IMG/VR virus record: IMGVR_UViG_3300031784_000023 | Coordinates: 7,254-71,253 of that record | Length of the DNA: 64,000 nucleotides | From: a virus | Reading direction: 5' to 3' (one strand) | Shown: in pieces, positions 1-64,000 of the stretch | Position numbering within the stretch: position 1 is the stretch's first letter | Layout of the letters: each line of letters begins with the position of its first letter | Program-made: the position numbers and the translations under genes | Notes under the pieces: generated by a model | Seen by the model: the letters and a program-made list of their open reading frames with translations, nothing else | What the model was told of the DNA's origin: nothing | Databases searched by the model: none

Positions 1-305
1 AGACGCAGCAGAGTGCTTGACTGCAAGGCACTCAATCCAACGTTGTAACTAAACGAAACCAGCGCGTCAAACTCGTTCTGATTAATCGCAACTTTGACTA
101 AGTTTGAGACGCCGCGTTCGAATGCCGCCGCGTCGGCACGCAACAGCTCCTCGGCTTGGGCCTTGGTAATATTCATGCCGAGCTTGATATCCGGGCCGGT
201 CGTGCCATACCCGATCGTGGGCACGCCGCCAATGTCCGGATACGCCGTTAGGCGCAGACCTTCAAACTCCTTGATCAGGTCGAGACCCGTTTGCGAAAGT
301 CTCAC
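1..305 (-). CDS. Phage lysozyme/endolysin, GH24 family (3'-truncated by window edge; not in ORF track)
   Basis: Manual translation from GTG at 305: MRLSQTGLDLIKEFEGLRLTAYPDIGGVPTIGYGTTG...NQNEFDALVSFSYNVG. Shows the E-x8-D-x5-T catalytic triad. Its GTGA overlaps the upstream stop. Confidence 0.93.
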   Translation of the reverse strand, partial: MRLSQTGLDLIKEFEGLRLTAYPDIGGVPTIGYGTTGPDIKLGMNITKAQAEELLRADAAAFERGVSNLVKVAINQNEFDALVSFSYNVGLSALQSSTLLR

Positions 306-742
306 TGGTTAAGGATATCGACGTCGATCCGATACTCAGCAGAGTTACGGCCGCCGGTCTGGATGTACATGTAGTACGTACCGGATGTTCCAATTCGTTG
401 GGTCGTTACCGAATTATTGCGACGGCTGAGCTTCGAAGGCTCGGCGGTCATAACTTCGGTGCCGGCGGAGTCCAGAACAATAACGCTCCGTAGACTGTTT
501 TGATCGCGGATATTAACTTGCATCACACCAGTTGCCGTGGCTTGGAACTGGTAATAATCGCTGATTCCGTACTTGCCGTCGGCAGTGTCGTATTTGGCGC
601 TAGCGGTGCTGATCACCACGCCGCTAGCGTTGACTGTCCGGCGCTGCTGGAAGTTAGTTGACTCGCTGCGCTGCTGACCGGGAAACGCTACGCCCGAGGC
701 CAGAACGGCGTTGAGTTCGAGGTCGCGGGTGAGTTCGGACAT
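302..742 (-). CDS. Hypothetical protein with PPC-like beta-sandwich
   Basis: DYYQF...SGTYYMYI pattern resembles pre-peptidase C-terminal domains; TATAAT 24 nt upstream. Confidence 0.55.
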   Translation of the reverse strand: MSELTRDLELNAVLASGVAFPGQQRSESTNFQQRRTVNASGVVISTASAKYDTADGKYGISDYYQFQATATGVMQVNIRDQNSLRSVIVLDSAGTEVMTAEPSKLSRRNNSVTTQRIGTSGTYYMYIQTGGRNSAEYRIDVDILNQ

Positions 743-986
743 GTATAAGTACCGGCAGTAACTAAATTATAAGGCAGGTAAAAAATAAACGACTATTTTA
801 GTTTTGTAAATCGGTGTAAAGTTAACCGAAACGGGTGATGCCGGCGGGCGCTGCGCCGAGTTTGCGGTTGAATGTGGCTTCAACCATTAGAGTCTTGGTC
901 CGCCGTTAGTTACTTAATTCTAACGCGGTCCGTACTTTTTAATGGAACGCTCGGTTGTGCCGTACGAGGTCCCTATTAGACCCAAT

Positions 987-2684
987 TCAGAGAGCCGAAA
1001 CAATAAACGCCAACAGTTCGTCGTAACGGATTCCGTACCGATTGCCGGCTGCGATTGTCACGTTGCCGTCTTCATCAAGCTCTTCATCCCATTCGTCGTA
1101 GCAGACGATGCCGTAGCTAAACGGCTCAAGACCTTCTGCCTCAAAAGCCCCAATTACATCTTGAGCAATAACGCCAACGTGGATGCGAGCATCGTCACCT
1201 TTAAGATCAACGGCATCCTTGTACCGAAACTTCTTGATTAGCCCCTTGAGGCTTACCGCCACACGGCGCTCGGCTTCATCAAGGTCGGCAATGTCTTGTT
1301 TCTCCCGCTCGTCAGACGTGTTGATGGTTCCAGTGGCAGCATAAACAACAGACCACTTAAACGAAGACAGTCCCAGCGCAAATGTGTTGTCAGAGGCGGG
1401 TATGAAGCCTGCATTAGACGCAATGTATGTAGATTGATTACCTAAATACCTAGTGGTTGCGCTAGAGCCATCACCGAAGTAAATCCGGCTGTTCAAAAGA
1501 TCAAGCCAAACTCTGTCAGCTGTATTGGTACCTCGCTTACCGCCAATCTTCTGCGGTCCGATGAAGCCGGCGTAATCCGTGGCAGGATTTGCTGTAAAAA
1601 TATCAGTTGCCGGCTCGTATACAACAAAAGCTGGCGCAGTAGCACTTGATGAGTTTCTGAGTTCAACTGCGTCTGGCGTTGTAATTAAGTTCCCGCCGGA
1701 GGTGCTTTGGATATAAGCACGTCCGGAGGCACTTGCATCTTTGGTTATGTTTATGTCTTCTGCAGATGCGCCTCGCCCGGCGAAGATGCCTACGCTTCCC
1801 TGTCCGGTAATCCCGCCATACGCAAGATGAACTTTTATTCCACCAGGCGCGGAGCTTTCCCACCTGCAACCGTAGAAGTTTACAAAAGAGCCTCCGCATT
1901 CGACATGATATTGCTCGGCGTTGCCCTCAAGTGATGCGCCAAAGAAGTTATGGTCGTTGATGATATTTCCAGAAGCATTTGCTACAACTTCAACGTGAAA
2001 GACTCCTGATACTTCTGTGCCTTCTGCGCTTGAGTGGAAATATCGGCCGCCTAGATAGTCCCATCGGTTAGTAAAACCGACAGCATCTCCTACCGTAATT
2101 TGGCGGTTGACACCATTGTTGCGTAAGTAGCCGCCAATAACAGTGTTGTAACCGCATCCTTGTTGATAGCAAGTTTGTTGAACCCCGATTGCAAAATTCT
2201 CAACAAGCCTTTCAACAATTTTCATGTTTTGAACATTGACATATCTAATGCCGATGCCCTGCCCAGCCCAACCTGTTACTGGCTTTGTCTTGTTGATAAC
2301 GGACGGAAGGATTAAGCCGTTTTCGGTAGTAAGCGAGAAGATGTCTGTGGGGTTCGTTCCATTGCCTGTGGAGACTTCCAAAGCCACAGCAGGAGCACCG
2401 TAGATTTCAAAAGTCATATCCTTGCCATCAAACCGGCAGTTGATAACAATTTTGCTGCTTATCTTGAATGTGCCATTGCCTGTTAAGGTTTGGCCGGATG
2501 ATGCGCAATGTGCAATAGCAGCCTGAATAGCCGCCGTATCATCCGTCACCCCGTCACCAACCGCACCAAAATCCTTAACACTAACAACATCCCGCAACTT
2601 ATCATCAACAGTCCGCTCAACCGCACCAGCACCCGAAGCACTAAAAGCTTCACCGGGAACCGTAATAAAATTGCGGGCGACCAT
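987..2684 (-). CDS. Tailspike (pectate-lyase-like beta-helix) with C-terminal peptidase S74 intramolecular chaperone
   Basis: VVSVKDFGAVGDGVTDDTAAIQAAI motif; C-terminal TSDEREKQDI...GVIAQD...YGIRYDEL. Confidence 0.88.
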   Translation of the reverse strand: MVARNFITVPGEAFSASGAGAVERTVDDKLRDVVSVKDFGAVGDGVTDDTAAIQAAIAHCASSGQTLTGNGTFKISSKIVINCRFDGKDMTFEIYGAPAVALEVSTGNGTNPTDIFSLTTENGLILPSVINKTKPVTGWAGQGIGIRYVNVQNMKIVERLVENFAIGVQQTCYQQGCGYNTVIGGYLRNNGVNRQITVGDAVGFTNRWDYLGGRYFHSSAEGTEVSGVFHVEVVANASGNIINDHNFFGASLEGNAEQYHVECGGSFVNFYGCRWESSAPGGIKVHLAYGGITGQGSVGIFAGRGASAEDINITKDASASGRAYIQSTSGGNLITTPDAVELRNSSSATAPAFVVYEPATDIFTANPATDYAGFIGPQKIGGKRGTNTADRVWLDLLNSRIYFGDGSSATTRYLGNQSTYIASNAGFIPASDNTFALGLSSFKWSVVYAATGTINTSDEREKQDIADLDEAERRVAVSLKGLIKKFRYKDAVDLKGDDARIHVGVIAQDVIGAFEAEGLEPFSYGIVCYDEWDEELDEDGNVTIAAGNRYGIRYDELLAFIVSAL

Positions 2685-2764
2685 GACTAACTACCGTCGT
2701 ACCTAAATTATACCCGACCAAAAAACCAGCCGCCGTAGACTAAAGCAAACCACGGCGCATCAAA

Positions 2765-3073
2765 ATGAACCAGTACAGCATATTGAACGCAGTAATATAC
2801 GAGTTGCTGATCGAACTGATAAAAATCTGGCCGAAGCTAAAACTAAACCAGTGGATTCGTGCCGCACTAAATTGGTGCCGGGCGGACTGGGTCGAATGGC
2901 GCACAGAGCAGACCCTGAAGGACGCGGACCGGCAGGCACAGGAAATTTTGAAGTATTGGGAGGCACAGAAAAATACCGAATACAAGGTAATACAACACGA
3001 ACCCGACGGATCAAAGGCCCAGGACCTGCTGGGCGGCGCCATGGAGATCAAGTCAACCTGGCGTAGGGACTGA
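2765..3073 (+). CDS. Hypothetical protein
   Basis: 102-aa ORF with protein-like composition, followed by a GCCCC-TTCG-GGGC hairpin. Confidence 0.6.
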   Translation: MNQYSILNAVIYELLIELIKIWPKLKLNQWIRAALNWCRADWVEWRTEQTLKDADRQAQEILKYWEAQKNTEYKVIQHEPDGSKAQDLLGGAMEIKSTWRRD

Positions 3074-3104
3074 CCCGATTCCTGTTCCTCGCCCCTTCGG
3101 GGCT

Positions 3105-3274
3105 GCGGTGCGCCAAATTACATAACTTCCATACCGCACCCGACGCATAAAGAAGGCCCCTCGAATCCGGAGCGTAGGCGGAAATTCCGGCCACGCTGCT
3201 CGAACCAAACACCCGAATTTCGGAGGTTTCAGCCAGAGCGGTGCGCCAAAATACATAACTTCCATACCGCACCC
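3105..3274. repeat. Two 37-bp direct repeats (36/37 identical) separated by 96 bp
   Basis: GCGGTGCGCCAAAWTACATAACTTCCATACCGCACCC at 3105-3141 and 3238-3274; each has GGTGCG/CGCACC inverted ends. Confidence 0.9.
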
Positions 3275-3332
3275 TGCACACACCTAAATTTAACCTTCCA
3301 GTCCTAAACTATAAATAACCGCTCACCTAGCT

Positions 3333-3521
3333 ATGACCGCCGCAATCGCCTTTCTAGCTGCCCACTGGGTCGACATCGTCGCCATCGGTGCCGCACTGCA
3401 CGCATTAGCACTCGTTATCGTCAACACCACTCCCACTCCTAAAGATAACGAACTGTACGGCAAGTTATACAAAGTCATCGAAGTAATCGCCGGTATCGTA
3501 ACCAAGATCGCTAAGAAGTGA
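3333..3521 (+). CDS. Small membrane protein, holin-like
   Basis: Hydrophobic N-half followed by TPTPKD...LYKVIE motif. Confidence 0.55.
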   Translation: MTAAIAFLAAHWVDIVAIGAALHALALVIVNTTPTPKDNELYGKLYKVIEVIAGIVTKIAKK

Positions 3522-3523
3522 TC

Positions 3524-3811
3524 TCAGGAAGGTCGGTTGGATTCCTCCATCTCACTGACCTTCTGCACAAATCCTTCCCTTAAAGTACGCAACTCGGACA
3601 TAACGAGTGCGTCCAACTTATTTTCAAATCTGCACAGCGCCTTGTCGACCTTGTCGAACGCTGTGTTCATATCATTTTTTGTTGCAAATTCTTCCGCTAA
3701 TCGGATTTCGATGCGGTCCACGCGGTCGTTAACGTCTGAAAATCTCTTCCAAGTGAGGCCCGCGCCACTAAGCAACGTCGAAACAACTAACGTCAACAAC
3801 CACTCCGGCAT
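3524..3811 (-). CDS. Hypothetical protein (N-terminal TM helix plus coiled coil)
   Basis: ORF track; GGAGG RBS and TAGAAT upstream. Confidence 0.65.
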   Translation of the reverse strand: MPEWLLTLVVSTLLSGAGLTWKRFSDVNDRVDRIEIRLAEEFATKNDMNTAFDKVDKALCRFENKLDALVMSELRTLREGFVQKVSEMEESNRPS

Positions 3812-3847
3812 TGTTCATTAGAGCCTCCAATTCTATTTTATAAGTTT

Positions 3848-4243
3848 TTAGGCCGCTTCGTTTTCCTCGTGTGGCGGCAATAGCGGCACGGAACACAATT
3901 CTTCGTAGTGCTTAGCCGAGTCAGACTCGTTGTGATCCCGATTAACCCACTCTAAAATCTTTAATTCACGGTCATGCCTCCAAAATAACTGTGTCCTATA
4001 CCACTCACACCATTCAATATTAGACTTTTTCAAGTTACAGCAACCGCATGACGGTATAAGATTTGCCCTAGTCGTTGTTCCTCCTCTCGATTTAGGTACA
4101 ACGTGATCCAGTGTTTGGGGGTCCTTTCGCCCGCAATATGCACACTCGTGTTTCCACGCGGCGAAGATGTCTTTTCTGAATCTCTTACGTGCTGTAGATC
4201 TTGTTAAGCACTGTAGCTCAAAAAGCAAATCATATTCCGTCAC
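3848..4243 (-). CDS. HNH endonuclease
   Basis: CAYCG...TLDHVVPKSRGG...NLIPSCGCCNLKK. Confidence 0.9.
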   Translation of the reverse strand: MTEYDLLFELQCLTRSTARKRFRKDIFAAWKHECAYCGRKDPQTLDHVVPKSRGGTTTRANLIPSCGCCNLKKSNIEWCEWYRTQLFWRHDRELKILEWVNRDHNESDSAKHYEELCSVPLLPPHEENEAA

Positions 4244-4312
4244 ACTGCAGGTGCGGACTAGCTACATTCTAAAGAATTAACACACAACCTGTGTTAACCG
4301 ATGCTAAAAAAC

Positions 4313-4825
4313 TCAGCTAACTAAGGGAATCGGGGGCTGAATCTCAATTTCAAGCTCAGACGTACTGATAGCGCGGCCGACGCGGACCGACGCACCGTAC
4401 TGATTCAGGCCCGAAGCACTGATGATGCCAGAACCAGTCGAATATGGCGTGATCTGTCCCTTGTACTTGGAAAGGAAGTAATCGGTGCCAGGTACCAGTT
4501 GCGTGCCGCCGGTGATGTTGGCGCCGGTAACGACCACGACGCCATCCAGATTGACTTCGACCTGCGAACCCGCCGTGACGGTCTGAGCTGCTGCACCGAT
4601 GGGGTAGTAGAACGCAGTCGCCACGCCGCTCAGCGCGGTAGCTTTGACCGCCAGGCTATTACCGCTGGTGTAGACGATGTCGCCTTGGGTCAGGTTCTCG
4701 CCCGCGAATAGGACGTAAGGCGACGTGTAACTCGAAGTCGTGCCGCCGCCGTTGACAAGCCAGACCTGGCTACCGTTTGAGGTGTAGCTGGTGTAACTGC
4801 GGTTGAAAATATTACGGGAAGTCAT
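4313..4825 (-). CDS. Putative virion structural protein
   Basis: G/S/T-rich beta protein, similar in style to 6305-6781; lies in tail-gene context. Confidence 0.6.
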   Translation of the reverse strand: MTSRNIFNRSYTSYTSNGSQVWLVNGGGTTSSYTSPYVLFAGENLTQGDIVYTSGNSLAVKATALSGVATAFYYPIGAAAQTVTAGSQVEVNLDGVVVVTGANITGGTQLVPGTDYFLSKYKGQITPYSTGSGIISASGLNQYGASVRVGRAISTSELEIEIQPPIPLVS

Positions 4826-4854
4826 ATTAAGTAACCTGCTTATACGTTATTTTA

Positions 4855-5535
4855 TCAAACCCAGGTATTTAAATCAGTCCGTTTCCAAGTATTTGTGGCT
4901 GTACAAACGTAGAGATAATTAGTATCCCAAGCAATCTGTCCTGCTGTTCCAGATGCCGAGGCAGATGCCGGAGTTTTAGACATCTCAATCTGAAAATTAT
5001 CATCTTCTACACGAACATATTCGTTAGTAACCGCAAGTTTACCTATTCCACTGACTGCAATACCGACAAAATACTGTCCAGACCCGTAAACACCGCCTGT
5101 GCCTACTCGAATACCTGGTGTTGATACAGTGCCGCCACTAGCGACAATAGCCCCTGTCATAGAGCCGCCGGATTTAGGCAGCGCATTTGTTCCTACGACT
5201 AAAGCAGCATTGCCAGAAGCTAATGCCGTCGAACTAACACCTAACGCAGCATTACCGCTAGATAACGCAATTAACGCTAGAGAAATTCCTGCATTACCAG
5301 AAGCTGCAGCACGACCGTCAATACCCAGTTTACTATCCGCAGAGAAATAAAGACCGCTAGGATTAGAAATTAAAGAAACGTCTAGCCTGGGATTACTACC
5401 AAAAAAACCCCCTCCGATCAAGCCACTACCAGCAATAATTTGCTGACTTTGGTATAAAGCGCCGTCTACATTATCACCTACAGGCAACTCGGATTGAACA
5501 CCGCTAACTAAAACGATCGGCCGACGAGTAGCCAT
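4855..5535 (-). CDS. Putative tail fibre protein
   Basis: Repeated [AS]SGNA motifs; C-terminal GQIAWDTNYLYVCTATNTWKR fibre-tip motif. Confidence 0.65.
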   Translation of the reverse strand: MATRRPIVLVSGVQSELPVGDNVDGALYQSQQIIAGSGLIGGGFFGSNPRLDVSLISNPSGLYFSADSKLGIDGRAAASGNAGISLALIALSSGNAALGVSSTALASGNAALVVGTNALPKSGGSMTGAIVASGGTVSTPGIRVGTGGVYGSGQYFVGIAVSGIGKLAVTNEYVRVEDDNFQIEMSKTPASASASGTAGQIAWDTNYLYVCTATNTWKRTDLNTWV

Positions 5536-5603
5536 TTGCGACCTAATTACCTAGTGTAATTCTAACAAACAAATCTTAGTCTCCCACGCGGGCAGCTGTC
5601 GAC

Positions 5604-5825
5604 TTACAAAAACAGACCGTACCAAAGCGCCAAACAAACAGCACCAAGTACAGTAGCTACAAAATCCATAAATTCAGGTGTTCCCCGCCCTGATAGATCC
5701 CAAAACTCTTTAGACGCCGCAACTAAGACAACAACCAAAAAAGCAATAGGATGCCCTAGCGGATAAAACATAGCGAAAACGCTAAGTCCTACCGCAAAAT
5801 GGTAAACTTTGTCTTTAGCAATCAC
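5604..5825 (-). CDS. Small membrane protein
   Basis: DKVYHF...KEFWD...DFVAT pattern with hydrophobic helices. Confidence 0.6.
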   Translation of the reverse strand: MIAKDKVYHFAVGLSVFAMFYPLGHPIAFLVVVLVAASKEFWDLSGRGTPEFMDFVATVLGAVCLALWYGLFL

Positions 5826-6301
5826 GCGGGTGTATCGCCGTACCGAATAATCGTATAGCGAGTTGATGCTGCTGTGTTTGAGAAAGTCTGAAGAACGCCG
5901 CTGTTATTGGCAAAAGTGCCGCTGTAGGTGCACAAAATACCACTTGTATAAAGAACAGCGTACTCTGTAATGACAGTGGTAGAGCCGTTCTGTACTAAAT
6001 GAACCTCACTGGTTTGAATCTCGCGTCCACGCTTGGCTTTGATGTGGTACCGAGCGGAATCAAGAAGACCGCTGGCAAAAACATCAAGCGTCGTCCCTGC
6101 CGTTGTCGTTGTCGTGACGGGAGTTAGACGATTTGTTTGAAAGTAAGGATAACCCGCGTAACGAGCATCCAAACCACTGACTGTAACTAGCTTGTTTTTA
6201 TCCGAATCTGCCGCTTCGTAGCGATCAACGACAGGCAGCTGGATGTAACCGCTGGGAGAAGGACCAATGTCCGAAAAAGCCGAAATTTTACGGTTGGTCA
6301 C
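5822..6301 (-). CDS. Putative tail-associated protein
   Basis: C-terminal domain resembles the triplicated domain of 6930-8579. Confidence 0.6.
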   Translation of the reverse strand: MTNRKISAFSDIGPSPSGYIQLPVVDRYEAADSDKNKLVTVSGLDARYAGYPYFQTNRLTPVTTTTTAGTTLDVFASGLLDSARYHIKAKRGREIQTSEVHLVQNGSTTVITEYAVLYTSGILCTYSGTFANNSGVLQTFSNTAASTRYTIIRYGDTPA

Positions 6302-6304
6302 AAC

Positions 6305-6781
6305 TTAAGCGTCTTCTAAAAGTATTTTAGAGCCGTCTTCGGCTACTAAGTATTCTATCAGAGGTGATTGATCTTCCGTAAGTAAAGCTGTATTTGTGCT
6401 GCTCGTTAAAATACCGTCCTCAATCTCAATTTTGATCGTTCCGGCACCTAAAGCATCGCCAACTTGAGTAACAAAAAAAGGATCAAAAAACTCTATATAA
6501 CCAGACGCAACATTATTAAAATCAGTCGTAAGGATACCTGACCCGTGAATCGATAAATATGCTGGTTTGCCCAGAGTCAGGCCCGCCGTACTAACAGCGG
6601 CGTAATCCGTCAAAACAATTCGAACACGCGACCCAGCTTCAGTCACGCCGTCCGAAATGCCGACCACGCGGGACCGATCGGCCGAAAAAGGATCAGCAGG
6701 AATAGCGTAGCCGCTGCTGTTAATTGCAACAGCTACGCCATTACCGATGTATTCGCCAGCAGTAACAACACTAAAAGCCAT
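6305..6781 (-). CDS. Putative virion structural protein
   Basis: ORF track; LLTED/LVAEDGSKILLE tail motif. Confidence 0.6.
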   Translation of the reverse strand: MAFSVVTAGEYIGNGVAVAINSSGYAIPADPFSADRSRVVGISDGVTEAGSRVRIVLTDYAAVSTAGLTLGKPAYLSIHGSGILTTDFNNVASGYIEFFDPFFVTQVGDALGAGTIKIEIEDGILTSSTNTALLTEDQSPLIEYLVAEDGSKILLEDA

Positions 6782-6929
6782 ACTGCAACAAGAGAACTAA
6801 CTTAATTCTAACCTTTTCCCTGTCCGCGACTTTTTTTGCGGCCATGAGAGGGCTTGCTATGCAGCCCGTCTCCCTGTCGGGTTTTTTTGGGCTTCGACTC
6901 GATGAGTTGGGTGTTCTTAGGCTTGGCCA

Positions 6930-8579
6930 TTAGGGTGTGACGCGAACGGGACGGAACACGGTAGAGGCAGCGGTGTTGCTGTAGCCAACGATCTCGACGA
7001 AATCGCCGACGACAAAACCGCTGAACGCTGCCAGGATACCCGAACTGAACACAACCGAGTGTTGCGACAGATACGCGTCAGACGGTGTGTGCACAACAGT
7101 GAGATCAGAGCTCTGGACTTCGCCGCCACGGTTGACATTAACCGTAATGGTCTTGGTACCAGATGCCTGGACCGGGTAGCGGTCGATCAGCGTGCCGATA
7201 GTCGACGCGGTCGTGACCGGCAGACCCTGAGTATTGCCCCAAATAACTGGCCTATAAGTCGTATAAGCAGTAGAGGTTGGATAAGCAACAATTTGAACGT
7301 TACCGCCAGAAACCTGACCGCTAAATGTCGCAAGCGCCCCACTCGAATAGACAACCGAGTGCTCTGAACTAAAGCCGCTGACCGCTGTGTGGACAACGGT
7401 AACATCGGAGTTCTGGACATCGCCGCCACGCGCAACGTTAACGGAGTAAGTCTTAGTGCCCGAGAAGCTAACCGGGTAAGAATCGAGGACCTTACCGGTA
7501 AATGCTGTCGAATAAGACGAACTTACAGTAGTGCCGTTCCAAACAATCGGCCTGAATACCGTGCGGTCGATCGAATTGCTATATCCGACCAGCTCAACAA
7601 AGCCATCGACAAGCTGGCCGCTGAACGCAGCCAGAATGCCGCTGCTAAAGACGACAGAATGCTGCGAAACGTACGCATCACTCGCGTCATAAATAAGGGT
7701 GATGTCGGAATTTTGTATCTCGTTGCCCCGCTGAACGGCAATCGAATAGGTTTTGGGGCCGACATAAGACGTCAAATAGCTGTCCAAGACGACCAAATCG
7801 GTCGTGCGGGTCGTTTTGGTCGGAGTCGGGGGGTCAAGCAGCGAAGTCCAGTTGCTGCCGTCCCAAATCTTGATGACGCTAGTGGTCTGGTCGTACCAAA
7901 CCTCGCCCTCAACCACAGCAGTCGGGGGTGTTTCGCGGTACGCAACGCTCCGACGGGCATCAGGCTCGTACCATCCGCTCGAAACAGCGTCATAAATAAG
8001 GAGATTGCCCAGATCTCGGTTGAACCAAAGCAGTCCGTCCCGAGGCGGAGCGTTATTACCGACGCCAGACGGCGGTGTTTCGGACGTGTACGCGAGGGCT
8101 TCGGCGTTCAGCTGATACCAGCCGGGATTCGACGCGCCGGAGACATAAACAAACGTCCGACCTTCGTTCTCATCAAACCAAATAGTGCCCGCATATGCGC
8201 CCGAAGGAGCTACACCACTAACGATCGCTCCAGGAATACGCTGAGCGTCAGCGTTAATGGTCGTATATGTACCGCTCGGTGCGAAATAAATGCCGGATCC
8301 AGGGGCAAGTCCGGACGCACCAACGCCTCCGCCGCCGCCTTGAATACCGCTAATTGTCGCATTTAAATCTTCTAAGGCTCGGACAATGCCGTTCCAAGAT
8401 GCCTCGTAACCGTAAGGACACCGTGTGTAAGAAGTAGTGCCCACGCCGCTTACAGTTGCTAAAAGTTCTTCGAGGACTTCGACCGCACCTTGGAACCCTT
8501 CCTCATGTAATGCCCTCGGAAAGGCTCCGTGTACGGGACAAGATGGGCTGTTTACTTCGTCGGGCATTAGATACAACAA
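6930..8579 (-). CDS. Tail fibre protein with three tandem ~95-aa C-terminal repeats
   Basis: Repeats of LDSY...KTY...RG.E.Q.SD...SQHSVVFSSG.LA.FSG...FRP; GxxWFD fibre motifs. Confidence 0.75.
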   Translation of the reverse strand: MLYLMPDEVNSPSCPVHGAFPRALHEEGFQGAVEVLEELLATVSGVGTTSYTRCPYGYEASWNGIVRALEDLNATISGIQGGGGGVGASGLAPGSGIYFAPSGTYTTINADAQRIPGAIVSGVAPSGAYAGTIWFDENEGRTFVYVSGASNPGWYQLNAEALAYTSETPPSGVGNNAPPRDGLLWFNRDLGNLLIYDAVSSGWYEPDARRSVAYRETPPTAVVEGEVWYDQTTSVIKIWDGSNWTSLLDPPTPTKTTRTTDLVVLDSYLTSYVGPKTYSIAVQRGNEIQNSDITLIYDASDAYVSQHSVVFSSGILAAFSGQLVDGFVELVGYSNSIDRTVFRPIVWNGTTVSSSYSTAFTGKVLDSYPVSFSGTKTYSVNVARGGDVQNSDVTVVHTAVSGFSSEHSVVYSSGALATFSGQVSGGNVQIVAYPTSTAYTTYRPVIWGNTQGLPVTTASTIGTLIDRYPVQASGTKTITVNVNRGGEVQSSDLTVVHTPSDAYLSQHSVVFSSGILAAFSGFVVGDFVEIVGYSNTAASTVFRPVRVTP

Positions 8580-8598
8580 CCCCTCCTAACTTAGTATT

Positions 8599-8982
8599 CT
8601 ACCGGATCTCTGCTCCCTTAGCCTTTCGATATCGAGCACTAACGCGTTTAACTACGTTGACTGAAATACCCAGAAGCGCCGCAATTTTTGTACAGCTTAG
8701 TCCTTGTTCTAATTGATACTCAATTTCCTTCGTTCTCCAAGTATTACGTTCCAACATGTCAGCTCTTTTTTTAACGGCCAACAGTTCCGGTTCATTGGAC
8801 TCCTTTAAAAGAATCTGATGTACCCGTTGTTTAGAAATTCCGAACTGATCCGCGATTTGCTGAAGCGAAAACCCTTCCTGGATGTATAAAGTGTAAATGC
8901 GCTCAAAGCGCTCTTTACGAGCTTCCTTGCTCGCGTACTGGCCCCAGTACGTTTGTACGTCTTCTTTTGATTGGATTTGCAT
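8599..8982 (-). CDS. Sigma-70 region-4-like double-HTH DNA-binding protein
   Basis: SLQQIADQFGISKQRVHQI and SCTKIAALLGISVNVVKR. Confidence 0.8.
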   Translation of the reverse strand: MQIQSKEDVQTYWGQYASKEARKERFERIYTLYIQEGFSLQQIADQFGISKQRVHQILLKESNEPELLAVKKRADMLERNTWRTKEIEYQLEQGLSCTKIAALLGISVNVVKRVSARYRKAKGAEIR

Positions 8983-9035
8983 GAGGGATTAAAAGCCCGT
9001 CAAAGGCTAAACCCCTTGGAGCAAACTGTCAATCC

Positions 9036-9242
9036 CTACGTAGGTCCGGATTGAGCTTTCCGTAACGCCCGCTGCTCATGACGGAAACCCTCCTCAGCGA
9101 GCATCCAGGCTGGTATGCCGAGTTCCGAACTCCTCTGACGACACAGTTGCCAAAATTCTGTATCAGGTGATTCAGAGATCTTATTCCGGGCAGAGAGCGT
9201 ACAGTCCATAATCGGAATTAAGTTACACCAAGTATAAGACAC
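9036..9242 (-). CDS. Hypothetical protein
   Basis: ORF track. Confidence 0.45.
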   Translation of the reverse strand: MSYTWCNLIPIMDCTLSARNKISESPDTEFWQLCRQRSSELGIPAWMLAEEGFRHEQRALRKAQSGPT

Positions 9243-9707
9243 ATAAAACTCCGTGTGTCAACCCGATAAATTGACGTATTTCCACGGCGCTTCTGCAAAA
9301 CAAAGCTCGAAACAAACCCTTCGGAGCTCTGTTCGCTTAACGTAAATTGCACGCACACTGAGTTAGTTACGTATTTAAATAAGTAAGTGGTACTTTATAA
9401 CAATTAAGACGCTCCTTAAAGTGCGTTTTAATGCGCGCCTTTAAATGCGCACCTAAAATACGCTTAGTTAAAGCCGGCAGTAGCTAGCAAAACCCGTTAA
9501 GTCGGTCTTTAATAGAAAATCCTTTTTACTTACCTCTCTAAACGGACCCATCACTCCAAAGCACTCTGTGCGCTAAAAAGCCGCCTATGCGCCCGTCTCA
9601 TCCGTCTCGTATGGGGTTCAGAGCGGTACCGATAGGGAAGAAAATCCGCTGTTGGGCATCCAGTAAGTGCTATGCGCTACACTGAGCATGTTGAGGCACT
9701 GTGACTC

Positions 9708-10391
9708 ATGTGTAACTCAGTACTACTACTTATGTTCGGCCTGCTGGATGCCGAACCCCAGCCGCTCCCTGACGATCCGCCGGATCACACCGAACAACTC
9801 GACTACCTGCGCATCGAGCACCACGGCGGCGTGGTTGTTGCGACCTGCCAGTGCCGCCGGACGCCTCCGGTAGCCCTTCTGGCAAAGGACTTCGACCATC
9901 GCTGCCGACTAGCCAGCTCGTTCGCTTGCCCGGTCTGCACCGCCGAACTTAAGAACGCTTCGACGAGCTCGGCTTCGGACCGGTTCCAAGGCTGGATGCT
10001 CCAACATAAATATGTCATCGACCCGGCGGAACACCTGTATGCCTCAGTTCTGCCTAAACGGCTCGTCGACTCGACTGACGGCACTTTGATGCGTCCACGC
10101 CGCTTTATCTACGCCAGATTTTTCGGGGTGGACCTGGAAACCAAGGACAAAGTACTGATGAAATGCGGGGACGCGAATTGTTTGAACCCACACCACATGC
10201 ACCTTGCGACGAGTCCTGCTAAAAAGGTAAGCTCCGACATGCACCTTGACGTTCTGCGATGGGCCAAGCGCAAAATGACCAACAGAGCAATCCAGGAACT
10301 TATCGAGATGACTCACGGCCAAAATATTTCAGTGAGAACTATCTCCGCATTAAGAAACAAACCTCTGCAATCCGAAGCTATCGCGATCTAG
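9708..10391 (+). CDS. Zn-binding HNH/His-Cys-like nuclease-domain protein
   Basis: CQC, CPVC and CGDANCLNPHHM motifs. Confidence 0.55.
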   Translation: MCNSVLLLMFGLLDAEPQPLPDDPPDHTEQLDYLRIEHHGGVVVATCQCRRTPPVALLAKDFDHRCRLASSFACPVCTAELKNASTSSASDRFQGWMLQHKYVIDPAEHLYASVLPKRLVDSTDGTLMRPRRFIYARFFGVDLETKDKVLMKCGDANCLNPHHMHLATSPAKKVSSDMHLDVLRWAKRKMTNRAIQELIEMTHGQNISVRTISALRNKPLQSEAIAI

Positions 10392-10591
10392 TTGAGGTGT
10401 TAAAATCCGAGCAGCCGTTATCCGCTACAGAAATAGCCGAGGCTCTAGGTATGTCCAAAGTGGCAGCCCTTAGTCAGCTCAAACGATTGATGAATTTAAA
10501 TTTGATTTGTCAAATAAAGTTTGAGCATCACGTTTATTACTGTACAAACGGCAATTTCACCAATCTTATTGATACCTCACTCTTAGAATGA
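10259..10591 (+). CDS. Winged-helix DNA-binding protein (start uncertain)
   Basis: PLSATEIAEALGMSKVAALSQLKRL. Confidence 0.7.
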   Translation: MGQAQNDQQSNPGTYRDDSRPKYFSENYLRIKKQTSAIRSYRDLVEVLKSEQPLSATEIAEALGMSKVAALSQLKRLMNLNLICQIKFEHHVYYCTNGNFTNLIDTSLLE

Positions 10592-11004
10592 GTTTTTCTG
10601 ATACCCAGCAGAAGCCTTTTCTGTGGCGTTCTGAGTACATCGTAGAAAATCTGCCAAGTTGGATTTATACGGATAACGAAGAACCACGCTCTGAACCGGA
10701 GTGCAAGGCCAAAATCAGTTCTTTAGAGTACACAATCAAGGATATTGACCTTCAAATTGAGATCCGAGACCTAGAACTTAAAACAGGTAGCTCCCGCCAC
10801 GGCAGCGCTTTTGATCACGACAAATGGAAGACACAGGCATTGCGTGCAAAACAAACGCATATGTATCTTCTAAATGCTTACACATATTGGCTACTAATTA
10901 ATGAACGAAAAGAAGCTGTAACTATCTCTAAGCTAGATTCTGTTATCAAGCTTTTGATTGAAGAACCTAAAGACTTTGTAGCGCAGCTAGAAAAGCTTCT
11001 GTAA
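10588..11004 (+). CDS. Hypothetical protein
   Basis: ATGA-coupled ORF. Confidence 0.7.
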   Translation: MSFSDTQQKPFLWRSEYIVENLPSWIYTDNEEPRSEPECKAKISSLEYTIKDIDLQIEIRDLELKTGSSRHGSAFDHDKWKTQALRAKQTHMYLLNAYTYWLLINERKEAVTISKLDSVIKLLIEEPKDFVAQLEKLL

Positions 11005-11140
11005 AATAAAGTCTGCAGTAACGACAAGAAGGGTTCGTTTCTGCTACCGTCGGGGGTAGCGCTCGTTTTCACCCTTTCCGAGCGCTGGTAAGTGAAGGTC
11101 CCTGCCGAGCGCTCGGTGCGGACCCAGCCCCCTTCTACCT

Positions 11141-11473
11141 ATGTCCCAGAGTCACATCGTTGTTTCAGATTTAAATAAAATTCTTCGCAGCATTGACACT
11201 TCACTTCAAATCCTGGCCAACGCAAAATCTGGATCCGTAACCACGGCGTTCATAGCTAAACGAGCTCTCGCCGAAAGACTTGGAGTAGCTTCAATTAAAA
11301 TTGACAAGCTCATCCATCAAGGTATTGTCTCTGGTGGGAAATCCGGACTGGTCGAAGGACGGCATTACTGTAAGCTAGATCCAGACGAAAGCAACCCAAG
11401 TAACTATCTTTACGATAGCGCTAGAGTGCTAGCGGACGCTTGGAACAACTTCACGGGGTATACCGATGCCTGA
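11141..11473 (+). CDS. Putative excisionase-like DNA-binding protein
   Basis: LAERLGV...LVEGRHY...YLYD pattern. Confidence 0.5.
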   Translation: MSQSHIVVSDLNKILRSIDTSLQILANAKSGSVTTAFIAKRALAERLGVASIKIDKLIHQGIVSGGKSGLVEGRHYCKLDPDESNPSNYLYDSARVLADAWNNFTGYTDA

Positions 11474-11876
11474 TCTTAGTCAAGTCGCACAGCGTCTCAA
11501 GTACAATCTTTTTTCAGGGTCTGAAACAAAGAAGCGGATGGCGGCTAACGTCGCCCGAATGATTATTGGAGACATCACTACCCTCCACGACGAGTTCAAA
11601 ACCTATAAAGGAGAGGGCGCTCTCTTTTTTAACACTAGTAATGCCGAGGCGTCTCAATTTCTGACCGTCAAAGATATCCAGACCGACATGGCTTTGGCGG
11701 AAGAAATGCTTAACAACGACCTGGCTAAATTTTTCAAAAAGTTGATCAAGGTGATTGAGAAAGAAAAAGATGATCCTATTGTAGTTATGCTCGACATAAA
11801 CGGAATGAGCATACATGTGTTAGATAAAAATAAAATTGATGAAGTGCTTGAAGAGCAAGTAACAAGTGCCGATTAA
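11466..11876 (+). CDS. Hypothetical protein
   Basis: Coupled ORF in operon. Confidence 0.7.
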   Translation: MPDLSQVAQRLKYNLFSGSETKKRMAANVARMIIGDITTLHDEFKTYKGEGALFFNTSNAEASQFLTVKDIQTDMALAEEMLNNDLAKFFKKLIKVIEKEKDDPIVVMLDINGMSIHVLDKNKIDEVLEEQVTSAD

Positions 11877-12444
11877 TGCTGTTGATTTTGTTTCTCCTGT
11901 AGAGCTAATAGCGACCGTCACTGCGTTCTTTGACGGTGAGATTGATTTAGATCCAGCAAGTAGTCATAACGCAAACAAATTAATACACGCAAATCGTTAT
12001 TTTTGTCCAGAGCATCAGGGATTGCGACAAATCTGGAAAGCAAAATCTGTGTATTTATATCCTCCACGGGATATTTTGACTGGGGCAGAACAACCGCCTG
12101 ACAGAAACCTATGGACAAAAAAGAAGCGGTTTGTTAAGTCCGCCCAGAGAGTTTGGATGGAGGAAATGTTCAGAAAATACACCTTAGGAGAATTTGAAGA
12201 AGGTATCTTGTTTTTGACGTCTACAGATGTCGCTTTGCTGGCCGCTCAGAAAATAGGATTGGATTTGCCCATGTGTATTTTGAAAGAACACCCTAAACTC
12301 AGAAACGACGATAAAGAGTTTACTAAAGTAAACACCAACAAAATTTATGGGTTTGTGTATTATTTTCCTTCGCCTTATAAAGCGGACAGAAAGATCTTAG
12401 AGTTCAGCGCGTTATTCAGTATTCTCGGGCGTGTGTATATTTGA
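11866..12444 (+). CDS. Phage N6-adenine DNA methyltransferase-like protein with atypical catalytic motif
   Basis: IDLDPAS...GLRQIW...VYLYPPR, where NPPY is expected. Confidence 0.7.
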   Translation: MPINAVDFVSPVELIATVTAFFDGEIDLDPASSHNANKLIHANRYFCPEHQGLRQIWKAKSVYLYPPRDILTGAEQPPDRNLWTKKKRFVKSAQRVWMEEMFRKYTLGEFEEGILFLTSTDVALLAAQKIGLDLPMCILKEHPKLRNDDKEFTKVNTNKIYGFVYYFPSPYKADRKILEFSALFSILGRVYI

Positions 12445-12709
12445 TCGGTTGACGGGTGTCGTAAGAATTATCAGGCCCGAATTTATCGTTCTCTCCGAAA
12501 CCTAATCCGACAGGCACACCGCGCATTTTCTTGCGTAAGTATTCGCGCGACAGACGTTGACCCCGTTCCTGCGGACTTTCGCTCCAAACAGTCCCGGCCA
12601 TGCGAATATCAGCACGCTGCCTGTAGCGGTAAAAGTGTTTAGCGAAAGGTGCCTCTGCGTGGAAGGCTACCTTCCGCTCGTGCTTGTTCGCAGATTCTCG
12701 CTTAGACAT
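12416..12709 (-). CDS. Hypothetical protein
   Basis: ORF track, coupled to upstream gene. Confidence 0.6.
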   Translation of the reverse strand: MSKRESANKHERKVAFHAEAPFAKHFYRYRQRADIRMAGTVWSESPQERGQRLSREYLRKKMRGVPVGLGFGENDKFGPDNSYDTRQPIKYTHAREY

Positions 12710-13199
12710 TCCAAGTGGTCAAACGCTTGACTTGGCCTTCGTTAATGTTTCCTTGCGCCAAGTCCATGGCCCTTGGGTCATACTGAAGGTTGAACGCAGG
12801 CTCTTTAGAAATCGCAGCAAAACGAGGCTGAACTTCGTCTAGCCCACGCTTGATGTACTGGTCATACATGTTGGCGCTCTTGACCAGAGTATCTTCAAAA
12901 CGCTGATGAGAGGGGCTACCAAGGACAGGATAATCTCCTTGATTTAGTTGAGTCTGGAACCGTTCTTGTTCTCCGGTCATAAACGGACCGAATTGATTTT
13001 GGATACGGCTGTAATAAGACGACGGGTCTTGTCCCTCACCTAAGAACCCAAGCATGTCAGCTTGAGTATCTCCTGCCATGCTTCTATATTTTCCCCCACG
13101 TTGTTGAAGATCTTTTGCGAGTCTTTTACCTTCCTTTACAGCTTGCTCAACCGATGACTGAGCTGCTTCTAAAGCTTGCTGCTGCGGATTAGCGCCCAT
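12702..13199 (-). CDS. Hypothetical Q-rich protein
   Basis: ORF track. Confidence 0.65.
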   Translation of the reverse strand: MGANPQQQALEAAQSSVEQAVKEGKRLAKDLQQRGGKYRSMAGDTQADMLGFLGEGQDPSSYYSRIQNQFGPFMTGEQERFQTQLNQGDYPVLGSPSHQRFEDTLVKSANMYDQYIKRGLDEVQPRFAAISKEPAFNLQYDPRAMDLAQGNINEGQVKRLTTWNV

Positions 13200-13231
13200 A
13201 ATCTTAAAAACCCTTTCTCAAGTATACCGAA

Positions 13232-14455
13232 TTAACCGATCAGCTTTAAGAGTTCCGGAGTTACTGGAATTTTTCCTTCCGGTAAACCTAAATGAATATG
13301 TTCATGATGACCGCCGACAGGATCGTATCCAGGGTGGAAAATCTGAGCACCAGGCAGAGCTTGCCTCAGTTGTTCGCCGAGCTGAACGGTTCTATTTTTC
13401 CAATCTCCTTCGCCCCAATCGGTAATATCTAAAGCACGACCTTGATAATGAAGAGAACCAGGGCTGTGCTTGCCCACGCGGCCAAACGCTGGGTTTTCGC
13501 CGATGCGCAATCCACCAGGACCGTACTTGCGCTGCAATGCTTTACCTAGTTCAACCGTGCTAATGAACTGAGCATTTGGGTCCACTGCGGAAGTAGCCGA
13601 AAAACCAGCCGAAGCCAGCTGAGAATTAATTAAACTTTCTTGAGCCGCTTGACTTTTATCATAAGCTTTCTGACTCATCTTGGCTCCTAAAATATCCATG
13701 ATTAACTTAGAAGGATCATTGCCTCCTGGTGCTCCTCCTAAAAACATAACCTCATTTGCTTTGTACTGATACTGCTCGGCAAGTGCTCTGCCTTCTTCTC
13801 CATATTTATCGGGGTCTGCTTTTATAGCTTCCGCCGCTTGTAAATAAACTTGCGCTTTTTGAGTATCTCCTCCTGTTGGTTGCGCCGCTCCGGATAAAGC
13901 ATATTGAGTAACAATATTTTTTAAAGCGCCTTGAAAATCATATCTAGGCAGACTTACCGGAGTAACTCCGGCTGCTTGATTTACCTGATAAGGAATGCCG
14001 CCACTGGGTTTCTGCAAAAAACCCTGCAACTCACCCAAAGATTTAACGGGCTGACCGTAAAAACTTTTACCCTGCAGCGTGGGCAAACTAGCCCATTCAG
14101 GAGCAAGCTTAGCGATCGTTTGCGGAGTAATCGGATCTTTCGTAGGGTCGACCCCACGTTGCTTCATCAAATAAATCGCCGCAAGATCTTGCTCTTGCGG
14201 ACCAAATCCCTGTAGCCCTAGGGCTTTTTGTGCTCCGGCATAAGTACCGGGCATAAATTGATAACGCCCCGCCGCAGCACTACCTTTCGGAAAACCCTTA
14301 GTGCTTACAACAACATCGGGATGTCTAGAAAAATCTTGAAAGCGACCTCCGCCAAACATAACGTCATATCCGCCACCGCGACGAGCACTATCCGTACCTT
14401 CGGCGTACGCGATCAGATCAAGCCACTGTCGGGTCAGCGGGTTATCTAACGCCAT
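13232..14455 (-). CDS. Virion-associated lysin: lambda-R-type lytic transglycosylase plus C-terminal LAS/M15-like Zn peptidase
   Basis: LIAYAEGT...AAGRYQF...EWASLP; SLHYQGRALDI...HEHIH. Confidence 0.85.
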   Translation of the reverse strand: MALDNPLTRQWLDLIAYAEGTDSARRGGGYDVMFGGGRFQDFSRHPDVVVSTKGFPKGSAAAGRYQFMPGTYAGAQKALGLQGFGPQEQDLAAIYLMKQRGVDPTKDPITPQTIAKLAPEWASLPTLQGKSFYGQPVKSLGELQGFLQKPSGGIPYQVNQAAGVTPVSLPRYDFQGALKNIVTQYALSGAAQPTGGDTQKAQVYLQAAEAIKADPDKYGEEGRALAEQYQYKANEVMFLGGAPGGNDPSKLIMDILGAKMSQKAYDKSQAAQESLINSQLASAGFSATSAVDPNAQFISTVELGKALQRKYGPGGLRIGENPAFGRVGKHSPGSLHYQGRALDITDWGEGDWKNRTVQLGEQLRQALPGAQIFHPGYDPVGGHHEHIHLGLPEGKIPVTPELLKLIG

Positions 14456-14473
14456 CTGTCTGCTATTTATTCA

Positions 14474-14704
14474 TCATTCTACCGAATCTTCAGAATCATC
14501 GAACATCTGTACATTAGTTTCTACAGTGACTCCTATTTGATTCATAACTGTTTTATACGCTCTTTCTTTACACATTAATTTTAAAATCATGACCCAAAAA
14601 AACTGATCTCGGTCACTTCGATTATTTAAAGATTTAGCTTTGGCTCGGATCCTGGTTAGCACAAATTCATCTTCCAGCGTCAGTCCGCAATGAAGATTTT
14701 GCAT
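14474..14704 (-). CDS. nblA: NblA-like phycobilisome degradation protein (start may lie further upstream)
   Basis: LTLEDEFVL...LMCKERAYKTVM fits the NblA LSLEQ.F...M..+E..Y..L two-helix pattern; 76 aa. Confidence 0.5.
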   Translation of the reverse strand: MQNLHCGLTLEDEFVLTRIRAKAKSLNNRSDRDQFFWVMILKLMCKERAYKTVMNQIGVTVETNVQMFDDSEDSVE

Positions 14705-14899
14705 TCCTCCATCGAAATTTGCGGTAGCCACGGGCGGAACCCACTCTCTGCTTATCCTACACCGAATCATTAACGTACGTCTCAAGGGATTAAGTGCTTT
14801 CTATAATCATTATAAAATCAAGGTTAAGGCCGGCTCCCGACCTTTACAAAGCGCAAGAACCTCGTTATCATTACTGAGCCATCCTCATTCACACGGCAG

Positions 14900-15169
14900 A
14901 TGTTTGAAGGTAAGACTCTCCTGACGATTGCTGAGACTGCAGAGTTCCTCAACTGTTCCAGCGGCTTCGTGCGCAAGCGCATTGCACTGACCGAATCCAA
15001 TAACCCTGGCGGCTGGCCCAAGGACATCTATGTAAACCTGCAGCCTTCCGGCGCTAAGTCTCTGTATCGCATCAACAAAGATGCTCTCCAGAGCTATCTG
15101 AACGGTGCTGATTCGTCGGCTAAAGTGGAAGACGACGCAGATGAAACCGCAGTAGCAGCGGCTTTTTGA
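14900..15169 (+). CDS. Excisionase-like HTH protein
   Basis: LLTIAETAEFLNCSSGFVRK...YRINKDALQSYL. Confidence 0.75.
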   Translation: MFEGKTLLTIAETAEFLNCSSGFVRKRIALTESNNPGGWPKDIYVNLQPSGAKSLYRINKDALQSYLNGADSSAKVEDDADETAVAAAF

Positions 15170-15705
15170 CAATGACGTACACCGAGACATTTGCTTCGAC
15201 TCCGGCATCGGAATTGATGCCCACGGAAATTGAGGAGCGAATTGTCTCGGTTGAGCCAGAGCCCCAGCTTCAGGATCTTCTTCTGAACCTGGTGGCTCTG
15301 TCGTCATATGCGCACCAGTTATACATACAATCCCATCTTATTCACCTGAACGTCGAAGGACCGCTGTTCTTACCCATTCATAAATATTTAAAAAAACAGT
15401 ACGATCTTCACGTTGTTCATTTCGACAAATTAGCTGAGTTTGTCCGCACTATGGACACACTTATGCCGATGTGCCAAAAAGGCTTGCTAAACGCATATAA
15501 AGGTTTTAAGCACTGTAAGTCTTACGAAACTCGCGACATGTTAGTCACGTATTTGAGAAATTTAGAAGATTTTGGTATGCAAGCAAAAGATCTCGGCGAG
15601 ATGGCTCGGGTTGTTAAAGCTCCCGATGTAGAAAACTACGCGGCTCAGTTGGTAGAAGACTCCTTCAAAGCCGCGTGGTTCCTCAAAAGCACACTTCGGG
15701 GTTAA
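15166..15705 (+). CDS. dps: Dps/ferritin-like protein
   Basis: HLNVEGPLFLPIH...FDKLAEF...AWFL. Confidence 0.8.
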   Translation: MTMTYTETFASTPASELMPTEIEERIVSVEPEPQLQDLLLNLVALSSYAHQLYIQSHLIHLNVEGPLFLPIHKYLKKQYDLHVVHFDKLAEFVRTMDTLMPMCQKGLLNAYKGFKHCKSYETRDMLVTYLRNLEDFGMQAKDLGEMARVVKAPDVENYAAQLVEDSFKAAWFLKSTLRG

Positions 15706-16307
15706 ATCTGAACCCACTGACCGCCGACGTAGATATATAAACCAGAAGGTGCTGCAGCTTGGTACATAACAGTACCTTCAGGTGAACTGACAGGTAATCC
15801 AGTAGTCACAGGGACTCCCGAAGCTTCAATACATCCCGAAGAAAGAATTGCTGAGTAAGCGCCAGATGCTTCCACGCAGCCTGACGCGAGAATAGCACCT
15901 GACGCAAGAATAGTGCCAGAAGCAAGAATGCACCCTGATGCCAAAATACATCCGGATGCAATAACGGCGCCTGAAGCCAAAACAGCAACATCAGCGTAGG
16001 CAGAACCGATCGTTTGCCACGCTGCACCAGTCCAAACTTTCATGTAGTACTTAGTTGTACTACTATCAACCCAAGTTTCACCTACAGAATTACCAGCTAA
16101 TCCCAGGGGCGCTGCGTTAGGCGCTGTAGTTGCGTAATGATTAGGACCAACTTTACGAATGCTTCCTGCTGTATCTTGGAAGTAAACACCAGGATCAGAA
16201 GCTCCATAAGAAATAGCAAGGCGACCTTGTTGGGCAGCACTTGGATTTGGTCTATCTGATGCTTGCGACGACCGATTCGTCAGGATGATGTAGGGAGTAG
16301 AAGTCAT
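15702..16307 (-). CDS. Tail-fibre-like protein with hexapeptide xxASGx repeats
   Basis: VLASGAVIASGCILASGCILASGTILASGAILASGCVEASG. Confidence 0.7.
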   Translation of the reverse strand: MTSTPYIILTNRSSQASDRPNPSAAQQGRLAISYGASDPGVYFQDTAGSIRKVGPNHYATTAPNAAPLGLAGNSVGETWVDSSTTKYYMKVWTGAAWQTIGSAYADVAVLASGAVIASGCILASGCILASGTILASGAILASGCVEASGAYSAILSSGCIEASGVPVTTGLPVSSPEGTVMYQAAAPSGLYIYVGGQWVQI

Positions 16308-17827
16308 TAATACGTACCTCCGTTTAACGAAATGCCGATGGGCGGAATCTCTGTGCCGTTAGCATAGGTACCGCCGTCAATTATATTCACAGGCGTTAGA
16401 ACTGGAGCGCCGTTTCGGTACGTGCCTCCATCAAAAGTCTCAACAGCTTGCGGAGCATAGGGATCATATACAGAAACAGGCTCAAGAACGATATTATCAG
16501 GGTTTAAAGGCGCAGCCGAACCCAGCTCACCGACGTTTAGTATCTTAGCTACAACGTTATATGTATCTGGATATAACATCTGTTTAGGCATTTCCTCAAT
16601 CGAGGGACCATACCGACTCCACCATGTCAAATTCTTCTCTCGGGTGTAAAAGTCAGTCTGTTTTTTTAGATCCATTTCAAATTTTTCTCGATACCATTCG
16701 TTCATAGGCTCGTCATTAGGTTGCGGCAACCAAATTGTCGTAGCGGCGCTCTGCTGGTATTTATTCTTTAAATCCCACATCGCGGCGTAAATGTGCTTAC
16801 ACCATTTAGGTTGATAATAAAATAAGTTTGGATCAGAGTAAGATTCTTGCTGATAAGAAGGAATATTATATATCTGGTTAAGATAAATAAAACCAAAAGA
16901 ACGAGCGTAACCTGGATTATCCTGCGCGTCCACCACGCGGGGTGTTTGCTCGGGACCAGCGTCATAGAAACCGGGAGAAGTATTGAAGACACCCGTGTAC
17001 GGATAGCGCATCTTCAGAGACTTTTGATACAAGTCGAAAGACTCGCGCCCCAAAAAATCAGGACAGCTGCACTGTGAACGCATCTCTGTTGTCAAAAACT
17101 CGCCAGGGGCTGGAGGACCTGAAGCAGGTACTGTCATAGCGTTAGCGTCGACAACACTCCAGCTGTTTTGAGGAGAGTGAGATAAAAACAGAGTGTTGAA
17201 AGTCGGCGTAAAATCCGGATCTTTAGGTACGCCGTTAAAGCCCACGGCGACGACCGTGTAGTTATTGAACCCAAAAAGCTTGTCTACGCCGCCGGCTGTA
17301 AATCTATTAGATAGAACTTCGCCCTTAAAAAAGGATATAGGAGCACCAAAAGTAGATGTGAGCTTTACGGCGTAAGTCTGTGGATCGTAATTAGTTACCG
17401 AATCTATAGCGTATCCGTAGTCTTTAAAGTTAAAAGAATCTCTAGGTCGAATTCCGACCATCCACATTTTGGAGTCGGTCCTCGTTGTTGGGTATAAGAA
17501 ACTGAGCCCCGGAACGTAAACACCAGAACCGGGATCGTTACCCAAGTAGTATTTAAAACCGTACCCTAAACCGTCGTATGCCTGCTGCGCATACATAGAC
17601 AACTCATAACCACGGCGCCATCTAGTCCAGAGGGAAGCGTAGTTATAGTCGCTTAGAACACTGAAATCTTTAGTACCTACAGCGGGTCTAAAACGCCGAT
17701 GAAAAGGTTGCGGTCGACTTAATTCGGACGGTTTTTCAGCGCCGGAAATATCGGGAACAGATCGGATACCTGAGTTCGCGTTGAACTGACGAAACCCAAA
17801 GTTATCCGATCCTTTCCGACGTGACAT
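16307..17827 (-). CDS. Hypothetical protein with SWIM-type Zn finger
   Basis: CSCPDF ... WCKHIYA; C-terminal DGGTY repeats. Confidence 0.7.
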   Translation of the reverse strand: MSRRKGSDNFGFRQFNANSGIRSVPDISGAEKPSELSRPQPFHRRFRPAVGTKDFSVLSDYNYASLWTRWRRGYELSMYAQQAYDGLGYGFKYYLGNDPGSGVYVPGLSFLYPTTRTDSKMWMVGIRPRDSFNFKDYGYAIDSVTNYDPQTYAVKLTSTFGAPISFFKGEVLSNRFTAGGVDKLFGFNNYTVVAVGFNGVPKDPDFTPTFNTLFLSHSPQNSWSVVDANAMTVPASGPPAPGEFLTTEMRSQCSCPDFLGRESFDLYQKSLKMRYPYTGVFNTSPGFYDAGPEQTPRVVDAQDNPGYARSFGFIYLNQIYNIPSYQQESYSDPNLFYYQPKWCKHIYAAMWDLKNKYQQSAATTIWLPQPNDEPMNEWYREKFEMDLKKQTDFYTREKNLTWWSRYGPSIEEMPKQMLYPDTYNVVAKILNVGELGSAAPLNPDNIVLEPVSVYDPYAPQAVETFDGGTYRNGAPVLTPVNIIDGGTYANGTEIPPIGISLNGGTY

Positions 17828-17833
17828 ATCAGA

Positions 17834-18403
17834 TCAATAGAATCCGCCTTGAGCCAAGATAGTGATGCCCGAAGGACTGAGGCCGCCGGAGGCAGCTACA
17901 CCAGAAGCGCCGGCAGGACCCACGCCGATGTAACCGGCACACAGGATGTAGCCCTTTTCGAGGTACAAACCTTCGTTCTTGCCGATTTGAACAGGAGCGA
18001 TCAGGTTAGTATCACCAGTGCGAGGAACCGGCGCCATTACAGCAGGTAACTGAACACCCAGCGGGTAACCAAAAGTAGAACCGCTCAGTCCGACTTCAAA
18101 GCGTCCGACCATCAGAGCAGCTGACGTGGAAGGAGCCGACTGGTTAGGCATGTAGACGTACAGACCAATATCAGCCGTACGAATACCACTGTTGTCAGGG
18201 TAATCTTCGTTGCTGACAATGGTGATGTCCTCAACGAGAGCACCATCTTCAGACGGAAGATCGCCTACGCGCACTAACTGGATCAAGTCCCCCAGGGCGG
18301 GGTTAGTGGGATCACAAGTAGTAGTAGCGTTGGTGATACGCGCGCCCCGTAAAAAAGGACGATCTACAAGACAAGGTTGCTTGTTGGTGCTAGTAGAGGC
18401 CAT
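17834..18403 (-). CDS. Putative virion structural protein
   Basis: ORF in late operon. Confidence 0.65.
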   Translation of the reverse strand: MASTSTNKQPCLVDRPFLRGARITNATTTCDPTNPALGDLIQLVRVGDLPSEDGALVEDITIVSNEDYPDNSGIRTADIGLYVYMPNQSAPSTSAALMVGRFEVGLSGSTFGYPLGVQLPAVMAPVPRTGDTNLIAPVQIGKNEGLYLEKGYILCAGYIGVGPAGASGVAASGGLSPSGITILAQGGFY

Positions 18404-18424
18404 TGTGTGCGCTAGATGGGGTTA

Positions 18425-18865
18425 TCAGCCTAAACCCCGTAAAGGGTTATCGGTTTTAAGGGGCGCAGGCTTGACTAATGCCGACGCCAATAATGCAGAC
18501 GAATCTTCTTTAGACCCGCCAATACGCTCAAGAATCTTATTAAGCCGATCTTCGTCTTGCTGCTTAGCAATGTAGTCAGAGATCATGCGGGTAGCCATAC
18601 CTTGAGGAGCTGGCTCCATGCCTCGGATCCCTCGGATCATATTTCCGAGTCCTTCAAGCAAAATACTGCCGCCGATCCACGCGTTATTAAAGGGGCTATC
18701 TAATCCGCCAGGTTTAGCGGGGCTGGGACTGGTGGAAGGCGCCAACCCCTCGGCTACGGAAGAGAAGTCATTAACGCTATATGCCGGCGACTCAAATCCG
18801 CCGGCAATCGAGGTACCGAAGTCATACCCGCGTAGGGGTACAGAATTAGAAAAGTAGTCCGCCAT
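18425..18865 (-). CDS. Hypothetical protein (possible internal virion protein)
   Basis: ORF track. Confidence 0.6.
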   Translation of the reverse strand: MADYFSNSVPLRGYDFGTSIAGGFESPAYSVNDFSSVAEGLAPSTSPSPAKPGGLDSPFNNAWIGGSILLEGLGNMIRGIRGMEPAPQGMATRMISDYIAKQQDEDRLNKILERIGGSKEDSSALLASALVKPAPLKTDNPLRGLG

Positions 18866-18875
18866 GGATCAATCC

Positions 18876-20612
18876 TCAGAACAGGGGCATTTTTTCAAGG
18901 GTCTGGTACGCCTGCGGAGCAAGCGTGGCGTTTAAATCCGCCGCTCCTTGAGTACTAAAAGCAGCATTCATCGCTGCAGCACGCGCTTGCCCGGCGGCGT
19001 TATTGGGGGTGTTAGTGCCCATGGAAGTACCCAGAACAGCGCCTTGCGCCACGGGCATCTGTTGATTAGGACCGCGACGCTGCATTTGAAGTTGCAGACG
19101 GTAGGCAAGCTCGGGGTTAGCTTTTGCCCAAGTTTCTAAAGCTGCCTCGGTTTCAATGCCGACGGAAGCAGGTGCGCCCATTCCTTTAAGTGCGCCGATA
19201 ATTTGTTCCGACCGGCCAGGAGCACCAGCGTAAGCCGCTTGAACACGGTAAAAATCACCAATGTTCTGGTACTGAGAAGCATCTTGACGGAGGCCCTGGG
19301 CTGCGTTTTGAATTGCTTGACGATACTCGGATTCTCGCGAATCCATAAGTTGCGGTACCGACCCGGCCCCCATGGAGCTACCGACGGGAGCTGCCGGGGC
19401 TTGCCCGCCAATCGGAGCCGACGGACCAGGAGCAAAAGGCGCAGCAGGAGCGCTAAGTGAACTGGGGTTGACGGTACCTGGGATTGCGTTGGTGCTACCA
19501 GCAATAGGTTGAGGGGCAGCCGTTAAAGGAGCACCAGTAACAGAGGGAGTATTAGCGCCGAACTCAGGAGTAGCTGTGGGAGCGCCTAGTTGAGTCTCGC
19601 CCGGAGTAGAGAGCTGCTCTTGACGGCCGGACATATAAGCAGCAAGACCAAGACCGCCTAAAATCCCACCGCCGACGAAAGGTGCAACAGGCATCCGCAA
19701 GGAAGCAGAAGTCCCGCCAGCTGCGGCGGCCCCAGCGGCAGCAGGAGACGAGAAAATCTGACCTAGATCAACGGTATTGATTCCGCCCATAGCATTAGCT
19801 CGGGTCGCAATAGGAGATCCCTCGGGCAGGGCTACTCCACGTCCGAGAATTTCATAAACATTTACGGGTTGAATACCTGGTTCAACTGCAGAACTTGTCG
19901 TGCGTGCGAGAGCGCCGCCCTGACCTCCAGTAGATAAACCGGCGCCGCCTGCAGGAGGAGCCATACCGCCTCCAACCGAACGCGTAAGATCACCGCCCCG
20001 ATTCATGTATTGAGTGGGAGTTGTTTCCAGCTGCCGGATCAGAGGAGAGTCAAATCCCTCGGTGCTCAACAGTGCTTCCATGACGTCGTCAGCATTGACG
20101 CCACGCTCTGCGGCCGTGGTCTCGACGATGGAACGAATACGGTTATACCCTTCAGGGTCTCGACGCATCAGTTCTTTACCGTAAGCAAAGGCAGGTTCAG
20201 GAGCTTGCGGGGAACTTAAAATCGGATAGGGACGGACAGTAGTGCTCGCGGGGATATCTTGACCTACAGGTAAAGAACGTTGCCCAGGAGCAACACCAGG
20301 AGTACGAGCCGGAAGAGTTTCGCGAGGAACATCGGCTTGGGGATATCCAGCGCGACGAGGAATTTGTTCTGCAGGAATTTCGCGGGGGCCGGGAAGTTGC
20401 CGCTGAAATCTCCCGGTGGATCGATCAGGAGGAACGTTTAGACGCGGTTGAACAGCAGGACCAGTAGGTGCGGAAGGAGTAGCGGAAGAGCTAGGTTGTA
20501 TCGTTTGCCGAATTTGCCGAGGGCTCGGCGCATCCGGAATCATGTTATTGATCATCCGGAGCCCGCCTTCAACAAGCGCTCGGATGGTTTTTTCGTATGC
20601 GCTGTACGACAT
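18876..20612 (-). CDS. Low-complexity P/A/G-rich protein (possible internal virion protein)
   Basis: 578-aa ORF. Confidence 0.7.
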   Translation of the reverse strand: MSYSAYEKTIRALVEGGLRMINNMIPDAPSPRQIRQTIQPSSSATPSAPTGPAVQPRLNVPPDRSTGRFQRQLPGPREIPAEQIPRRAGYPQADVPRETLPARTPGVAPGQRSLPVGQDIPASTTVRPYPILSSPQAPEPAFAYGKELMRRDPEGYNRIRSIVETTAAERGVNADDVMEALLSTEGFDSPLIRQLETTPTQYMNRGGDLTRSVGGGMAPPAGGAGLSTGGQGGALARTTSSAVEPGIQPVNVYEILGRGVALPEGSPIATRANAMGGINTVDLGQIFSSPAAAGAAAAGGTSASLRMPVAPFVGGGILGGLGLAAYMSGRQEQLSTPGETQLGAPTATPEFGANTPSVTGAPLTAAPQPIAGSTNAIPGTVNPSSLSAPAAPFAPGPSAPIGGQAPAAPVGSSMGAGSVPQLMDSRESEYRQAIQNAAQGLRQDASQYQNIGDFYRVQAAYAGAPGRSEQIIGALKGMGAPASVGIETEAALETWAKANPELAYRLQLQMQRRGPNQQMPVAQGAVLGTSMGTNTPNNAAGQARAAAMNAAFSTQGAADLNATLAPQAYQTLEKMPLF

Positions 20613-20637
20613 CCTAAAGACCTAGCCTGAGTTTATA

Positions 20638-21258
20638 TTAGCGCCAATCTGCGTAGAAATACAGACGATCAGCACGAGACACATCAGGTGGGCCAGGAAT
20701 AGCCTGGATAAATTCTGCGCCACTACGTTCAAATCTGTAACGAGATGCCACAGGGTCTTTGTAGTTGGCGACGTAAAGCATTTCTGCCAAACGACCCGTC
20801 TCGTACAGGTAGTTCTGTCGCCAAACTTTGGCTACTTCAGTTTTATCTTGAATGTTGATTGAACGGTTAACATCACCAAGGATTGTTTCTTGGCGGTTCG
20901 TGGCGCGACCAGCTGCAAGTTCTGTTAAACGCTCAGCTTCCTCACAGCGCTCAATCTGCTGGATAATTTTATCGTAGTAAAATTCACTAGATATACTATT
21001 ACAAGCCTCTAATAACCTGGCATAATCACCAGCAGGTACAGTAGCTATCGCGTAACCCAAGTGATAGCATACTCTACTGAAGTTAAAATCATCTAACCTG
21101 TAACCAAATACAGCGGCAGGATTACGCGTTAGCTGATTAACAGCAGCGTAAACTACTTGTCTTTTGGTGGCGTCAGTAGTGTCAGGCTGAAAAACAACGC
21201 CTTGTTGTGCTAAATAACTTTGAAGTTGTTCTAGCTCTTGTTGTGTAAACTGGGCCAC
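20638..21258 (-). CDS. Hypothetical protein, possible head completion protein
   Basis: Helical protein downstream of capsid genes; function inferred from position only. Confidence 0.55.
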   Translation of the reverse strand: MAQFTQQELEQLQSYLAQQGVVFQPDTTDATKRQVVYAAVNQLTRNPAAVFGYRLDDFNFSRVCYHLGYAIATVPAGDYARLLEACNSISSEFYYDKIIQQIERCEEAERLTELAAGRATNRQETILGDVNRSINIQDKTEVAKVWRQNYLYETGRLAEMLYVANYKDPVASRYRFERSGAEFIQAIPGPPDVSRADRLYFYADWR

Positions 21259-21313
21259 AACTACCGACGCCTACAGTACACCTATTGTACTCTTTATTTA
21301 TTTAATCCAAGGA

Positions 21314-21754
21314 TTATTCAACGTAGATCGCATCACTGAGGATCTCATCCCAGTTAATGTGTTTAATTTGGCGGAGCTGCTCCAGTTTTGAAAAGCGCTC
21401 ACCCGGCAGGGACATGCGGAGCTCGATGATCTCGTTGGCGGTCTTAAGGCCCACGCCGGGAAGAATCTGCGTCAGCAGCTCGGGGGTAGCGCCGTTCAGA
21501 TTGAAACGACTTGGCGCAGGCACTTGGGGCTTAACAATCTGACGACCCCGTCGCGACTTAACGGGTTTTGCGCCCTGTTCTGAATCTGTATCTCCTTCCT
21601 TTTGCTCGATCTGATTTTTATGGGCAAAAAAGACTTTACCCGTGGTTTTAGACTTAACCATAAAGTACTCACCGTCATCATGAGTACTGAGGATATCTAC
21701 TTTAACACCACTAGGTGTATAGGTGACGTCTTGAGGAACAGTGGCAGTCATCAT
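21314..21754 (-). CDS. Helix-hairpin-helix (ComEA-like) DNA-binding protein
   Basis: NLNGATPELLTQILPGVGLKTANEII. Confidence 0.8.
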   Translation of the reverse strand: MMTATVPQDVTYTPSGVKVDILSTHDDGEYFMVKSKTTGKVFFAHKNQIEQKEGDTDSEQGAKPVKSRRGRQIVKPQVPAPSRFNLNGATPELLTQILPGVGLKTANEIIELRMSLPGERFSKLEQLRQIKHINWDEILSDAIYVE

Positions 21755-21813
21755 AAAGATACGACTTTCGCAGAGTATAGGACAAAGTTAGAATAGAGGA
21801 AAGGTAACGAACC

Positions 21814-22293
21814 ATGCCCAACCCTTTTAACTTACTTAGATTTGCAAATCAAGTACCTGGCGTAGGCAAAGCTTTAAGAGCTGTATACGCAGTTGCTCCG
21901 GATGTAGGCATTGGGTTGCCCCTTGAACTCCTAATGTCTACAAAAAAATCCCCAAAAAAAGAAAGAACAGCTGGACTAAACACAGCAGCAGAAGTTGCCA
22001 CGTCGCTTGTACTAGGTGGAGCCGAAACAATTCCTCAGCTGACTCAGTTAGCTACGGACCCAGGAATCCTGAAAGCGCTCGGGCAAGAAGGGCTCAGCAA
22101 AAACGAAATAATTCGAAATTTAAATGCGCGAGCTCGCACGATCAACCCCAGCATGTATACCGAGCAGTTGGTAGAACAAATTGTTGAAGGTCAGATCGAC
22201 GCGGAAAAAGAACGGCTGATGCAGGAAGCCCGCAATCGCCTGCGTGGAATCGAAGTACCCCTGCCGACCTCAAGCATGATGCAGATGCGTTAA
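21814..22293 (+). CDS. Hypothetical protein
   Basis: TAGAAT and GAGG upstream. Confidence 0.6.
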   Translation: MPNPFNLLRFANQVPGVGKALRAVYAVAPDVGIGLPLELLMSTKKSPKKERTAGLNTAAEVATSLVLGGAETIPQLTQLATDPGILKALGQEGLSKNEIIRNLNARARTINPSMYTEQLVEQIVEGQIDAEKERLMQEARNRLRGIEVPLPTSSMMQMR

Positions 22294-22296
22294 GGC

Positions 22297-22324
22297 AATA
22301 AAAAACCCCTCCCGGAGGAGGGGT
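22297..22324 (-). terminator. Rho-independent terminator of capsid operon
   Basis: ACCCCTCC-4nt-GGAGGGGT stem followed by a U-run on the minus strand. Confidence 0.8.
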
Positions 22325-22346
22325 CCCCTTTGCCGACCTGAGTATA

Positions 22347-23225
22347 TCAGGAAGGAACGGTCGAAGTGAACACCGAAGATTCCACCACGCCGCCAGGCTG
22401 GAGGGCCACATCGTCGCGCTTAGGAGCGACATCGGGCACGATCCAGCAGACTTCGCAAATTGCAAGAGCCTTGTTGTTGCCGGCCAGTTTGCCAGCTTGG
22501 GCGCGAGGATCGAAGGTGCCAGAAGCCAGAGCAAGACCCGAAGCGGCAACGCCGCCCAGGTTGCGAGTGGCGAACAGCTTCCAAGTAGTCTCGGCACTCA
22601 GAGCAGACAGCTTGCTGGAGTCGATGATGTTCACCGAAGCGTTGCTGCCGTTCTCGATCCGGCTGTTGGAACCGGTCACGGAGGCGCCGAATTGGCCGGA
22701 CACCACAGTGCCGTCGCTCCGCAGACCTTGGCTCACTGCAGGAACCAGGCTGAGCTGAGGAGTGGCGCTACCGCCGCCCACGCCGCTGCTGATCACGTCG
22801 CCGCCATCAACACGCAGAGAAGCACGGTACACATAAGCACCCGAAGGCACTGCAATACCGTTAGCGATGTCTGCACGCACATCCTTGTGATAATCCGGGG
22901 AGGGGATAATCACATTGGCGCTGCTGAAGGCTTGGTTAGAGCCGTTCAGACCAGAACCGTAGGGCTGAGCGTAGTACTCAAGCTGATTAACGGAACCGAG
23001 GGCCTGGTAAGACAGGTCCACGTAGCCGATTGCCTGTTGGGCAATCCAGCCGGGACGGAACACCACGCCGACAGGACCGCCAATAGGCTGGTTGGTCAGA
23101 GTTTCGGAGGTTCCGTTCTCGTTGTTGAAAACAACGGACTTCTCTTCGTGCCAGTAACGAAGAACGTTGGTGTAGTTACCAGGATAGATCTTGGCAACTT
23201 GAAGCTGGTTAGGGTTGATTGCCAT
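22347..23225 (-). CDS. Putative capsid decoration/minor structural protein
   Basis: Directly downstream of MCP with strong GAGGAGG RBS and similar codon style. Confidence 0.65.
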   Translation of the reverse strand: MAINPNQLQVAKIYPGNYTNVLRYWHEEKSVVFNNENGTSETLTNQPIGGPVGVVFRPGWIAQQAIGYVDLSYQALGSVNQLEYYAQPYGSGLNGSNQAFSSANVIIPSPDYHKDVRADIANGIAVPSGAYVYRASLRVDGGDVISSGVGGGSATPQLSLVPAVSQGLRSDGTVVSGQFGASVTGSNSRIENGSNASVNIIDSSKLSALSAETTWKLFATRNLGGVAASGLALASGTFDPRAQAGKLAGNNKALAICEVCWIVPDVAPKRDDVALQPGGVVESSVFTSTVPS

Positions 23226-23239
23226 CGTTAGTTACCTCC

Positions 23240-24248
23240 TCAAGCGTTAAAGGAGTAAGCCACGGTGGCGAAATCAGCGTTCAGGAGTTCGAAACCTGCG
23301 TACAGGCTCCAAATCATCATGATGAAACGGCTGAAGTCGTCGTTGTTGTTCAGGAGCACCTGAGCGTTGTTGCCGCCGATACCGACGCCCACGCTCTGGG
23401 GACCGAAGAACATACCGATTGCACTCTCATAAGAAGCGCTGGTACCGCCGATGGTAGCAGTCTGACTCTGAGAAGGCATGTTGGTCGATTCGAAGAAGCG
23501 AACGCCTTCGAACACGAAACCGGTGGGCATGATGGGCTCACCAGCCACGAAGCTGGCTTGACCAAAGCCCTGACCCATGTAGATAGCAGCGTTGGGCTGC
23601 ATACCGGACATGAGGGGGTTGATCTGACCGTTGCCAGGATAACGAGCCACTTCACGGAAGTCGCTGTTCTGACGCAGGTGCATCAGGAAGGTAGGATCGC
23701 AAACACAGCGATAGAAACCGTCCTGATAAGTAGGAACGTTACGCTTACGCAGGCTCTTCACCACGCGCAGCAGGTCGTCCTTAACGTCGAACTTGGCTTG
23801 TTCGGCGTTGGAGTAGGTCAGCGAACCGACGGCAAGGTCGCCAGGGTAGTAGTAACCACCTTGGGTGTCGGAAGCTTGACCCTTAGAAACTGCTTTCAGG
23901 AGTTCGTTAATGAACACCCGGTCACGCCAACGACGATAGTCGTCGAGCAGAGTCAGCGAACCGATGGACTGGTGGAAAGCGGTGAGGTTACCGGTATCCA
24001 GCAGCAGGCGCTGTGCAGTGATCAGGGTTTCCCGAGCAATCTTAAAGGTGCTCGGCTGAGTGGGATCGGACGGATCAGCAGGACCGGTGTACTCCTTAAG
24101 AGTCACCAGCACTTTGTCCTTCACAATGTTGCGGCTGTTAGCAGTACCGATGGTCTGCTCTGCAGTACGCTCACGGGATTCCTTGCTGCCGGGGTTACCC
24201 CAGAAGCGATAACGATCAAGCTGAACGGTCTGGCCGGGTTGTTTGCTA
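23240..24248 (-). CDS. Major capsid protein, exon 2 (spliced product 371 aa)
   Basis: Frame is open upstream of ORF 23240-24124 to (F)SKQPGQTVQLDRY; GFVFEGVRFFES...DDFSRF capsid-like motifs; follows portal and scaffold. Confidence 0.85.
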
Positions 24249-25243
24249 CCTGTAATGCTTTAATAAGCACCGAGAGGCTCTTTATCCTCTCGTAACATCA
24301 ACTTAAGGGCGTTGATGAGTAGACTATATCTTCACCCACAGCAGGATTTTCCTCTGTTTGGGTGCTCCGCACTCGTGTCACCTTATCGGCTTCTACAACA
24401 AAGTTGTTGCGGTCAGCCTCGCTCCATTTTGACTTTCCTCGATTAGTTCGAGTGTCATAACGGAGGTCAAATTTGTATTGCATAGCTTTACAACCATAAG
24501 GCTTAAGTGCTTCTACAAAATTCCTAGCGTTTGTTCCGTTAGCACGAAGATTCCACAAATTTGGATTCTTTTTAGCTGAAGGTACGCGAGGAGTTAAAGA
24601 AGCTCCTGTAAGACTTTCTATCCAATCTGATACCGTCAAAGCAGTATCATAAGGGACGTATAAAGCCAGCTCTACAATGCGTTCCCTAATGTAAGGTTCC
24701 CCGGTTCGCGTAGATTGGCCACGCTTTCGCAGGTGTAAGTTCCCGTCGTCCATGTACAGAACGGCAAGACCCTCTAAACCAATATCCCTTAGGAAAGTAG
24801 CTGTAAAAACTTTCTTCCCTTGAGGATACAGTTCCCTATAAATAGGTATTAACAGCTCGTTCTGATTAGACCACCACTGACAGGAAGGAAAAGTTCCGGT
24901 CTGGCAGTCAGACTCGCGATCCTTTATGGGCTGTTTAATACCCAGAATTCGGTTTAAGCGCCCCACTTTCCAGCGAAGGAACTCAAACTGTTTTCTTGAA
25001 TGGGCTATGTGGAGACTAGGGTAAGTAGTCACCTGCCGTAAATGGCCGTCACCCAAACAAACCCCTTTTAAAAAGGAGCGATCGCTACGAGAGAGCATTT
25101 GAGCAGTGTTAGTCGTTGAACCTTCCAACCATTTCTGATTGGCTTGGCTGCTGATTGGCCTCCCTTTCGGGTCCGGCGTTCCAGCAATTCACGGAGTTTA
25201 ACCTAAAGGCTTTCACCTAAAGGGACTCTAGACCCATGGGTCC
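24249..25243 (-). mobile_element. Group I self-splicing intron (IA-like), 995 nt, in major capsid gene
   Basis: P AATTGCTGGAAC, Q AATCAGCAGCC, R GTTCAACGACTA, S AAGATATAGTCT; P1 GACUU/GAGUC with U.G at the splice site; terminal G; removal restores the frame (GAC TT^T AGC). Confidence 0.93.
24298..25098 (-). CDS. Intron-encoded two-motif LAGLIDADG homing endonuclease
   Basis: FLKGVCLGDGHL and GLAVLYMDDGNL motifs; ATG at 25098 (alternative TTG at 25128). Confidence 0.88.
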   Translation of the reverse strand: MLSRSDRSFLKGVCLGDGHLRQVTTYPSLHIAHSRKQFEFLRWKVGRLNRILGIKQPIKDRESDCQTGTFPSCQWWSNQNELLIPIYRELYPQGKKVFTATFLRDIGLEGLAVLYMDDGNLHLRKRGQSTRTGEPYIRERIVELALYVPYDTALTVSDWIESLTGASLTPRVPSAKKNPNLWNLRANGTNARNFVEALKPYGCKAMQYKFDLRYDTRTNRGKSKWSEADRNNFVVEADKVTRVRSTQTEENPAVGEDIVYSSTPLS

Positions 25244-25350
25244 AAGTCATGCACCACAACCGGCTCTGCAGCCATCTCTACAACATACGCTGGGTGCGGA
25301 CGGTAGAGCTCTGCGCCGAGCAGCTTCGGAAAATCATTGTCGACGAACAA
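25244..25350 (-). CDS. Major capsid protein, exon 1
   Basis: GGAGGT RBS then TTG; MFVDNDFPKLLGAELYRPHPAYVVEMAAEPVVVHD plus TT. Confidence 0.85.
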
Positions 25351-25430
25351 AGCGTCAACCTCCGAAGAACTACATACGTAATCTAACTAGAGAATCAATA
25401 GATTAAAAGACCCTTGTCTCGTTTTTAGCG

Positions 25431-26144
25431 TTAACCTAATTTACGGCTGAGATTACGTACGCTCTCTGACAGTTGGTAGTAAATGGAGCCGTAATTAGAA
25501 ACATATTTGGCCGCACCGCCGCGATACATGAATCTAAAAGGAACGGACATAAGCCCAGGTTCTTCCGTACGGATCGTCTGTGTATACGTTTTGCAGTACA
25601 CCGGCGGGTTGTAAACCCACTCAGATCGATTAGAAGTTCCCAGCGGACCTAGCGAATTGGTAAGGATGCCTCCTTCATATCGCCCGTGGGTAACGCCGCC
25701 GCCGGTTATACCTTGCTGCCCTGTGTTACCAGTTGGCGTATTGTACGGATCATATAGTTGAGAATCGGGTGCAGAGCCTCCGAAGTACGTAAATTTTCCT
25801 GCGTCCCGGACGCCATAATCCGGTCCGGTAAAAGTCTGAACTTTACGACCGGCAATCGTATTAACAGTGACGGGCCGGTAACCTTGGTACGAGCTTAGAA
25901 CACCGCTCGGTGCGTAATCGATGTTCTCGTAGTCAGTCCAATACCCAGAAACCGCTGCAGGAACTTGCCGCCACGCGGTCGAATACGTACCGCTGTAGCT
26001 AGGTGAGCCAGCGACAATCCTACCTACGTCTGCTCCGGTATCTTGAATACCAGAACTGACTACGACATAACCTTGATAAGAGGGTCCGGTCTGTACCTGA
26101 TGAGGCCCAGAATCATAGTTGTAATTTCGATACGATATATACAT
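25431..26144 (-). CDS. Y/G/S-rich putative structural protein
   Basis: ORF track; TAGAAT 24 nt upstream. Confidence 0.65.
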   Translation of the reverse strand: MYISYRNYNYDSGPHQVQTGPSYQGYVVVSSGIQDTGADVGRIVAGSPSYSGTYSTAWRQVPAAVSGYWTDYENIDYAPSGVLSSYQGYRPVTVNTIAGRKVQTFTGPDYGVRDAGKFTYFGGSAPDSQLYDPYNTPTGNTGQQGITGGGVTHGRYEGGILTNSLGPLGTSNRSEWVYNPPVYCKTYTQTIRTEEPGLMSVPFRFMYRGGAAKYVSNYGSIYYQLSESVRNLSRKLG

Positions 26145-26170
26145 TTAAAGCAGCCAGAGCTGCCTTAATT

Positions 26171-26380
26171 CTAAGCGGCAGGGGTGTTATCAGTCGGAGC
26201 TTCGACAGCGGTGTTATCGGTCGGAGCTTCGGCAGGGATTCGACTGTCAAGAGCACGAATATCGCTGCCGATTAAGGTTATATCCCGAGCGTAATTAGCT
26301 TTAAGCTCTTCGAGTTCTTTTTTAAGCTGCTCGACTTCGGTATTCTCTCCGCCACGGCGGCGACCAATGGAGTTGGGCAC
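26171..26380 (-). CDS. Hypothetical protein (27-bp EAPTDNT duplication)
   Basis: ORF track. Confidence 0.55.
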   Translation of the reverse strand: MPNSIGRRRGGENTEVEQLKKELEELKANYARDITLIGSDIRALDSRIPAEAPTDNTAVEAPTDNTPAA

Positions 26381-26383
26381 GGA

Positions 26384-26566
26384 TTACTTACCTTTGTTCT
26401 TTTTGTATTTTACAGCTTTTTTCTTTGCTTCCTCGCGATTTTTCACACGCTCAGGAAGATCACCTTTGGTCTTCTTTTCGTACTCATCTACCTTAGATTT
26501 AGAAATTTCACCGCGCTCCTGCATGGCATAGAATTTACGCCTTTGAGCCTCTGATTTAAAAGGCAT
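26384..26566 (-). CDS. Small basic protein
   Basis: MPFKSEAQRRKFYA...LPERV. Confidence 0.7.
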   Translation of the reverse strand: MPFKSEAQRRKFYAMQERGEISKSKVDEYEKKTKGDLPERVKNREEAKKKAVKYKKNKGK

Positions 26567-26621
26567 CGTAATAAATGGTTTTTAACAGTCTACTTAATAA
26601 ATAGTTTTTAACAATGCACTC

Positions 26622-26652
26622 AATAAAAAACCCCCGTTGTCCAGACGGGGGT
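26622..26652 (-). terminator. Rho-independent terminator
   Basis: ACCCCCGT/ACGGGGGT stem followed by a U-run. Confidence 0.75.
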
Positions 26653-26707
26653 AAAAAGATTCGTCCACCATGCGAACGGTGTTTTACACCGTTGAACTAA
26701 CTCTACC

Positions 26708-27661
26708 TCAGGCTTGATCCAAGAACAACAGCTTGGCTCGCAGAGACTCAGGAGACATGTTGTTCAGGTAACGCCAAGCTTGATCAGGAGCTTGGTTCAT
26801 AACCTGGCCAAACTGTTCCCACTGCGCGTTGGGGTCTTGAGTACGCTGACCGCCGGTAGCAGCGGCAGGCACAGCAGGCACCTGATCGTAGTTGGGTGTA
26901 TAGGACTGCTGTTGGAGAGCAGTGCGAGCGTTATCGGCAGCGATCTGTTCGTCAGTGCGAAGATCGGTGGGATACACCTCGGTGAAGAACCGGTTGGTGT
27001 AGTCAGCCAGATGATCAGGATCAGTCAGAATCTGCTCCATAGCCATGCCACGGGTGGCGATTTGCTCCAGAGTCTGATGCTGTTGAATCAGCGCATCCTC
27101 CAGGGTGGTGGAGTACTGATTCAAGATCGCAGGCGCTTCGAGGCCGAAGTGATTAACTACGGCGGCGCTTGCTTGGCTTAACTGCGGCTCCTGCGCCGTA
27201 GAAGTCGGCGAGGAAATTGGGGTCGTATAGACGCTGTTGGATAAGGTCGGCTGAACCGTAGGGGGTTGGTAAGCCCAGGGCTGTTGGGCCTGTAAAGCCA
27301 GATTGCTCTGTTGAATATCCGGCGCCGCTACCTGGGGCTGCGCTAACGATGCTGTCTGGCTGAGGGACGGGGAGAGCCGGGAAACGATCCGGTCCAGGCT
27401 GCCCAGCGCTGCCTCCCATGGGTTGCTCGGGGAGGAGGCTGACGGAAACTGGCTGGACTGGCTGTTGATAGAAGGGACCGTAGCCAGTTGTGCCGGCGAC
27501 GGCGCTTGGGCTGTAGTTGCCGAAGCTACCGCCGGGGTAGGGGTTTGCGCCACCCACTGAGGGTAGACGGTTGAGCCCATATCCGGGGAGAAGGCCGCCT
27601 GGGGCGCCGCTACTGCCGGGGAGACCGGGCTCGGGGTCGAAGCTGGGATCGCTTGGCTCAT
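26708..27661 (-). CDS. Putative capsid scaffolding protein
   Basis: Between portal and MCP; disordered N-half, helical C-half. Confidence 0.6.
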   Translation of the reverse strand: MSQAIPASTPSPVSPAVAAPQAAFSPDMGSTVYPQWVAQTPTPAVASATTAQAPSPAQLATVPSINSQSSQFPSASSPSNPWEAALGSLDRIVSRLSPSLSQTASLAQPQVAAPDIQQSNLALQAQQPWAYQPPTVQPTLSNSVYTTPISSPTSTAQEPQLSQASAAVVNHFGLEAPAILNQYSTTLEDALIQQHQTLEQIATRGMAMEQILTDPDHLADYTNRFFTEVYPTDLRTDEQIAADNARTALQQQSYTPNYDQVPAVPAAATGGQRTQDPNAQWEQFGQVMNQAPDQAWRYLNNMSPESLRAKLLFLDQA

Positions 27662-29393
27662 AGCTGCCCGAGTAAGTTAGTTCTTGCGCGAGGTGATCGA
27701 ATGTGCGGTAGAGGAGAGGCGTTATATTTAACCTCGGATCTGCCGCTAAGGGCTGGGTCGGCGCAAGAGGGTGCGGCGACTGCATCAGCTGATTTAATGT
27801 TAGCAGGAAATTTTGTAGTGCGGCTTGCGTTTGTTGAATCATTCTGAAGGGGAAACCCTTCAACATTTCCGCTCGTTCTAAATCACTTTTATCCGGGAAC
27901 AAGTAACGCAGCGCTTCCACGCTGTCAACACCTAGCTCCTGAAGATTTCGAACAACGATCGATTTCTGGTTGATGTCGTAAGCGGTGTCTTCATAAACAT
28001 CGCCTTGGAATCGATACGTTACTTCTCTATCTCCGTCTGGCGGAAGACCAAAAACTCCACCAGGTACTTTGTTTTCAGAGAGGGCCGTTTGAATAGCAAG
28101 ATCTACATCCTGCTCGTACTTAGCCAGCTTCTTTTGATAACGTTCCGCTGCTTCCGGAGTTTCTTCTTTTGGCTCCTTGGGAGGAGTCAAACCCATGACA
28201 GAAATAAAACTCTCGCGGAAAACCTGCTCCTGGTGGTAAACAATCATTTCCAGCAGTCGGCAGAAGCCGTAGCTCAAAAAACTCTTATTTTTACGAAGAG
28301 CAGTCGCTTGAGCACGACCCATAAGGCCCTTAATTTCCGTCGCAGTGGCACCGGCGCTAATCGATATTTCGTCAACGCCGCCGAGTGCGGTTCGAATTTC
28401 TTCTCGTAGTAACAACGCATATCGATTCATGTCCCCGTTTACGGGGTCAGGAGTCATGTAACCAACCCGATCCGACGGCTCTACGTTGGCAATAATTCGA
28501 GGAACTCGAAGACCCCCGATACCAGACTGCGATCCGAACGGATCTGAGACCCTCGTGGAAGGAGAATCTAAACCGCCAAATCCGCTTTGACTGCTGATCG
28601 TCGGACGGAAGTTACGATCGGTATCACTCGCCTCCACCAGATCACTACGCGGACGCGAACTGATCAGAGTCGGATTACCAAAGAACTCAATGTTCTTGGC
28701 GATATTCTGCATCATTTGATCATGCAGAACGATCTGCTGCATGAACGGCTCGAATTCACCTTCGCCTTCGGTACCGCTGGCGTTCGGCTTGTTTAAAACC
28801 TCCACGGCGGGGATAAACCCCAGCGTATTTGGCCGACTATTGCGCGGAGTAATGACAGAGCCTGGCTCTAAGTCAAAACTCAGCTCCGTGTCGGCTTCGT
28901 ACTCTGTGATCGTCTCGGCCGTAATTGAGATACGGACGTACCTCTTGTTCTGCCCGTAAGTATTTGAAGGCAGTCCTAAATTGCCGTTTTTAACTTTGTA
29001 CGAATAAAGGATTACGACTTCTTCAATCTCTCCGTTTAGATCGTGGTAAACCCGATACTGGTTTTTGTTAAAAAAGTAAATTTGGTACTTCAGCTTGGGA
29101 TCGGGCCTGAAATAGAAAAGACCCGAACCGTCAATCAAAAAATTCCGAACGATAGCCGGGAAACGGATATCAAGTTTATTAAGTTTTATCAGATCATCTA
29201 GAAACTTACTACGAGCTTTATACGTATCTTGTTCACAGTAAAAAAACAGACCCTTCTTGATCATAAGAAGGGTCATCTGCTGCACATGACTCAGTACCAC
29301 CATCGTGGCGGACTGCTTTGAGCGGTCCTGAGTCCGAGCTGCCTCCAGAATCTCACTGAATCGTCCCCGGACGCTTAAAAGATCTGCAGGCAT
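27153..29393 (-). CDS. Portal protein (probable)
   Basis: 746 aa, located between terminase and capsid; IPAVEVLN...GEGEF...SAGATATEI portal-like layout. Confidence 0.7.
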   Translation of the reverse strand: MPADLLSVRGRFSEILEAARTQDRSKQSATMVVLSHVQQMTLLMIKKGLFFYCEQDTYKARSKFLDDLIKLNKLDIRFPAIVRNFLIDGSGLFYFRPDPKLKYQIYFFNKNQYRVYHDLNGEIEEVVILYSYKVKNGNLGLPSNTYGQNKRYVRISITAETITEYEADTELSFDLEPGSVITPRNSRPNTLGFIPAVEVLNKPNASGTEGEGEFEPFMQQIVLHDQMMQNIAKNIEFFGNPTLISSRPRSDLVEASDTDRNFRPTISSQSGFGGLDSPSTRVSDPFGSQSGIGGLRVPRIIANVEPSDRVGYMTPDPVNGDMNRYALLLREEIRTALGGVDEISISAGATATEIKGLMGRAQATALRKNKSFLSYGFCRLLEMIVYHQEQVFRESFISVMGLTPPKEPKEETPEAAERYQKKLAKYEQDVDLAIQTALSENKVPGGVFGLPPDGDREVTYRFQGDVYEDTAYDINQKSIVVRNLQELGVDSVEALRYLFPDKSDLERAEMLKGFPFRMIQQTQAALQNFLLTLNQLMQSPHPLAPTQPLAADPRLNITPLLYRTFDHLAQELTYSGSYEPSDPSFDPEPGLPGSSGAPGGLLPGYGLNRLPSVGGANPYPGGSFGNYSPSAVAGTTGYGPFYQQPVQPVSVSLLPEQPMGGSAGQPGPDRFPALPVPQPDSIVSAAPGSGAGYSTEQSGFTGPTALGLPTPYGSADLIQQRLYDPNFLADFYGAGAAVKPSKRRRS

Positions 29394-29411
29394 TTTACAA
29401 AAACGACGTTA

Positions 29412-30287
29412 TCAGGAGTCCGGAAGAAGGTACTCCTTCACTCGTTCTAGTTTAAACAATTCTGGCGGTAAAAGATCATGAGGATACGAGGTCAGCAGAT
29501 GATCTTTGCGACCGAGCGGATCTGTGCCGCCCGCCTCCGCTTTGTAATTATCTAAATAGCTCAGCATCTCCTCGCTGTATGCAGGAGCATGAGCATTTGG
29601 AATGTCGTCATAACAGTGCGAGAAAGACGTCAGTTTGCGCTTAAGGCGATCAGGCCCTCCCATCCAACTAAAATGCCATCCTGCATCACAGTCTCCTACC
29701 ACAAGATCGTTGGGGTTTTGGCGAATCTCCGAAAGAGTTTGATCTAGATGATCGTGAAGAACGACGGTCCCGCAGGTCCAGTTGGTCGGGGGTTTCGTCT
29801 TATCCCCGTCCGGGCTCATAACACGAAGATCTGCCCGCCCGTACATCATCGGCATAGAAAGACGCACACAACGTGCAGGATCTTCTTTAGCGAGCTCTAC
29901 AGCTTCTAAAAGAGCAGACGGCTTAGGAATCTCGTCGACATCAGAGAAGAAGAAGACCGAATCCGGCGGCGTCATCCGCATACCCACGGCAAGAGCGTCG
30001 CGCTGAGCGTATTCGCGGACCCAAGGGTTAGGAGCGATATCCGGCGGCGGCAGTTCGACGTGCAGCACCTGAAGTTTATCTTCAGGCAGACCGAGTTTTC
30101 GAATCGTCTCTAAACAAGTGAACGGTTTTTCGTCGCCCTTAAAAGTCCGGTTGGCGTCGGTAATGATGAAGCCGTCAACAATATCTTTAAGAATTTCTAC
30201 GCGAAGTTCGAGCAGCTCAGCTTCGTTGAAATAGAGAAAACAATCAAAGAGCATGGAAGGCCGAAACGGGCCTGCACAGCTTAGCAA
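29412..30287 (-). CDS. Glycosyltransferase family 17 (GnT-III-like)
   Basis: FDCFLYFNEAELLELR...REYAQRD...SDVDEIP...GWHFSW. Confidence 0.88.
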   Translation of the reverse strand: MLSCAGPFRPSMLFDCFLYFNEAELLELRVEILKDIVDGFIITDANRTFKGDEKPFTCLETIRKLGLPEDKLQVLHVELPPPDIAPNPWVREYAQRDALAVGMRMTPPDSVFFFSDVDEIPKPSALLEAVELAKEDPARCVRLSMPMMYGRADLRVMSPDGDKTKPPTNWTCGTVVLHDHLDQTLSEIRQNPNDLVVGDCDAGWHFSWMGGPDRLKRKLTSFSHCYDDIPNAHAPAYSEEMLSYLDNYKAEAGGTDPLGRKDHLLTSYPHDLLPPELFKLERVKEYLLPDS

Positions 30288-30306
30288 GATTTGCTATAAA
30301 AAGCAC

Positions 30307-30558
30307 TCACCAGCTCCGACACGCCCAGTAGCGAGCTTTTAATTTGCTTCCGGGATTGTCGCAGTTATGTCTGGCCCGGAAGTTAGCGCGTCGCTCAGGA
30401 ATATGTTTTTTGATCGGCATGTTCGGGTCACCAAAACGTACTAAACGTACCTGATCCCCTTCTTTAGCAGCGACCGCAAATTTCTTACCGCCGCCAGAAT
30501 CGCGACGAGGTTTGTTGTACCCGTCAAACACTTCTCCGGCAATACGAATCTTGGCCAT
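30307..30558 (-). CDS. Small basic protein
   Basis: VRFGDPNM...RRANFRARHNC...ARYWAC. Confidence 0.75.
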   Translation of the reverse strand: MAKIRIAGEVFDGYNKPRRDSGGGKKFAVAAKEGDQVRLVRFGDPNMPIKKHIPERRANFRARHNCDNPGSKLKARYWACRSW

Positions 30559-30776
30559 CAGCTTTTGTTCTTTTTCTTAATGTACTCGGAAGCACGACGA
30601 CGAGCTTCTTTAGCTTTTTCAGTATTGGGCACTTGAGTATTCACAGGTTTGTTACCAGCCGTGGCACGTTTCTTTTTTTCATCCGTGGCGCGGCGCTCTT
30701 CATCGCTCATTGAAGCCCACGCGGACTTAGGCAGATATCGCTCGGTTCGACCTTTTTCTCGCGCTAAATCAGCCAT
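30558..30776 (-). CDS. Basic protein, C-terminal half of a DUF5872-like family
   Basis: ERYLPKSAWASMS...VPNTEKAK. Confidence 0.6.
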   Translation of the reverse strand: MADLAREKGRTERYLPKSAWASMSDEERRATDEKKKRATAGNKPVNTQVPNTEKAKEARRRASEYIKKKNKS

Positions 30777-30778
30777 AA

Positions 30779-31009
30779 CTAGGATTTTTTGCTTTTTTCG
30801 TATTCTTCACGCGTCTGCCAATCTTCTTTGCCCCAGCGACTTAGCTTGTTTTCACTAGATTTTTTACCTTCGTATTTGCCGCCCGCTTCCTTGTAGTACT
30901 TAACAGCCAACTGCATAGCCCGCGCTGAATGCCCACCTAAGCGCTTGCGAGCTTTAGCTTTTGCGGCGGCCCATTTCGCAGGGTCTTTTTTCTTTGCGAC
31001 TTCAGACAC
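30779..31009 (-). CDS. Basic protein, N-terminal half of a DUF5872-like family
   Basis: HSARAMQL...YKEAGGKY...WGKEDWQT. Confidence 0.6.
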   Translation of the reverse strand: MSEVAKKKDPAKWAAAKAKARKRLGGHSARAMQLAVKYYKEAGGKYEGKKSSENKLSRWGKEDWQTREEYEKSKKS

Positions 31010-31325
31010 TGGCTACTGGGGTTCCGTTACCCGGAGAAACAGGAATGCCGGTTCGAGGGCCACGCTTCGATGCGGCCTTTCGAAGCAGTTCGGCCTTCAT
31101 GGACTCGGTAGGGTCTTCAGTCGGCGAAAACTCATCTTCGTAAGTGCCGTACGGACCATACTGAGGGGGAATAGGCGCATTAGGCGCTTCTTCGCTCACT
31201 TGATTTTCATAGTCGTCACTTCGCATTGCTGCTCGTTGAGCAGTGCGTTGACGACGCGACGCTAACTCCTGGGCGTTAAATGCCTTGGTGAAAAAGTCGC
31301 CGGCTTCGAGAAAAGGGTCTGCCAT
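31002..31325 (-). CDS. Hypothetical protein
   Basis: Coupled ORF. Confidence 0.6.
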   Translation of the reverse strand: MADPFLEAGDFFTKAFNAQELASRRQRTAQRAAMRSDDYENQVSEEAPNAPIPPQYGPYGTYEDEFSPTEDPTESMKAELLRKAASKRGPRTGIPVSPGNGTPVASV

Positions 31326-31337
31326 ATTTACAGTTTA

Positions 31338-31532
31338 CTACATGCTTCCAATTTGCTGTGCCACGAGTGCTTTAGCTAATAGATCAGATTTTAAAGCAGA
31401 CATAAAATCAGATGAAACAGCACCTTTCTTTCGCAAGGAACTAAGGATATCATCCGCATCTAAACCTGCGCTCTCGCGAAGACTTTTGTCTCCACCAAGC
31501 AAAGAGATTAAGCTGGAGTAATCAGTGGCCAT
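31338..31532 (-). CDS. Hypothetical protein
   Basis: TGATG-coupled ORF. Confidence 0.6.
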   Translation of the reverse strand: MATDYSSLISLLGGDKSLRESAGLDADDILSSLRKKGAVSSDFMSALKSDLLAKALVAQQIGSM

Positions 31533-31816
31533 CAGTAGAGCACAAAAACACCAGGGGCGTTACCGCTGATAATAGCTGTACAAGAAATAGGAATAAGCTG
31601 ATTCCCTGAAAGATTACTAGCCGTAGCTTTTTGACCGGGAGCGTCAGCAAGCTCGACAGTCAAGTAAGTTTTAGCGGCGGCAGCATCTGCTTCGATAAAA
31701 ACAGCACGGCATGAAGGAAAATTAATTAGGCCACTGCTAGGAACATGTCCAAATCCACTGGAATACGGCAGAGCTGCCGTTTGACCGTAAACAGAACCGA
31801 AAGCCCTTACGTCCAC
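31532..31816 (-). CDS. Small beta-sandwich putative structural protein
   Basis: CRAVFI...LTVELAD...LIPIS pattern. Confidence 0.55.
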   Translation of the reverse strand: MDVRAFGSVYGQTAALPYSSGFGHVPSSGLINFPSCRAVFIEADAAAAKTYLTVELADAPGQKATASNLSGNQLIPISCTAIISGNAPGVFVLY

Positions 31817-31819
31817 TAC

Positions 31820-32047
31820 TTAATGATTCTCTTTGTTTGATTCTAACTCACCGATCAAGCACTGAAGATACCAAGCCGCTTTTTTTAGGTCCTCCACGCC
31901 GTTTTTAAACTTGTACCGCCAGACGTATTTAGCGATATTGCCGTGGCAGTAGTCCCTAAACCCTTCAGGACCTAGTTGAGCCTTCAAAGCATCGATGCAC
32001 TCAATAGCACCTGACGTATAGTGCGTAGGATGATTGACGTTGTCCAT
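31820..32047 (-). CDS. DUF3310 family protein
   Basis: DNVNHPTHY...IECID...GNIAKYVWRY..KNGVEDLKKAAWYL. Confidence 0.88.
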   Translation of the reverse strand: MDNVNHPTHYTSGAIECIDALKAQLGPEGFRDYCHGNIAKYVWRYKFKNGVEDLKKAAWYLQCLIGELESNKENH

Positions 32048-32053
32048 AAAAAA

Positions 32054-32947
32054 TCAGATCTGAAGCATTTTATCGCAAGTTATGAGCTCTGGCTGCGTCT
32101 TAGCCAGTTCTATCGAGTACTTGGTGTCATCGTGGGCTAACAAACAACAAGGATGCGGTTTATAAACACCGTTTTCTTCAATCACCGGGATGCAGCGACG
32201 GTGTTCATAGCCAAAAGGGACGTCCTCAAACGCTAAACCCATAGAACTCCGATCGGCAAGGGGCCAATTTCGAAAACTTACGATTTCAACGCTCTTCGCC
32301 GGGTCCATACTGCCACTTTTCACGTATTTGACTGCGTCAAAACTATCCAAAATCATCGCAGCGTAATAAGGACTTGCAATTTGGGCAAAAAACTTGATTT
32401 CGTGGTCGATAACGAGCAATTTCTTTACGTCAAAGCCTCGTTCTGACCAAACATTGGGAGTTCGCTTGGTTAAAAAGTACCGATAGTGGTTATCAAACGG
32501 TATTTTCTCCCCTTCGAAGACTTCATACCGAATAAATCCAGGTTCCAACCCGTATTCAGCCAGTCGAGGCTTCCAACGCATCCAATACTTAAAGTGTTCC
32601 CAAGTAATCAACATGTCATTTTCTTGATAAATGTAATAATCGTACTTGTAGTTCATACAAGCCAGCACAAGATCGTTTTTATGCGCCCACGTCAAGCCCC
32701 AGCCCTCATAACTGGAGCCGGCGATAACGATATTTAATTCCAATTGCTCCCGGAAAGGTCGCAGTAAGTTAGCTAATTGATTCGCATCATCCTGAGCTTC
32801 ATTATTTATGTAGATAAATACAGAAACTTTAAGGTCGTACTCTGTATAAAGCTTCAAAACTTTGAGCAGCTTCTCGACCCGAGCCAGCGGATTGTGCGCC
32901 GCAATCGCGACCCAAAGAGTTTTATCGGAAGTCATGTCAATACTCAA
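32054..32947 (-). CDS. Putative GT-A fold glycosyltransferase
   Basis: YDYYIYQENDMLI (DxD-like) motif. Confidence 0.55.
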   Translation of the reverse strand: MSIDMTSDKTLWVAIAAHNPLARVEKLLKVLKLYTEYDLKVSVFIYINNEAQDDANQLANLLRPFREQLELNIVIAGSSYEGWGLTWAHKNDLVLACMNYKYDYYIYQENDMLITWEHFKYWMRWKPRLAEYGLEPGFIRYEVFEGEKIPFDNHYRYFLTKRTPNVWSERGFDVKKLLVIDHEIKFFAQIASPYYAAMILDSFDAVKYVKSGSMDPAKSVEIVSFRNWPLADRSSMGLAFEDVPFGYEHRRCIPVIEENGVYKPHPCCLLAHDDTKYSIELAKTQPELITCDKMLQI

Positions 32948-35657
32948 CTGAAAAACTACCTCTACGTTGCAAGAAAGTGATTAACCAAGTGTATGCGTCC
33001 AATAAATCGTCATGCGCGGTAGCACCTACGTTAATCAGCTGATCGAAGAGCGCATCGAACTTGCGATATTTGTTAAAGACGACTTTCTGATTCTCCAAAA
33101 GACCGAGCGTGCCTCTAAAACGAGCAATCTTGTCGCCCCTAAACCCTTTGACTTCGTGAATATGAAGGTTACTAAGGCCCCTTTCGTTTAGAAGAACCCG
33201 CCGGAGATCCGCAGCAAGGCTTGCCTGATATGCCACGGATTCAACAACAAGCGTCACGGTGGAATACGTCGGCTGGTACTCGCCGTTGTACTTAGTTAGG
33301 ATGCCCCACTCAAGCAACATGTCGCATAGAAGGTCTATTTTTTCAAGGTTTCCTATAGAACGACACTGATGCGCATCAACGATATAATACTTATCTTTTA
33401 ATCGGCCCCCTAAAACAAAAGCTGTGTAGTCCGAAGTCTCATTTTTGCTTGCTGAAAGGTCGATGCCAAGAGCCAAACTATCAAATTCAGTCGCTACGTC
33501 ACCTTTAATCAACAGATCCGGGGAAACGACAAGGTCGCTCGTGGCCACAGGCTGCTGCTGATACTGGAAACAGAAAGCAACGGGATCAAGTTCTTTCTGC
33601 TGCAATAGGTAGTCAATAGACCATTGAGTCTGCCAGTAACTCTTGGGCTGACCCTTATCGTCGTACGTAAGTGCCTCTTGAGTTACTTGCTTCCACCCTT
33701 TCTCCGGAACGAACATCGTCTTGTGGATGTCGAGCGGATGGAATCGCGTACCTAAGCAAATAGATCGACCGCCCTCAAACACAATAGGAGCAATAACACT
33801 ACTCCAGTTATTATTCATCTCCTCACGAATCGTAGGATTCTTGATATCAGCTGAACTTTTTATAGGGTCATCGATTAACACTAAATGAGCTCGTTTAGAC
33901 GTAATACTACCGCGTAGTCCTGCTGCCCTTAGAGTAAATTCTTCATCACCTAATCGAGGAATACCGGCATAGTCATAATCAATCGACCAGCCGATATCTG
34001 ATTGCATCCCCGGCTTGAGTCGACATGTCGGAAAAATTTTACGAAATTCTGATGAGTCAACGATCTGTCGAATAATCCGTGATTTAGGGATAGCTGTAGC
34101 AATGTTGTAACTCACGTAGATAATCTGCAAAGGTCTTTTTGCAGTAGTATGACGTCCTATACACCACGCCGTAAACATATTCAACACCGTAGATTTAGCT
34201 GAATTTTTGCTAACAACATAGTCTTTAATCAAAAATCTTTCTTGCTCATTACTTACAGTTAAACACTTAACGTCGCTAGTACCAACAAACTCAATATCGA
34301 CAATAGACCGTACACAGCCGCGATTAGAACGCGAAGAAACGGGACCTAAGTACATATCTCTTTTTCTCTTGCAATAAAAAGGCTTGATGCCTTCTGGAAG
34401 ACTAATGCTCAATCTGTACGCCAGGTGCTTACTAACAATTTTTAAGTTATCCTTGTAATAGTGAGGATAATACGGTTTTGTAAATCTAGTTAAGCCTCCT
34501 AAAGAACGAACAAGCTCTTCCATACCACGAATCAAAGCAAGACTCGAACTGCCAAAACCCAAACCGCCTCGTCCAGAAAGTTCTTGTCCGTGATTACTTC
34601 TCTGACCATCCGAATCAAGCAGTCCTCGCAAAAGCCATTCGCGCTGTTCAATAGACCCACGCAGATATAGCTCGGGGATACTTTTTTCTAAGGCTCCCTT
34701 TCCTCGCATCCCCAGCTGATCAAGAACTAGAGATACGTACTTTTTAAACCCTCCCCGACGCCCGTCGATAACTTTTTGTGTAGGTCCTTCAGCAAGCTGA
34801 ATTTGATACGAATATTTCCGACTTTCGTAAGAACGCTCTACCAGAACATGTCCTTCAGGTAACATCGTGTTAATAAATTCGGCAATATCCCTATCTGCTG
34901 TAGTTATATTTATCGAAGTAAGGTCTGTTAAGCCTCCGTCCCCGAGCAAAATCCCTACGATATAGGGATGCAACGGTAGATCAAGCGTGGGGTATTGAAC
35001 AGGAGCAGTCATGGGCACTTGATACCTACTATGCCCTCTCGTATCTAGCCACGGGGTTTCGCCGGGCAGCGCTTTTCTGACTGTTCGTTTGACGCCTGTA
35101 CGCCAGTTACCTTGAATCCCTGTGGTGACCAGCTCGCGAATCTCTTGCAGAGTAACCGTCCTGTAAACTCCTTTCTTATCCGTACCCATTCGACGCACGT
35201 CAAACCGATGCGAATCGTCACAGATCATAGAAGTTCCGTCTGAGAAAGTAACCTTATAGACAGGGACTTCTGGGTACGAGGGAGTATCTAAAACTGTTGT
35301 AGGAAGGCCGTCATCTCCGTACACAGTATCTCCTTTGACAATATCCTTTAGCTTTCTCCAACCGTTTGGAGTGGCTACCTCTGTATCAGGGTGAAGAGGT
35401 CCCCTGGGAGCCAAAATATCAAGATTTAGTCCCGCGATGTCTAAAAGGTACTTATTACTTTCATTAGTAATCAAATGCTGATGCCATTCCAGCATATGAG
35501 GCGCCGGAGGCTTGTCCAGAATAGTACAAAAAGTATGAAAGTCTTCGGCTGCTTTAGTGTAAATAGTTTCGATTGAATTCGCGCCAGTGGCTTCAATCGC
35601 TTTAAGTGCACGTAGTTGGGCGCCACGGCGGTAGGCAAAACTCTCCCTACTAGGCAT
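32937..35657 (-). CDS. terL: Terminase large subunit (intein-containing; 507 aa after splicing)
   Basis: APRG^SAKST Walker A, LVLIDDP Walker B, GTRFH, LGIDLS nuclease motif, HDDLLDA. Confidence 0.93.
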   Translation of the reverse strand: MPSRESFAYRRGAQLRALKAIEATGANSIETIYTKAAEDFHTFCTILDKPPAPHMLEWHQHLITNESNKYLLDIAGLNLDILAPRGPLHPDTEVATPNGWRKLKDIVKGDTVYGDDGLPTTVLDTPSYPEVPVYKVTFSDGTSMICDDSHRFDVRRMGTDKKGVYRTVTLQEIRELVTTGIQGNWRTGVKRTVRKALPGETPWLDTRGHSRYQVPMTAPVQYPTLDLPLHPYIVGILLGDGGLTDLTSINITTADRDIAEFINTMLPEGHVLVERSYESRKYSYQIQLAEGPTQKVIDGRRGGFKKYVSLVLDQLGMRGKGALEKSIPELYLRGSIEQREWLLRGLLDSDGQRSNHGQELSGRGGLGFGSSSLALIRGMEELVRSLGGLTRFTKPYYPHYYKDNLKIVSKHLAYRLSISLPEGIKPFYCKRKRDMYLGPVSSRSNRGCVRSIVDIEFVGTSDVKCLTVSNEQERFLIKDYVVSKNSAKSTVLNMFTAWCIGRHTTAKRPLQIIYVSYNIATAIPKSRIIRQIVDSSEFRKIFPTCRLKPGMQSDIGWSIDYDYAGIPRLGDEEFTLRAAGLRGSITSKRAHLVLIDDPIKSSADIKNPTIREEMNNNWSSVIAPIVFEGGRSICLGTRFHPLDIHKTMFVPEKGWKQVTQEALTYDDKGQPKSYWQTQWSIDYLLQQKELDPVAFCFQYQQQPVATSDLVVSPDLLIKGDVATEFDSLALGIDLSASKNETSDYTAFVLGGRLKDKYYIVDAHQCRSIGNLEKIDLLCDMLLEWGILTKYNGEYQPTYSTVTLVVESVAYQASLAADLRRVLLNERGLSNLHIHEVKGFRGDKIARFRGTLGLLENQKVVFNKYRKFDALFDQLINVGATAHDDLLDAYTWLITFLQRRGSFSVEY
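34203..35399 (-). mobile_element. 399-aa intein with LAGLIDADG endonuclease, class-3-like
   Basis: PLHPDTEVATPNGW start; GILLGDG and LRGLLDSDG; VKCLTV; ends VVSKN followed by Ser. Confidence 0.9.
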
Positions 35658-35711
35658 GTTGATAAACTGATAGCGCTGTTATAGTGATTGTACTCGATTC
35701 GCCGAGTTTGC

Positions 35712-36884
35712 ATGTCGAAAATCCTTTGGTATGGCGATGCTTGTAGTAATACAGGCTTTGCAAGAGTAACACACAGCGTACTAGATGTTCTTAAGAACGA
35801 ACATGAAGTCGTGGTGATGGGGATCAACCACACGGGTGATCCACACGATAAGCCATACAAGGTATATCCAGCCTGCCCTGCAGGTTCAGGCGATCGATTC
35901 GGTATCGGCAGAATTCCGGAGGTCATCGAAAAAGAAAAACCAGACGTAGTTATCTGCCTGAACGACATCTGGGTTGTAAATCAGTTTTGGGAGCGTTGTC
36001 AGTTCCTGAAAGATCAGATCGGCTTTAAATTCATCGCGTACTTCCCGGTGGATAGCGAGAGCTACTTCCCCGACATGCTGCGTCATATCAAGCACTGGGA
36101 TCTAGCAGTCACCTTCACTGTTCCCTCTGCCGAGCGTGTCATGAAGTGCGGCGCAGATGCTCCGCGACTGGCTGTGCTCCCCCACGGGGTTGACACAGGT
36201 CGGTTCTACCCGATGGACAAAGCTGAAGCCCGCAAGCGGATCGGTATCCCCGAAGATAAATTCGTCGTTCTTAATGCGAACAGAAATCAACCGCGTAAAC
36301 GCATTGACCTGACGATCAAGACGTTCGCCGAGTTTGCGGTCAACAAACCCGACACCATGCTGTACCTGCACATGAGTACGAAAGACATGGGCTGGGATAT
36401 TCTGCCACTCTTTAAACACGAGATGCAGCGCCGTGGTCTGGATGACGCCAATCGACTGATTTTGACTTCGGCAAACATCAACTACCTGAGCGCACCGCCG
36501 GACGAATTGCTCAATACAATTTATAACGCCTGCGACGTCGGTATTAATACATCCGATGGAGAAGGCTGGGGTCTTGTTAGTTTCGAACATGCGGGCTGTA
36601 AAAAACCGCAGGTTGTTCCGCACCACACGGCGTGCCAAGACATCTGGAAGGATGCGGCCGAACTTATCCCCATTTCCACATGGGTTGTGGATAAAGATCT
36701 TGGTGTCGAACGCGGTCTGATCAACGTGACGCAAGCGGCTCGGATCCTGGACGATTTGTACCACGATTTACATACATACAACGAAGTGGCTGAGGCGTGC
36801 TACAACGTCACTCAGCGTCCGGAGTATCGCTGGGAATCTATTGGTGCTGGGTTCAGCGCCGCCATCAAAGATCTGGGGGTTTAA
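35712..36884 (+). CDS. GT4 (GT-B) glycosyltransferase
   Basis: TGFARVT...PHGVD...NRNQPRK...YNACDV...GEGWGLVSFE. Confidence 0.9.
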   Translation: MSKILWYGDACSNTGFARVTHSVLDVLKNEHEVVVMGINHTGDPHDKPYKVYPACPAGSGDRFGIGRIPEVIEKEKPDVVICLNDIWVVNQFWERCQFLKDQIGFKFIAYFPVDSESYFPDMLRHIKHWDLAVTFTVPSAERVMKCGADAPRLAVLPHGVDTGRFYPMDKAEARKRIGIPEDKFVVLNANRNQPRKRIDLTIKTFAEFAVNKPDTMLYLHMSTKDMGWDILPLFKHEMQRRGLDDANRLILTSANINYLSAPPDELLNTIYNACDVGINTSDGEGWGLVSFEHAGCKKPQVVPHHTACQDIWKDAAELIPISTWVVDKDLGVERGLINVTQAARILDDLYHDLHTYNEVAEACYNVTQRPEYRWESIGAGFSAAIKDLGV

Positions 36885-36886
36885 TC

Positions 36887-37969
36887 ATGCAGTCTCAAAC
36901 TCGGTATTACCATTTATATAGCGACGTAGTCCATCCGACTAAGTCAACGGGTGACGGCATTCCGACGGTCTACGAGCAGGCAGAAGCTCTCGGCGGAAAA
37001 TTCACTCGAATTGTTAAAGGTCTGCCGAAAGGTCACGTCGCTAATTTCAGCCCGTCAATCGTCCGATTCAACGATTCGCTGTACATCGCGTGGCGATCTC
37101 AGCCCGAAGCTTTTGGTTTTAGGTACGACAACAAGTACTTTTATTTGAACGGGCAACCCAACGAGCTGTATTTCGGGATGTTGGGGCCGGATGATGCCTC
37201 GATCATTGGCACCAAAAAACTCCGCCCCAAAAAACACCGGCTTAGTTACGAAGATCCGCGTCTATTTGTGGGTCCCGACGAAAATCTGTACGTACAATTC
37301 GTAGCTTCGACGTACGCCAGTAAGTACGATTCCAATCCGAAAAAACTGTTCTCGCAGCCAAAAGTCATCGTCTGCTGGTTAAATGAACAATTCGACGCAG
37401 TCAGCGCTGCAATACCTCCGATCGGTAAGAATCTTACTGTCGGAGCGGCTGAAAAAAACTGGGCGTTCTTTAGTGCGAACGACGAGTTGAACTGTCTGTA
37501 CTCCACGCGGCCTTTGGTTGTTGAGCGAGAGTCAGGTAAATCAATCAAGCTCGACACAACAGCGCTCGATAAAGCTACGCAAGGGTGCCCTACTTTTAAT
37601 TCGACAGCACCTATTGACCTTGGGTATTGCTATCTAGTTTTTTATCACTGGAAGCACATGACGTGCACACCAGACGGTAAGCCTTACCTCATCTACCACG
37701 TCGGTGCTTACTTAGTGAATAAAGACTTCACTCAACTGACCTACATGACCGAGGAACCCTTATTTACGGGCTCCTTGAATGACCGAGTAATCGAGTGGAC
37801 AGACACCTTCGGCAATCCAGTGTCGAATCAACCTGCGGTAATTTTGCCGTTCGGGGCTCTGCTGGAGGGAGACGAACTCGTGATGTCGCTAGGCGTCAAT
37901 GATGCTTTTATGGGAATTTTCAGAACAAAGCTAGAACACATCATGCGCCGAATGCGCAAGGTTGGTTAG
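36887..37969 (+). CDS. GH130-like five-bladed beta-propeller glycosidase/phosphorylase
   Basis: NFSPS...YEDPRL...EKNW...SLGVND. Confidence 0.7.
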   Translation: MQSQTRYYHLYSDVVHPTKSTGDGIPTVYEQAEALGGKFTRIVKGLPKGHVANFSPSIVRFNDSLYIAWRSQPEAFGFRYDNKYFYLNGQPNELYFGMLGPDDASIIGTKKLRPKKHRLSYEDPRLFVGPDENLYVQFVASTYASKYDSNPKKLFSQPKVIVCWLNEQFDAVSAAIPPIGKNLTVGAAEKNWAFFSANDELNCLYSTRPLVVERESGKSIKLDTTALDKATQGCPTFNSTAPIDLGYCYLVFYHWKHMTCTPDGKPYLIYHVGAYLVNKDFTQLTYMTEEPLFTGSLNDRVIEWTDTFGNPVSNQPAVILPFGALLEGDELVMSLGVNDAFMGIFRTKLEHIMRRMRKVG

Positions 37970-38496
37970 GCTTTCTCCTCGTTCTCGATAGTTGTCCAAA
38001 CTAAGACGGCAGCCTCGTCAACTAATTGTTGGAGACCAGGCTGCCCATCGAGGGTGTTGATCAATTCGCGAATAGTACGATCGGCGCCGGCAAGGATCAA
38101 GCCACGCCGGTCTAAACCATCTGCAATAGATCGTACAGCTTGAATATGGCTACGAAGTTCTTTCTGAACCGCTGAAATTTTTGTCGCCGCTGATGCAGGG
38201 TCGAGCATTTGATTTTGTACCATGTCCCGTACATTTCTGATGTCAATTTGTAAGTCATCAATCTCACGGAGTAATACTTTACGGAGATCTTCTTTGGGAA
38301 ATTTCTCCTGAATCCACGCCGTCAGGTCCGCGATGCTACCGGTGTAACCAGGACGCAAAAACCTGGCATACAGATATGCCTCAATATCGCTGGTGGCGTT
38401 CTTGGCGTAATGAATAAACGCATCTTTGTTCGACGCGTCAAGAGAAGCTAACCACGCGGCAACCGTGGTTGAATCCCCGATTGTCGATTTAATCAC
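37966..38496 (-). CDS. Hypothetical helical protein
   Basis: GTGA-coupled ORF. Confidence 0.65.
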   Translation of the reverse strand: MIKSTIGDSTTVAAWLASLDASNKDAFIHYAKNATSDIEAYLYARFLRPGYTGSIADLTAWIQEKFPKEDLRKVLLREIDDLQIDIRNVRDMVQNQMLDPASAATKISAVQKELRSHIQAVRSIADGLDRRGLILAGADRTIRELINTLDGQPGLQQLVDEAAVLVWTTIENEEKA

Positions 38497-39239
38497 GCAA
38501 AGCCTCCGGCGCCAAGAGCAGCACCCCGAGCCTCACGACGCATTGCTAGTTCTTTCTCACCCTGACCTTTAAGGAGCGCAAGGTTCTTACCGATATCTAA
38601 GTTGGCTTGCGTCTGCGCAAGAACCTGTGCGTTACGGGTATTAGCGGCGCTAGTCCCTACGTCCGTAATACCTTTAGCTAAATTAGTGTATTGCAGACCC
38701 AGAACGTCTGCGCCCTTCTTAGCTAAATCAGCTTGAGTTTCACCGCCAAGAAGTTCTAAAGCGGTGCGTCCTTTAGCCGCCAATCCCTGCTGCCCGATCG
38801 CCTCCTCGGCGAATTTCATCATGGGACCGGTTAAAGCACCCGCCATTTGAGACTCTTTAGAGCGAGCCCCGGTAAACATGTCGTAAACAGACTGACCGAT
38901 AAGATTAGTCTGTGCGGCTTCAGCACCCAAATAAGGGGCTAAATTTGCCATTAACTCCTGACCCGCGTAAGTAAGACGCGTATTAATTGGAGCTAATTTT
39001 GTATACAGACCCTGAAGTTCGGTTTGTGCGGCTTGGGCTTGTGCTTGCGAATTTCCGCCAATAGCGCTACCTAAGAAATTAAGTCCCGCGCCGGCGAGCA
39101 TAAAAGGACCGAGACCGGCCAAAGCTCCGGCCCCAGCGGCTGCTCCTCCTGCTGCACCGCCGCCGGCTAACGCACCGGTGCCCGTCAAATTGGCTAATGT
39201 ACTGGCCCCAAAACCAGGAGCAATCCCAAAAAGTGACAT
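38493..39239 (-). CDS. A/G/Q-rich putative internal virion (ejection) protein
   Basis: Gly-rich hydrophobic N-terminus followed by AQ-rich helix. Confidence 0.6.
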   Translation of the reverse strand: MSLFGIAPGFGASTLANLTGTGALAGGGAAGGAAAGAGALAGLGPFMLAGAGLNFLGSAIGGNSQAQAQAAQTELQGLYTKLAPINTRLTYAGQELMANLAPYLGAEAAQTNLIGQSVYDMFTGARSKESQMAGALTGPMMKFAEEAIGQQGLAAKGRTALELLGGETQADLAKKGADVLGLQYTNLAKGITDVGTSAANTRNAQVLAQTQANLDIGKNLALLKGQGEKELAMRREARGAALGAGGFA

Positions 39240-39243
39240 TAGA

Positions 39244-39999
39244 TTAGCCCTTCCTTACACCAATGTTACTAAAAGGCTGCATAGCAGCCGAAAGCGTAGA
39301 ACTCAATGCAGACGCACTAGGCGGTGCAAAGGCTGCGACAGTCGCCGCTCCGAGACCAGTGGCCATAGCTGCGTTAGCGTTGTACATCGCAATCTGCCGC
39401 TCTTTCCACGCGTCGATGTTTGCTTTCTCAATATCGCGTGCGTAACGAGCCCGTTCGCCCTGACGAGTTAACTCAGAAGTTACAATCTGAGACTTCAGAA
39501 GATTCTGAAGCCGCATCTCTTCAACCTGACGAAGCCGCTCGGGATCGCCAAGTTCCTTTAAATAGTTAACGAGGTCCTCAACAGTCTTGTCCTGCTGCTG
39601 CGGAATCGTAGTCCCCGAATACGGAGCCGTGGTCGGAGGCAGTGTAGTCGAAGGCGGAGGCGGAAGAGTAGGTGCCGGAGGCGCAGTTCCAGGAGTTATA
39701 GTTCCAGTTTCACCGGCAGGTGTTGCAGATGTTGCAGGTGCTTTTGCGGGCGGTTTAGCAGCCGGACGATTTTCGTCAGGATCGAAACCCTCTAGATATG
39801 AAGCTTTGGCATAGAGTTCAGCCGGCGTTTTCGCTCCGGTCTTGCCTTCAAAGTACTTTGGAGTAACCGTAGAGTAGTAACTTTCGGGACTCTGCCACCC
39901 GTAATAAGGGCCGGCCCACAAAACGGGTTTGCCTTCCAGAATGGCGAGCTGACCGGTCTCTCTAGTCCAGCTTGAAGGCTCAAAAAAAGTGTCAGCCAT
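39244..39999 (-). CDS. Pro-rich hypothetical protein
   Basis: ORF track. Confidence 0.65.
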   Translation of the reverse strand: MADTFFEPSSWTRETGQLAILEGKPVLWAGPYYGWQSPESYYSTVTPKYFEGKTGAKTPAELYAKASYLEGFDPDENRPAAKPPAKAPATSATPAGETGTITPGTAPPAPTLPPPPSTTLPPTTAPYSGTTIPQQQDKTVEDLVNYLKELGDPERLRQVEEMRLQNLLKSQIVTSELTRQGERARYARDIEKANIDAWKERQIAMYNANAAMATGLGAATVAAFAPPSASALSSTLSAAMQPFSNIGVRKG

Positions 40000-40000
40000 G

Positions 40001-40702
40001 TCAGGGCACCTGGGTGGCGAGTTGCTGCAGCACAGAACTCTGAGCGAGGTTCTGCGGAGCAGTCAGATTTTGAATAGCAGTATTTAACAAACCTTGTGCT
40101 GTCGAGTACCCGGACTGTACTCGCTGCCGCTGAATGTCGCCGAGCGTGGAAAGTTCTTGCCGTTTAATCCCACCGCCAACTTCTAGCTCAGCTCGCTTGA
40201 GGTCGGCACCCAGTTCCATCTGCCGGATAGCAGCACTGATCTGCCCCTCTAAAGCTTTAAGAGCACGCTCACGAGCACCGAGCTCTTCAAGTTCAGCGCT
40301 GCGTCCGGCCCGAATCTGACCATAAACATCCTCGGCCGACGGACCAGCGTCAAGACCAAAGAACCGACCAAAACGCTGACGAGCTCGTTCCTGTTCAATC
40401 AGACGAGGAATCAGATCCTCGCTAAGAATGGCCTTAGAACCGGGGGCGTCAGAAGTCTCAGGAAGCTTGCCGCGAAACGCAGCAACTAAATCCGGAAGTG
40501 CCGCACCAGCCGCCGAGCTTAACAAAGGTGCGACGATATTCTGCCGGTTAAATCCAGGAGGAGTGGAACCGGCAGATAAATCCGGACCTGCAGTCTGAGA
40601 CTGTAAAACACTCTGGATAACGGCAGGAGCCACGCCGGCAGCGGTCAGCTGCGTGACTAACTGGACTAACCCACCTGCGGCGGGTGCAGCTGCGGCAACC
40701 AT
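40001..40702 (-). CDS. Hypothetical protein (possible internal virion protein)
   Basis: ORF track. Confidence 0.65.
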   Translation of the reverse strand: MVAAAAPAAGGLVQLVTQLTAAGVAPAVIQSVLQSQTAGPDLSAGSTPPGFNRQNIVAPLLSSAAGAALPDLVAAFRGKLPETSDAPGSKAILSEDLIPRLIEQERARQRFGRFFGLDAGPSAEDVYGQIRAGRSAELEELGARERALKALEGQISAAIRQMELGADLKRAELEVGGGIKRQELSTLGDIQRQRVQSGYSTAQGLLNTAIQNLTAPQNLAQSSVLQQLATQVP

Positions 40703-40705
40703 TAG

Positions 40706-40942
40706 TTACTGACCTCCCGGATTGTCATATTGAGTGCCCGAAAGAGCCATTTTCTTATTTGATTTTACTTGATCTTCCGGGTTATTAGTAGCAACCAGAT
40801 TCTGCGATTGTTCCGGCGAAGGTAACGCAGCTGTCTGAGGAAATGTAGAAGCTATATACATTTTTAAAAACGCACCAGGATCTAGTGCCGGTGCGTCACG
40901 GCGAACATCCCGTTCCCTAAGTTGTTGTTCTCTTAGAGTCAT
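40706..40942 (-). CDS. Hypothetical protein
   Basis: TAATG-coupled ORF. Confidence 0.6.
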   Translation of the reverse strand: MTLREQQLRERDVRRDAPALDPGAFLKMYIASTFPQTAALPSPEQSQNLVATNNPEDQVKSNKKMALSGTQYDNPGGQ

Positions 40943-41445
40943 TAGCCGAGATTCTGGAATGCCGCGCTGGGCGGAATGTTGTTAGACGCCGGGGCGTTCA
41001 GCATCGAATACTGACCGCCGTAGTTAGGCAGATCAAATTCGGCCGGACGCTGACGACTCAGATACTCTGCGCCTTCGTCACCCTGTTGGGTCAGATTTTG
41101 GATATACGAGAGGAACACGTCGATCAACGAAGGGTCTTGTAGAATCGCCGAAACAAGCTCTTCGATTTCTTCTGCGGCAGCTTCGTCAATGACGCCAGCC
41201 TGGAGACGTCGCTCCAGTTGCACCTTCATCTCAGGTTGAGACGTATCAGGATAAGCATTAAGCGACCGAGTCGGCTGTGTCATCATGCCGTTGCCTTCCA
41301 TACCAGGCATCGGAGGCGCAGCACGGTAGTAATTCTTGAGCACCGTGGCGACCATAGGAGTCGCAGCAGCACGCTCAGCCGGGGTCCGGGGAACAGGTAA
41401 ACCCAGGACGCGAGCCGCTAATTCGTAATCGGAGTCAGAGAACAT
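40942..41445 (-). CDS. Hypothetical protein
   Basis: ORF track. Confidence 0.65.
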   Translation of the reverse strand: MFSDSDYELAARVLGLPVPRTPAERAAATPMVATVLKNYYRAAPPMPGMEGNGMMTQPTRSLNAYPDTSQPEMKVQLERRLQAGVIDEAAAEEIEELVSAILQDPSLIDVFLSYIQNLTQQGDEGAEYLSRQRPAEFDLPNYGGQYSMLNAPASNNIPPSAAFQNLG

Positions 41446-41708
41446 GAACTAACGGCTACGTCTTCTAGTTCCATTTTAGTACGAAGCTTCAAGATTTCGC
41501 CGGGTTGTACCTCCAGTACGATGCAGATTTTCTCCAGCACTTCTGGACTCGGAATGTAGAACTCGTCCGAACAAATGTTGCGCGTCGTTGTCGGCGACAA
41601 GTCAGCTAACTTGCTGAGTCGAAAAGACGAAATCCCGCGCTCGGTCAGGATCTCGTCTAACCGGTTAACTAAGCGCCGCTCTGACGGACGAGAACTGTAA
41701 AAGGGCAC
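41418..41708 (-). CDS. Cro/C1-type HTH regulator
   Basis: RLDEILTERGISSFRLSKLADLSPTT...LEKICIVLEVQPGEIL. Confidence 0.85.
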   Translation of the reverse strand: MPFYSSRPSERRLVNRLDEILTERGISSFRLSKLADLSPTTTRNICSDEFYIPSPEVLEKICIVLEVQPGEILKLRTKMELEDVAVSSCSLTPITN

Positions 41709-41743
41709 AGCCGCTATTTAACTAATAGCTGTATCCTATCAAG

Positions 41744-42511
41744 CTAGAAACCTAAATTTTTAGCTCGCACGAATTCCAGGTTGTACGTGGTTAGACAGGG
41801 CGGGAACGCTGGGTTGTTAAACGGGTTTTTATAAGGTTTGCCTTCAACGTGTCCCTGCCACGCCTCGGACCATTTGGCGTGCATGTACGTTTTGTTGAGT
41901 TCGTGAGCCATGTGGATTTTATTGGCGAGCTCAGGTTCGGAACGCCAAGTTTGGGATCCGTCAGCGTAAGAGCCAGTCAATCCCCCGTGGTAATAGGGCA
42001 CACCGATTGACATGACGCGCTTGAAATCTTCGTCGTGTTGGAACCGCATACCCCAGTCAATATCTTCGCAATAGGCGGGGTACAGGTTTTCGTCAAACAG
42101 ACCGTATTTCTGGACTGCCCAGTCTTTCAGCAGGAATACGTCCCAGGCGCCGTTATCTCCATGTACCACGCCGACTTCGGGATCTTGGGCTTTCTCGTGC
42201 ATTGCTTTGAGAAAACCTGGAGTGAACATGACGTCATGGTTTACAATGAGCCAATACGGCGCATTCATAAAGCACTTGATCGTCAGGTTCCAATAGCCCG
42301 AGCAGCCGATGTTGGCGGGCAGGTGACAAACCTTGACGTTTTTGACGTATTTGTGCGGGATTTTTTTTAAGGCATCAAGCTCCTCGGTGATCTCATCACG
42401 TCCGTTGTTATTGAAGACAACGAAGGTGTCTACAGGGTAGTCTATGCTATAAAACAGTCTATAAACCCAATGAGGTGAGTTTACAACAGCTGTGCTAATA
42501 ATCGGAAACAT
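41744..42511 (-). CDS. GT2-like glycosyltransferase
   Basis: NIGCSGYWN...IVNHDV...GLFDENLYPAYCEDIDW. Confidence 0.85.
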   Translation of the reverse strand: MFPIISTAVVNSPHWVYRLFYSIDYPVDTFVVFNNNGRDEITEELDALKKIPHKYVKNVKVCHLPANIGCSGYWNLTIKCFMNAPYWLIVNHDVMFTPGFLKAMHEKAQDPEVGVVHGDNGAWDVFLLKDWAVQKYGLFDENLYPAYCEDIDWGMRFQHDEDFKRVMSIGVPYYHGGLTGSYADGSQTWRSEPELANKIHMAHELNKTYMHAKWSEAWQGHVEGKPYKNPFNNPAFPPCLTTYNLEFVRAKNLGF

Positions 42512-42542
42512 AAAACTTTAAAAGCTACCGGTATATTAGCAG

Positions 42543-42744
42543 TTAAAATTTAATTTTTGAAAAACGACGTACTGCGTCGTCTTCAGTGCGAGTCTTACTA
42601 AAGTAAGCAGCAGCCATAGAGATGGCTTGAGTAACGCTGTTGGAGCGGCGCTTCTTAGTTAGACCGAGGTACTCAGAAGCAATGAACAAAGAAAAAAAAG
42701 GCCAAGGTCTCGTGAGAAACCTTGACCCCAAGGATAGTAAGCAT
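42543..42744 (-). pseudogene. Small membrane-protein gene frameshifted in a T8 run
   Basis: MLTILGVKVSHETLAFF joins SLFIASEYLG only if one T is removed at 42692-42699. Confidence 0.45.
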
Positions 42745-42873
42745 TGTTTTAATAAAGGTAAGTATTATTAAAGGTTCAACAGGTAAGATCTAATACGTCT
42801 TCTTCGGGCCCCCCCTGGGACGTGGAGCACCTTGGTTGTGGGCTTAGATTTGACCACTAAGGCGGTTGTCAAA

Positions 42874-44175
42874 TCATTTAGCCACCCAGCCAGTATTACT
42901 GCCGCCAGATTGCTTGACGTACAGAGACGTTCCAGTACCCCCAGATTTGTTTAGGTACAACGATCCTGGATCGGCAGTTACAACTCCTTCTGGGCTGCCT
43001 GATCCTACGTAGATTCCAAAATCATTAAACGTTCCGCTAGTGGTTGAAAAACGTACACCGTTTTGAAAATATCCACGGTCATTTGAGAAGATAAATCCGT
43101 CTCCTTGTATGTATGCCCTTGCTGTTCCGCCGCTATCTTCACACGCTAAGGTTCTTGCGGCAGATGAGGCTGTGCTTCGCAACCGTAGGACACCGTTTCC
43201 ATTTCCAGTAAGAGCTTGCTTCTGAATCAATACACCTTGTCTGGTTTCGTAGCAGTTGCCAGATCCTAAATCGCTAATGTTAGTCGGCAAGATTACAAAT
43301 CCAGCGCCAATGATCTGGTTTTCAGATGAGTTTGCAGTGAACTGGATTTGGTAAGTACTTTGACTAACTGGACGTTCAATGCGAGGGTGGAAAATCAGAT
43401 TGTTATCGCCATTAATAATGGCTGCGACACCCAACGTGGAGTTATCCTCCAATGATGGTGCGTAGAAGCGATTGTTGTTGTTGCGATAAGTCGCGTAGTC
43501 GATCCAGATGTTGACTGTAGATACTGCTGGATATAAGCTGCTGTGGTTGTAAGTTCCCCCAAAAAATAGGTTTTCGTTTACATACCCGACACCAGAGGCC
43601 TGCAAATGTAGATTGTATCGGTTGTCGTGTAAAAATCCAAGGTGAATCTCGTTGTAACTGACGCCACCGTTACCTTGGTCTGCAAAGCAGAGTACACCAT
43701 CTTGGAATCCAGTGACCTGTCGAATATCGATGTATGACGCAACTAAGTTGCGAATCTGAACACCCACTGAACCGCTAGAAGTGTCGTTGTTCGTGCGGCG
43801 TACTTTGAGGCCAGTTACACGGTAGCCAAAATAATTTGTAGATGTACTCCCTATTCTAACTGCCGGGTTTCCAGTTGCTGTGACAATATCGCCAATAAAT
43901 TCGATGGTCGAATAGTTGGGCAAGTCAAAGGTAAGTGTTGACGACGTAAGGTAAGACCCTGCGTTTAAAACCAATCTAGGACGCGTTAATGTCTTGGCGT
44001 AAGTAATAGCAGCCTGAATAGCAGCCGTGTCATTAGCTACGCCATCCCCAACAGCCCCAAAGTCTTTAACACTCACCACATCTTGCAGCTTTGATTCGAC
44101 GGTGCGCTCTACGGCACCCGTGCCGCTCTGAACAAACTGCGAACCAGGACGCGTAACAAAATTCTGAGAAGCCAC
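42874..44175 (-). CDS. Second tailspike (beta-helix)
   Basis: GAVERTVESKLQDVVSVKDFGAVGDG; C-terminal GSPEGVVTADPGSLY...GWVAK. Confidence 0.85.
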   Translation of the reverse strand: MASQNFVTRPGSQFVQSGTGAVERTVESKLQDVVSVKDFGAVGDGVANDTAAIQAAITYAKTLTRPRLVLNAGSYLTSSTLTFDLPNYSTIEFIGDIVTATGNPAVRIGSTSTNYFGYRVTGLKVRRTNNDTSSGSVGVQIRNLVASYIDIRQVTGFQDGVLCFADQGNGGVSYNEIHLGFLHDNRYNLHLQASGVGYVNENLFFGGTYNHSSLYPAVSTVNIWIDYATYRNNNNRFYAPSLEDNSTLGVAAIINGDNNLIFHPRIERPVSQSTYQIQFTANSSENQIIGAGFVILPTNISDLGSGNCYETRQGVLIQKQALTGNGNGVLRLRSTASSAARTLACEDSGGTARAYIQGDGFIFSNDRGYFQNGVRFSTTSGTFNDFGIYVGSGSPEGVVTADPGSLYLNKSGGTGTSLYVKQSGGSNTGWVAK

Positions 44176-44258
44176 TGCGCCTTAAACCTTTTCCCTCAAT
44201 TATAAACCAAACCAACACCGACTAACTATGCTATCTTACTAACACAAATAACACTCCC

Positions 44259-44975
44259 ATGACAAAGCACCTCTGGGGTCCCGACAAAAAGCTCATCCTC
44301 CCGGTCCCAAACCCCGCATTCCTCATGAACAATGACGACTCAAGTTTTTGCCAAATGTTCCATGTCGGAATCCCTGAGCGTCCCCTAATTGAATTCTGCA
44401 AGCAACTCGCCGACAACACCAAACGCTTTATCGACGGCGGTGCCCATATGGGCGCATACAGCATTCTACTTGCTGACCACTTCGCCTCCGTGGAAGCGTT
44501 CGAAGCTCAGCGTCGTACCTACTTCCAGCTGTGCGGCAACATCTTCCTAAACGAAAAAACTAATATAACCCCGCACAACTTTGCCCTGACTAATCACGAG
44601 TACACATACGGTGACACAACGCTATACATCGTCAGTGATGATGGCGGCGGTTCTTCGGTCATCAAGCCCGACGAAGCCCAAATCAAATCAAAAGAAATCG
44701 TCGAGACCATCCATATCGACAACTTCGAGTGGTCCGACGTGGGCTTGATCAAACTAGATGTCGAAGGCGCAGAACTCGAAGCAATCCAAGGTGCACGCGA
44801 AACCTTAAAACGATGCGATTTCCCGCCAATCTTATTTGAGTCCAACGGGCCAGGCGCCCACAACCAAAAGCGCTCTGAGCTTTTTAAATATCTGATGAAC
44901 GCCCTGCCCTACCAAGTAGGCAACATCAAGGGCTACGACAACATGTTTATTGCTCTTCGACGGGAAGCTGCATAA
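44259..44975 (+). CDS. FkbM-family methyltransferase
   Basis: FIDGGAHMG...AFEA...LIKLDVEGAE. Confidence 0.88.
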   Translation: MTKHLWGPDKKLILPVPNPAFLMNNDDSSFCQMFHVGIPERPLIEFCKQLADNTKRFIDGGAHMGAYSILLADHFASVEAFEAQRRTYFQLCGNIFLNEKTNITPHNFALTNHEYTYGDTTLYIVSDDGGGSSVIKPDEAQIKSKEIVETIHIDNFEWSDVGLIKLDVEGAELEAIQGARETLKRCDFPPILFESNGPGAHNQKRSELFKYLMNALPYQVGNIKGYDNMFIALRREAA

Positions 44976-45396
44976 GATCCACGCCGGCTTCGCGCAGCAT
45001 GTCGACTGACAGATTGAAATTGGCTTGCCAGCGATCCGGTATTGGCAGCTCAGGTACGACAATACGCCTAACACCCGCCTGAATCATCAGCGTGGTGCAA
45101 TTACAGCACGGCAAAAAAGGCCAGACGTAAACCGTAGACCCGGACATATCGATACCAAACCGAGCAGCTTGCGCAACAATATTCGCCTCAGCGTAAACTG
45201 TGCGCAAATACTTTTCGTCCCGGTTATTAAGCCGTCCAGGTAAATCAGCAATACCCCGAGGTAGCCCGTTGTATCCGGTCGCTAAAACACGTCGATCTTT
45301 AACTGCGACAGCCCCGACCTTTGTGGAGGGATCGAGGCTCCAATCACTGATGTGTTTTGCTAGGTCTAGAAACCTGCGATCCCACTTTTCCGTCAT
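44947..45396 (-). CDS. dCMP deaminase family protein
   Basis: SLDPSTKVGA...TGYNG...YAEAN...PCCNC. Confidence 0.85.
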   Translation of the reverse strand: MTEKWDRRFLDLAKHISDWSLDPSTKVGAVAVKDRRVLATGYNGLPRGIADLPGRLNNRDEKYLRTVYAEANIVAQAARFGIDMSGSTVYVWPFLPCCNCTTLMIQAGVRRIVVPELPIPDRWQANFNLSVDMLREAGVDLMQLPVEEQ

Positions 45397-45839
45397 ACAA
45401 ATGCGACTCGATCAGCTTTCGGGTCATCGCAGGCATATACCATGCCCGGCACCCACTCCTCCATTTTACCGTTATCCAGCTTGACGATGTAGCGCCATTG
45501 CGGTTTTCCGTCCCTCCTTAACGTCTTCTTATACCCTGTAACAACGCCTTTCTTATTAGGTAGGGACATCCCGGCCGAACACGTACGTTTGGCAATCCGT
45601 TCGCCCACGGCGAATCTCATATTTGGCTGTTCAGTTGCAGTCATACAGACTCCGTTGTCCCTCAACATGTTTAACACGGCTGCCATACGAGCGGGAGAAT
45701 CCAGAATCTCATCTTTAAAATCTTCATGCCAAAAGGCGTAGAGCCCGAGCTCAAGCAGATTTGGATTGTGCTCGGGCATTGCGCTCCATACGAGCCTTGT
45801 GGATCCGAAGCCTACACAAGCCCCGGTAGAAAAAACCAA
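45393..45839 (-). CDS. Hypothetical protein (start uncertain)
   Basis: ORF track. Confidence 0.5.
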   Translation of the reverse strand: MVFSTGACVGFGSTRLVWSAMPEHNPNLLELGLYAFWHEDFKDEILDSPARMAAVLNMLRDNGVCMTATEQPNMRFAVGERIAKRTCSAGMSLPNKKGVVTGYKKTLRRDGKPQWRYIVKLDNGKMEEWVPGMVYACDDPKADRVAFV

Positions 45840-46047
45840 AATGTTCGGCGCTCGTCACCTTTGTCTGCTTTCCGCAGAGCGGGCACTCGGCAATAAAAAA
45901 CTGCGGGTCACGCGCCGAGTACTCCCCGTTGCGCTTGCCGCAGTCCAGACACGCGTGCTTGGCAGTTTTCAGTTTATCCAGCTGTTCCTGGATAGCTTCC
46001 ATCGAGGATGCCGCGCAAATACTGAGCAGTAATATAGCAGTCCTCAC
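45751..46047 (-). CDS. Zn-ribbon protein (start uncertain)
   Basis: CLDC...CPLC. Confidence 0.55.
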   Translation of the reverse strand: MRTAILLLSICAASSMEAIQEQLDKLKTAKHACLDCGKRNGEYSARDPQFFIAECPLCGKQTKVTSAEHFGFFYRGLCRLRIHKARMERNARAQSKSA

Positions 46048-46207
46048 TCAGCACATCGGCTTGCGCCTCGCGATACAGCGCCTCAATCCACTCGGCTGTA
46101 GCCTCCATCACCACGCGGGCTTCCGAAAGGTACGAGTACCAATCCTGCGACTCATGAGACTCGGCTAGTTGCAGAGCAACGTATTTAAGCAGAGGATGTG
46201 TTTCCAT
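45974..46207 (-). CDS. Hypothetical protein
   Basis: ORF directly downstream of tRNA. Confidence 0.55.
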   Translation of the reverse strand: METHPLLKYVALQLAESHESQDWYSYLSEARVVMEATAEWIEALYREAQADVLSEDCYITAQYLRGILDGSYPGTAG

Positions 46208-46225
46208 GTGATTTGATTAATTGGA

Positions 46226-46307
46226 TACCCAGGACGAGACTCGAACTCGTACAGCATAACGCCTCAGCATTTTAAGTGCTGTGTGTCTACCATTCCACCA
46301 CCTGGGC
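46226..46307 (-). tRNA. trnL: tRNA-Leu(UAA), intron-less
   Basis: GCCCAGG/CCTGGGT acceptor stem, GGTGGAATGGTAGACAC D arm, CAGCA-CTTAAAA-TGCTG anticodon arm, long variable arm, GTTCGAGTC. Confidence 0.95.
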
Positions 46308-46357
46308 ATCCCGCTAGATTAGCCCAAAATTTTCGGTCCGCAACAAACCTGTAACAA

Positions 46358-46588
46358 TCAACCGGCCGACAGCTTGCCTTCCCTAATTGCCTTTTTTACA
46401 AAGTACAACTCCTTTTCCCGCACCAGATGCCAAGAACTCACATAGCACTTGTCGCCCCACACCGACTCGATTACGACTGAGTCTCCGTCGTTGTGTGGGC
46501 CAGAACGTACGTTTTCAGCTATTGCCACGTCAAAATCAAATTCACAGTTGTCTGCGTTTGTTTGTTCTGTCATACTGCTACTACCCAA
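46358..46588 (-). CDS. Hypothetical protein
   Basis: ORF track. Confidence 0.5.
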   Translation of the reverse strand: MGSSSMTEQTNADNCEFDFDVAIAENVRSGPHNDGDSVVIESVWGDKCYVSSWHLVREKELYFVKKAIREGKLSAG

Positions 46589-46599
46589 GTTCTACCCCC

Positions 46600-47214
46600 G
46601 TGCCGCACAGTCTAGACCCAAAGTACAACATTCACAATGACTGGGTGCGCAATCTGGTCTCCGCGTGGGAACTCGCTAGATCGGAGCCTAAAGCACCAGA
46701 ACTTCACTTTAATCCACTCGACCAACGAATTATCGTCGAAATTGGAATTTATGAGGGAGCCTCAACAGTTTGGTTCTCCGACAACCTGTTGGAGCACCCC
46801 TACAGCAGACTGATCAGTATCGACCCGTTCACCGGCTCACCAGAACAACAGAACGACCTCCTGCAGCATCCCACGCTGTCCCAGATCGAATTCACAGCCC
46901 GAACCAACGTAGCCAAGTCTGCGTGGCCCGGCAAGGTCTCAATCCACAAAGGCTGCTCTTGGGACCTCTACCCAGACCTCAAGGCCGAGTTCACTGACGG
47001 CATCGACATCCTGTACATCGATGGTGCACACGACACCGTCTCCGTTATGAGGGACATCATGCTGTACGTACCCCACGTCAAATCCGGTGGTGCCGTCTTG
47101 TTCGACGACTACGGCCACCCTGACGTCAAAAATGCCGTTGATGCCTGTGTTACCGCATGTGGCTTGACAAAAGGCGTATACTGCGGCTGGCAACTCTGGA
47201 CTGTCAAGCAATGA
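46600..47214 (+). CDS. Class I SAM methyltransferase (Methyltransf_24-like)
   Basis: VEIGIYEGAS...SIDPF...ILYIDGAH...GGAVLFDDY. Confidence 0.88.
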   Translation: MPHSLDPKYNIHNDWVRNLVSAWELARSEPKAPELHFNPLDQRIIVEIGIYEGASTVWFSDNLLEHPYSRLISIDPFTGSPEQQNDLLQHPTLSQIEFTARTNVAKSAWPGKVSIHKGCSWDLYPDLKAEFTDGIDILYIDGAHDTVSVMRDIMLYVPHVKSGGAVLFDDYGHPDVKNAVDACVTACGLTKGVYCGWQLWTVKQ

Positions 47215-47314
47215 CACTCCCTCTCTTCCTTTATCTATCCATCGCTTATGTCCTGACGTGTTTAGTAATGCTCTGGATTGCTTCTAAAATCCTTCCCTGA
47301 ACCTCAACAACATC

Positions 47315-47539
47315 ATGTTCATCGATACAGACTTTGATTCTGTGTACAAACAAAGCCGATACGAACGTCTCGAAAACTGCATCTTTGAATATTTCGACGG
47401 CGAACAAGGCTTTCGCGATCTTACCTTGGATCTGACCGCCATCCTGACCGAAGAAAAAGCACACCTCGAACCCCGTCTCAAATTTATCTCCACAGCCTTA
47501 GCCGCCGTTGAGAACTTTAAAAACACAGAATCCAAATGA
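47315..47539 (+). CDS. Hypothetical protein
   Basis: Coupled ORF. Confidence 0.6.
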   Translation: MFIDTDFDSVYKQSRYERLENCIFEYFDGEQGFRDLTLDLTAILTEEKAHLEPRLKFISTALAAVENFKNTESK

Positions 47540-47853
47540 ACACGAACCCTAAACACGAAGCCACCATCACCTTGGAGTTTGACTCCGACGAAACCTTCGA
47601 CGGGCTGCCTGAGCACACCATCGAATTCCGCATCGACTTCGCGGACATGACCGCCCACGGTTGGTTCTCCTTGTTCGAGAAAATCATGGGCGTCCAGGGT
47701 TTTTCCGAACTTAACATCATGCGCGGCGCCACTAACCTGGCTTTCCGCGAAGGACGCTCGACTGAAGACATGCGCAAGGTCGCTGAGGAATACGACCTTA
47801 AACTGATCGAAGACCTGGACAAATCAGATGACGACACAGAAGCACCTATTTGA
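47536..47853 (+). CDS. Acidic hypothetical protein
   Basis: ATGA-coupled ORF. Confidence 0.65.
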   Translation: MNTNPKHEATITLEFDSDETFDGLPEHTIEFRIDFADMTAHGWFSLFEKIMGVQGFSELNIMRGATNLAFREGRSTEDMRKVAEEYDLKLIEDLDKSDDDTEAPI

Positions 47854-48067
47854 GCTGATTCGTGATGCAGAGGATCTGTACGGGTCCATCTGGCCTCAGA
47901 AAATCGGTCGAATACTCGCTGTGATCGCGGGAGAAATTGCCGTGTCGGGCGAGGATGAACACGGCGTGTACCAAAACACCGCAGAAGACACACGCTTGTG
48001 GCTTTTAGATGAAGCAAAAAAAGCTGAACAATTCTGGGGATACAGTGAAAACCCGCCAACAGACTAA
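47828..48067 (+). CDS. Hypothetical protein
   Basis: Resembles 51984-52169 (IL..IA.E...DT..WL..EA). Confidence 0.6.
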   Translation: MTTQKHLFELIRDAEDLYGSIWPQKIGRILAVIAGEIAVSGEDEHGVYQNTAEDTRLWLLDEAKKAEQFWGYSENPPTD

Positions 48068-48248
48068 AGCCACGCTGCCTCGTGACTACACTCGTTGTCA
48101 TGACGACTCGTGCGAACAACGACATCACTGCCTGCGTTGGTTAGACAAAGCTGTTGGCTTTAACGTTTCTAACGCAGCTACTTTAAAAACTTCAGATGAT
48201 CCTTGTCCGCACTTGATTAGTTCTACACACTACGAGGTTCAACAATGA
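48009..48248 (+). CDS. Small Cys-rich protein (start uncertain)
   Basis: DYTRC...C...CLR...CPH. Confidence 0.5.
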   Translation: MKQKKLNNSGDTVKTRQQTKATLPRDYTRCHDDSCEQRHHCLRWLDKAVGFNVSNAATLKTSDDPCPHLISSTHYEVQQ

Positions 48249-48562
48249 CACAACAACACCCCATCACCCCACCGCCGGAGCTGGTGCAGCAGTGGTGGGA
48301 CGACTTCAACGGTGCCTTCTACGAGTTTGAAGCAATCACCGCCACGGTCTTCCAGGCCGGCGCCGACCAGGAGCTAGAGGCGTGCTGTGAGTGGCTTAGT
48401 GTTCCTTGCCCCAGTTACGGACGTGAACTCCGCAATGCACGCCGGCCCAAGCCGTCGAGCTTGAAGGAACAGGCACTAGAGACGCTGAAATATCCAAAAG
48501 CTTTTTGGAGTGAAGCTGAGGTTGACACCATTCGTTTAGCACTGGAGCAGCTCAATGACTAA
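48245..48562 (+). CDS. Paralog family A, copy 1
   Basis: ITPP...GADQELEACCEW...RRPKP.SLKEQAL...ALEQL. Confidence 0.75.
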   Translation: MTQQHPITPPPELVQQWWDDFNGAFYEFEAITATVFQAGADQELEACCEWLSVPCPSYGRELRNARRPKPSSLKEQALETLKYPKAFWSEAEVDTIRLALEQLND

Positions 48563-48785
48563 ACTTTCGCCCGCCACGCAGGTAGTGCTGACTGCATACA
48601 ACCAAAGGGAATTGGCAACCAAGCGAACAACTGCTTTAGTCGCCGCCCTGCGAGCTGTTGCGAATGAGGTGGTGCCTCTCAGCTACGAGGACGTGTGGAC
48701 CGACGGAAGAATGCTTCAGTACGAAAAGCACGATCCTATCCGTGAAAGACTCCTTGCTATCGCTAACGAACTAGAGAACCAATGA
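48555..48785 (+). CDS. Paralog family B, copy 1
   Basis: LSPA...AALRAVA.EVVP...LLAIANELE. Confidence 0.7.
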   Translation: MTKLSPATQVVLTAYNQRELATKRTTALVAALRAVANEVVPLSYEDVWTDGRMLQYEKHDPIRERLLAIANELENQ

Positions 48786-49078
48786 CCGATCTCTCCCCCG
48801 CCGCAGATGCGGTACTGGATGCCTACATGGATAACTGCGGCTGGCTAGATGGCCCTCTGCAGAGGGATTATCAATGCGTTGCTGCCGTTCTGCGAACCGT
48901 TGCGGACCAGGTTACTCCTGAGGTTTACTTTGCGCACACAAGCAATGGTGACTGGGATCACGGCAAGGAAGCGAGAAACGATGAAGTCCGTGAAGCAATT
49001 CTCGCCATTGCTAACGAGCTTGAATTTATTGACGAAGAAGATGCTCTCGTCATCGCTGTCGAAACTAAAATTCAGTAG
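48782..49078 (+). CDS. Paralog family B, copy 2
   Basis: Same scaffold as copy 1. Confidence 0.7.
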   Translation: MTDLSPAADAVLDAYMDNCGWLDGPLQRDYQCVAAVLRTVADQVTPEVYFAHTSNGDWDHGKEARNDEVREAILAIANELEFIDEEDALVIAVETKIQ

Positions 49079-49097
49079 TCATTACCACTAATTACCC

Positions 49098-49442
49098 ATG
49101 ACACAACAACATCCCATCACCCCACCGTCAGAAGTTATTGGCGAGTGGTGGAATGCGTGGGTCACACTGGACAAATCAGAGCGACCACGGCTTGAAGATT
49201 TCATAGCGGTCAAAGCTGCCCAATACGGCGCCGACCAGGAGCTGGAGGCGTGCTGTGTGTGGGTGAACTCCGTTGATGACGACGATTGTTTTGGTGCAAA
49301 CCTCCGCGCCGCCCGCCGGCCCAAGCCGCCGAGCTTGAAAGAGCAGGCGCTTGAAATGCTTGGGAACGCTTGGGAAGGTGGGCACATCAACAACAACGCC
49401 GCCCAGACCATCCGCCGCGCACTGGAGCAACTCCATGACTGA
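49098..49442 (+). CDS. Paralog family A, copy 2
   Basis: Same scaffold as copy 1. Confidence 0.75.
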   Translation: MTQQHPITPPSEVIGEWWNAWVTLDKSERPRLEDFIAVKAAQYGADQELEACCVWVNSVDDDDCFGANLRAARRPKPPSLKEQALEMLGNAWEGGHINNNAAQTIRRALEQLHD

Positions 49443-49926
49443 TTACAAAGCAACGTCTGATCAATGGAATCAAGTTCAGAAATGCGCCGATGTAGTTGGC
49501 AGCTCTGATTGCTCTGCAATTCTTGAACTCCGCGCCAGGATTGAAACACTAGAGAATGCTGCTCACAAACACATCGTTGAAACCAGCGCCAACATTTTGG
49601 CTTTGGCAAGCCGAGTCGAGTCATTGGAAGCTGCTGAACGCCAAGCCTCAAAGGTTTACGAAATCAGTAAACCGCTAAAACTCACAGCAAAACAACAGGA
49701 GGAGTTGAACGCATTGCTACGACCTAGCTCCAAGCCATCTCCTAATTCCTCCCAAATTGGGAGTTCGCTGGTAGAACGGGTCGAAGGCGCTCTAATGGAA
49801 AGCATCAAGGAACAAGGTTCCATGGCCCGCGCCGCAATCCGCGAGGTGGCATCGTGGATGACCAGCAATCCCGATGTTTACTTTCCGCCAGCACTTGTTT
49901 TTGCTTTTGAACAGGAGATTGAGTAA
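49435..49926 (+). CDS. Coiled-coil hypothetical protein
   Basis: MTDYKAT...ILELRARIETLE...SLVERV...ARAAIREVA. Confidence 0.65.
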   Translation: MTDYKATSDQWNQVQKCADVVGSSDCSAILELRARIETLENAAHKHIVETSANILALASRVESLEAAERQASKVYEISKPLKLTAKQQEELNALLRPSSKPSPNSSQIGSSLVERVEGALMESIKEQGSMARAAIREVASWMTSNPDVYFPPALVFAFEQEIE

Positions 49927-50108
49927 TGACTGACTACAAGTTTGTGCCACTTAACAACCTTGAGAACCGCCTTGGCAATGCTCTTGGTCTAGCTATTGCC
50001 ATGATTCGTAAACCAGAAACTGTTGACAACAAAACTATGGCTCAAATTGAAGCGCCATTCAAAGAATGGTGCGATATTCTTGTTGACGGAGGATTGCTTA
50101 ATGACTGA
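49926..50108 (+). CDS. Hypothetical protein
   Basis: TAATG-coupled ORF. Confidence 0.6.
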   Translation: MTDYKFVPLNNLENRLGNALGLAIAMIRKPETVDNKTMAQIEAPFKEWCDILVDGGLLND

Positions 50109-50439
50109 CTCTATTACCCCACCTCGTGAACTCATGGAGCAATGGGCTTCTGAAAAGAGTTATGACGAACGCGATTGGCTTTATGAATTTCATATTGCAA
50201 CACGCGCCGCCCAATGGGGTGCTGATCGGGAGTTGGAGGCGTGCTGTGAGTGGCTGCACTGGCAAAATCTAGCGACACACCCGGAGCTAATCCCATCACT
50301 CCGCGCCGCTCGCCGCCCCAAACCGTCAAGCTTGAAGGAACAGGCGCTGCTGGCGATTGACACCGCTGTTGCCGATGATCGCTTGTCAGCAGATGTCGCC
50401 ACCATCGTCCGCCGCGCCCTGGAGCAACTCGATGACTGA
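50101..50439 (+). CDS. Paralog family A, copy 3
   Basis: Same scaffold; GGAGG RBS. Confidence 0.75.
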   Translation: MTDSITPPRELMEQWASEKSYDERDWLYEFHIATRAAQWGADRELEACCEWLHWQNLATHPELIPSLRAARRPKPSSLKEQALLAIDTAVADDRLSADVATIVRRALEQLDD

Positions 50440-50665
50440 CCTATCACCCGCCGCGCAGGCGGTGCTGGATGCCGTTGAAGACGACTGCATACACCCCACA
50501 GACTTGCACCATATTGCCGCCGCCGCCCTGCGAGCTGCTGCGGATCAGGTGGTGCCAGAAATGGTCAACGCTGTTGGCGACGAACACGACAACGCCCGCC
50601 GTGAGCAGTGGATTCGCATTCGGCGCAAATTCCTCGCCATTGCTGTCGAGCTTGAAGCCCAGTAG
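50432..50665 (+). CDS. Paralog family B, copy 3
   Basis: Same scaffold as copy 1. Confidence 0.7.
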   Translation: MTDLSPAAQAVLDAVEDDCIHPTDLHHIAAAALRAAADQVVPEMVNAVGDEHDNARREQWIRIRRKFLAIAVELEAQ

Positions 50666-50689
50666 TCGCTTCCTCTACAATACTTTGCA

Positions 50690-50917
50690 ATGAAAGGACC
50701 AAGCCAACATCCTGAGTTTCAAGATCTTTTGACTTGCGATGGCTGTGATTACATTGTGACATGCGATGGCCATTACAACTATTGCCGCGCACTTCCTGAC
50801 ACATCTCCTGCGCTACGTCCCGGTTGCGGAACGCATTTGCACTGGGGGAGAAACCCTATTAATCCAAAGGGTGAAGTAGTTTGCCCCATTCTCGTAGAAA
50901 CACGCCAGCCCTTGTAG
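50690..50917 (+). CDS. Small Cys-rich protein
   Basis: ORF track. Confidence 0.5.
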   Translation: MKGPSQHPEFQDLLTCDGCDYIVTCDGHYNYCRALPDTSPALRPGCGTHLHWGRNPINPKGEVVCPILVETRQPL

Positions 50918-51090
50918 TCACCTTCACTCGTATGCTTGACGACATAACTCCTGAGGAAAACGAGCGACGCTTTAAAGAGTGCATGGAGTGGATCCACGAC
51001 TTAACCCGCGAAAAGCTGGTAAAAGTGATGGGCGAAGAATGACTTGAAGACTATCGCCGCCAATTCCCTTAATCAGACCCACTAAACACT

Positions 51091-51246
51091 ATGACTGACG
51101 AACAAATCGACACACTCCGAACACTCATCCAAGGCGAAATCGAAGCTGCTCGTCAAAACGAGAACGGCTACCGATTTGCGTTCGAACAGGAGCAAGCAAA
51201 CGATCAAGGTTGGGAGACCCTCAAACAGTTATTTAAGTCCCACTAG
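51091..51246 (+). CDS. Hypothetical protein (51 aa, below ORF-track cutoff)
   Basis: Manual translation MTDEQIDTLRTLIQGEIE... Confidence 0.55.
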   Translation: MTDEQIDTLRTLIQGEIEAARQNENGYRFAFEQEQANDQGWETLKQLFKSH

Positions 51247-51258
51247 CTACATCTACTA

Positions 51259-51486
51259 ATGAAACTCCTAAGCGAAAATCTTGATTTTAATAGCTACCCG
51301 GATGCTCTCTGGGAATTAGGCTCACAATTCATCGTCTCCCGTGGCTACGAACAAGAAATAGACATCGACTCCCTGATGGTACTTCTGTGGAAAATGCAGC
51401 AACGCATCGAAAAGCTGGAATCCCTGACCACGCCTGAATTCTGCGGCGAAACTTGCGACAAAACCTCTACACTCACAAACGAATGA
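51259..51486 (+). CDS. Hypothetical protein
   Basis: ORF track. Confidence 0.6.
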   Translation: MKLLSENLDFNSYPDALWELGSQFIVSRGYEQEIDIDSLMVLLWKMQQRIEKLESLTTPEFCGETCDKTSTLTNE

Positions 51487-51493
51487 GGTTGTT

Positions 51494-51748
51494 ATGACCG
51501 ACCTTGAACTGATCGAAGCGGCAAATAAAGCCGGTCTATGCGTGGCACAGTGCTGGGACTTAGACGAACTCTATAATCTCGATGCAGTAGAAAACACAGA
51601 GGACTGGATTCGCGATTCGCAAACAGCGAATGAACGCGACGAAAAGCAACGCGTGGCAAATCACATCCGCTTACGCGCCCAAGAAAAAATGAACAACCTG
51701 CGTGAGTTTGCCGAACTAATCCTGGCTGCGGAGCGAATTCGAAAATGA
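51494..51748 (+). CDS. Hypothetical protein
   Basis: GAGGT RBS. Confidence 0.6.
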   Translation: MTDLELIEAANKAGLCVAQCWDLDELYNLDAVENTEDWIRDSQTANERDEKQRVANHIRLRAQEKMNNLREFAELILAAERIRK

Positions 51749-51987
51749 CCACGCTGCGCCAACTACTGCAAGAACTCGTGGAGGAGGTCGATAAAACGCC
51801 CCCTCCTTTAGCTCTTGGATGTTTAGCCGATCGTTGCCGCGATTACCTGGACGATCACCCAGAACGTCAACCAACAGAAGAAGAACTGCACGCCCTGTGG
51901 GACGAGATATGGTCCGACCCAAACAGGATGCGTTACATGCACATAATATACGCTCAACAAATTTTAGAAAAATGGGGCAATAGATGA
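51745..51987 (+). CDS. Hypothetical protein
   Basis: ATGA-coupled ORF. Confidence 0.6.
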   Translation: MTTLRQLLQELVEEVDKTPPPLALGCLADRCRDYLDDHPERQPTEEELHALWDEIWSDPNRMRYMHIIYAQQILEKWGNR

Positions 51988-52169
51988 GCCTAGTACACAA
52001 ATTACAAATTAATCCTGAACTGTATCCTTTATGTCTTACAAACGCCCAACTAAAGACTATCTTGGAGTTAATTGCCAACGAAGTCGAAGAACGTGGCGAT
52101 AAACACCTAGACCTAGATCCAGGTGAAACATCAGATTGGTTACGCCAAGAAGCCGCATCTATCGACTAG
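51984..52169 (+). CDS. Hypothetical protein
   Basis: ATGA-coupled ORF. Confidence 0.6.
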   Translation: MSLVHKLQINPELYPLCLTNAQLKTILELIANEVEERGDKHLDLDPGETSDWLRQEAASID

Positions 52170-52342
52170 CGCAATCCAACAGCGTTTTTCTGAGGTGCCG
52201 TCATCGACGACCAAACTCGCCAGAACTGGCTCAAAGTAAAAACGGCTCTAGAAGCCGCCGGTAAGACTGAGTCACACTTTTACAAACGTGCAGTTGCTGT
52301 CTCAAAAGGACAAGAAGACCCTGGTTTTGAAAAATACACTGC

Positions 52343-52531
52343 TCAGTTGTTCCAATGACGTACTACACCGGCGCAAATAAATAGATTTGTCAGAAAGTAA
52401 CTCAAAAAAATGCCCGTGCGAACCCACGCAACGGCATCGGATTCTTTATCGCACTCCGAAGCCCTCTCCCCAAGGGCTTTAAACCACAAACGCCTCCAGC
52501 GAGGACGAGTTTTAGACCGCATTTGCCGCAT
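52343..52531 (-). CDS. Small membrane protein
   Basis: LW.KALGE.A...D.VA.VRT...TN.FI.AGV.RHW. Confidence 0.6.
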   Translation of the reverse strand: MRQMRSKTRPRWRRLWFKALGERASECDKESDAVAWVRTGIFLSYFLTNLFICAGVVRHWNN

Positions 52532-52682
52532 CAGAAGCCCATTTTTTCTTGCAAAACTCCGAAAAGAGCGTTTTGCACTCTTCGTTAGTCACTCCGAGAT
52601 AAACGGCAGCCTTCGGCACGTTCCATTTAGCGGTATAAAGCCGCTCAAACGGATCGATTTCATTTGATTTGGAGTTCTCCAT
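52512..52682 (-). CDS. Small HTH-like protein (56 aa, below ORF-track cutoff)
   Basis: Manual translation ...LYTAKWNVPKAAVYLGVTNEECKTLFSEF. Confidence 0.5.
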   Translation of the reverse strand: MENSKSNEIDPFERLYTAKWNVPKAAVYLGVTNEECKTLFSEFCKKKWASDAANAV

Positions 52683-52863
52683 TGGAATCCCAGCTCATAT
52701 AAACAGTCATACGCTGTCGATCCGCGTCAGAACGGAACTTTTCCACAGTGGTAGGACTGCCCTTACCGCTTAATTTGATCAGCTTAGCGAGCTCGTCTAC
52801 GATGGGCACGCCGCTGAGAACGTCGAGTTCAGTAGGCACAGTCGGGGCTCCCAGCTGCCCCAA
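52660..52863 (-). CDS. Hypothetical protein
   Basis: ORF track. Confidence 0.45.
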   Translation of the reverse strand: MGQLGAPTVPTELDVLSGVPIVDELAKLIKLSGKGSPTTVEKFRSDADRQRMTVYMSWDSNGELQIK

Positions 52864-52916
52864 TTTAAATCTTTAATCGCACAAAAATATGCGATCCCAA
52901 ATAATTTAAGGAGAAC

Positions 52917-53459
52917 TTAGGCTCCCCGCAGCAAGTAATTTAAGAGGGGACTATCGTAAGACGACTGAGGAGCACCAAGCGCAGGACGTTGCTGCATTTT
53001 CTCTCGCATCAGTTGCTGATACGCTTCTTGCGACATTGGTAGGCGCGGATCCTCCCCGACAGGAATGCCGCCCTGCGCAATCATGTCGCCGCCTCCCATT
53101 TCAGCTTTACGAACACCAGACAGAGAAGGGCCAGGTAAATACATCTGACGAATATCGTCAGCAAAATCGGGGTTGGCTTCAATCAGCCGCTGAACATCCG
53201 TGGGAGATAGGCCCTTGCGCGAACGACGAGCGTCACCCCGCTCGGAGTTGATATCGAAACTAGGAGATCCGGCAATAAGCTCGGCCACAGCGAGCTCCAT
53301 AAAATTCCTGGGGTCGGTGGCAGGCAGATTCAGCTGCGGGGCGACTGAGCGCCAGGCGCTGGGGTCGTCAGGCATACCGACCATAGGGCGAGAACTTTTC
53401 GGTCGAGAATAAACGTTACCACCTGCGGTGACCGTGTACTCATTCGGGTCTTGATTCAC
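52917..53459 (-). CDS. Hypothetical protein
   Basis: ORF track; TAAACT 23 nt upstream. Confidence 0.6.
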   Translation of the reverse strand: MNQDPNEYTVTAGGNVYSRPKSSRPMVGMPDDPSAWRSVAPQLNLPATDPRNFMELAVAELIAGSPSFDINSERGDARRSRKGLSPTDVQRLIEANPDFADDIRQMYLPGPSLSGVRKAEMGGGDMIAQGGIPVGEDPRLPMSQEAYQQLMREKMQQRPALGAPQSSYDSPLLNYLLRGA

Positions 53460-53511
53460 AACCGGCTAAAACTCTTTAAACAGTTTAAATCAAAACACCG
53501 CAAGACTTCAA

Positions 53512-54738
53512 TTACCGCTGTTCAATCCAAGTGAAAGTTGCAATAGCAGATTTGTTGCCGGTGCTCGCAGCAGCAGCAAGTGTTATTGTGTCACTAACTG
53601 TGCCCATAGATGACCTACCTAATTGATAAACGGTATCTTTGTCGACGCGTACACCAGTACCTCCGCCGCCGGCAATGACGAATCCGGAATCGATAATACT
53701 TCCTCCGGTTAAAGCACCTGTCGCATTAGTGCTGTACTGTGTAAAAGAATTTGTATCTGGCATATCCTGCCACGTCCCGTTAAGAGTAGCATTGCGTACA
53801 ACTTTATAAAAAATGTTCGTATTATCCGAAGTGGCAACCTGAAAGAAAGTAGGAAGAACTACTCCTTGCAGTGCTGTACTTTTTAATCTAATAGATAGAA
53901 TAGGATAATATACATTTGCATCAGTTAACGTAGTACCGGTAATAGGAGACTGTACGCTCTCGGCAATACCCAATTTTTGACTACTATCGCCGTCTAAAGA
54001 AACAGAATTAGAACCTTGAAAGAGTGAAGTTGAACCACTCTGACCACCGGTTAAATTTTTAATTTCGACACGGATAGGAAGGAAGGGGGTGCGGCACCAT
54101 ACTGTTTTTAAAATGTTTGCGTTGTATACAGTGTGGATGATAATAAGCTGATCGTTTATCACCCACCCAAATTTAATCGCCCCAGACCCGTACCATTCAT
54201 ATTGAAAAACAACTAATTGTTGAGCGGTAGGATCTGCTGTGACCCCACTAGGCCCGGTGCCGTCTAATTTATCCCCGTTCCAATTTGCTCGGGGAATCCG
54301 TTGAAGTGTAGGCCCTCCTTCACCAGAAGAATTAATGACACAACAGTAATAATTGCCATCTCCGCCGTCTTCAAAATAAAACCCGTCAGACCCGTCAAAT
54401 AAACCAATTCGTCGCCGTATACCCGTAACAGGCAGACCAAAACGAACTGAAAAACTAATTACAGCAGAACGACCAGGAACATAGCGAACAACGTTACGAG
54501 TCTGACGAACAACCTCAGAATTTATTGTAGAAGTAACAGTCAAAACCACGCCGCTGTTATTTGCGTCGTGGGTTGCCGCGCCGCCGGTCGACGTTGATTC
54601 ATCCCAAACATCAGTCTCTTTTCCGTACTGAAACGTGTTGAAAAAGATGATGTCTTGGCCAACAGTCTTTAATTGGTCTTTGCTAGTCCAAGTGTCGCGA
54701 GATTGCTGAAAAAGATGAGACATTAGATTATTCTCCAA
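53512..54738 (-). CDS. Putative virion structural (lectin-like beta) protein
   Basis: RQT...YVPGRS...WNGDKLDGTGPSG...YEWYG.G. Confidence 0.65.
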   Translation of the reverse strand: MENNLMSHLFQQSRDTWTSKDQLKTVGQDIIFFNTFQYGKETDVWDESTSTGGAATHDANNSGVVLTVTSTINSEVVRQTRNVVRYVPGRSAVISFSVRFGLPVTGIRRRIGLFDGSDGFYFEDGGDGNYYCCVINSSGEGGPTLQRIPRANWNGDKLDGTGPSGVTADPTAQQLVVFQYEWYGSGAIKFGWVINDQLIIIHTVYNANILKTVWCRTPFLPIRVEIKNLTGGQSGSTSLFQGSNSVSLDGDSSQKLGIAESVQSPITGTTLTDANVYYPILSIRLKSTALQGVVLPTFFQVATSDNTNIFYKVVRNATLNGTWQDMPDTNSFTQYSTNATGALTGGSIIDSGFVIAGGGGTGVRVDKDTVYQLGRSSMGTVSDTITLAAAASTGNKSAIATFTWIEQR

Positions 54739-55205
54739 CCGTCACGGTATATAAAGGTCAGAGACCCGTAGTCATAACTGAGTATAGCTTCAGCTTGACC
54801 ATCAATTTGAGCCGATCCGGAGATATGAATGTTTCTGTTTACACCGGTTCCAGCCGCACCGCTTTCATCTTTGACAATAACCACGCGGCCGGTGTCTGTT
54901 CCAGAAGGTAAAACAACTGTACAAACACCCGAGTAATTAACACCGATATAGTAATCAGTGCTATTTAAAGAATAAAAAGAATCAGTAACAGTTGTAGTTG
55001 CGTAATAAACAGGTAATTTGCTTAACGAATTTTGTATGCCGCTAAGAGTGATTGCTTTAGGTTGCGCAAGAGCCTGAACCTCATTTAAGTCAAGCACTAA
55101 GAAGATATCGTTTGCCGTTACTTCTCGCGTATCGTTTAAATTGACAAGATTTTGACTTAAGCGGTTAAACTCTAAAGCCGAGACTAAATTTTTACGAGTC
55201 GACAT
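54723..55205 (-). CDS. Tail-fibre-domain protein
   Basis: DYYIGVN...VLP...IVKDESG...IDG. Confidence 0.6.
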   Translation of the reverse strand: MSTRKNLVSALEFNRLSQNLVNLNDTREVTANDIFLVLDLNEVQALAQPKAITLSGIQNSLSKLPVYYATTTVTDSFYSLNSTDYYIGVNYSGVCTVVLPSGTDTGRVVIVKDESGAAGTGVNRNIHISGSAQIDGQAEAILSYDYGSLTFIYRDGWRII

Positions 55206-55314
55206 ACTTAATTCTCAGTGACAAATAAAAACCGACGTTTAAATAGTAAGTCAAACACCGGCAGTATTGTTCTCAAACAAACCGGTGCTCACTCAACTGA
55301 CAGACAGCTGTCCA

Positions 55315-58290
55315 CTACCGCCCACGTAACAACTCAGATAGACCAAACTCAAGTTTGCCTGGATTCCAACGCTGGCCAGCCAACTCCAATCGCCGCTGCA
55401 ACTCAGAACGATTTTGCTGACGTTGCTGTTCGGTTCGTTGTGCCTGAGTCAAAGGACGAACTTGCGCAGTTAACGGCTGTGGACCTGTACGAGCAGGACT
55501 GGCCACGCCGGTTCGAGGCGCAGTACCAAGAGCCTGACGCAACTTAGGTACAATGCCTTCTCCAGTTTCCTGGCGCACCACTTCGTTCAGTGCCCTGGCC
55601 CCCGCAGTGCCGACCATACCTGCTCCCACGCCGGGAGCTAATACCGGTACAGCGGCCAGAGCAGCAGAATATGCAGCCGCCTGCGGCAAACTCTGCACAA
55701 ACTCCGTGCCCATTTGCTGAGCCATAGGTCCGAGCCCTTCGCGATATCCAGTTTGAATTGCCTCAGGGCTAGGAATCAAATCAGCGGCGCCAGGTAGTAA
55801 CGCCGCAGGTGTACGACGAAGTGCCCGTACGTACTCGCCGACCCCCTGCGCTGCCGCAGTAGCCGGATCCATCGAGTAATACGATTTAGCGGTCAGCGGT
55901 TCCCGCGACTGAATAACTTCAGCACGAAGAGGACGAGGATCACCTTCACGAGGATTGATAATCGCCACGCCGCCTGTAAGTGAGGGAGCCGGGCGCTCAG
56001 CCTGAAGAGGAACAATATTCCCTTCGCTGTTCATGTACAACAACTGCCGCTTCTGATCTGTCAGCGGTCCAAATCCAACAGAACGGTAAGCAGCGGCGCG
56101 ACGGTTCGGTTGCCGTCCGACAAATTCTTCCTCCCTACGCAGAATAGAACTTTCCGCAGCAGATTTACCTTGACTTTCACGTAGACGTGCAAGGTCAGTG
56201 GTTTCGATGGGGGAGTTTTCTAGCAGCATCCCAGGACGTAAGTTACGGAGTACGTTCTCCGAAATGAACCTGTTCATCTGCTCAAATACAGGAGCAGGTA
56301 TCTCCTTAGCACTATAATCAAAATCTTCAGTAGGAGTCTGTGTTTCAAAAGAAACACCAGACATCCCAGTTACAGGATTATCTTGTAAAAACTTGAGTAC
56401 GTTTTTAGAAATTTCACCACTGCCCGCTAAATCCGTACCGCCCATACGGAAACGAACAGGGGCAGCCGATGTGTGCATACGAATACCATATTCACCTGAC
56501 GGATCTAAACGAGCCTCGCCCGTAGCTGGATCGTACGAAAATCTAGCTTCAGAAGGAACTTTTTCAAGATTTGGATTCCGTAAAGCGAGAGGACCCGCCG
56601 TGGGTGACATACTTGATGTCGTAGGAGTGTTGACTAAATTTTCGAACTCATTCGCACGTTGACGGATAAGAGACATGGCGTCTTGCAATTCTTGTCCCTT
56701 CGCGTAACCGCCGCCACCTACAACAGGCATACGGCGAGAAACGGCAGGAGAAGAACCGGCTTCCAGTTCCTTGCCATAGCCCATCAGGATCAATTTATCA
56801 ATAGCTTCTTTTTGTTTAGCTGTATCACCGCTGGTGTAATCGAGCTCAATCTGAGATAAATAGGAAGGCTGCACAGCCAATTCCTTCATTGCACGGTTAT
56901 AAATATTTGAACGCGCTTCCGGCTTGGAAATTTCCTGCTCTAAATCGAGATAAGGCGCCAGTTTATCGATATCCCGTTCTACAGTAGGTTTCGGGTTGGC
57001 AATGAAACTCTGCATATAAGGACCAACCTCAGGGTATTTCTCAATAAATTTATTCAGCTGTGCTGCTTGTTCTTTGACAGCTTCCTGTCGTCCTGCTTCT
57101 CTGATGTCAAATAGTTGATTTTCTAGACCGGGGATAGCAGGCTGGGCAAACTCCTCCATAGGCCGAGCCGGAATAAGAGGATCCAGACCCGCGACAGACA
57201 TATCTAAAGTTCTCAGTGTACTGGATAAGTCAAGCCCACGCGGGTCCGCTGCGCTCAAATCTTGTTGAAGCTCATACAGTGAGTTTCGACGAGGGTCTAC
57301 CGCTAGCCTGTCGGCTCCCCTCAAGATAAATTCACGCCTTGAGGGACTGACCTGATCGAGTGGAGCAATAGCGTCGGCGACTTGTGGAAGAACTACCGAA
57401 CCTTCGATAGGGAAAGTGTTGATCGGTCCACCTGCTCCTCTAGTTTGTCTGAGCTGTCGTAACGCTTCTACTTGCTCATTGAGCTCCTGCATAGTGCGAG
57501 GAGGAGTATTTCTGATGCTTTCATACGATTCCTGGATGCGGGGGTCCACCACGCGGAGCGGTAGCCCAGGCTGAATAGTGTTGCTATTAATTCGATTAGC
57601 TAAGGGATCACGAGTGACTGCATCACTGTCCGCGTAAGCTAAAAGCGTATTACGCGCCCCTAATCCCGACTCAATAGGATAAATAATTTCATCTGCCTGT
57701 TCTAGAATATCAGCGACATTTTCTAAATTTCCAGAATAATCTACATCAAACCTATTTGTATACGGCTGCAGAAGATCATTTAGCGCTGTTCCCGCTTCCT
57801 CGCTGTAGTTAGCGTCGGATAAAAACCTTGATTCGCCCGCATAACGAAGGGTTTCACGTTGAGCGGGAGTTAGCGTCCCTGCATTTACCGCGTTTAAATA
57901 AGCATCACGCGCTGCTTCGATAGTATTGCCCGGCAGCAGACTTGTTATGTCGTTGTTTTGTTCAACGAATTGTCTGACTTTAGGATTCTCCGCCGCCATC
58001 CTGTACGCATTAAGCGTCTCATTGTCGGGATCTATATCAAAACCTTGAAACGGTAGGTAGTTAGGGAAATCTTCAACGGAAGCCATTTGCCCGGCTTCGT
58101 CTACATCCACATCGGGATATATCTGAGAAAGGGCTTCGTCCAGTTCTCCCTCAGTGAGAGCAGACTCAAATAACATATCCCGGAGAGCATTCCGGTTAAC
58201 GCGATAGTTCCGGCCTAGTTTCTCCGCCGCTTCTGGAAGACGATCAATAAGAGTACGATCCGGAAGTCGCTCAAAACCTGAAGAACTCAC
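55315..58290 (-). CDS. Large hypothetical protein (991 aa), possible internal virion protein
   Basis: Long ORF with no recognised catalytic motif. Confidence 0.7.
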   Translation of the reverse strand: MSSSGFERLPDRTLIDRLPEAAEKLGRNYRVNRNALRDMLFESALTEGELDEALSQIYPDVDVDEAGQMASVEDFPNYLPFQGFDIDPDNETLNAYRMAAENPKVRQFVEQNNDITSLLPGNTIEAARDAYLNAVNAGTLTPAQRETLRYAGESRFLSDANYSEEAGTALNDLLQPYTNRFDVDYSGNLENVADILEQADEIIYPIESGLGARNTLLAYADSDAVTRDPLANRINSNTIQPGLPLRVVDPRIQESYESIRNTPPRTMQELNEQVEALRQLRQTRGAGGPINTFPIEGSVVLPQVADAIAPLDQVSPSRREFILRGADRLAVDPRRNSLYELQQDLSAADPRGLDLSSTLRTLDMSVAGLDPLIPARPMEEFAQPAIPGLENQLFDIREAGRQEAVKEQAAQLNKFIEKYPEVGPYMQSFIANPKPTVERDIDKLAPYLDLEQEISKPEARSNIYNRAMKELAVQPSYLSQIELDYTSGDTAKQKEAIDKLILMGYGKELEAGSSPAVSRRMPVVGGGGYAKGQELQDAMSLIRQRANEFENLVNTPTTSSMSPTAGPLALRNPNLEKVPSEARFSYDPATGEARLDPSGEYGIRMHTSAAPVRFRMGGTDLAGSGEISKNVLKFLQDNPVTGMSGVSFETQTPTEDFDYSAKEIPAPVFEQMNRFISENVLRNLRPGMLLENSPIETTDLARLRESQGKSAAESSILRREEEFVGRQPNRRAAAYRSVGFGPLTDQKRQLLYMNSEGNIVPLQAERPAPSLTGGVAIINPREGDPRPLRAEVIQSREPLTAKSYYSMDPATAAAQGVGEYVRALRRTPAALLPGAADLIPSPEAIQTGYREGLGPMAQQMGTEFVQSLPQAAAYSAALAAVPVLAPGVGAGMVGTAGARALNEVVRQETGEGIVPKLRQALGTAPRTGVASPARTGPQPLTAQVRPLTQAQRTEQQRQQNRSELQRRLELAGQRWNPGKLEFGLSELLRGR

Positions 58291-58396
58291 GACACCCGAA
58301 GCGATCCTTTCTATCCATCATACCAAAATACTTAAATGCAGCAGGGTTCCGTGCCGGGTGCCGTGCTACCATAGCACTGCATCACATCAAAAGCAC

Positions 58397-58741
58397 ATGG
58401 CCAACGCAATGCTCTGCATCGAAATCTATCAGTTTAACGGAACTTGGTGCTTTACAGATCTAAAACGCGAATTAGTACACGAACCTTTTGTTCTAGGTAT
58501 TCCTGAAATCATAAACACTGTTCTGGAAAACAACTCTTTGTACGAAGACGGCAAAAATTACAGAGTCTTATTCGCGGAACAGGAATTCCCTGAGGTCCAC
58601 GGGGTGCTAAATCAAGTTCGCGAAGAGTTCAATGGCGCTTGGTACGAGTGGAACGGGGAAGAGGGGTGGCTGTGCCCCGCTACATTGGCATTTTTCGATT
58701 ATTTTCCCGCTCAAATTTATTTTCGTTTTGAAAAACTGTAG
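58397..58741 (+). CDS. Hypothetical protein
   Basis: WCFTD..REL..EPFV.G...EGWLCPA...FF. Confidence 0.7.
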   Translation: MANAMLCIEIYQFNGTWCFTDLKRELVHEPFVLGIPEIINTVLENNSLYEDGKNYRVLFAEQEFPEVHGVLNQVREEFNGAWYEWNGEEGWLCPATLAFFDYFPAQIYFRFEKL

Positions 58742-58787
58742 TTAACCTGCCCGTCTTAACATACATAAGTACTCTGACCTCCCCTTC

Positions 58788-58979
58788 GTGGCACGGGAGT
58801 GGAATACCCCTACACGCGAGCCGTGGAACGGGGTCATTAAGACAGCACTAGACGCTGTTGACCAGCACAACGCATTTTATTTCCGCTCAAACGACCATAA
58901 ACACCTAATAGCAGCCGAATTGCTACGAAGTTACGTAAAATTCCTCAAAGATTTTCTTATAGAAGCCGAAAAAGTTTGA
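58788..58979 (+). CDS. Hypothetical protein
   Basis: REWNTPTREPWN. Confidence 0.6.
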   Translation: MAREWNTPTREPWNGVIKTALDAVDQHNAFYFRSNDHKHLIAAELLRSYVKFLKDFLIEAEKV

Positions 58980-58983
58980 CCTG

Positions 58984-59011
58984 TCGCCCCACGCGGGCGA
59001 TTTTTTTTTTT
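58984..59011 (+). terminator. Rho-independent terminator
   Basis: TCGCCC-CACGC-GGGCGA followed by T11. Confidence 0.85.
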
Positions 59012-59392
59012 GTCGGGGGCCTGCCTGTATGCTGATACTAAAACTTTTACCCCCTGTTTTCCAGCAAGATTTACAAAGGGTTCTCGCCGGGGGCGACGTC
59101 AAACGCACACAATTAAAAAAAAGGGGCACATTGCGTACAGACGCGCGGGTGCGGGGGAGCTGAGTTTGTATAACGAATCAAATAGCAATCGCTATGTATT
59201 ACAAACTCCTACTCTTGTTCTATTCTTTTCACTGAGCGGGGGAGGGTACCCCCTTTAACTAAAGACAATTCAGATCGTGAAGCCGCTTGACTAAAGGGCA
59301 GACGTGGTGCTAGCGCGTGCGCCCGCGCGCTTTCCTTTAGCTAGCTAGCTGACTGTGCTTTGTGTGCTTTTGCTGACCGCTCGCTTAGGGGG

Positions 59393-59422
59393 TTGACGGG
59401 ATGCGCTGATGGGGGTTACCTT
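59393..59422 (+). promoter_or_regulatory. Putative sigma-70 early promoter
   Basis: TTGACG-18 nt-TACCTT upstream of the structured region and early genes. Confidence 0.5.
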
Positions 59423-59462
59423 TGGGTCACTGGAGGAACGGGGCGCGAGCCACGCCGCCAGG

Positions 59463-59480
59463 GCACCTGGACAACCGAAT
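59463..59480 (+). promoter_or_regulatory. boxA-like element 1
   Basis: GCACCTGGACAACCGAAT preceded by GGC-GCGA-GCC hairpin. Confidence 0.55.
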
Positions 59481-59616
59481 CAACTCTCGCGACGGCCGAA
59501 CTGGCCCCGCGCGTCTGCCGCTGATGGTAGGGAGTACTTCCCCGAAGTGTAGGCAAGGGCAGGCATGGTGTGCCGGAACGAGTGCGGCGAGAGTTGTAGT
59601 AGGTAACTAGGTGAAA

Positions 59617-59634
59617 GAACCTTGACAATCGAAT
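59617..59634 (+). promoter_or_regulatory. boxA-like element 2
   Basis: GAACCTTGACAATCGAAT preceded by TGCGGC-GAGA-GTTGTA hairpin. Confidence 0.65.
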
Positions 59635-60267
59635 AGTAAAGGCTGAATAGGCGTAGTAGGTAAAAGCCGAGAGCGGATCAATGCGTGCGGGATTGGCGGA
59701 AGAGAGCCAGCGCACCGCTCTGTTGACAAACTACAGGCATGTTGTCTGTGGGCACACTGAACCGGCCAGCCATTGTCAGACTGTAACTTGTCAGCTGGCA
59801 CCTTTAACTAGGTGACTGGTTGGCATAAAGAACTGATCAGTAGAGTCGTTCTCTACATTTAGCGACGCAACGGTATTCGTCACCGTGGCTAGTGCTAGTT
59901 ACAGAGTTCAGTTTGTCTGCCTGCAGGCTTTGTCCAGAGTAACTGTCCTTAGTGCAGGTACTCTGGACACAGTTGCGAGCGAACCTCACCCGGTCGTTGT
60001 CCGGCGATGGCGGTTCAATCCGTGCAAAGTGTAGATAAACTGTGCTCTGTAACTAACACAATGCGTTTATTTTAGTTTGGGGCAACAGTTCCTAACTGTA
60101 TTAGGGCGGAGCCTGTTAACTACTAGCTTTGTCCAGGTTAAGTATTAAGTTTGATCCGATAGGATCATTCTTGATCACAGACTAGATTCTCTCCCCCAGC
60201 CACGCGGTTAGGTGAGGGATTCTTCCCTCTTTGTTGTTAGCTGCCAGCCATGTAGCTGGTGAATGTT

Positions 60268-60585
60268 ATGGACATCAAGACCAACAATCAGCCTCGTCAA
60301 CCTATGTCAGGGCTGACCCTTTCTTTGTTTGTCGGTGACAAGCAAGCTGCCAAGATTCGCAAGCAGTTTGATTACCTAACTGACACTGAGTTCGAGGATG
60401 AATCATTCATTATGTACAAAGGTTATGTGTACGCAATGTCTGACTTCATGCGTATTGAACAGGATTCCACTGGTGATCTTGCACAGTCTGGCTGGCACGG
60501 TTACAGCTCAGACTCATTCTTTAGCGGCGTGTTAATCAAACTGTGTGATGACGGCGATGTCATCCTTGGTCGCTACTGTTCCTGA
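60268..60585 (+). CDS. Early hypothetical protein
   Basis: WHGYSSDSFFSGVLIK. Confidence 0.7.
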   Translation: MDIKTNNQPRQPMSGLTLSLFVGDKQAAKIRKQFDYLTDTEFEDESFIMYKGYVYAMSDFMRIEQDSTGDLAQSGWHGYSSDSFFSGVLIKLCDDGDVILGRYCS

Positions 60586-60616
60586 GTTCTCTAACTAACC
60601 TAATTACATTCAGATC

Positions 60617-60871
60617 ATGAACTACACTTACACAGCTTCACACTTCCCTAACAATGTCAGTTGGTATCGTGAACTTGTGCACCTTGATGGTGAAGTTGTC
60701 GGTGAGATTAGCGAACCGACCGACTCTACTTCTGCACGCAGGATCTATCGCGTGGGTAAGTATGTCCCCTTTCAAGTTGCCAATGGGTGTGTAGATCTTG
60801 TCAGCTTTGTGGCTAAGTTCGACACAGTTTCTGAATGCAAAGACTTCATCAACAACGGAGGAATCAAGTGA
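60617..60871 (+). CDS. Early hypothetical protein
   Basis: ORF track. Confidence 0.65.
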   Translation: MNYTYTASHFPNNVSWYRELVHLDGEVVGEISEPTDSTSARRIYRVGKYVPFQVANGCVDLVSFVAKFDTVSECKDFINNGGIK

Positions 60872-61074
60872 ACACTTTTACTCTCCCAACTGGCCGTCAA
60901 GTTGAGAAGAACGCCACGCACTGTGTGGCTGTTAAGACTCGCGGCCGCTGGAATCACCAGTGGTTCAAGTCTGACCGTGGCGCACAGAATGAGATCAAAC
61001 GTCTGCGCAGTTACAGTGCAGACACTGTTGCGTACTACGACATTCAAGAGTTCAAGCTTATCCGTCCCGACTGA
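60868..61074 (+). CDS. Early hypothetical protein
   Basis: GGAGGA RBS, GTGA-coupled. Confidence 0.65.
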   Translation: MNTFTLPTGRQVEKNATHCVAVKTRGRWNHQWFKSDRGAQNEIKRLRSYSADTVAYYDIQEFKLIRPD

Positions 61075-61175
61075 TTCTCTCCTGTAGCTATCCCCGGACT
61101 GCACAACAGTTCGGGTTAGTTACATGAGGGGTTCTCCCTCATTGTGTTAGCACTCACCTCTTCGTGAGGATTGTT

Positions 61176-61508
61176 ATGACTTTAACTCGCAACACCGAGA
61201 TCATTGCACCACGCGCTGTTGAGTACTTGTCAGGCGAGGAGTCTGGCTTGTTTACCTACGAAGACTTGCAGGATATTGCACTGCGTGGTTGCGCAAGGAT
61301 GGCACCAAACAAGCTCGCGTATTATCACGATACGTGGGACTTCTTCATTGAGTTTGAGGATGAAGTAGAAGACTTCTTCTACGATAAGTACGGCGACACT
61401 TGGCTAGATAAGTTCTCCAACAACAGCACAAGTGTTCGCGGCATGGTTAATCACATGGTGTGGACCTTTGTCGACTCCATTGCTAAAGAGATCACAGGAA
61501 TCAAATGA
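61176..61508 (+). CDS. Acidic early protein
   Basis: DIALRGC...YYHDTWDFFIEFEDEVEDFF. Confidence 0.7.
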   Translation: MTLTRNTEIIAPRAVEYLSGEESGLFTYEDLQDIALRGCARMAPNKLAYYHDTWDFFIEFEDEVEDFFYDKYGDTWLDKFSNNSTSVRGMVNHMVWTFVDSIAKEITGIK

Positions 61509-61559
61509 CTATCATCCCGCTAGCGCGGGGCCAACTCACACAATTACAACACCAACATC

Positions 61560-61835
61560 ATGGCACAGATTCAACACTACTGCGCACAGAATGATCGCAA
61601 CGGTAACCCTCGCCGTTGCTATGTGTTGCTAGATCACGGCAATCCTATTGCTGCGTGGGATGAACAATTCTATGGGCACGACGCTGTGCCTGGTGTGTGG
61701 CGCAACGATGCTTACCACGCCGAACGGATTAACTGCACAATCGCAAAGTACAAGCAACTACTGCGCACACTTCCTTCACCTAACTGGGCACATGATGTCC
61801 CCGGTTACTCACATCTCCGCACACTCTGTTCCTGA
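61560..61835 (+). CDS. Early hypothetical protein
   Basis: NDRNGNPRRCY. Confidence 0.7.
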   Translation: MAQIQHYCAQNDRNGNPRRCYVLLDHGNPIAAWDEQFYGHDAVPGVWRNDAYHAERINCTIAKYKQLLRTLPSPNWAHDVPGYSHLRTLCS

Positions 61836-61837
61836 CT

Positions 61838-62032
61838 ATGTACGACACTGAAATTGCACTCGATCGTGAGTTCATGCGTCGCATGATTCGAGCATACGAG
61901 CAGGATCTATTGCAGCTAGTTAATGAAACGCCTGATCATCCCGGTGGTGATTGGGCGCAGGAGCATTTACAGCTGCTGGAACTGCTGCGACAACAAACAT
62001 TCTCCCCACTCAAACAATCCATCAGATTCTGA
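61838..62032 (+). CDS. Early hypothetical protein
   Basis: ORF track. Confidence 0.6.
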   Translation: MYDTEIALDREFMRRMIRAYEQDLLQLVNETPDHPGGDWAQEHLQLLELLRQQTFSPLKQSIRF

Positions 62033-62034
62033 TC

Positions 62035-62250
62035 ATGATGTACAACCACATCCGTGAGTTTCACAAAGACCAAATCCTGCACGTTGTTAACAACTACATG
62101 ACGTCAGAGATCCGCAACCACTTGATGCGCGAATGTCCGGCCGCATACAACGCATTGTGTGGCCGTGTAGTTATCACGTCGCAGGTACAAGATACGGGCC
62201 GCAAGATCATCGAGCGCCCTACAGATGTACATCTTTCTGAATTTGATTAA
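62035..62250 (+). CDS. Early hypothetical protein
   Basis: Internal ATG of ORF 61951-62250. Confidence 0.6.
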   Translation: MMYNHIREFHKDQILHVVNNYMTSEIRNHLMRECPAAYNALCGRVVITSQVQDTGRKIIERPTDVHLSEFD

Positions 62251-62299
62251 CACCGCTGCGCGGGCCGATTCACCTAATTACAACAACATCACAAACACC

Positions 62300-62575
62300 A
62301 TGCAAGAGCCTAACCTTGTCCTACTTGATTCCCACGGTGTGTACATCCCGCAAATCTATTGTGAGGATGCAGACGAACACTGGGCTAACTGTGTCGGCGT
62401 TGATTACAAAGACGTGCTGATCTGTCAGGCTGGCCCAGATCACGAATGGTACTGGGAAGCATGGCAGAACATCTTAGACAACGCCAGCATCGTTAGCGAT
62501 GGTGTAACATGGCGGCTGCATCAGGATGGCGATCTGTGGGAAGTTCCCGACGGATACGAATGGCCTGATGCTTGA
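62300..62575 (+). CDS. Acidic early protein
   Basis: GVYIPQ...GPDHEWYWEAW...LHQDGDLW. Confidence 0.7.
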   Translation: MQEPNLVLLDSHGVYIPQIYCEDADEHWANCVGVDYKDVLICQAGPDHEWYWEAWQNILDNASIVSDGVTWRLHQDGDLWEVPDGYEWPDA

Positions 62576-62633
62576 ACCTGTCCCGCTACGCGGGGCGCCC
62601 TCACACAACACCTAGCCTTTTACCTTACTCACA

Positions 62634-62813
62634 GTGAATCACTTTCCTTACGATCTCTACAAACTCGACAGTTATTCTCTGTCTTACCACGCGCTCGCCA
62701 GGTACAAACAGATCCTGCGCGATGAAGTACTACCCTTCGATGTACTTGCCCGCATTGAAGACGACATCATCCCTGCACTCGAAGCAATTATTCTTGTGCA
62801 CGAATCTCTCTGA
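62634..62813 (+). CDS. Early hypothetical protein (59 aa, manual)
   Basis: GTG start, MNHFPYDLYKLD... Confidence 0.5.
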   Translation: MNHFPYDLYKLDSYSLSYHALARYKQILRDEVLPFDVLARIEDDIIPALEAIILVHESL

Positions 62814-62844
62814 TCTTTAACTAACCAACGACAGGACTCACATC

Positions 62845-63192
62845 ATGCGTAAGATCGAACAACAGATGTTGGACGCGATCCGCGAACGTCGCAACTGGAA
62901 GTGTGGCAACACAGAAGTAGCCGCAACAGTATTTACCCACGTCAAGAAACCAATCGACCGTGTGACTATTTATCTACACGGTCACCCTATTGCAGTAGTT
63001 ACACCCGACACAGTTACCGTATCCGATTGCGGCTGGCAGACACCTACAACGAAGAGTAGGCTAAACGCTTTGCTGCGTGACTTGTGCGGCGCTGGTGTTT
63101 ACCAGAAGGATAAGAAGTGGTATGGATACGCAATCGAAGAGACTGAGTGGTTGATTGAGAAGTATTCCCGTCACGTATTTGTTAGAGCTTAA
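62845..63192 (+). CDS. Early hypothetical protein
   Basis: MRKIEQQM...LHGHPIA...GWQTPTTKSRLNAL. Confidence 0.75.
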   Translation: MRKIEQQMLDAIRERRNWKCGNTEVAATVFTHVKKPIDRVTIYLHGHPIAVVTPDTVTVSDCGWQTPTTKSRLNALLRDLCGAGVYQKDKKWYGYAIEETEWLIEKYSRHVFVRA

Positions 63193-63398
63193 CCAAACAA
63201 GGAGCTGATACCTAACCCAGCCAACCCGCCTAACAGTTCTGGTTTGTTAATGCCAGGCGCGGATTCTCCACCGGGTCCGATACCTGGCACACCAGCAAGT
63301 GACCCGGCGACACCTAAAGGCATCCGCCCAACTAAACCGAACGGGCCGATGTTTTCGTCGATGTACTTGCTAAGAAACTGAGCAGCTAACTGTTCCAC
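63189..63398 (-). CDS. Gly-rich hypothetical protein
   Basis: Lone antisense ORF with AGGT RBS. Confidence 0.45.
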   Translation of the reverse strand: MEQLAAQFLSKYIDENIGPFGLVGRMPLGVAGSLAGVPGIGPGGESAPGINKPELLGGLAGLGISSLFG

Positions 63399-63428
63399 TT
63401 CAACCTGAACCTTTGCCTAAGTCTAACA

Positions 63429-63596
63429 ATGCCTTACTACATTCAACGGCGAGACGACACCAACACTGTCGAAACAGTCGACGAGATCACAGACTCAAAG
63501 GAAGCTTATCGTGTGGCTCGTGAGTATGGCTTAGCCGATCCCACGGCCCGTTACTACATAGCGAAGAAACCCTGTAAGGCATGGCTTGAGAGTTAA
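63429..63596 (+). CDS. Early hypothetical protein (55 aa, manual)
   Basis: MPYYIQRR...ETVDE...EY...YYIAKKPCKAW. Confidence 0.6.
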   Translation: MPYYIQRRDDTNTVETVDEITDSKEAYRVAREYGLADPTARYYIAKKPCKAWLES

Positions 63597-63643
63597 TGCC
63601 TCTCCCGCTTCGCGGGGCCGCCGCATAATTTATCAACACAAAC

Positions 63644-63961
63644 ATGAAACGTCTTTTCGCGTTAATTCCTTTCATTGTCTTGTCTCCGATGCAAGCACGA
63701 ACTGTAAATGCCACTGTGTACCATGAGTGGTATCACAATCGCACAACTTACTGCGGACAAACGTATCAACATTGGGGATTGTCGGCGGCACATCCTTGGT
63801 TGCCTTGCGGCACAAGAGTCAGAGTTACTCACGGAAGCAGATCTCTAACTGTGCCCATAACGGATCGTTGCGATTGCAACTCGATTGATTTATCCGCCGG
63901 CGCTGCCTATCGGTTAGGCATACCGCTTGATGACACAAGGAGGGTACGTATAAGTTATTGA
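63644..63961 (+). CDS. RlpA-like double-psi beta-barrel lytic transglycosylase with signal peptide
   Basis: SAAHPWLPCGTRVRVT...ITDR...IDLS. Confidence 0.85.
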   Translation: MKRLFALIPFIVLSPMQARTVNATVYHEWYHNRTTYCGQTYQHWGLSAAHPWLPCGTRVRVTHGSRSLTVPITDRCDCNSIDLSAGAAYRLGIPLDDTRRVRISY

Positions 63962-64000
63962 TCTGAGCAACCTACAAATCTTCTCGATTCATCTGATGAT

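What the first reader, a model, noticed from the sequence alone, without database searches (positions are those of the whole stretch)
23240..25350. Major capsid protein gene interrupted by a group I intron
Seen: a 107-nt exon 1 (missed by ORF calling) and a 1009-nt exon 2 join in frame as ...VVHD-F-SKQPGQ. All of P/Q/R/S, P1 with the U.G wobble, P3 (CUCCGU/GCGGAG), P8, P9 hairpins and the terminal G are present. Established: phage group I introns mostly occupy DNA-metabolism genes, with some in lysin, terminase or psbA genes. Inference: the most abundant virion protein depends on self-splicing, which makes splicing a possible checkpoint for capsid production.
Basis: partly seen in the sequence, partly recalled or inferred. 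Interest (0 to 1): 0.8.

Follow-up and report, generated by a model that had tools for sequence, protein, structure and literature searches.

The report
Mobile intron splits phage capsid gene
The only major capsid gene of this uncultured relative of cyanophage S-EIV1 is split by a mobile self-splicing-type (group I) intron carrying its own homing endonuclease, which is real but of a kind already described in other phages.

Summary
Intron-less relatives fix the junction: S-EIV1 has one uninterrupted 383-aa ORF, and a 371-aa metagenome protein equals exon 1 + F + exon 2. Rfam's group I model matches end to end (48.7 bits, cutoff 50, E 5e-11). On 15 variants, 27 of 80 pairs in my P1-P9.2 model change on both sides, against at most 5 in slid controls. 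The intron ORF is a two-motif LAGLIDADG homing endonuclease. The host protein has an HK97-type capsid fold and is the only copy in the 71-kb record.

Of the 80 closest capsid loci, 15 carry the intron, 62 lack it, 2 are split elsewhere and 1 is cut off, so it is an optional selfish element. The "checkpoint" idea has no support. Splicing is inferred, not shown.

Introns in phage capsid genes are in print (mycobacteriophage LittleE, Tuc2009, crAss-like phages), and this scan has noted many on other DNA. New details are the cyanophage lineage, two sister introns 2 nt apart, and extra introns in relatives' capsid genes.

The parts
25359..25363 (-). Shine-Dalgarno-like GGAGG, 8 nt upstream of the TTG start of the capsid gene
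   Evidence: Read directly.
25244..25350 (-). Capsid gene exon 1 (107 nt: TTG start, 35 codons plus TT of the Phe codon)
   Evidence: It matches residues 1-37 of the intron-less protein P0001 and the start of the S-EIV1 ORF. In 34 intron-bearing loci, differences from the window fall 33, 0 and 413 at codon positions 1, 2 and 3.
24249..25243 (-). Group I intron, 995 nt
   Evidence: RF00028 hit, E 5.3e-11. Covariation on 15 variants. Same-site gaps of 989-1010 nt in relatives against gap 0 in intron-less loci.
25224..25248 (-). P1: exon GACUU (25248-25244) paired with the guide sequence GAGUC (25228-25224), U.G at the splice site, with a 5-bp extension hairpin (25243-25230) and a CAUG loop
   Evidence: The extension helix has 4 pairs with both-side changes (helix 2). 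Exon 1 ends in U in 34 of 34 loci.
25228..25230 (-). In-frame UAG stop, ending 16 nt into the intron and overlapping the guide sequence. It ends translation that runs on from exon 1.
   Evidence: ORF 25228..25350. An in-frame stop ends 2-16 nt past the 5' splice site in 34 of 34 loci.
25202..25223 (-). P2 hairpin with GAAA loop
   Evidence: 3 pairs with both-side changes (helix 3).
25191..25196 (-). P3, 5' strand CUCCGU
   Evidence: 100% of cells paired and 2 compensatory pairs (helix 4).
25121..25186 (-). P4-P5-P5b-P6-P6a domain (two GAAA loops)
   Evidence: 95.6-100% of cells paired across helices 5-9. P4 and P6 are invariant (helices 5-9).
25110..25114 (-). P7, 5' strand GACUA (pseudoknot partner at 24322-24326)
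   Evidence: Invariant in 15 of 15 variants (helix 10), so covariation is uninformative here.
24298..25098 (-). Intron ORF: LAGLIDADG homing endonuclease, 266 aa from the ATG at 25098 (276 aa if the TTG at 25128 is used). It lies between the P7 5' strand and the P3 3' strand. Its last roughly 24 codons run through P3', P8, J8/7 and P7' into P9.
   Evidence: PF03161 at 1.6e-12, 48.2 bits against cutoff 25. phrog_11023 at 4.7e-15. P0270 is 266 aa and 100% identical. Invariant columns by codon position are 111, 141 and 23 of 227 in the ORF body, against 27, 23 and 22 of 40 in the tail.
24365..24370 (-). P3, 3' strand GCGGAG
24333..24364 (-). P8 hairpin
   Evidence: 7 of 13 pairs have both-side changes (helix 11).
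24322..24326 (-). P7, 3' strand UAGUC, preceded by the conserved J8/7 GAAGAUAUAGUC
24255..24316 (-). P9 (24316-24297), P9.1 (24291-24272) and P9.2 (24270-24255) hairpins
   Evidence: 3, 4 and 3 pairs respectively have both-side changes (helices 12-14).
24249..24249 (-). Terminal G of the intron (omega G)
   Evidence: The intron ends in G in 34 of 34 loci.
23240..24248 (-). Capsid gene exon 2 (1009 nt including the stop; the first base completes the Phe codon)
   Evidence: phrog_1357 major head protein. HK97-type fold of the near-identical full-length protein.

Best explanation
This is a mobile group I intron that carries its own LAGLIDADG homing endonuclease. It sits in the single major capsid protein gene of an uncultured S-EIV1-like phage, presumably a cyanophage.

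Inferred mechanism. The late transcript folds into the P1-P9.2 ribozyme. The guide sequence GAGUC pairs with the last five exon bases GACUU, with U.G at the cut. Guanosine attacks after U25244, and the freed exon then attacks after G24249. This joins TT to T and restores ...VVVHD-F-SKQPGQ... and a 371-aa HK97-fold capsid protein. Ribosomes that start on unspliced RNA stop at a UAG inside P1.

The endonuclease, translated from the intron, would cut intron-less capsid alleles of co-infecting relatives at the conserved VHDFSKQPG coding site. Repair from the intron-bearing copy then spreads the intron (homing).

The element is selfish and optional, not a regulator. What is shown: the anatomy, conservation of the fold, protein-level selection on exon 1 and on the endonuclease, and the presence/absence polymorphism. 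What is inferred: splicing, cleavage and homing.
For: Junction. An uninterrupted S-EIV1 ORF and P0001 equal exon 1 + F + exon 2.

Ribozyme. RF00028 matches model positions 1-253 at E 5.3e-11. On 15 variants, 93.5% of cells pair against 33-45% when slid, and 27 of 80 pairs change on both sides against a shuffle mean of 13.6 (0 of 500) and at most 5 slid. The core, positions 45-134, is 74-79% identical to sequences that lie between split DNA-polymerase genes of Bacillus phages.

Splice signals. In 34 of 34 intron-bearing loci, exon 1 ends in U, the intron ends in G and the predicted join reads VVVHDFSKQPGQTV.

Exon 1 is still translated in carriers. Its differences from the window fall 33, 0 and 413 at codon positions 1, 2 and 3.

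Endonuclease. It matches PF03161 and phrog_11023. The ORF is intact at 251-266 aa in 33 of 34 loci. Invariant columns fall 111, 141 and 23 of 227 by codon position, a coding signature.

Host gene. phrog_1357 at 4.7e-22. A profile hits solved major capsid proteins: 26de_S at 3.6e-5 and 9vye_A at 0.0036. The AF2 model has pLDDT 78.4, and its Foldseek top hits are all phage capsids, led by 8i4l_A at 7e-14. The gene lies downstream of terminase and portal and is the only copy in the record.

Mobility pattern. Among the 80 closest capsid loci, 15 have the intron, 62 lack it, 2 are split elsewhere and 1 is cut off. Carriers and non-carriers interleave on the exon-2 tree.
Against: Splicing was not observed. 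RNA-library contigs in 3 runs from 2 studies join 25244 to 24244 without the intron, but with four other letters that give Ser codon TCA instead of the window's AGC. They therefore come from another allele, which may simply lack the intron, and DNA carry-over cannot be excluded.

The Rfam score is 1.3 bits under the curated cutoff.

P4, P6 and P7 never vary, so covariation says nothing about them.

No endonuclease activity, cleavage site or homing event was tested.

The record is a metagenome assembly estimated 88% complete. A second capsid gene in the missing part cannot be excluded.

The host is inferred only from 67% protein identity to S-EIV1.
Confidence: 0.88

Rival explanations
1. Regulatory checkpoint. 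The phage uses the rate or conditions of self-splicing to time or limit capsid production, so the intron is kept for its regulatory value.
For: The single capsid gene is split, so capsid output cannot exceed spliced mRNA. The in-frame stop overlaps the guide sequence, so translation and P1 folding could interfere with each other. A psbA intron is said to affect expression in cyanophages (PMC8557907, passage).
Against: The intron is optional. 62 of the 80 closest capsid loci lack it, including L037 and L038, whose exon-2 protein is 100% identical to the window's. It carries an intact homing endonuclease under protein-level selection, which by itself explains its persistence. Nothing in the sequence points to a sensor.
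Confidence: 0.06
2. Dead insertion. The element no longer splices, so the capsid gene is broken and the record is a defective phage, or the capsid is made from exon 2 alone.
For: There is no direct splicing evidence. The Rfam score is just under the cutoff. The endonuclease ORF is cut to 140 aa in 1 of 34 relatives, L064.
Against: Compensatory changes keep the helices in diverged copies. Exon 1 differences in carriers are almost all at third codon positions, 413 of 446. Splice-site U and G are kept in 34 of 34 loci. All full-length homologues start with the exon-1 sequence. The stretch is held in at least 14 DNA runs from 13 studies at half or more of its sampled words.
Confidence: 0.03
3. Another kind of intervening element: an intein, a group II intron, a free-standing endonuclease cassette or an assembly chimera.
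For: The endonuclease ORF would look the same in a free-standing cassette.
Against: The insert is not in frame, with a stop 16 nt in, so it is not an intein. The only Rfam match of any weight on the stretch is group I (the sole other hit is a chance-level E 2.3), and no reverse transcriptase ORF was seen. The endonuclease is flanked by covarying ribozyme helices. The same insertion is seen in 34 separate contigs with both junctions, so it is not a chimera.
Confidence: 0.01

Closest known systems
Group I intron in the major capsid gene of mycobacteriophage LittleE (Pope et al. 2013, PMC3706429; passages read)
   Same: An intron with a homing endonuclease ORF interrupts the major capsid gene near its 5' part. 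Exon 1 ends in U and the intron ends in G. It is present in only some close relatives. In LittleE, splicing was shown by RT-PCR and by N-terminal protein sequencing across the splice site.
   Different: LittleE's endonuclease ORF is on the opposite strand and its intron type was called 'most likely group I'. Here the ORF is on the same strand, runs into the ribozyme core, and the group I fold is supported by an Rfam match and covariation. The host lineage differs (Actinobacteria siphovirus against an S-EIV1-like phage). Splicing is untested here.
Group I introns in MCP genes of crAss-like Delta and Zeta phages (Yutin et al. 2021, PMC7886860; passages read)
   Same: Metagenome-derived phages with group I introns in the capsid gene, including genes with several introns. 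Relatives of this window also carry 2-3 Rfam group I hits in or beside the capsid gene.
   Different: Those are gut Bacteroidetes phages, and the introns were recognised there through protein domains. Here it is a freshwater S-EIV1-like lineage, with one intron in this genome and the ribozyme mapped helix by helix.
Introns between split DNA-polymerase genes of Bastille-like Bacillus phages, and the IA2 intron with I-PfoP3I in cyanophage Pf-WMP3 (PMC3428280; search listing and start of abstract only)
   Same: The P3-P7 core (intron positions 45-134) is 74-79% identical to the Bacillus phage sequences. All are phage-borne introns in an essential, conserved gene that carry a homing endonuclease.
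   Different: Those sit in DNA polymerase and, from recall, carry HNH nicking enzymes. This one sits in the capsid gene and carries a LAGLIDADG enzyme, a family the 2014 review does not list among those most often found in phage introns (PMC3984707, passage).
T4 td, nrdB and nrdD introns (recalled textbook knowledge; reviewed in PMC3984707)
   Same: [quoted passage not shown]
   Different: The T4 introns lie in nucleotide-metabolism genes and carry GIY-YIG or HNH enzymes placed in peripheral loops (recalled). Here the ORF lies between P7 and P3' and overlaps P3', P8, P7' and P9.

Membership tests
Group I intron (Rfam RF00028) | Match to the family covariance model at or above the curated gathering score | tested here: inconclusive
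   48.7 bits against a cutoff of 50. The match covers the whole model, 1-253 of 253, at E 5.3e-11 on the 1351-base stretch. It was not listed in the default whole-window scan. The 740-nt ORF insertion costs score: ORF-less introns in relatives' capsid genes score 58.8-77.5 bits.
Group I intron (Rfam RF00028) | Conserved core of paired regions P3-P9, including the P3/P7 pseudoknot, kept in evolution | tested here: met
   On 15 variants, 93.5% of cells pair (33-45% slid) and 27 of 80 pairs change on both sides (shuffle mean 13.6, 0 of 500). P3, P8, P9, P9.1 and P9.2 all have compensatory pairs. P4, P6 and P7 are invariant, which is uninformative.
Group I intron (Rfam RF00028) | P1 formed by the exon end and an internal guide sequence, with U.G at the 5' splice site, and a terminal G | tested here: met
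   GACUU pairs with GAGUC, with U.G at the splice site. In 34 of 34 intron-bearing loci, exon 1 ends in U and the intron ends in G. The second variant has its own matching guide, GGGAA.
Group I intron (Rfam RF00028) | Guanosine-initiated self-splicing that ligates the exons | not testable with these tools
   RNA contigs that skip the intron come from a different allele (Ser TCA, not AGC), so they do not show splicing of this copy.
Subgroup IA (IA2-like phage introns) | Extra helices P7.1 and P7.2 between P7 and P3 | tested here: inconclusive
   The ORF occupies this position. A predicted long-range stem joins intron 137-175 to 813-852 at -23.8 kcal/mol. It pairs in 88.8% of cells (37-58% slid) but has 0 compensatory changes. 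The subgroup label itself is recalled, not tested.
LAGLIDADG homing endonuclease (Pfam PF03161, LAGLIDADG_2) | Match above the Pfam gathering score | tested here: met
   48.2 bits against a cutoff of 25, E 1.6e-12. Also phrog_11023 at 4.7e-15. All 34 homologues found carry PF03161.
LAGLIDADG homing endonuclease (Pfam PF03161, LAGLIDADG_2) | Two LAGLIDADG motifs in one chain, each ending in the acidic residue followed by Gly | tested here: met
   Read from the translation...KGVCLGDGHL... and ...LAVLYMDDGNL.... The DNA of the second motif is largely invariant in the 15-variant alignment. The assignment of the catalytic residues is from recall.
LAGLIDADG homing endonuclease (Pfam PF03161, LAGLIDADG_2) | Site-specific cleavage of the intron-less allele | not testable with these tools
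   Only the presence/absence pattern is available: 15 loci with the intron and 62 without, of 80.
HK97-fold major capsid protein | HK97-type fold | tested here: met
   The AF2 model of P0001 (97% identical to the spliced product) has pLDDT 78.4 and pTM 0.75. Foldseek gives 345 matches at E <= 0.001, and the top ranks are all phage capsid proteins: 8i4l_A at 7e-14, 9vye_A at 6e-13 and HK97 2ft1_G at 3.6e-9.
HK97-fold major capsid protein | Sequence membership in capsid families, and position in the head module | tested here: met
   phrog_1357 at 4.7e-22. A profile hits solved capsid proteins at 3.6e-5 and 0.0036. Pfam Phage_capsid_3 matches 6 of 46 homologues and Phage_capsid_2 matches 3 of 46, but the protein itself has no Pfam hit. 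Portal and terminase lie upstream. It is the only copy.
HK97-fold major capsid protein | Being the main protein of the virion | not testable with these tools
   The S-EIV1 paper, which may hold virion data, is not held.

The most novel reading that the evidence does not exclude
The first ~110 codons of the capsid gene of this widespread freshwater phage lineage may be a contested homing target, and the intron may have re-aimed itself there.

Two sister introns have near-identical catalytic cores and endonucleases about 80% identical. They sit 2 nt apart: TT|T-AGC in the window type and TTC-T|CN in the other. Each has a guide sequence matched to its own site (GAGUC against GGGAA), and each is tied to one of the two synonymous serine codon families, AGY and TCN, which both also occur among intron-less alleles.

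This could record synonymous escape of the target site followed by retargeting of the intron and its endonuclease. The endonuclease might also serve in interference between co-infecting phages, as reported for PhiPA3 (PMC11620839, abstract start only).

Relatives add further group I introns at roughly codons 18, 31, 48, 90 and 108.
Probability: 0.25. Interest if true: 0.55.

Novelty: new member of a known kind. Interest (0 to 1): 0.3.

Why it matters
For annotation, gene callers miss exon 1 and read the intron's 3' end into the capsid protein (P0006). Even the isolate S-EIV1 has its capsid gene annotated as two unrelated hypothetical CDS. Capsid-based surveys of this widespread freshwater phage lineage will therefore mis-size or miss the marker gene.

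For biology, this is a well-populated natural series: 34 carrier contigs and 62 empty sites in hand. It could be used to study homing, intron gain and loss, and guide-sequence retargeting in an essential late gene. It also offers a LAGLIDADG enzyme with a defined natural target.

It does not change what is known about how group I introns work. Capsid-gene introns are already described, and this scan has noted many on other DNA.

Tried and rejected
The Rfam scan at the gathering threshold on the whole window found only a tRNA. The intron appeared only in the E-value scan of the stretch.

Rfam's own placement of the P3 3' strand and of P8 inside the ORF was rejected. I used the placement next to J8/7, which covaries.

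Pfam found nothing for exon 2, exon 1 or either neighbouring gene, and nothing for P0001 even at E 10. A single-sequence search of solved structures gave only chance chitinase hits at E > 0.1.

The first AF2 model, built on a shallow alignment of 35 sequences, was too poor to use (pLDDT 52.2). A second model, built on 46 more diverse sequences, was used instead.

RNA evidence. I laid four RNA-library runs, all kept as contigs. X15, X16 and X17 (two studies) each have one contig joining 25244 to 24244 with four other letters in between. That is an intron-free junction of another allele (Ser TCA), so it is not evidence that this copy splices. Those three runs have no cover of the intron, which proves nothing. 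X20 covers only 25064-25198, with loose ends on both sides.

A candidate stem closing the ORF (P7.1-like) has no covariation, so it is left as a candidate.

An intein, a group II intron and an assembly chimera were considered and rejected (see rival explanations).

The 'checkpoint' function was considered and is not supported.

The S-EIV1 paper could not be read because it is not held. Its virion data may bear on the capsid assignment. Supplementary files of papers were not consulted.

Print searches for a capsid-gene intron in S-EIV1-like phages or in cyanophages generally were seen as listings, plus passages from PMC7431792 and PMC8557907. None describes one. Subscription journals are not covered by these searches.

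I did not run a formal count of gains and losses on the tree. One search is a FastTree drawing only. In it I mislabelled L029 as the second variant, when it looks like the window type.
Full report
WHAT IS THERE

On the minus strand, a 40-codon ORF starts at the TTG at 25350. A GGAGG lies 8 nt upstream of it. The ORF runs into a stop at 25230-25228. A long frame open from 24247 to the stop at 23240 encodes 335 residues and has no start codon at its head. Between them lies a 276-aa ORF, 24298-25128.

It gives ...VVHD-F-SKQPGQ... and a 371-aa product.

THE JUNCTION IS FIXED BY INTRON-LESS RELATIVES

The only phage record in GenBank with a match is Synechococcus phage S-EIVl, at 67.4% identity over 99% of exon 2. 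There, one uninterrupted 383-aa ORF reads MFIDTDFPKILGAELYRPHPAYICEMAVEPVVVHDFTRQPGQTVQLDRY....

Among 872 homologues found, the closest is P0001 (371 aa, 97% identical). It begins MFVDNDFPKLLGAELYRPHPAYVVEMAAEPVVVHDFSKQPGQ, which is the predicted spliced product.

Moving either splice site by one base breaks the Phe codon or the frame, so the boundaries are unambiguous.

THE INSERT IS A GROUP I INTRON

Rfam's RF00028 model matches 25239-24296 over all 253 model positions, at 48.7 bits and E 5.3e-11. That is 1.3 bits under the gathering score, which is why the default scan missed it.

I mapped the following elements:
- P1: exon GACUU with guide GAGUC, U.G at the cut, plus a 5-bp extension hairpin.
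- A 3-bp P10 option: UAG of exon 2 with CUA next to the guide.
- P2, with a GAAA loop.
- P3: CUCCGU with GCGGAG.
- P4, P5/P5b and P6/P6a.
- P7: GACUA with UAGUC.
- P8, P9, P9.1 and P9.2.
- The terminal G.

Using the endonuclease and the capsid protein as queries, I fetched 35 and 80 related loci from IMG/VR. I then aligned 15 distinct intron variants. On that alignment:
- 93.5% of cells form standard pairs, against 33-45% when partners are slid.
- 27 of 80 pairs change on both sides, against a shuffle mean of 13.6 (0 of 500 shuffles reach 27) and at most 5 in slid controls.
- P3, P8, P9, P9.1, P9.2, P2 and the P1 extension all contain compensatory pairs.
- P4, P6 and P7 never vary, so covariation says nothing for or against them.

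The P3-P7 core is 74-79% identical to sequences lying between split DNA-polymerase genes of Bacillus phages, and to sequences in Alteromonas and Pseudomonas phages.

THE INTRON ORF IS A HOMING ENDONUCLEASE

The ORF matches Pfam LAGLIDADG_2 (48.2 bits, cutoff 25) and phrog_11023. It shows two motifs...GVCLGDG... and ...LYMDDG.... Gene callers start it at the ATG at 25098, giving 266 aa (P0270).

The ORF lies between the P7 5' strand and the P3 3' strand. Its last roughly 24 codons run through P3', P8, J8/7 and P7' and end inside P9.

In the ORF body, invariant alignment columns fall 111, 141 and 23 of 227 at codon positions 1, 2 and 3. That is a clear coding signature. In the tail the figures are 27, 23 and 22 of 40, so the constraint there is on the RNA.

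The ORF is intact at 251-266 aa in 33 of 34 carrier loci. L064 is cut to 140 aa.

THE HOST GENE IS THE MAJOR CAPSID GENE

- Exon 2 matches phrog_1357 'major head protein' at 4.7e-22.
- A profile of 46 homologues hits solved major capsid proteins: 26de_S at 3.6e-5 and 9vye_A at 0.0036.
- 6 of the 46 homologues match Pfam Phage_capsid_3 and 3 of 46 match Phage_capsid_2. The protein itself has no Pfam hit.
- An AF2 model of P0001 on that alignment reaches pLDDT 78.4 and pTM 0.75. A first model on a shallow alignment was unusable.
- Foldseek finds 345 matches at E <= 0.001. The top ranks are all phage capsid proteins, led by cyanophages P-SCSP1u and Pan3, and they include HK97 itself.
- Terminase (32937-35657) and portal (27153-29393) lie upstream on the same strand.
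- The window belongs to a 71,253-bp IMG/VR virus record estimated 88% complete. That record has one copy of the intron and one capsid gene, split exactly as described.

EVIDENCE THAT CARRIERS STILL USE THE SPLIT GENE

In 34 of 34 carrier contigs with both junctions, exon 1 ends in U, the intron ends in G and the predicted join reads VVVHDFSKQPGQTV.

Exon 1 differs from the window at 33 first, 0 second and 413 third codon positions. Exon 1 is therefore under strong protein-level selection in genomes where it is cut off from the rest of the gene.

An in-frame stop ends 2-16 nt past the 5' splice site in all 34.

IT IS OPTIONAL AND PATCHY

Of the 80 capsid loci closest to the window (at least 90% protein identity), the first 110 codons show:
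- 62 uninterrupted,
- 15 carrying this intron,
- 2 split at other places (L073, L084),
- 1 truncated (L097).

The intron-less junctions all read VHDF(S/A)KQPG, with Ser in 61 and Ala in 1. The serine codon is AGY in 27 loci. It is TCN in 34 loci, plus L073, which is intact at this site.

On an exon-2 tree, carriers and non-carriers are interleaved. The window and L002 are sister to the intron-less L037 and L038 (a drawing only, with no formal test).

This is the signature of a homing element.

TWO SISTER INTRONS, 2 NT APART

The window type (13 loci) splits TT|T-AGC and has the guide GAGUC.

A second type (21 loci) has a near-identical core and an endonuclease about 80% identical. It has different P1, P2 and 3' ends. 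It splits TTC-T|CA or TTC-T|CT and has the guide GGGAA, which pairs with UUUCU or UUCU, again with U.G at the cut. My first automatic boundaries for this type were off by 1-2 nt. The corrected ones restore Ser in all 21.

DIRECT RNA EVIDENCE IS LACKING

Fourteen DNA runs from 13 studies hold at least half of the stretch's sampled words. Six RNA-library runs hold parts of it.

In three RNA runs from two studies, one contig each joins 25244 to 24244 with four other letters in between. This gives GAC TTT TCA AAA, an intron-free junction with flanks about 96% identical to the window. But the serine codon is not the window's AGC, so the contigs come from another allele, which may never have had the intron. 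DNA in RNA libraries also cannot be excluded.

COMPARISON WITH WHAT IS KNOWN

Capsid-gene group I introns are already described.
- Mycobacteriophage LittleE has an intron with an endonuclease ORF, and splicing was shown by RT-PCR and protein sequencing. The same paper cites lactococcal phage Tuc2009 (PMC3706429, passages).
- crAss-like Delta phages 'typically' have group I introns in the MCP gene, and a Zeta MCP gene is split into five fragments (PMC7886860, passages).
- Jumbo gut phages carry about 18 introns per genome (PMC12880540, passages).
- The 2014 review lists GIY-YIG, HNH, PD-(D/E)xK and EDxHD enzymes as the usual ones in phage introns (PMC3984707, passage). A LAGLIDADG enzyme here is the less common case.

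My searches found no paper describing an intron in an S-EIV1-like phage or in a cyanophage capsid gene (seen as listings, passages). The S-EIV1 paper itself is not held.

This scan's own notes hold many capsid-gene introns on other DNA. They are unchecked by me and were used only to temper the novelty score.

VERDICT

The 'group I intron in the MCP gene' reading is supported and the 'checkpoint' reading is not. This is a new member of a known kind, of moderate to low interest.

The more interesting leads are the paired introns 2 nt apart with retargeted guides, and the crowding of further introns into the first ~110 codons in relatives.

Noticed in passing
L035 3461-3733; L036 2294-2530 and 2613-2863; L104 1141-1457; L073 1112-1432 and 1543-1711; L084 1570-2459: Relatives carry further Rfam group I hits (29-77 bits) in or beside the same capsid gene. 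With the tblastn breaks, they fall at roughly codons 18, 31, 48, 90 and 108. L036 has three hits, and L035, L104 and L073 have two each. In L104 a micro-exon of only a few codons seems to lie between two introns. Exact splice sites were not worked out, and the L073 hit at 1112-1432 may lie upstream of the gene.
   Followed up: partly
L013, L017, L021, L027, L028, L031, L035, L064, L085 (alignment A1) against window 25224-25248: A sister intron sits 2 nt downstream of the window's site. It has its own guide sequence (GGGAA against GAGUC) and is tied to TCN rather than AGY serine codons.
   Followed up: partly
L001 3818-5044 (KJ410740.1 60784-62010): In the GenBank record of the isolate S-EIV1, the capsid gene (uninterrupted ORF at locus 3893-5044) is not annotated as such. 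A minus-strand 'hypothetical protein' CDS and a short plus-strand CDS cover it instead.
   Followed up: yes
proteins P0006, P0005, P0007, and short fragments such as P0142, P0203, P0210, P0217, P0223: Public gene calls of this capsid family include a form that starts with read-through of the intron's 3' end (P0006). Many others are 38-100-aa N-terminal fragments ending near residues 28-41, probably exon-1 ORFs running into introns. P0005 and P0007 have internal deletions.
   Followed up: no
window 24392-24431 and 25069-25107 (intron 813-852 and 137-175): The last ~50 nt of the endonuclease ORF before P3' are nearly invariant at all codon positions. They can pair with the region around the ORF start at -23.8 kcal/mol, a possible P7.1-like stem closing the ORF. 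There is no covariation for it.
   Followed up: partly
window 32937-35657: The terminase large subunit ORF is 906 aa. Its PHROG terminase matches fall into an N-terminal part (residues ~87-487) and a C-terminal part (from ~482).
   Followed up: no
window 46226-46307: A tRNA gene with a long variable arm lies on the minus strand (59.5 bits).
   Followed up: no
L064 (alignment A1, near column 455): One carrier has a 1-nt deletion in the endonuclease ORF, whose longest frame is 140 aa, while the ribozyme helices are kept. This may be an early step of endonuclease decay.
   Followed up: no

What the first reader, a model, noticed from the sequence alone, without database searches (positions are those of the whole stretch)
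59640..60250. Unrecognised large, densely base-paired non-coding RNA downstream of boxA
Seen: about 600 nt without a credible ORF and with near-continuous helices. These include AGAGCGG/CCGCTCT (59670/59715) enclosing GTGCG/CGCAC, CTACAGGCA/TGTCTGTGG, and GCCAGCCA/TGGTTGGC (59765/59817) closing a multi-way junction. Also GTAGAG/CTCTAC, a 23-bp interrupted helix 59896-59920/60031-60055 enclosing a perfect 11-bp stem (59931-59941/59959-59969), and TGATCC-GATA-GGATCA. Mismatches are mainly G.U on the + strand, which points to RNA-level selection. I cannot match it to tmRNA, RNase P, introns or riboswitches. Inference: a new large phage ncRNA, transcribed first and rRNA-style, perhaps a scaffold, decoy or antiterminator. 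This is the best candidate for an undescribed system in the window.
Basis: partly seen in the sequence, partly recalled or inferred. Interest (0 to 1): 0.85.

Follow-up and report, generated by a model that had tools for sequence, protein, structure and literature searches.

The report
New structured RNA in phage early leader
A likely cyanobacterial virus carries, in the long untranslated stretch ahead of its first genes, a roughly 180-base RNA fold that is conserved across dozens of related uncultured phages, matches no described RNA family and has no known function.

Summary
Only the 3' two-thirds of 59640-60250 holds up as selected structure.

**Core element.** Window 59884-60065 (+) is a three-way junction:
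- P1 is a closing helix of 22-36 bp with an invariant 11-bp segment, GUUAGUUACAG/CUGUAACUAAC.
- P2 is a hairpin.
- P3 is an irregular hairpin with invariant CAC and CGAUGGC.

**Support for the core.**
- Across 36 distinct homologs, 88% of cells pair and 40 of 57 pairs show compensatory changes. Slid controls give 13-20.
- G.U outnumbers A.C by 149 to 48, and the model scores 62-183 bits on the + strand against 15-46 on the other.
- The window's core has a folding z of -6.5, there is one copy in this genome, and no Rfam family matches.

**Flanks.** Conserved hairpins follow up to the first early gene. By contrast, 59640-59883 folds no better than shuffles (z -1.7), and its 59641-59764 part occurs in 1 of 35 relatives.

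**Context.** The region lies in a roughly 830-nt leader, behind a conserved sigma-70-type promoter and two rRNA-type boxA sites. Metatranscriptome contigs cover it.

**Reading.** It is a new RNA motif inside a modular early leader, not one 600-nt RNA. Its function is inferred only: a processing or protein-binding domain, possibly released as a small RNA. In three relatives an HNH endonuclease gene replaces P2-P3.

The parts
59394..59433 (+). Promoter-like site: TTGACG, 18-nt spacer, TACCTT, then the conserved GGTCACTG.
   Evidence: A regex for TTGAC-N18-20-A-N3-T...TCAYYG finds it 300-700 nt upstream of the core in 28 of 33 loci with at least 560 nt of upstream sequence. It is also visible in the alignment. 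The generic promoter scan did not call it.
59463..59480 (+). boxA-like site 1 (GCACCTGGACAACCGAAT).
   Evidence: Conserved in the alignment of relatives.
59617..59634 (+). boxA-like site 2 (GAACCTTGACAATCGAAT).
   Evidence: The 12-mer GAACCTTGACAA is identical to the 16S-23S spacer of a Synechococcus locus, L125. A paper passage gives cyanobacterial boxA as GAACCTTGAAAA.
59641..59764 (+).
   Evidence: Found in 1 of 35 relatives (L017) and replaced by unrelated sequence in the others. Together with 59765-59883 it folds at z -1.74.
59765..59883 (+). Semi-conserved hairpins: CTTGTCAGCTGGCACC..TAACTAGGTGA, GTAGAG/CTCTAC and GCGACG../CGTCAC.
   Evidence: A match covering at least half the segment is present in 7 of 35 relatives for each of the two sub-segments.
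59884..60065 (+). Core three-way-junction RNA element (model R1).
   Evidence: Covariation counts are. Folding z is -6.53. There is one copy in this genome.
59888..59922 (+). P1, 5' strand, with the invariant segment (GCUAGUUACAG here, GUUAGUUACAG in most relatives).
   Evidence: Helix boundaries come from the MFE fold. P1 is 22-36 bp in 36 of 36 sequences.
59923..59976 (+). P2 hairpin (UUGUCCAGAGUAACUG..CAGGUACUCUGGACA).
   Evidence: In helix 3, 11 of 12 pairs show changes on both sides and 90.7% of cells pair.
59977..60020 (+). P3 irregular hairpin: a covarying stem, invariant CAC and CGAUGGC, and a covarying terminal stem.
   Evidence: In helix 5, 15 of 18 pairs show changes on both sides. 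The three pairs formed by CAC with G(A)UG never vary.
60028..60064 (+). P1, 3' strand, with the invariant CUGUAACUAAC.
60073..60134 (+). Two hairpins (60073-60098 and 60104-60134), rich in G.U.
   Evidence: MFE fold of the window. Relatives have hairpins at the same position but different sequence. No reliable consensus was obtained.
60136..60183 (+). Hairpin built on three conserved GATC(A) sites.
   Evidence: The GATC letters are invariant or nearly so in 35 sequences. These pairs never vary, so RNA-level and DNA-level selection cannot be told apart.
60184..60223 (+). Hairpin 'H8': GAUUCUCUCC..GAGGGAUUC.
   Evidence: The base is invariant, and three upper pairs show 14-17 of 35 sequences changed on both sides. 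A second copy lies at 61073-61134.
60214..60238 (+). Alternative terminator-like hairpin GAGGGAUUCUUCCCUC followed by UUUGUUGUU. It shares GAGGGA with H8.
   Evidence: Called by the terminator scan. In some relatives the U-tract is missing (L006, L029, L010).
60259..60585 (+). First early gene (108 aa, no Pfam family).

Best explanation
**What it is (well supported).** Window 59884-60065 on the + strand is a previously undescribed, 165-185-nt three-way-junction RNA domain.
- It sits inside the roughly 830-nt untranslated leader of the phage's early operon.
- That leader is probably transcribed by host RNA polymerase from a conserved sigma-70-type promoter near 59394-59433.
- It follows two rRNA-type boxA sites.
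- A chain of conserved hairpins follows the domain and ends at the first early gene.

**How it works (inferred).** The domain acts at the RNA level within the early transcript.
- P1, the 22-36 bp closing helix with its invariant 11-bp segment, serves as a double-strand-specific processing or recognition stalk. The models are the processing stalks that flank rRNAs and the RNase III sites of the T7 early operon.
- The P2-P3 cap, with its invariant CAC/CGAUGGC bulged stem, is a binding platform for an unidentified protein.
- Processing would separate the boxA-bearing 5' part from the early mRNAs. It could also release the cap as a small RNA.

For: **Shown**
1. *Conserved fold.* All 21 first homologs fold alone into the same architecture.
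   - On 36 distinct sequences, 88.0% of cells pair. Controls with the 3' partner slid by 1-3 columns give 27-38%.
   - 40 of 57 pairs change on both sides, against 13-20 in the slid controls.
   - The covariation score is 0.383, against at most 0.108. None of 500 shuffles reaches the observed values.
   - The independent MAFFT alignment gives 86.4% paired and 28 of 57 pairs.
2. *Strand.*
   - G.U 149 against A.C 48; on the minus strand the counts reverse to 43 and 98.
   - The MFE is lower on the + strand in 29 of 36 sequences.
   - The model scores 62-183 bits on the + strand and 15-46 bits on the other strand of the same places.
3. *Non-coding.* No frame is open through the core in any of the 36 sequences. 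Lengths run from 165 to 185 nt and are not multiples of three apart.
4. *Copy number and position.* One copy in this genome. In all 28 loci that were found through the 108-aa early protein and that hold the core, it lies upstream of the early gene on the same strand.
5. *Promoter.* The promoter-like site is conserved in 28 of 33 loci.
6. *boxA.* The 12-mer is identical to a Synechococcus 16S-23S spacer, about 200 nt upstream of the 23S rRNA.
7. *RNA libraries.* Contigs of 4 of 4 laid runs cover the core and leader. None covers the adjacent minus-strand late gene at 57500-58786.
8. *P1 length.* At least 22 bp in 36 of 36 sequences.

**Inferred.** Cleavage in P1, a protein partner, and release of a small RNA.
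Against: - There is no end-mapping, so no processing site has been seen.
- RNA-library contigs bridge both P1 strands: 59798-59969, 59805-59984 and 59943-60111. Unprocessed molecules, or contaminating DNA, therefore exist.
- Contig depth over the core is no higher than over neighbouring parts, which does not suggest an accumulating small RNA.
- An invariant 11-bp helix is unusual for a purely structural RNase III site. It fits a sequence-specific reader or a DNA-level signal just as well.
- In three distinct relatives (L003, L013, L025) P2-P3 is replaced by an antisense HNH endonuclease gene between intact P1 arms. The cap may therefore be dispensable.
- The RNA runs were chosen by words from this same stretch, so their cover of it is partly by selection.
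Confidence: 0.45

Rival explanations
1. A stand-alone, trans-acting phage small RNA. The core, or the whole leader up to the terminator-like hairpin at 60214-60238, is made in bulk at the start of infection. It acts as a decoy, sponge or scaffold for a host or phage protein. The boxA sites and the P1 stalk serve to produce it in the way an rRNA is produced.
For: - Strong selection on the fold and on unpaired letters (CAC, CGAUGGC).
- rRNA-type boxA about 270 nt upstream of a long closing helix, as in the host spacer ahead of 23S.
- A terminator-like hairpin lies before the first gene.
- In two of four RNA runs (X17, X18), contigs cover the leader but not the first gene.
Against: - Those two runs carry an L002-type variant whose first gene differs, which explains the missing gene cover.
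- Depth over the core is not raised.
- The U-tract of the terminator-like hairpin is missing in several relatives.
- No partner has been identified.
- P2-P3 is replaceable by an HNH gene.
Confidence: 0.25
2. A cis-acting processive antitermination RNA of the HK022 put or Bacillus EAR kind. The folded core binds the transcribing RNA polymerase. It lets the polymerase read through the terminator-like hairpins that precede early genes (60214-60238 and 61126-61150).
For: - It lies between the promoter and the terminator-like hairpins.
- Those hairpins recur before two early genes.
- boxA sites in the same leader point to antitermination control.
Against: - boxA with host Nus factors could do this alone.
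- Several relatives keep the hairpin but lack a U-tract.
- The core is far larger than put RNA as I recall it.
- Relatives with the HNH replacement keep the downstream hairpins.
Confidence: 0.12
3. A DNA-level element. The invariant inverted 11-mers, the GATC triplet and other invariant words are protein-binding or recombination-junction sequences. They could belong to an origin, to operators, or to module boundaries used for mosaic exchange. The hairpins would be a by-product or form in single-stranded DNA.
For: - The 11-mer never covaries and recurs. A third exact CTGTAACTAAC lies just after the first gene in many relatives, and a one-mismatch copy lies at window 60589.
- Modules are swapped exactly at conserved words.
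- The GATC sites are invariant.
- The minus strand also folds better than shuffles.
Against: - Compensatory changes occur in 40 of 57 pairs.
- The G.U over A.C asymmetry is strand-specific.
- Model scores are strand-specific.
- RNA-library contigs cover the region.
- A DNA role for the invariant words could coexist with the RNA fold.
Confidence: 0.1
4. A miniature inverted-repeat mobile element, or chance palindromes with no function.
For: Terminal inverted repeats of 11 bp or more flank a short non-coding insert.
Against: - One copy in this genome.
- A fixed syntenic position and deep divergence with preserved pairing.
- No match in 185,579 prokaryote genomes to the arm-plus-CGATGGC pattern.
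Confidence: 0.03

Closest known systems
RNase III processing sites of the phage T7 early operon (recalled from textbook knowledge, not fetched)
   Same: Structured RNA elements lie in the leader and between genes of an early operon. Host polymerase transcribes that operon from promoters upstream of a long non-coding stretch. Helices are long enough for a double-strand RNase.
   Different: T7 sites are single irregular hairpins. Here the element is a three-way junction with invariant helix and bulge letters. No cleavage has been shown, and there is no sequence or Rfam relation.
rRNA operon spacer: boxB-boxA antitermination signals followed by the long processing stalk that encloses an rRNA
   Same: The boxA 12-mer is identical to a Synechococcus 16S-23S spacer. 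boxA lies about 200-270 nt upstream of a long closing helix in both.
   Different: The stalk encloses about 105 nt, not an rRNA. Similarity to host spacers stops after 19-22 nt. The invariant P1 word occurs in only 2 of the 80 fetched host loci (L113, L117), and I did not look at where in them.
Lambda nut and HK022 put early-leader RNAs (recalled)
   Same: They are cis-acting RNA signals just downstream of early promoters that modify the transcribing polymerase.
   Different: nut and put are small, with one or two hairpins. The core is 165-185 nt with a three-way junction. No antitermination test has been done.
phi29 packaging RNA (pRNA; Rfam holds a family for it, accession recalled as RF00044)
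   Same: It is a phage-encoded RNA of about 120-174 nt with a long closing helix and a three-way junction.
   Different: There is no Rfam match at E up to 10. No loop-loop covariation was seen. This phage has a conventional large terminase.
Large ornate phage-associated RNAs (ROOL, GOLLD) and HEARO
   Same: They are non-coding, strongly structured and phage-associated. An HNH gene occurs at the locus in some relatives.
   Different: There is no match to any Rfam family. The conserved unit is three to four times smaller. The HNH ORF is 121-128 aa and replaces part of the RNA instead of being served by it.

Membership tests
Any Rfam 15 family (including ROOL, GOLLD, HEARO, 6S, tmRNA, RNase P, introns, riboswitches, small ribozymes, pRNA) | A covariance-model score at or above the family's gathering threshold. 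| tested here: not met
   Across the whole window, only a tRNA at 46226-46307 reaches threshold. At E up to 10 on 58800-60400 there are three matches, all far below gathering: 27.2 against 59, 15.8 against 41, and 10.6 against 49.
RNase III-type processing stalk | A double-stranded helix of about two turns (roughly 20 bp or more; threshold recalled). | tested here: met
   P1 is 22-36 bp, median 27, in 36 of 36 sequences.
RNase III-type processing stalk | Staggered cleavage in the helix, dependent on the enzyme. | not testable with these tools
   Only contigs of RNA runs were available, and they cannot show ends. Contigs that bridge both P1 strands exist.
rRNA-type (Nus-dependent) antitermination leader | A boxA sequence matching the host consensus, downstream of a promoter. 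| tested here: met
   GAACCTTGACAA at 59617-59628 is identical to the spacer of Synechococcus locus L125. A paper passage gives boxA as GAACCTTGAAAA. The promoter-like site is conserved in 28 of 33 loci. This feature lies upstream of the finding's interval.
rRNA-type (Nus-dependent) antitermination leader | Binding of NusB/NusE and read-through of terminators. | not testable with these tools
   This needs biochemistry or reporter assays.
phi29-type pRNA | Complementary loops that covary for ring formation, and a family model match. | tested here: not met
   There is no Rfam match. The top mutual-information pairs are the nested helices, with no loop-loop pair.
Miniature inverted-repeat transposable element | Many near-identical copies per genome at unrelated sites. 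| tested here: not met
   One place in this genome. The position is syntenic in relatives, and the copies are diverged with compensatory changes.
Protein-coding small ORF | A frame kept open across homologs. | tested here: not met
   All six frames are interrupted in each of the 36 cores, and lengths vary from 165 to 185 nt.
Intrinsic terminator or attenuator (for 60184-60238) | A G+C-rich hairpin followed by a U-tract, with a competing alternative hairpin. | tested here: inconclusive
   The hairpin plus UUUGUUGUU is called in the window. The competing H8 hairpin covaries. The U-tract is absent in L006, L029 and L010.

The most novel reading that the evidence does not exclude
The phage runs a miniature imitation of an rRNA operon. 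A strong early promoter, host-identical boxA sites and a long processing stalk recruit the host's rRNA antitermination and chaperone machinery. That machinery makes, folds and excises a dedicated phage small RNA, the P2-P3 cap. Through its invariant CAC/CGAUGGC stem the RNA binds a host or phage protein in the first minutes of infection, as a decoy or scaffold.
Probability: 0.2. Interest if true: 0.8.

Novelty: new variant of a known kind. Interest (0 to 1): 0.6.

Why it matters
- Structured RNAs in phage early leaders are among the first molecules made in an infected cell. The few that are understood (nut, put, the T7 processing sites) shaped what is known about transcription control.
- This element has a covariation-supported fold, invariant unpaired letters that point to a specific partner, and a host-identical rRNA boxA upstream.
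- It is spread through a clade of uncultured freshwater and estuarine phages that share genes with Synechococcus phages.
- The element gives a concrete RNA to test for processing, polymerase modification or protein capture in cyanobacteria, where little phage early regulation has been worked out (my own assessment; none of my paper searches, turned up a study of this element or clade).
- The covariance model can be used to annotate further genomes.
- The natural HNH replacement of P2-P3 offers a ready-made comparison.

Tried and rejected
- **Known families.** Rfam at gathering and at E up to 10 gave nothing usable.
- **Cultured relatives.** blastn of 59000-60300 against GenBank phages gave no match, so no cultured relative with the element was found. 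The 108-aa protein has only distant homologs (31-41% identity) in phages of Pseudomonas, Edwardsiella, Vibrio and others.
- **Host origin.** The arm-plus-CGATGGC pattern found nothing in prokaryote genomes. Similarity of the leader to cyanobacterial rRNA spacers ends after the boxA region.
- **Pseudoknots or loop-loop contacts.** The mutual-information scan showed only nested pairs.
- **Hammerhead idea.** The idea came from the recurring YGAUGG word. There is no Rfam ribozyme match and the flanks do not fit the consensus as I recall it.
- **Small-ORF idea.** The AUG inside CGAUGGC opens frames of very different lengths in relatives (read off).
- **A discrete 3' end near 60111.** Contigs of three runs stop there with no loose end. 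The place lies inside a hairpin strand and next to a strain-variable base, and no DNA run was laid for comparison. I draw no conclusion.
- **No RNA-contig cover of 60113-60313.** This is not interpretable.
- **Structure of 60066-60145.** The alignment was too poor for a consensus structure.
- **Partner protein.** Pfam on 31 window ORFs found no RNase, RNA-binding protein or phage RNA polymerase.
- **Literature.** Five searches found nothing on this element. I saw only listings, plus one passage. Supplements are closed and were not seen.

Full report
**Setting.** The window is the last 64 kb of a 71,253-nt virus record, rated 88% complete.
- Its large terminase is nearest to that of Synechococcus phage S-EIVl, at 51% identity.
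- For a virion protein, 105 of the 135 matching records are Synechococcus phages.
- One early gene belongs to the Pfam family Kyano_Gp96.
- No phage RNA polymerase or RNase was found among 31 ORFs scanned.

The interval 58980-60258 has no ORF of 100 aa or more. It separates minus-strand structural genes from a run of small plus-strand genes.

**The observation.**
- 59640-60250 folds with z -5.19 on the plus strand and -7.22 on the minus strand, against 20 shuffles each.
- Split up, the core 59884-60065 has z -6.53, with 0 of 200 shuffles as good.
- 59640-59883 has z -1.74, with 13 of 200 as good.
- In 13 loci the 250 nt upstream of the core give z from +0.8 to -3.3. The 190 nt downstream give -1.7 to -5.1.

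**Homologs.** GenBank phages gave no nucleotide match. Searches with neighbouring proteins and with a DNA pattern brought in related loci from IMG/VR and metagenomes. The same pattern found nothing in 185,579 prokaryote genomes.

Alignment shows a mosaic leader. Some blocks are shared by nearly all relatives, while others are swapped.

**The core.** Each of 21 distinct homologs of 59884-60065 folds on its own into the same shape.
- P1 is a long closing helix.
- P2 is a hairpin.
- P3 is an irregular hairpin in which invariant CAC and CGAUGGC flank a variable terminal stem.

*On a MAFFT alignment* (A2) with a majority structure of 57 pairs:

| Measure | Observed | Slid controls |
|---|---|---|
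| Cells paired | 86.4% | 28-38% |
| Pairs changed on both sides | 28 | 9-17 |
| Covariation score | 0.326 | 0.056-0.104 |

No shuffle of 500 reaches these values.

*Model matches.* A covariance model (R1) found further cores that were not in its training alignment. Examples are L018-L022, L030, L032, L005, L016 and L057-L075. They score 62-183 bits, while the opposite strand of the same places scores 15-46 bits.

*On the 36 distinct cores aligned to the model.* This alignment leans towards the model.

| Measure | Observed | Slid controls |
|---|---|---|
| Cells paired | 88.0% | 27-38% |
| Pairs changed on both sides | 40 of 57 | 13-20 |
| Covariation score | 0.383 | at most 0.108 |

Mutual information ranks the same nested pairs highest and shows no pseudoknot.

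*Strand and coding*.
- G.U outnumbers A.C by 149 to 48 on the plus strand. A structure derived from the minus strand shows the reverse, 43 to 98.
- No reading frame stays open through the core.
- Lengths are 165-185 nt.

*Other counts.* This genome has one copy. P1 has 22-36 bp in all 36 sequences. Its segment GUUAGUUACAG/CUGUAACUAAC hardly ever varies.

**Downstream of the core.** Hairpins follow in a fixed order up to the start codon.
- Two G.U-rich hairpins (60073-60134).
- A hairpin built on three invariant GATC sites (60136-60183). Its pairs never vary, so RNA and DNA selection cannot be separated there.
- Hairpin H8 (60184-60223), with an invariant base and three covarying upper pairs.
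- An alternative terminator-like hairpin (60214-60238) that reuses GAGGGA.
- A conserved hairpin across the start codon.

The H8-to-start cassette recurs at 61073-61176 before another early gene.

**Upstream of the core.**
- A sigma-70-type site (TTGAC, a spacer of 17-18 nt in the sequences read off the alignment, a -10 with A at position 2 and T at position 6, then GGTCACTG) is conserved in 28 of 33 loci. The generic scan did not call it.
- Two boxA-like sites follow. The second, GAACCTTGACAA, is identical to the 16S-23S spacer of a Synechococcus locus. There it lies between the spacer tRNAs and the 23S rRNA.
- A paper passage gives cyanobacterial boxA as GAACCTTGAAAA (10.1101/2021.01.08.426015, passage only).
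- The boxA-plus-next-word pattern is not exclusive to cyanobacteria. By my reading, 42 of the 80 listed titles are cyanobacteria.
- Similarity to host spacers ends after 19-22 nt.

**Expression.**
- Of the 24 runs listed, six rows on record as RNA hold 0.14-0.32 of the sampled words.
- Four of them were laid, as contigs only. In all four, pieces lie on the leader and core.
- Pieces also lie on early genes in X15, X16 and X18. X17 has leader pieces only.
- None lies on the late gene at 57500-58786.
- Loose ends match the L002-type variant module, so swapped modules appear in these libraries too.
- Contigs cannot show strand, ends or level, and the runs were picked with words of this stretch. 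This is a weak hint of transcription and not proof.

**An unexpected variant.** In L003 (the same record as L041), L013 and L025, the P1 arms are intact. P2-P3 is replaced by an antisense 121-128-aa ORF. The L003 copy matches Pfam HNH at 29 bits against a cut-off of 21.4. The model finds no core in these loci.

**Reading.** The finding is real as a new structured RNA motif, but it is smaller and more modular than proposed.
- *Best supported:* a cis-encoded domain of the early leader.
- *Inference only:* that P1 is a processing or recognition stalk, that P2-P3 is a protein platform, and that a small RNA is released.
- *Rivals:* a trans-acting RNA, a polymerase-modifying RNA, and DNA-level roles for the invariant words.

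**Literature.** I found no paper on this element (searches; listings only).

Noticed in passing
L003:5367-5732 (-); also L013 and L025, upstream of the 108-aa gene: An antisense HNH endonuclease ORF (121-128 aa) sits between intact P1 arms in place of P2-P3. It looks like a homing-endonuclease allele of the RNA locus.
   Followed up: partly
window 60184-60258 and 61073-61176: A repeated cassette precedes at least two early genes. Its order is GAUUCUCUCC, a variable hairpin, GAGGG(A/G)UUC, CCCUC, a U-rich run, a hairpin, then the start codon. The H8 and terminator-like pairings exclude each other. L013 also carries it twice.
   Followed up: partly
window 59604-59614 and 59805-59815: The exact 11-mer TAACTAGGTGA occurs twice. 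It holds TAA, TAG and TGA in the three different frames, and also an AGGUGA Shine-Dalgarno-like word.
   Followed up: no
window 60589-60599; many loci just after the first early gene: A third copy of the P1 3' word CTGTAACTAAC lies directly after the stop codon of the first gene (CTCTAACTAAC in the window). Close variants recur in other early intergenic spots (61115, 62815).
   Followed up: partly
window 59020-59345: Further conserved blocks lie upstream. They include a TATGCT/TATAAT-like -10 near 59037, an invariant A8 run with flanks (59113-59135), and a second TTGAC site at 59286. They may be tandem early promoters.
   Followed up: no
window 58983-59011: A strong intrinsic-terminator-like hairpin with a T run follows the 63-aa ORF. 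One RNA-library contig (X17) ends at 59008.
   Followed up: no
L006, L007, L010 at the position of window 59180-59340: These relatives carry a long alternating purine-pyrimidine (GCGTGT)n-like tract in place of the window's sequence.
   Followed up: no
L003:4990-5180: An extra module of about 190 nt is enclosed by an 18-nt inverted repeat (GTTGTTGTAGTTGTTGTC..). It is inserted in the leader of this relative only.
   Followed up: no
L104 (a Microcoleus record), 3972-7441: The boxA-type word lies just upstream of an array of about 20 tRNA genes. In this cyanobacterium boxA therefore also precedes a long tRNA operon.
   Followed up: no
window 59001-60000: GC skew is +0.11 here and near zero or negative in most of the rest of the window (a few 1-kb bins, such as 27001-28000 at +0.17, are also positive). 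This fits a G- and U-rich structured plus-strand transcript.
   Followed up: no
window 59519-59530, 60005-60012; variant modules of L003, L004 and L008: The word YGAUGG(Y) recurs beside hairpins in three different leader modules.
   Followed up: no

Follow-up and report, generated by a model that had tools for sequence, protein, structure and literature searches.

In the early operon of phage T7, the RNase III sites consist of long double-stranded stems with imperfect pairing, and the leftover 3' hairpin protects the upstream mRNA. The omega leader of tobacco mosaic virus (TMV), a 5'-terminal plant-virus leader with ACAAUUAC and CAA repeats, is unstructured, CA-rich, and Shine-Dalgarno independent. 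Coliphage N4 uses hairpins at the DNA level, and its early transcription resists rifampicin and requires gyrase and SSB. In the accessible text of a review on N4 (PMC4496689), the promoter hairpins are described as requiring a C:G closing pair, a loop with a 5' G and a 3' A, and a purine at −11, and DNA hairpin loops of the G..A kind are termed remarkably stable. The PeSLs (promoter-early stem-loops) of the T4-type phages RB49 and phi1 possess strong sigma-70 −35 and −10 sequences, a Shine-Dalgarno sequence, and an upstream portion rich in AT, while their stem-loops are terminators and their copies were shown to recombine, according to the accessible part of the report (Arbiol et al. 2010, PMC2839356). 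Here, we describe an intergenic cassette of uncultured cyanophages whose likeliest role is to punctuate a long early mRNA, not to serve as an N4-style DNA hairpin promoter.

The window, that is, the whole stretch of 64,000 nucleotides that was analyzed, spans positions 7,254 to 71,253 of the phage record IMGVR_UViG_3300031784_000023. Four hairpins of the form CC(C)GC-N3/4-GCGG(G) lie 2 to 7 nt past stop codons and 27 to 39 nt ahead of the next start, where the initial annotation had located them, and they are the sole examples of their kind in the 71-kb record (Table 1). Hairpin 1 has an extra T61515.G61530 wobble beneath its stem, while the stem of hairpin 2 is only 4 bp long because the outer A and G (C and T on the minus strand) are unpaired. 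None of the four stems is followed by the T-run of an intrinsic terminator, in agreement with the lack of a U-tract noticed initially; GGCC and an A/C-rich sequence stand there instead, and the four hairpins are absent from our list of 16 terminator-like sites. The ORF after element 3 encodes 59 aa from a GTG whose assignment as the start codon is uncertain. The gene that starts after element 4 encodes a secreted RlpA-like (lipoprotein-precursor-like) protein, as judged from a PHROG match.

Table 1. Early-gene block, its modules, and the four elements, numbered from the first letter of the window
Feature	Position	Strand	nhmmer E	Details
Early-gene block	60268..63961	+		Small ORFan or DUF genes punctuated by the elements
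Early module	61560-62250	+		Genes 2 nt apart
Early module	62300-62575	+		
Early module	62634-63192	+		
Early module	63429-63596	+		
Early module	63644-63961	+		
Element 1	61515..61559	+	6.5e-10	Stop 61506-61508, 7-nt gap to hairpin; core GGCCAACTCACACAAT ends at 61544; G-free leader thence to ATG 61560; includes CACAAUUACAACA
Element 1 hairpin (hp1)	61516-61529			Arms CCCGC 61516-61520 and GCGGG 61525-61529; loop TAGC
Element 2	62253..62299	+	1.3e-4	Stop 62248-62250, 2-nt gap to hairpin; variant core GCCGATTCACCTAAT, then leader to ATG 62300
Element 2 hairpin (hp2)	62253-62263			Arms CCGC 62253-62256 and GCGG 62260-62263; loop TGC
Element 3	62582..62633	+	1.4e-5	Stop 62573-62575, 6-nt gap to hairpin; core GCGCCCTCACACAAC; longer leader to GTG 62634
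Element 3 hairpin (hp3)	62582-62594			Arms CCCGC 62582-62586 and GCGGG 62590-62594; loop TAC
Element 4	63604..63643	+	6.5e-5	Stop 63594-63596, 7-nt gap to hairpin; variant core GCCGCCGCATAAT, then leader to ATG 63644
Element 4 hairpin (hp4)	63604-63616			Arms CCCGC 63604-63608 and GCGGG 63612-63616; loop TTC

The pattern CCGCNNNGCGG was seen five times in the window against 1.02 expected, a count that none of 100 shuffles reached, and three of the five occurrences belong to these elements. The corresponding pattern with a 4-nt loop occurs four times against 1.35 expected, which is not significant (6 of 100 shuffles reach four), and one of the four is hairpin 1. CCCGC/GCGGG stems across the 71,253-bp record are confined to these sites, and a profile built from relatives matched the record exactly four times, always here, with E values from 6.5e-10 to 1.3e-4. 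The hairpins are thus not explained by chance, given the count of CCGCNNNGCGG, their uniqueness in the record, and the profile matches. A scan of positions 57000 to 64000 against Rfam at E up to 1 matched nothing.

Comparison with relatives revealed a conserved intergenic cassette, about 45 to 60 nt in length, whose 5' half is the hairpin; 85 distinct copies were collected, all in the early block and on the sense strand. The cassette begins after a stop codon and 0 to 8 nt with a GC hairpin of 4 to 6 bp, continues with the core GGCC(A/G)A(C/A)TCACACAAT and a G-poor, A/C-rich leader, and ends at an ATG. The hairpin and the leader of the initial annotation are borne out, while the conserved motif of about 20 nt that follows the stem had been overlooked. 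Column by column, conservation stays at 70 to 100% between the 3' arm and CACAAT, which takes it about 20 nt past the stem. Of the 41 copies with a called upstream ORF, 38 have at most 8 nt between the stop codon and the hairpin, and of the 50 with a called downstream ORF, 35 have 27 to 31 nt between GCGG and ATG. The leader consists of 37% A, 38% C, 9% G, and 16% T, with GGCC holding most of the G. In gene-oriented loci the gene strand carries all 72 of 72 matches, and the 13 profile matches in four near-complete genomes all fall within the early block and follow the gene sense. One relative, G005, has the linear core without a hairpin ahead of an RlpA-like gene, and the hairpin and the core are therefore separable modules.

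The exact core is present in only 30 IMG/VR stretches, and a genome carries 2 to 5 copies, restricted to the early block. As a sharply defined regulatory signal, the element is restricted to a single lineage of uncultured cyanophages, with genomes of about 70 to 87 kb, that is distantly related to Synechococcus phage S-EIVl, in which no copy was found. Genome contigs searched with the RlpA-like protein yielded no genome of a cyanobacterium. A narrow search of the literature on PeSLs, N4 hairpin promoters, and S-EIVl, as far as these texts were accessible, found no published description of the element. At 59084-59113, just past the T10 terminator, there is another GC hairpin, with CACACAAT after it; considered as a further member of the family, it gave no profile match at E up to 10.

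Both the stem and the ends of the loop are constrained. Three of 53 distinct copies have compensatory stem variants and one has a broken stem, which supports selection on the hairpin. Beyond pairing, the stem sequence itself is nearly invariant. At the fifth pair, T.G occurs nine times and A.G eight times, a wobble asymmetry that is uninformative as to which strand folds. The loop is 3 nt long in 45 of the 85 copies and 4 nt long in 40. In 81 of 85 distinct copies (51/53 and 30/32 in two sets) it begins with T and ends with C, which read G and A on the template strand, so homologs mostly keep the G..A seen initially. Read on the template strand, the triloop center is A or G in 29 of 45 (GAA in 28 and GGA in 1) and T or C in 16 of 45. 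The core is also conserved base by base, which exceeds the need of a plain stabilizing hairpin; both traits count against the RNA-level reading favored below.

The elements stand in a context that suggests cotranscription. Early regions also contain a hairpin-less spacer family, TGTAACTAAC...CAAT...ATG, which is often exactly 31 nt long, has stops in several frames, and contains 9% G. This spacer is too short for a promoter, which argues for a polycistronic early mRNA. Genome-wide, Shine-Dalgarno-like 4-mers are scarce, being found before 19 of 89 ORFs. Eleven RNA runs hold small shares of the stretch; in the four that were placed on it, the metatranscriptome contigs were sparse, short, of low depth, and mostly over the leader at 59.0 to 60.1 kb. 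None crosses a hairpin, and such contigs show neither ends nor strand. A 7-nt complement of the core is located within that leader near 59366, at chance level by estimate.

Three traits point to a role in expression: the strict strandedness, the distances to the stop and start codons, and the G-free leader. The G-poor composition of the leader is strand specific, as expected of RNA, and an RNA fold of element 1 predicts the hairpin and leaves the leader unpaired. We tentatively favor the reading that the element is an RNA-level intercistronic signal, in which a hairpin that caps the upstream cistron is joined to an unstructured, Shine-Dalgarno-less leader for ribosome loading. The cassette would work on the sense strand, as part of a long early transcript that the host RNA polymerase makes. 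Its hairpin would close off the upstream cistron, might protect the 3' end following cleavage in the single-stranded tail, and might prevent base pairing between the leader and the coding sequence upstream. Being unable to fold, the G-free tail could offer ribosomes a loading pad that needs no Shine-Dalgarno sequence, at the first gene of the following module, with translational coupling perhaps linking the genes within a module. The fixed core would probably be read by a sequence-specific factor, be it host RNase E, the ribosome or S1, or a phage early regulator.

Part of the same conservation can be read as a compact promoter fused to a stem-loop, similar to a PeSL, with the hairpin attenuating or insulating transcription from upstream and the core acting as a promoter for the host RNA polymerase. 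CACAAT, about 17 nt from the loop center, would then be −10-like, and a factor near −30 would replace the −35. Starting at the 3' arm and including CACAAT, conservation is unbroken for about 26 nt, as it is in phage promoters, and A2 and T6 of CACAAT, the key positions of a −10, are kept in 90% or more of 40 copies. The elements also head gene modules in an ORFan-rich early region, as PeSLs do in the accessible part of their description (PMC2839356). The hairpin with CACACAAT at 59084 occupies, past its terminator, the place where an early promoter would be expected, but more distant relatives have TCTATT at this site instead of CACAAT. Nevertheless, positions 58000 to 64000 contain no −35 and no sigma-70-like promoter (0 versus 6.3 expected), and CACAAT as a −10 leaves a 5' untranslated region (UTR) of only about 4 to 9 nt, as derived from the spacings. 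Two scans of 10 early proteins each recognized no sigma factor, activator, or RNA polymerase, and a leader free of G at a constant spacing to ATG is a trait of the RNA level; we consider such a promoter possible, though rather unlikely. It is unlikely, too, that the element is the mRNA target of a sequence-specific early regulator that switches a set of early modules on or off together, in the manner of a RegA-like repressor, a RegB-like endoribonuclease, or a nut/boxB-boxA-like site. The constrained loop ends with an adjoining fixed single-stranded motif have the usual shape of protein-RNA recognition, the stem is kept beyond the needs of pairing, and the low copy number and confinement to the early block would suit such a target. 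However, the likenesses to RegA, RegB, and nut are analogies, several nut-like sites in one operon would be unusual, and no candidate binding protein was found among the early proteins scanned, which are DUFs or ORFans.

The rule of the loop is the point that the favored RNA model leaves unexplained. UNAC is an RNA tetraloop type regarded as stable, and among the observed loops only UAAC resembles it; we know of no stable RNA loop type for the remaining ones. The T..C loops thus mostly match no stable RNA type known to us, their complements match stable DNA loops, and this trait favors a role at the DNA level or on the template strand, which leaves room for the rarer case of a DNA-hairpin signal in a phage that lacks an N4-type polymerase. 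In its N4-type form, inferred in the initial annotation, a template-strand c(GNA)g or c(GNNA)g hairpin would be extruded from supercoiled DNA and used by a virion-delivered or unrecognized polymerase. The geometry of the loop and the closing pair stood up: on the template strand, the 81 copies with G..A loop ends have the C:G closing pair, and the copies fit the N4 closing pair and the 5' G/3' A loop with its sheared G:A as given in the accessible review text (PMC4496689). By our own counting in the alignment, a start 11 nt from the loop center would fall on a purine (AA of GGCCAAC). The polymerase, the 3-nt loop with a purine center, and the limit of conservation did not stand up. Whereas the N4 virion polymerase is of about 3,500 aa (PMC4496689, accessible text), the largest ORF is 991 aa here and 921 to 923 aa in three other genomes, including two complete relatives with DTRs whose ORFs do not exceed 923 aa, and the ORFs of at least 600 aa in the complete relative G003 are a portal, a D5-like primase-helicase, and DNA polymerase A only. 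A T7/N4-like single-subunit RNA polymerase, which the initial annotation had suggested looking for, was not found: PF00940 had no match in the record or in five relatives, in a search where no positive control matched. The annotated features of the S-EIVl record likewise include no RNA polymerase. The 991-aa ORF was considered as a hidden polymerase and rejected, with no Pfam, PHROG, or PDB-sequence match and no homolog in G003; its top Atlas match, at 0.78, is under the usable level. In contrast to N4 triloops with their purine center, half of the loops here are of 4 nt and the center is often a pyrimidine, and while N4 conservation is described as covering about −17 to +1 (PMC4496689, accessible text), here it runs well beyond the predicted +1. 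We therefore regard an N4-type promoter as extremely unlikely. A variant in which a phage without its own polymerase uses extruded template-strand mini-hairpins, with initiation there by the host RNA polymerase and a factor or by a polymerase of unrecognized fold, is very unlikely; if true, hairpin promoters that start early-module transcription would have arisen by convergence beyond the N4 group. A last DNA-level reading treats the elements chiefly as recombination substrates or selfish repeats, homology patches through which early-gene cassettes would be shuffled, without any part in expression themselves. It draws on element 2, which is touched by one deletion (together with its upstream gene, in relative L014/L004) and by one insertion (an extra ORF after it, in L013). 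Moreover, the element connects the most frequent downstream gene cluster, with 15 instances, to six different upstream clusters. Yet two of the four indel events relative to close relatives are at junctions that lack the element. The same upstream cluster was found in 64 of 207 pairs at element junctions versus 253 of 937 at other junctions within the same regions, a comparison based on crude ATG-first ORF calling, in which spurious ORFs may inflate the control class. Leader similarity was 0.567 within and 0.581 between genomes, with 384 of 500 permutations reaching the observed difference. Neither an excess of adjacency variability nor homogenization within genomes thus backs the earlier suggestion of sites that delimit cassettes. 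The HUH transposase or recombinase proposed with it did not turn up either: the Y1 HUH transposase PF01797, the cognate enzyme of hairpin elements of the REP/RAYT or IS200 type, was found in 0 of 4 genomes (control matched in 10 of 14), and a search whose positive controls matched gave no tyrosine recombinase or integrase. That recombination is the main function is most improbable.

The element offers an entry to early gene expression, which is unstudied in S-EIVl, and a handle for defining early-gene modules and for finding the factor that reads it. It equally provides a handle on translation without Shine-Dalgarno sequences in cyanobacterial hosts. In this respect the leader is, like TMV omega, G-free and A/C-rich, although a shared mechanism is conjecture. 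As an RNA-level intercistronic signal, the element is proposed to stand, like the T7 early-operon hairpins, between the cistrons of one long transcript made by the host polymerase. It differs from the T7 sites in that the stems are of 4 to 6 bp and are combined with a fixed single-stranded motif, whereas the RNase III stems are long and imperfect. Among DNA-level systems, the N4 promoters P1 to P3 of the virion RNA polymerase likewise have short GC stems with C:G closing and template-strand 5' G/3' A loops at early genes (PMC4496689, accessible text). With regard to the PeSLs as covered in the accessible part of their description (PMC2839356), the sigma-70 −35/−10, the AT-rich upstream part, and the Shine-Dalgarno sequence have no counterpart here, the hairpins are without the T-run of a terminator, and two recombination tests were negative. 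What the two have in common is a GC stem-loop of relatively conserved sequence that recurs in front of small genes, within an early region rich in ORFans, and is embedded in a conserved cassette that fills the gap from the stop codon to the next ATG (Arbiol et al. 2010, PMC2839356, accessible part).

All four GC hairpins (hp1 to hp4) reported in the initial annotation are present as described, 2 to 7 nt 3′ of stop codons, and T-runs are indeed absent 3′ of each; the hp2 stem has four pairs only. There are 5 occurrences of CCGCNNNGCGG where 1.02 would be expected, and 0 of 100 shuffles reached as many; the genome-wide scan located no CCCGC/GCGGG stems elsewhere in the 71 kb.

The hairpin is part of a larger conserved unit. 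Two protein-anchored IMG/VR searches yielded 11 and 80 related loci, respectively, the latter with 255 relatives, and a fixed motif always lies directly 3′ of the hairpin in these loci. The consensus reads CCGC-T(N1-2)C-GCGGGGCC(A/G)A(C/A)TCACACAAT(C/T)AC, followed by a G-free A/C-rich stretch and ATG. When applied to four near-complete genomes, a 40-copy profile detected 4, 4, 3, and 2 copies (E ≤ 1.3e-4), and all 13 are sense-strand and lie within the early block; the gene strand holds 72 of 72 matches in gene-oriented loci, and Synechococcus phage S-EIVl, a distant relative, gave zero copies. The exact core (18 specified bases) was found in 30 stretches among 2.9 million IMG/VR contigs, adding 32 distinct copies for a total of 85. 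The element is real, conserved, lineage-restricted, and intergenic.

The stop-to-hairpin gap is at most 8 nt in 38 of 41 copies, and GCGG precedes ATG by 27 to 31 nt in 35 of 50 (range, 19 to 47) through a leader of 37% A, 38% C, 9% G, and 16% T. Among 53 copies, neither stem pair 1 nor stem pair 2 varies; C-G forms pair 3 in 51 (A-T in 1, broken in 1), pair 4 in 50 (T-A in 2, broken in 1), and pair 5 in 32. This variation shows the hairpin to be under selection, yet its stem sequence is also kept nearly constant. The loops of the 85 copies are TAAC (29), TTC (28), TAC (13), TAGC (5), TTGC (3), TGC (2), TGAA (2), and TAAA, TCC, and TAT (1 each), so that sense T..C, the template-strand G..A noted initially, is kept in 81. 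Since the relative G005 retains the linear core without a hairpin, the two halves of the element are separable.

A second conserved intergenic spacer family, TGA..(TG)TAACTAAC..CAAT..ATG / TGTAACTAAC...CAAT...ATG, lacks the hairpin. It occupies the same regions in many relatives (e.g., loci L009, L027, L125, and L144), often measures exactly 31 nt with 9% G, and carries stop codons in several frames.

Features of the window
Feature	Position	Strand	Remark
Element 1 (hp1)	61515-61559	+	
Element 2 (hp2)	62253-62299	+	
Element 3 (hp3)	62582-62633	+	
Element 4 (hp4)	63604-63643	+	
Hairpin-less spacer	60586-60616		
Hairpin-less spacer	62814-62844		
Small-gene block	60268-63961	+	holds the elements; between ~1.2-kb non-coding leader (5′) and primase (3′)
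RlpA-like gene	63644-63961	+	small secreted protein (PHROG "lipoprotein precursor"); within early block
Plus-strand gene gap	63193-63428		236 bp without plus-strand gene
Other GC hairpin with CACACAATT	59084-59113		TCGCC-GGG-GGCGA
T10 terminator	58983-59011		strong
991-aa ORF	55315-58290	-	rich in Ala, Pro, Gly, Gln

The window corresponds to positions 7254-71253 of its source, an IMG/VR virus record of 71,253 bp (88% complete by CheckV estimate, without end repeats). This is a tailed phage encoding a portal, a large terminase with an intein, tailspike-like proteins, a D5-type primase, and thymidylate synthase. The S-EIVl portal, 41.9% identical to that of the window, was the sole match among 50,697 phage records, and one early protein has a Kyano_Gp96 domain; on these sequence matches, a cyanobacterial host is likely. 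IMG/VR contains 255 relatives of the RlpA-like protein, and its bacterial relatives are all distant (Thermoleophilia MAGs). In the 78-kb relative G001 (locus L101), a tRNA-like T-arm sequence, GGTTCGATTCCC, lies 3′ of this gene (~73,820-73,900 of that record). The 236-bp stretch is missing in L013, the closest relative, and the genes on either side of it abut there.

Just 3′ of the T10 terminator lies another GC hairpin, followed 11 nt on by CACACAATT and an A8 run; it is conserved in loci L005 and L007, with TCTATT there instead of CACAAT, and may mark an early promoter region. RNA-library contigs of runs X1 and X2, from different studies, both stop at 59182, and one of X10 stops at 59008, inside the terminator T-run; these stops (59021-59182 region and 59008) hint weakly at RNA ends within the leader. 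Terminator-like sites are enriched in 58000-64000 (16 versus 5.7 expected).

We tentatively favour a function at the RNA level. The G scarcity of the leader is strand-specific and is predicted by RNA folding to leave it unable to fold, the hairpin-less spacers are too short to hold a promoter, genes within the first module are 2 nt apart, sigma-70-like promoters gave 0 matches in 58000-64000 (6 kb) against 6.3 ± 2.7 expected from shuffles, and SD-like words are scarce before ORFs genome-wide. Along with the long upstream leader, these features are consistent with a single long early transcript, whose modules would open with a ribosome loading pad, some of them preceded by the hairpin. We hold back from a firmer assignment because a hairpin with a purely stabilising role requires no invariant stem sequence and no base-by-base conservation of the core, the G..A loop rule would be a requirement of stable DNA hairpins rather than RNA hairpins, and CACAAT preserves the A2 and T6 positions of a -10 hexamer. 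Among the loops, UAAC resembles a known RNA tetraloop type, and the others are not known to. That the elements serve solely in recombination is very improbable: although element 2 is touched by 2 of 4 indel events relative to close relatives, and one downstream gene is linked via the element to as many as 6 upstream partners, copies show no homogenisation within genomes, and element-free junctions are equally variable (253/937, versus 64/207 with an element), a result that lends the suggested cassette-delimiting sites no support. Searches of four genomes, with working controls, also gave neither the Y1 transposase nor the tyrosine integrase of an HUH/recombinase scheme. The early region is plastic throughout, and adjacency and homogenisation tests do not support the elements as its hotspots.

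The N4-type promoters invoked initially are described as hairpins with a C:G closing pair, 5′ G, 3′ A, and a sheared G:A (PMC4496689). The loop rule of the element fits that description, and hairpin geometry is the only feature in common. About half of the element loops have 4 nt, however, conservation reaches far beyond the predicted start, and the enzyme was not found. PF00940 (RNA polymerase) gave 0 matches in this record and five relatives, a result weak taken alone as it had no positive control; in G003, which has three elements, the ORFs of at least 600 aa are only portal (77% identity), D5-like primase-helicase, and DNA polymerase A. The largest ORF is 991 aa in the window's record and 923 aa in two complete DTR genomes examined whole. 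No Pfam, PHROG, or PDB-sequence match was obtained for the 991-aa ORF, and G003 lacks a homolog of it; its last 188 aa alone match in G005, and its C-terminal half is 43% identical in G001. It resembles a rapidly evolving virion or ejection protein. An N4-like promoter is accordingly highly unlikely.

A PeSL-like promoter cassette is unlikely, and that the element is the target of a regulator slightly more so; a share of probability as large as the latter's is left unassigned. The PeSL of T4-type phages are the closest described system, alike in place and build, but are defined by sigma-70 boxes and a Shine-Dalgarno sequence (PMC2839356), both of which the element lacks. The element is placed in neither the PeSL nor the N4 promoter family; it belongs, as a distinct form, with the known composite hairpin cassettes between phage early genes.
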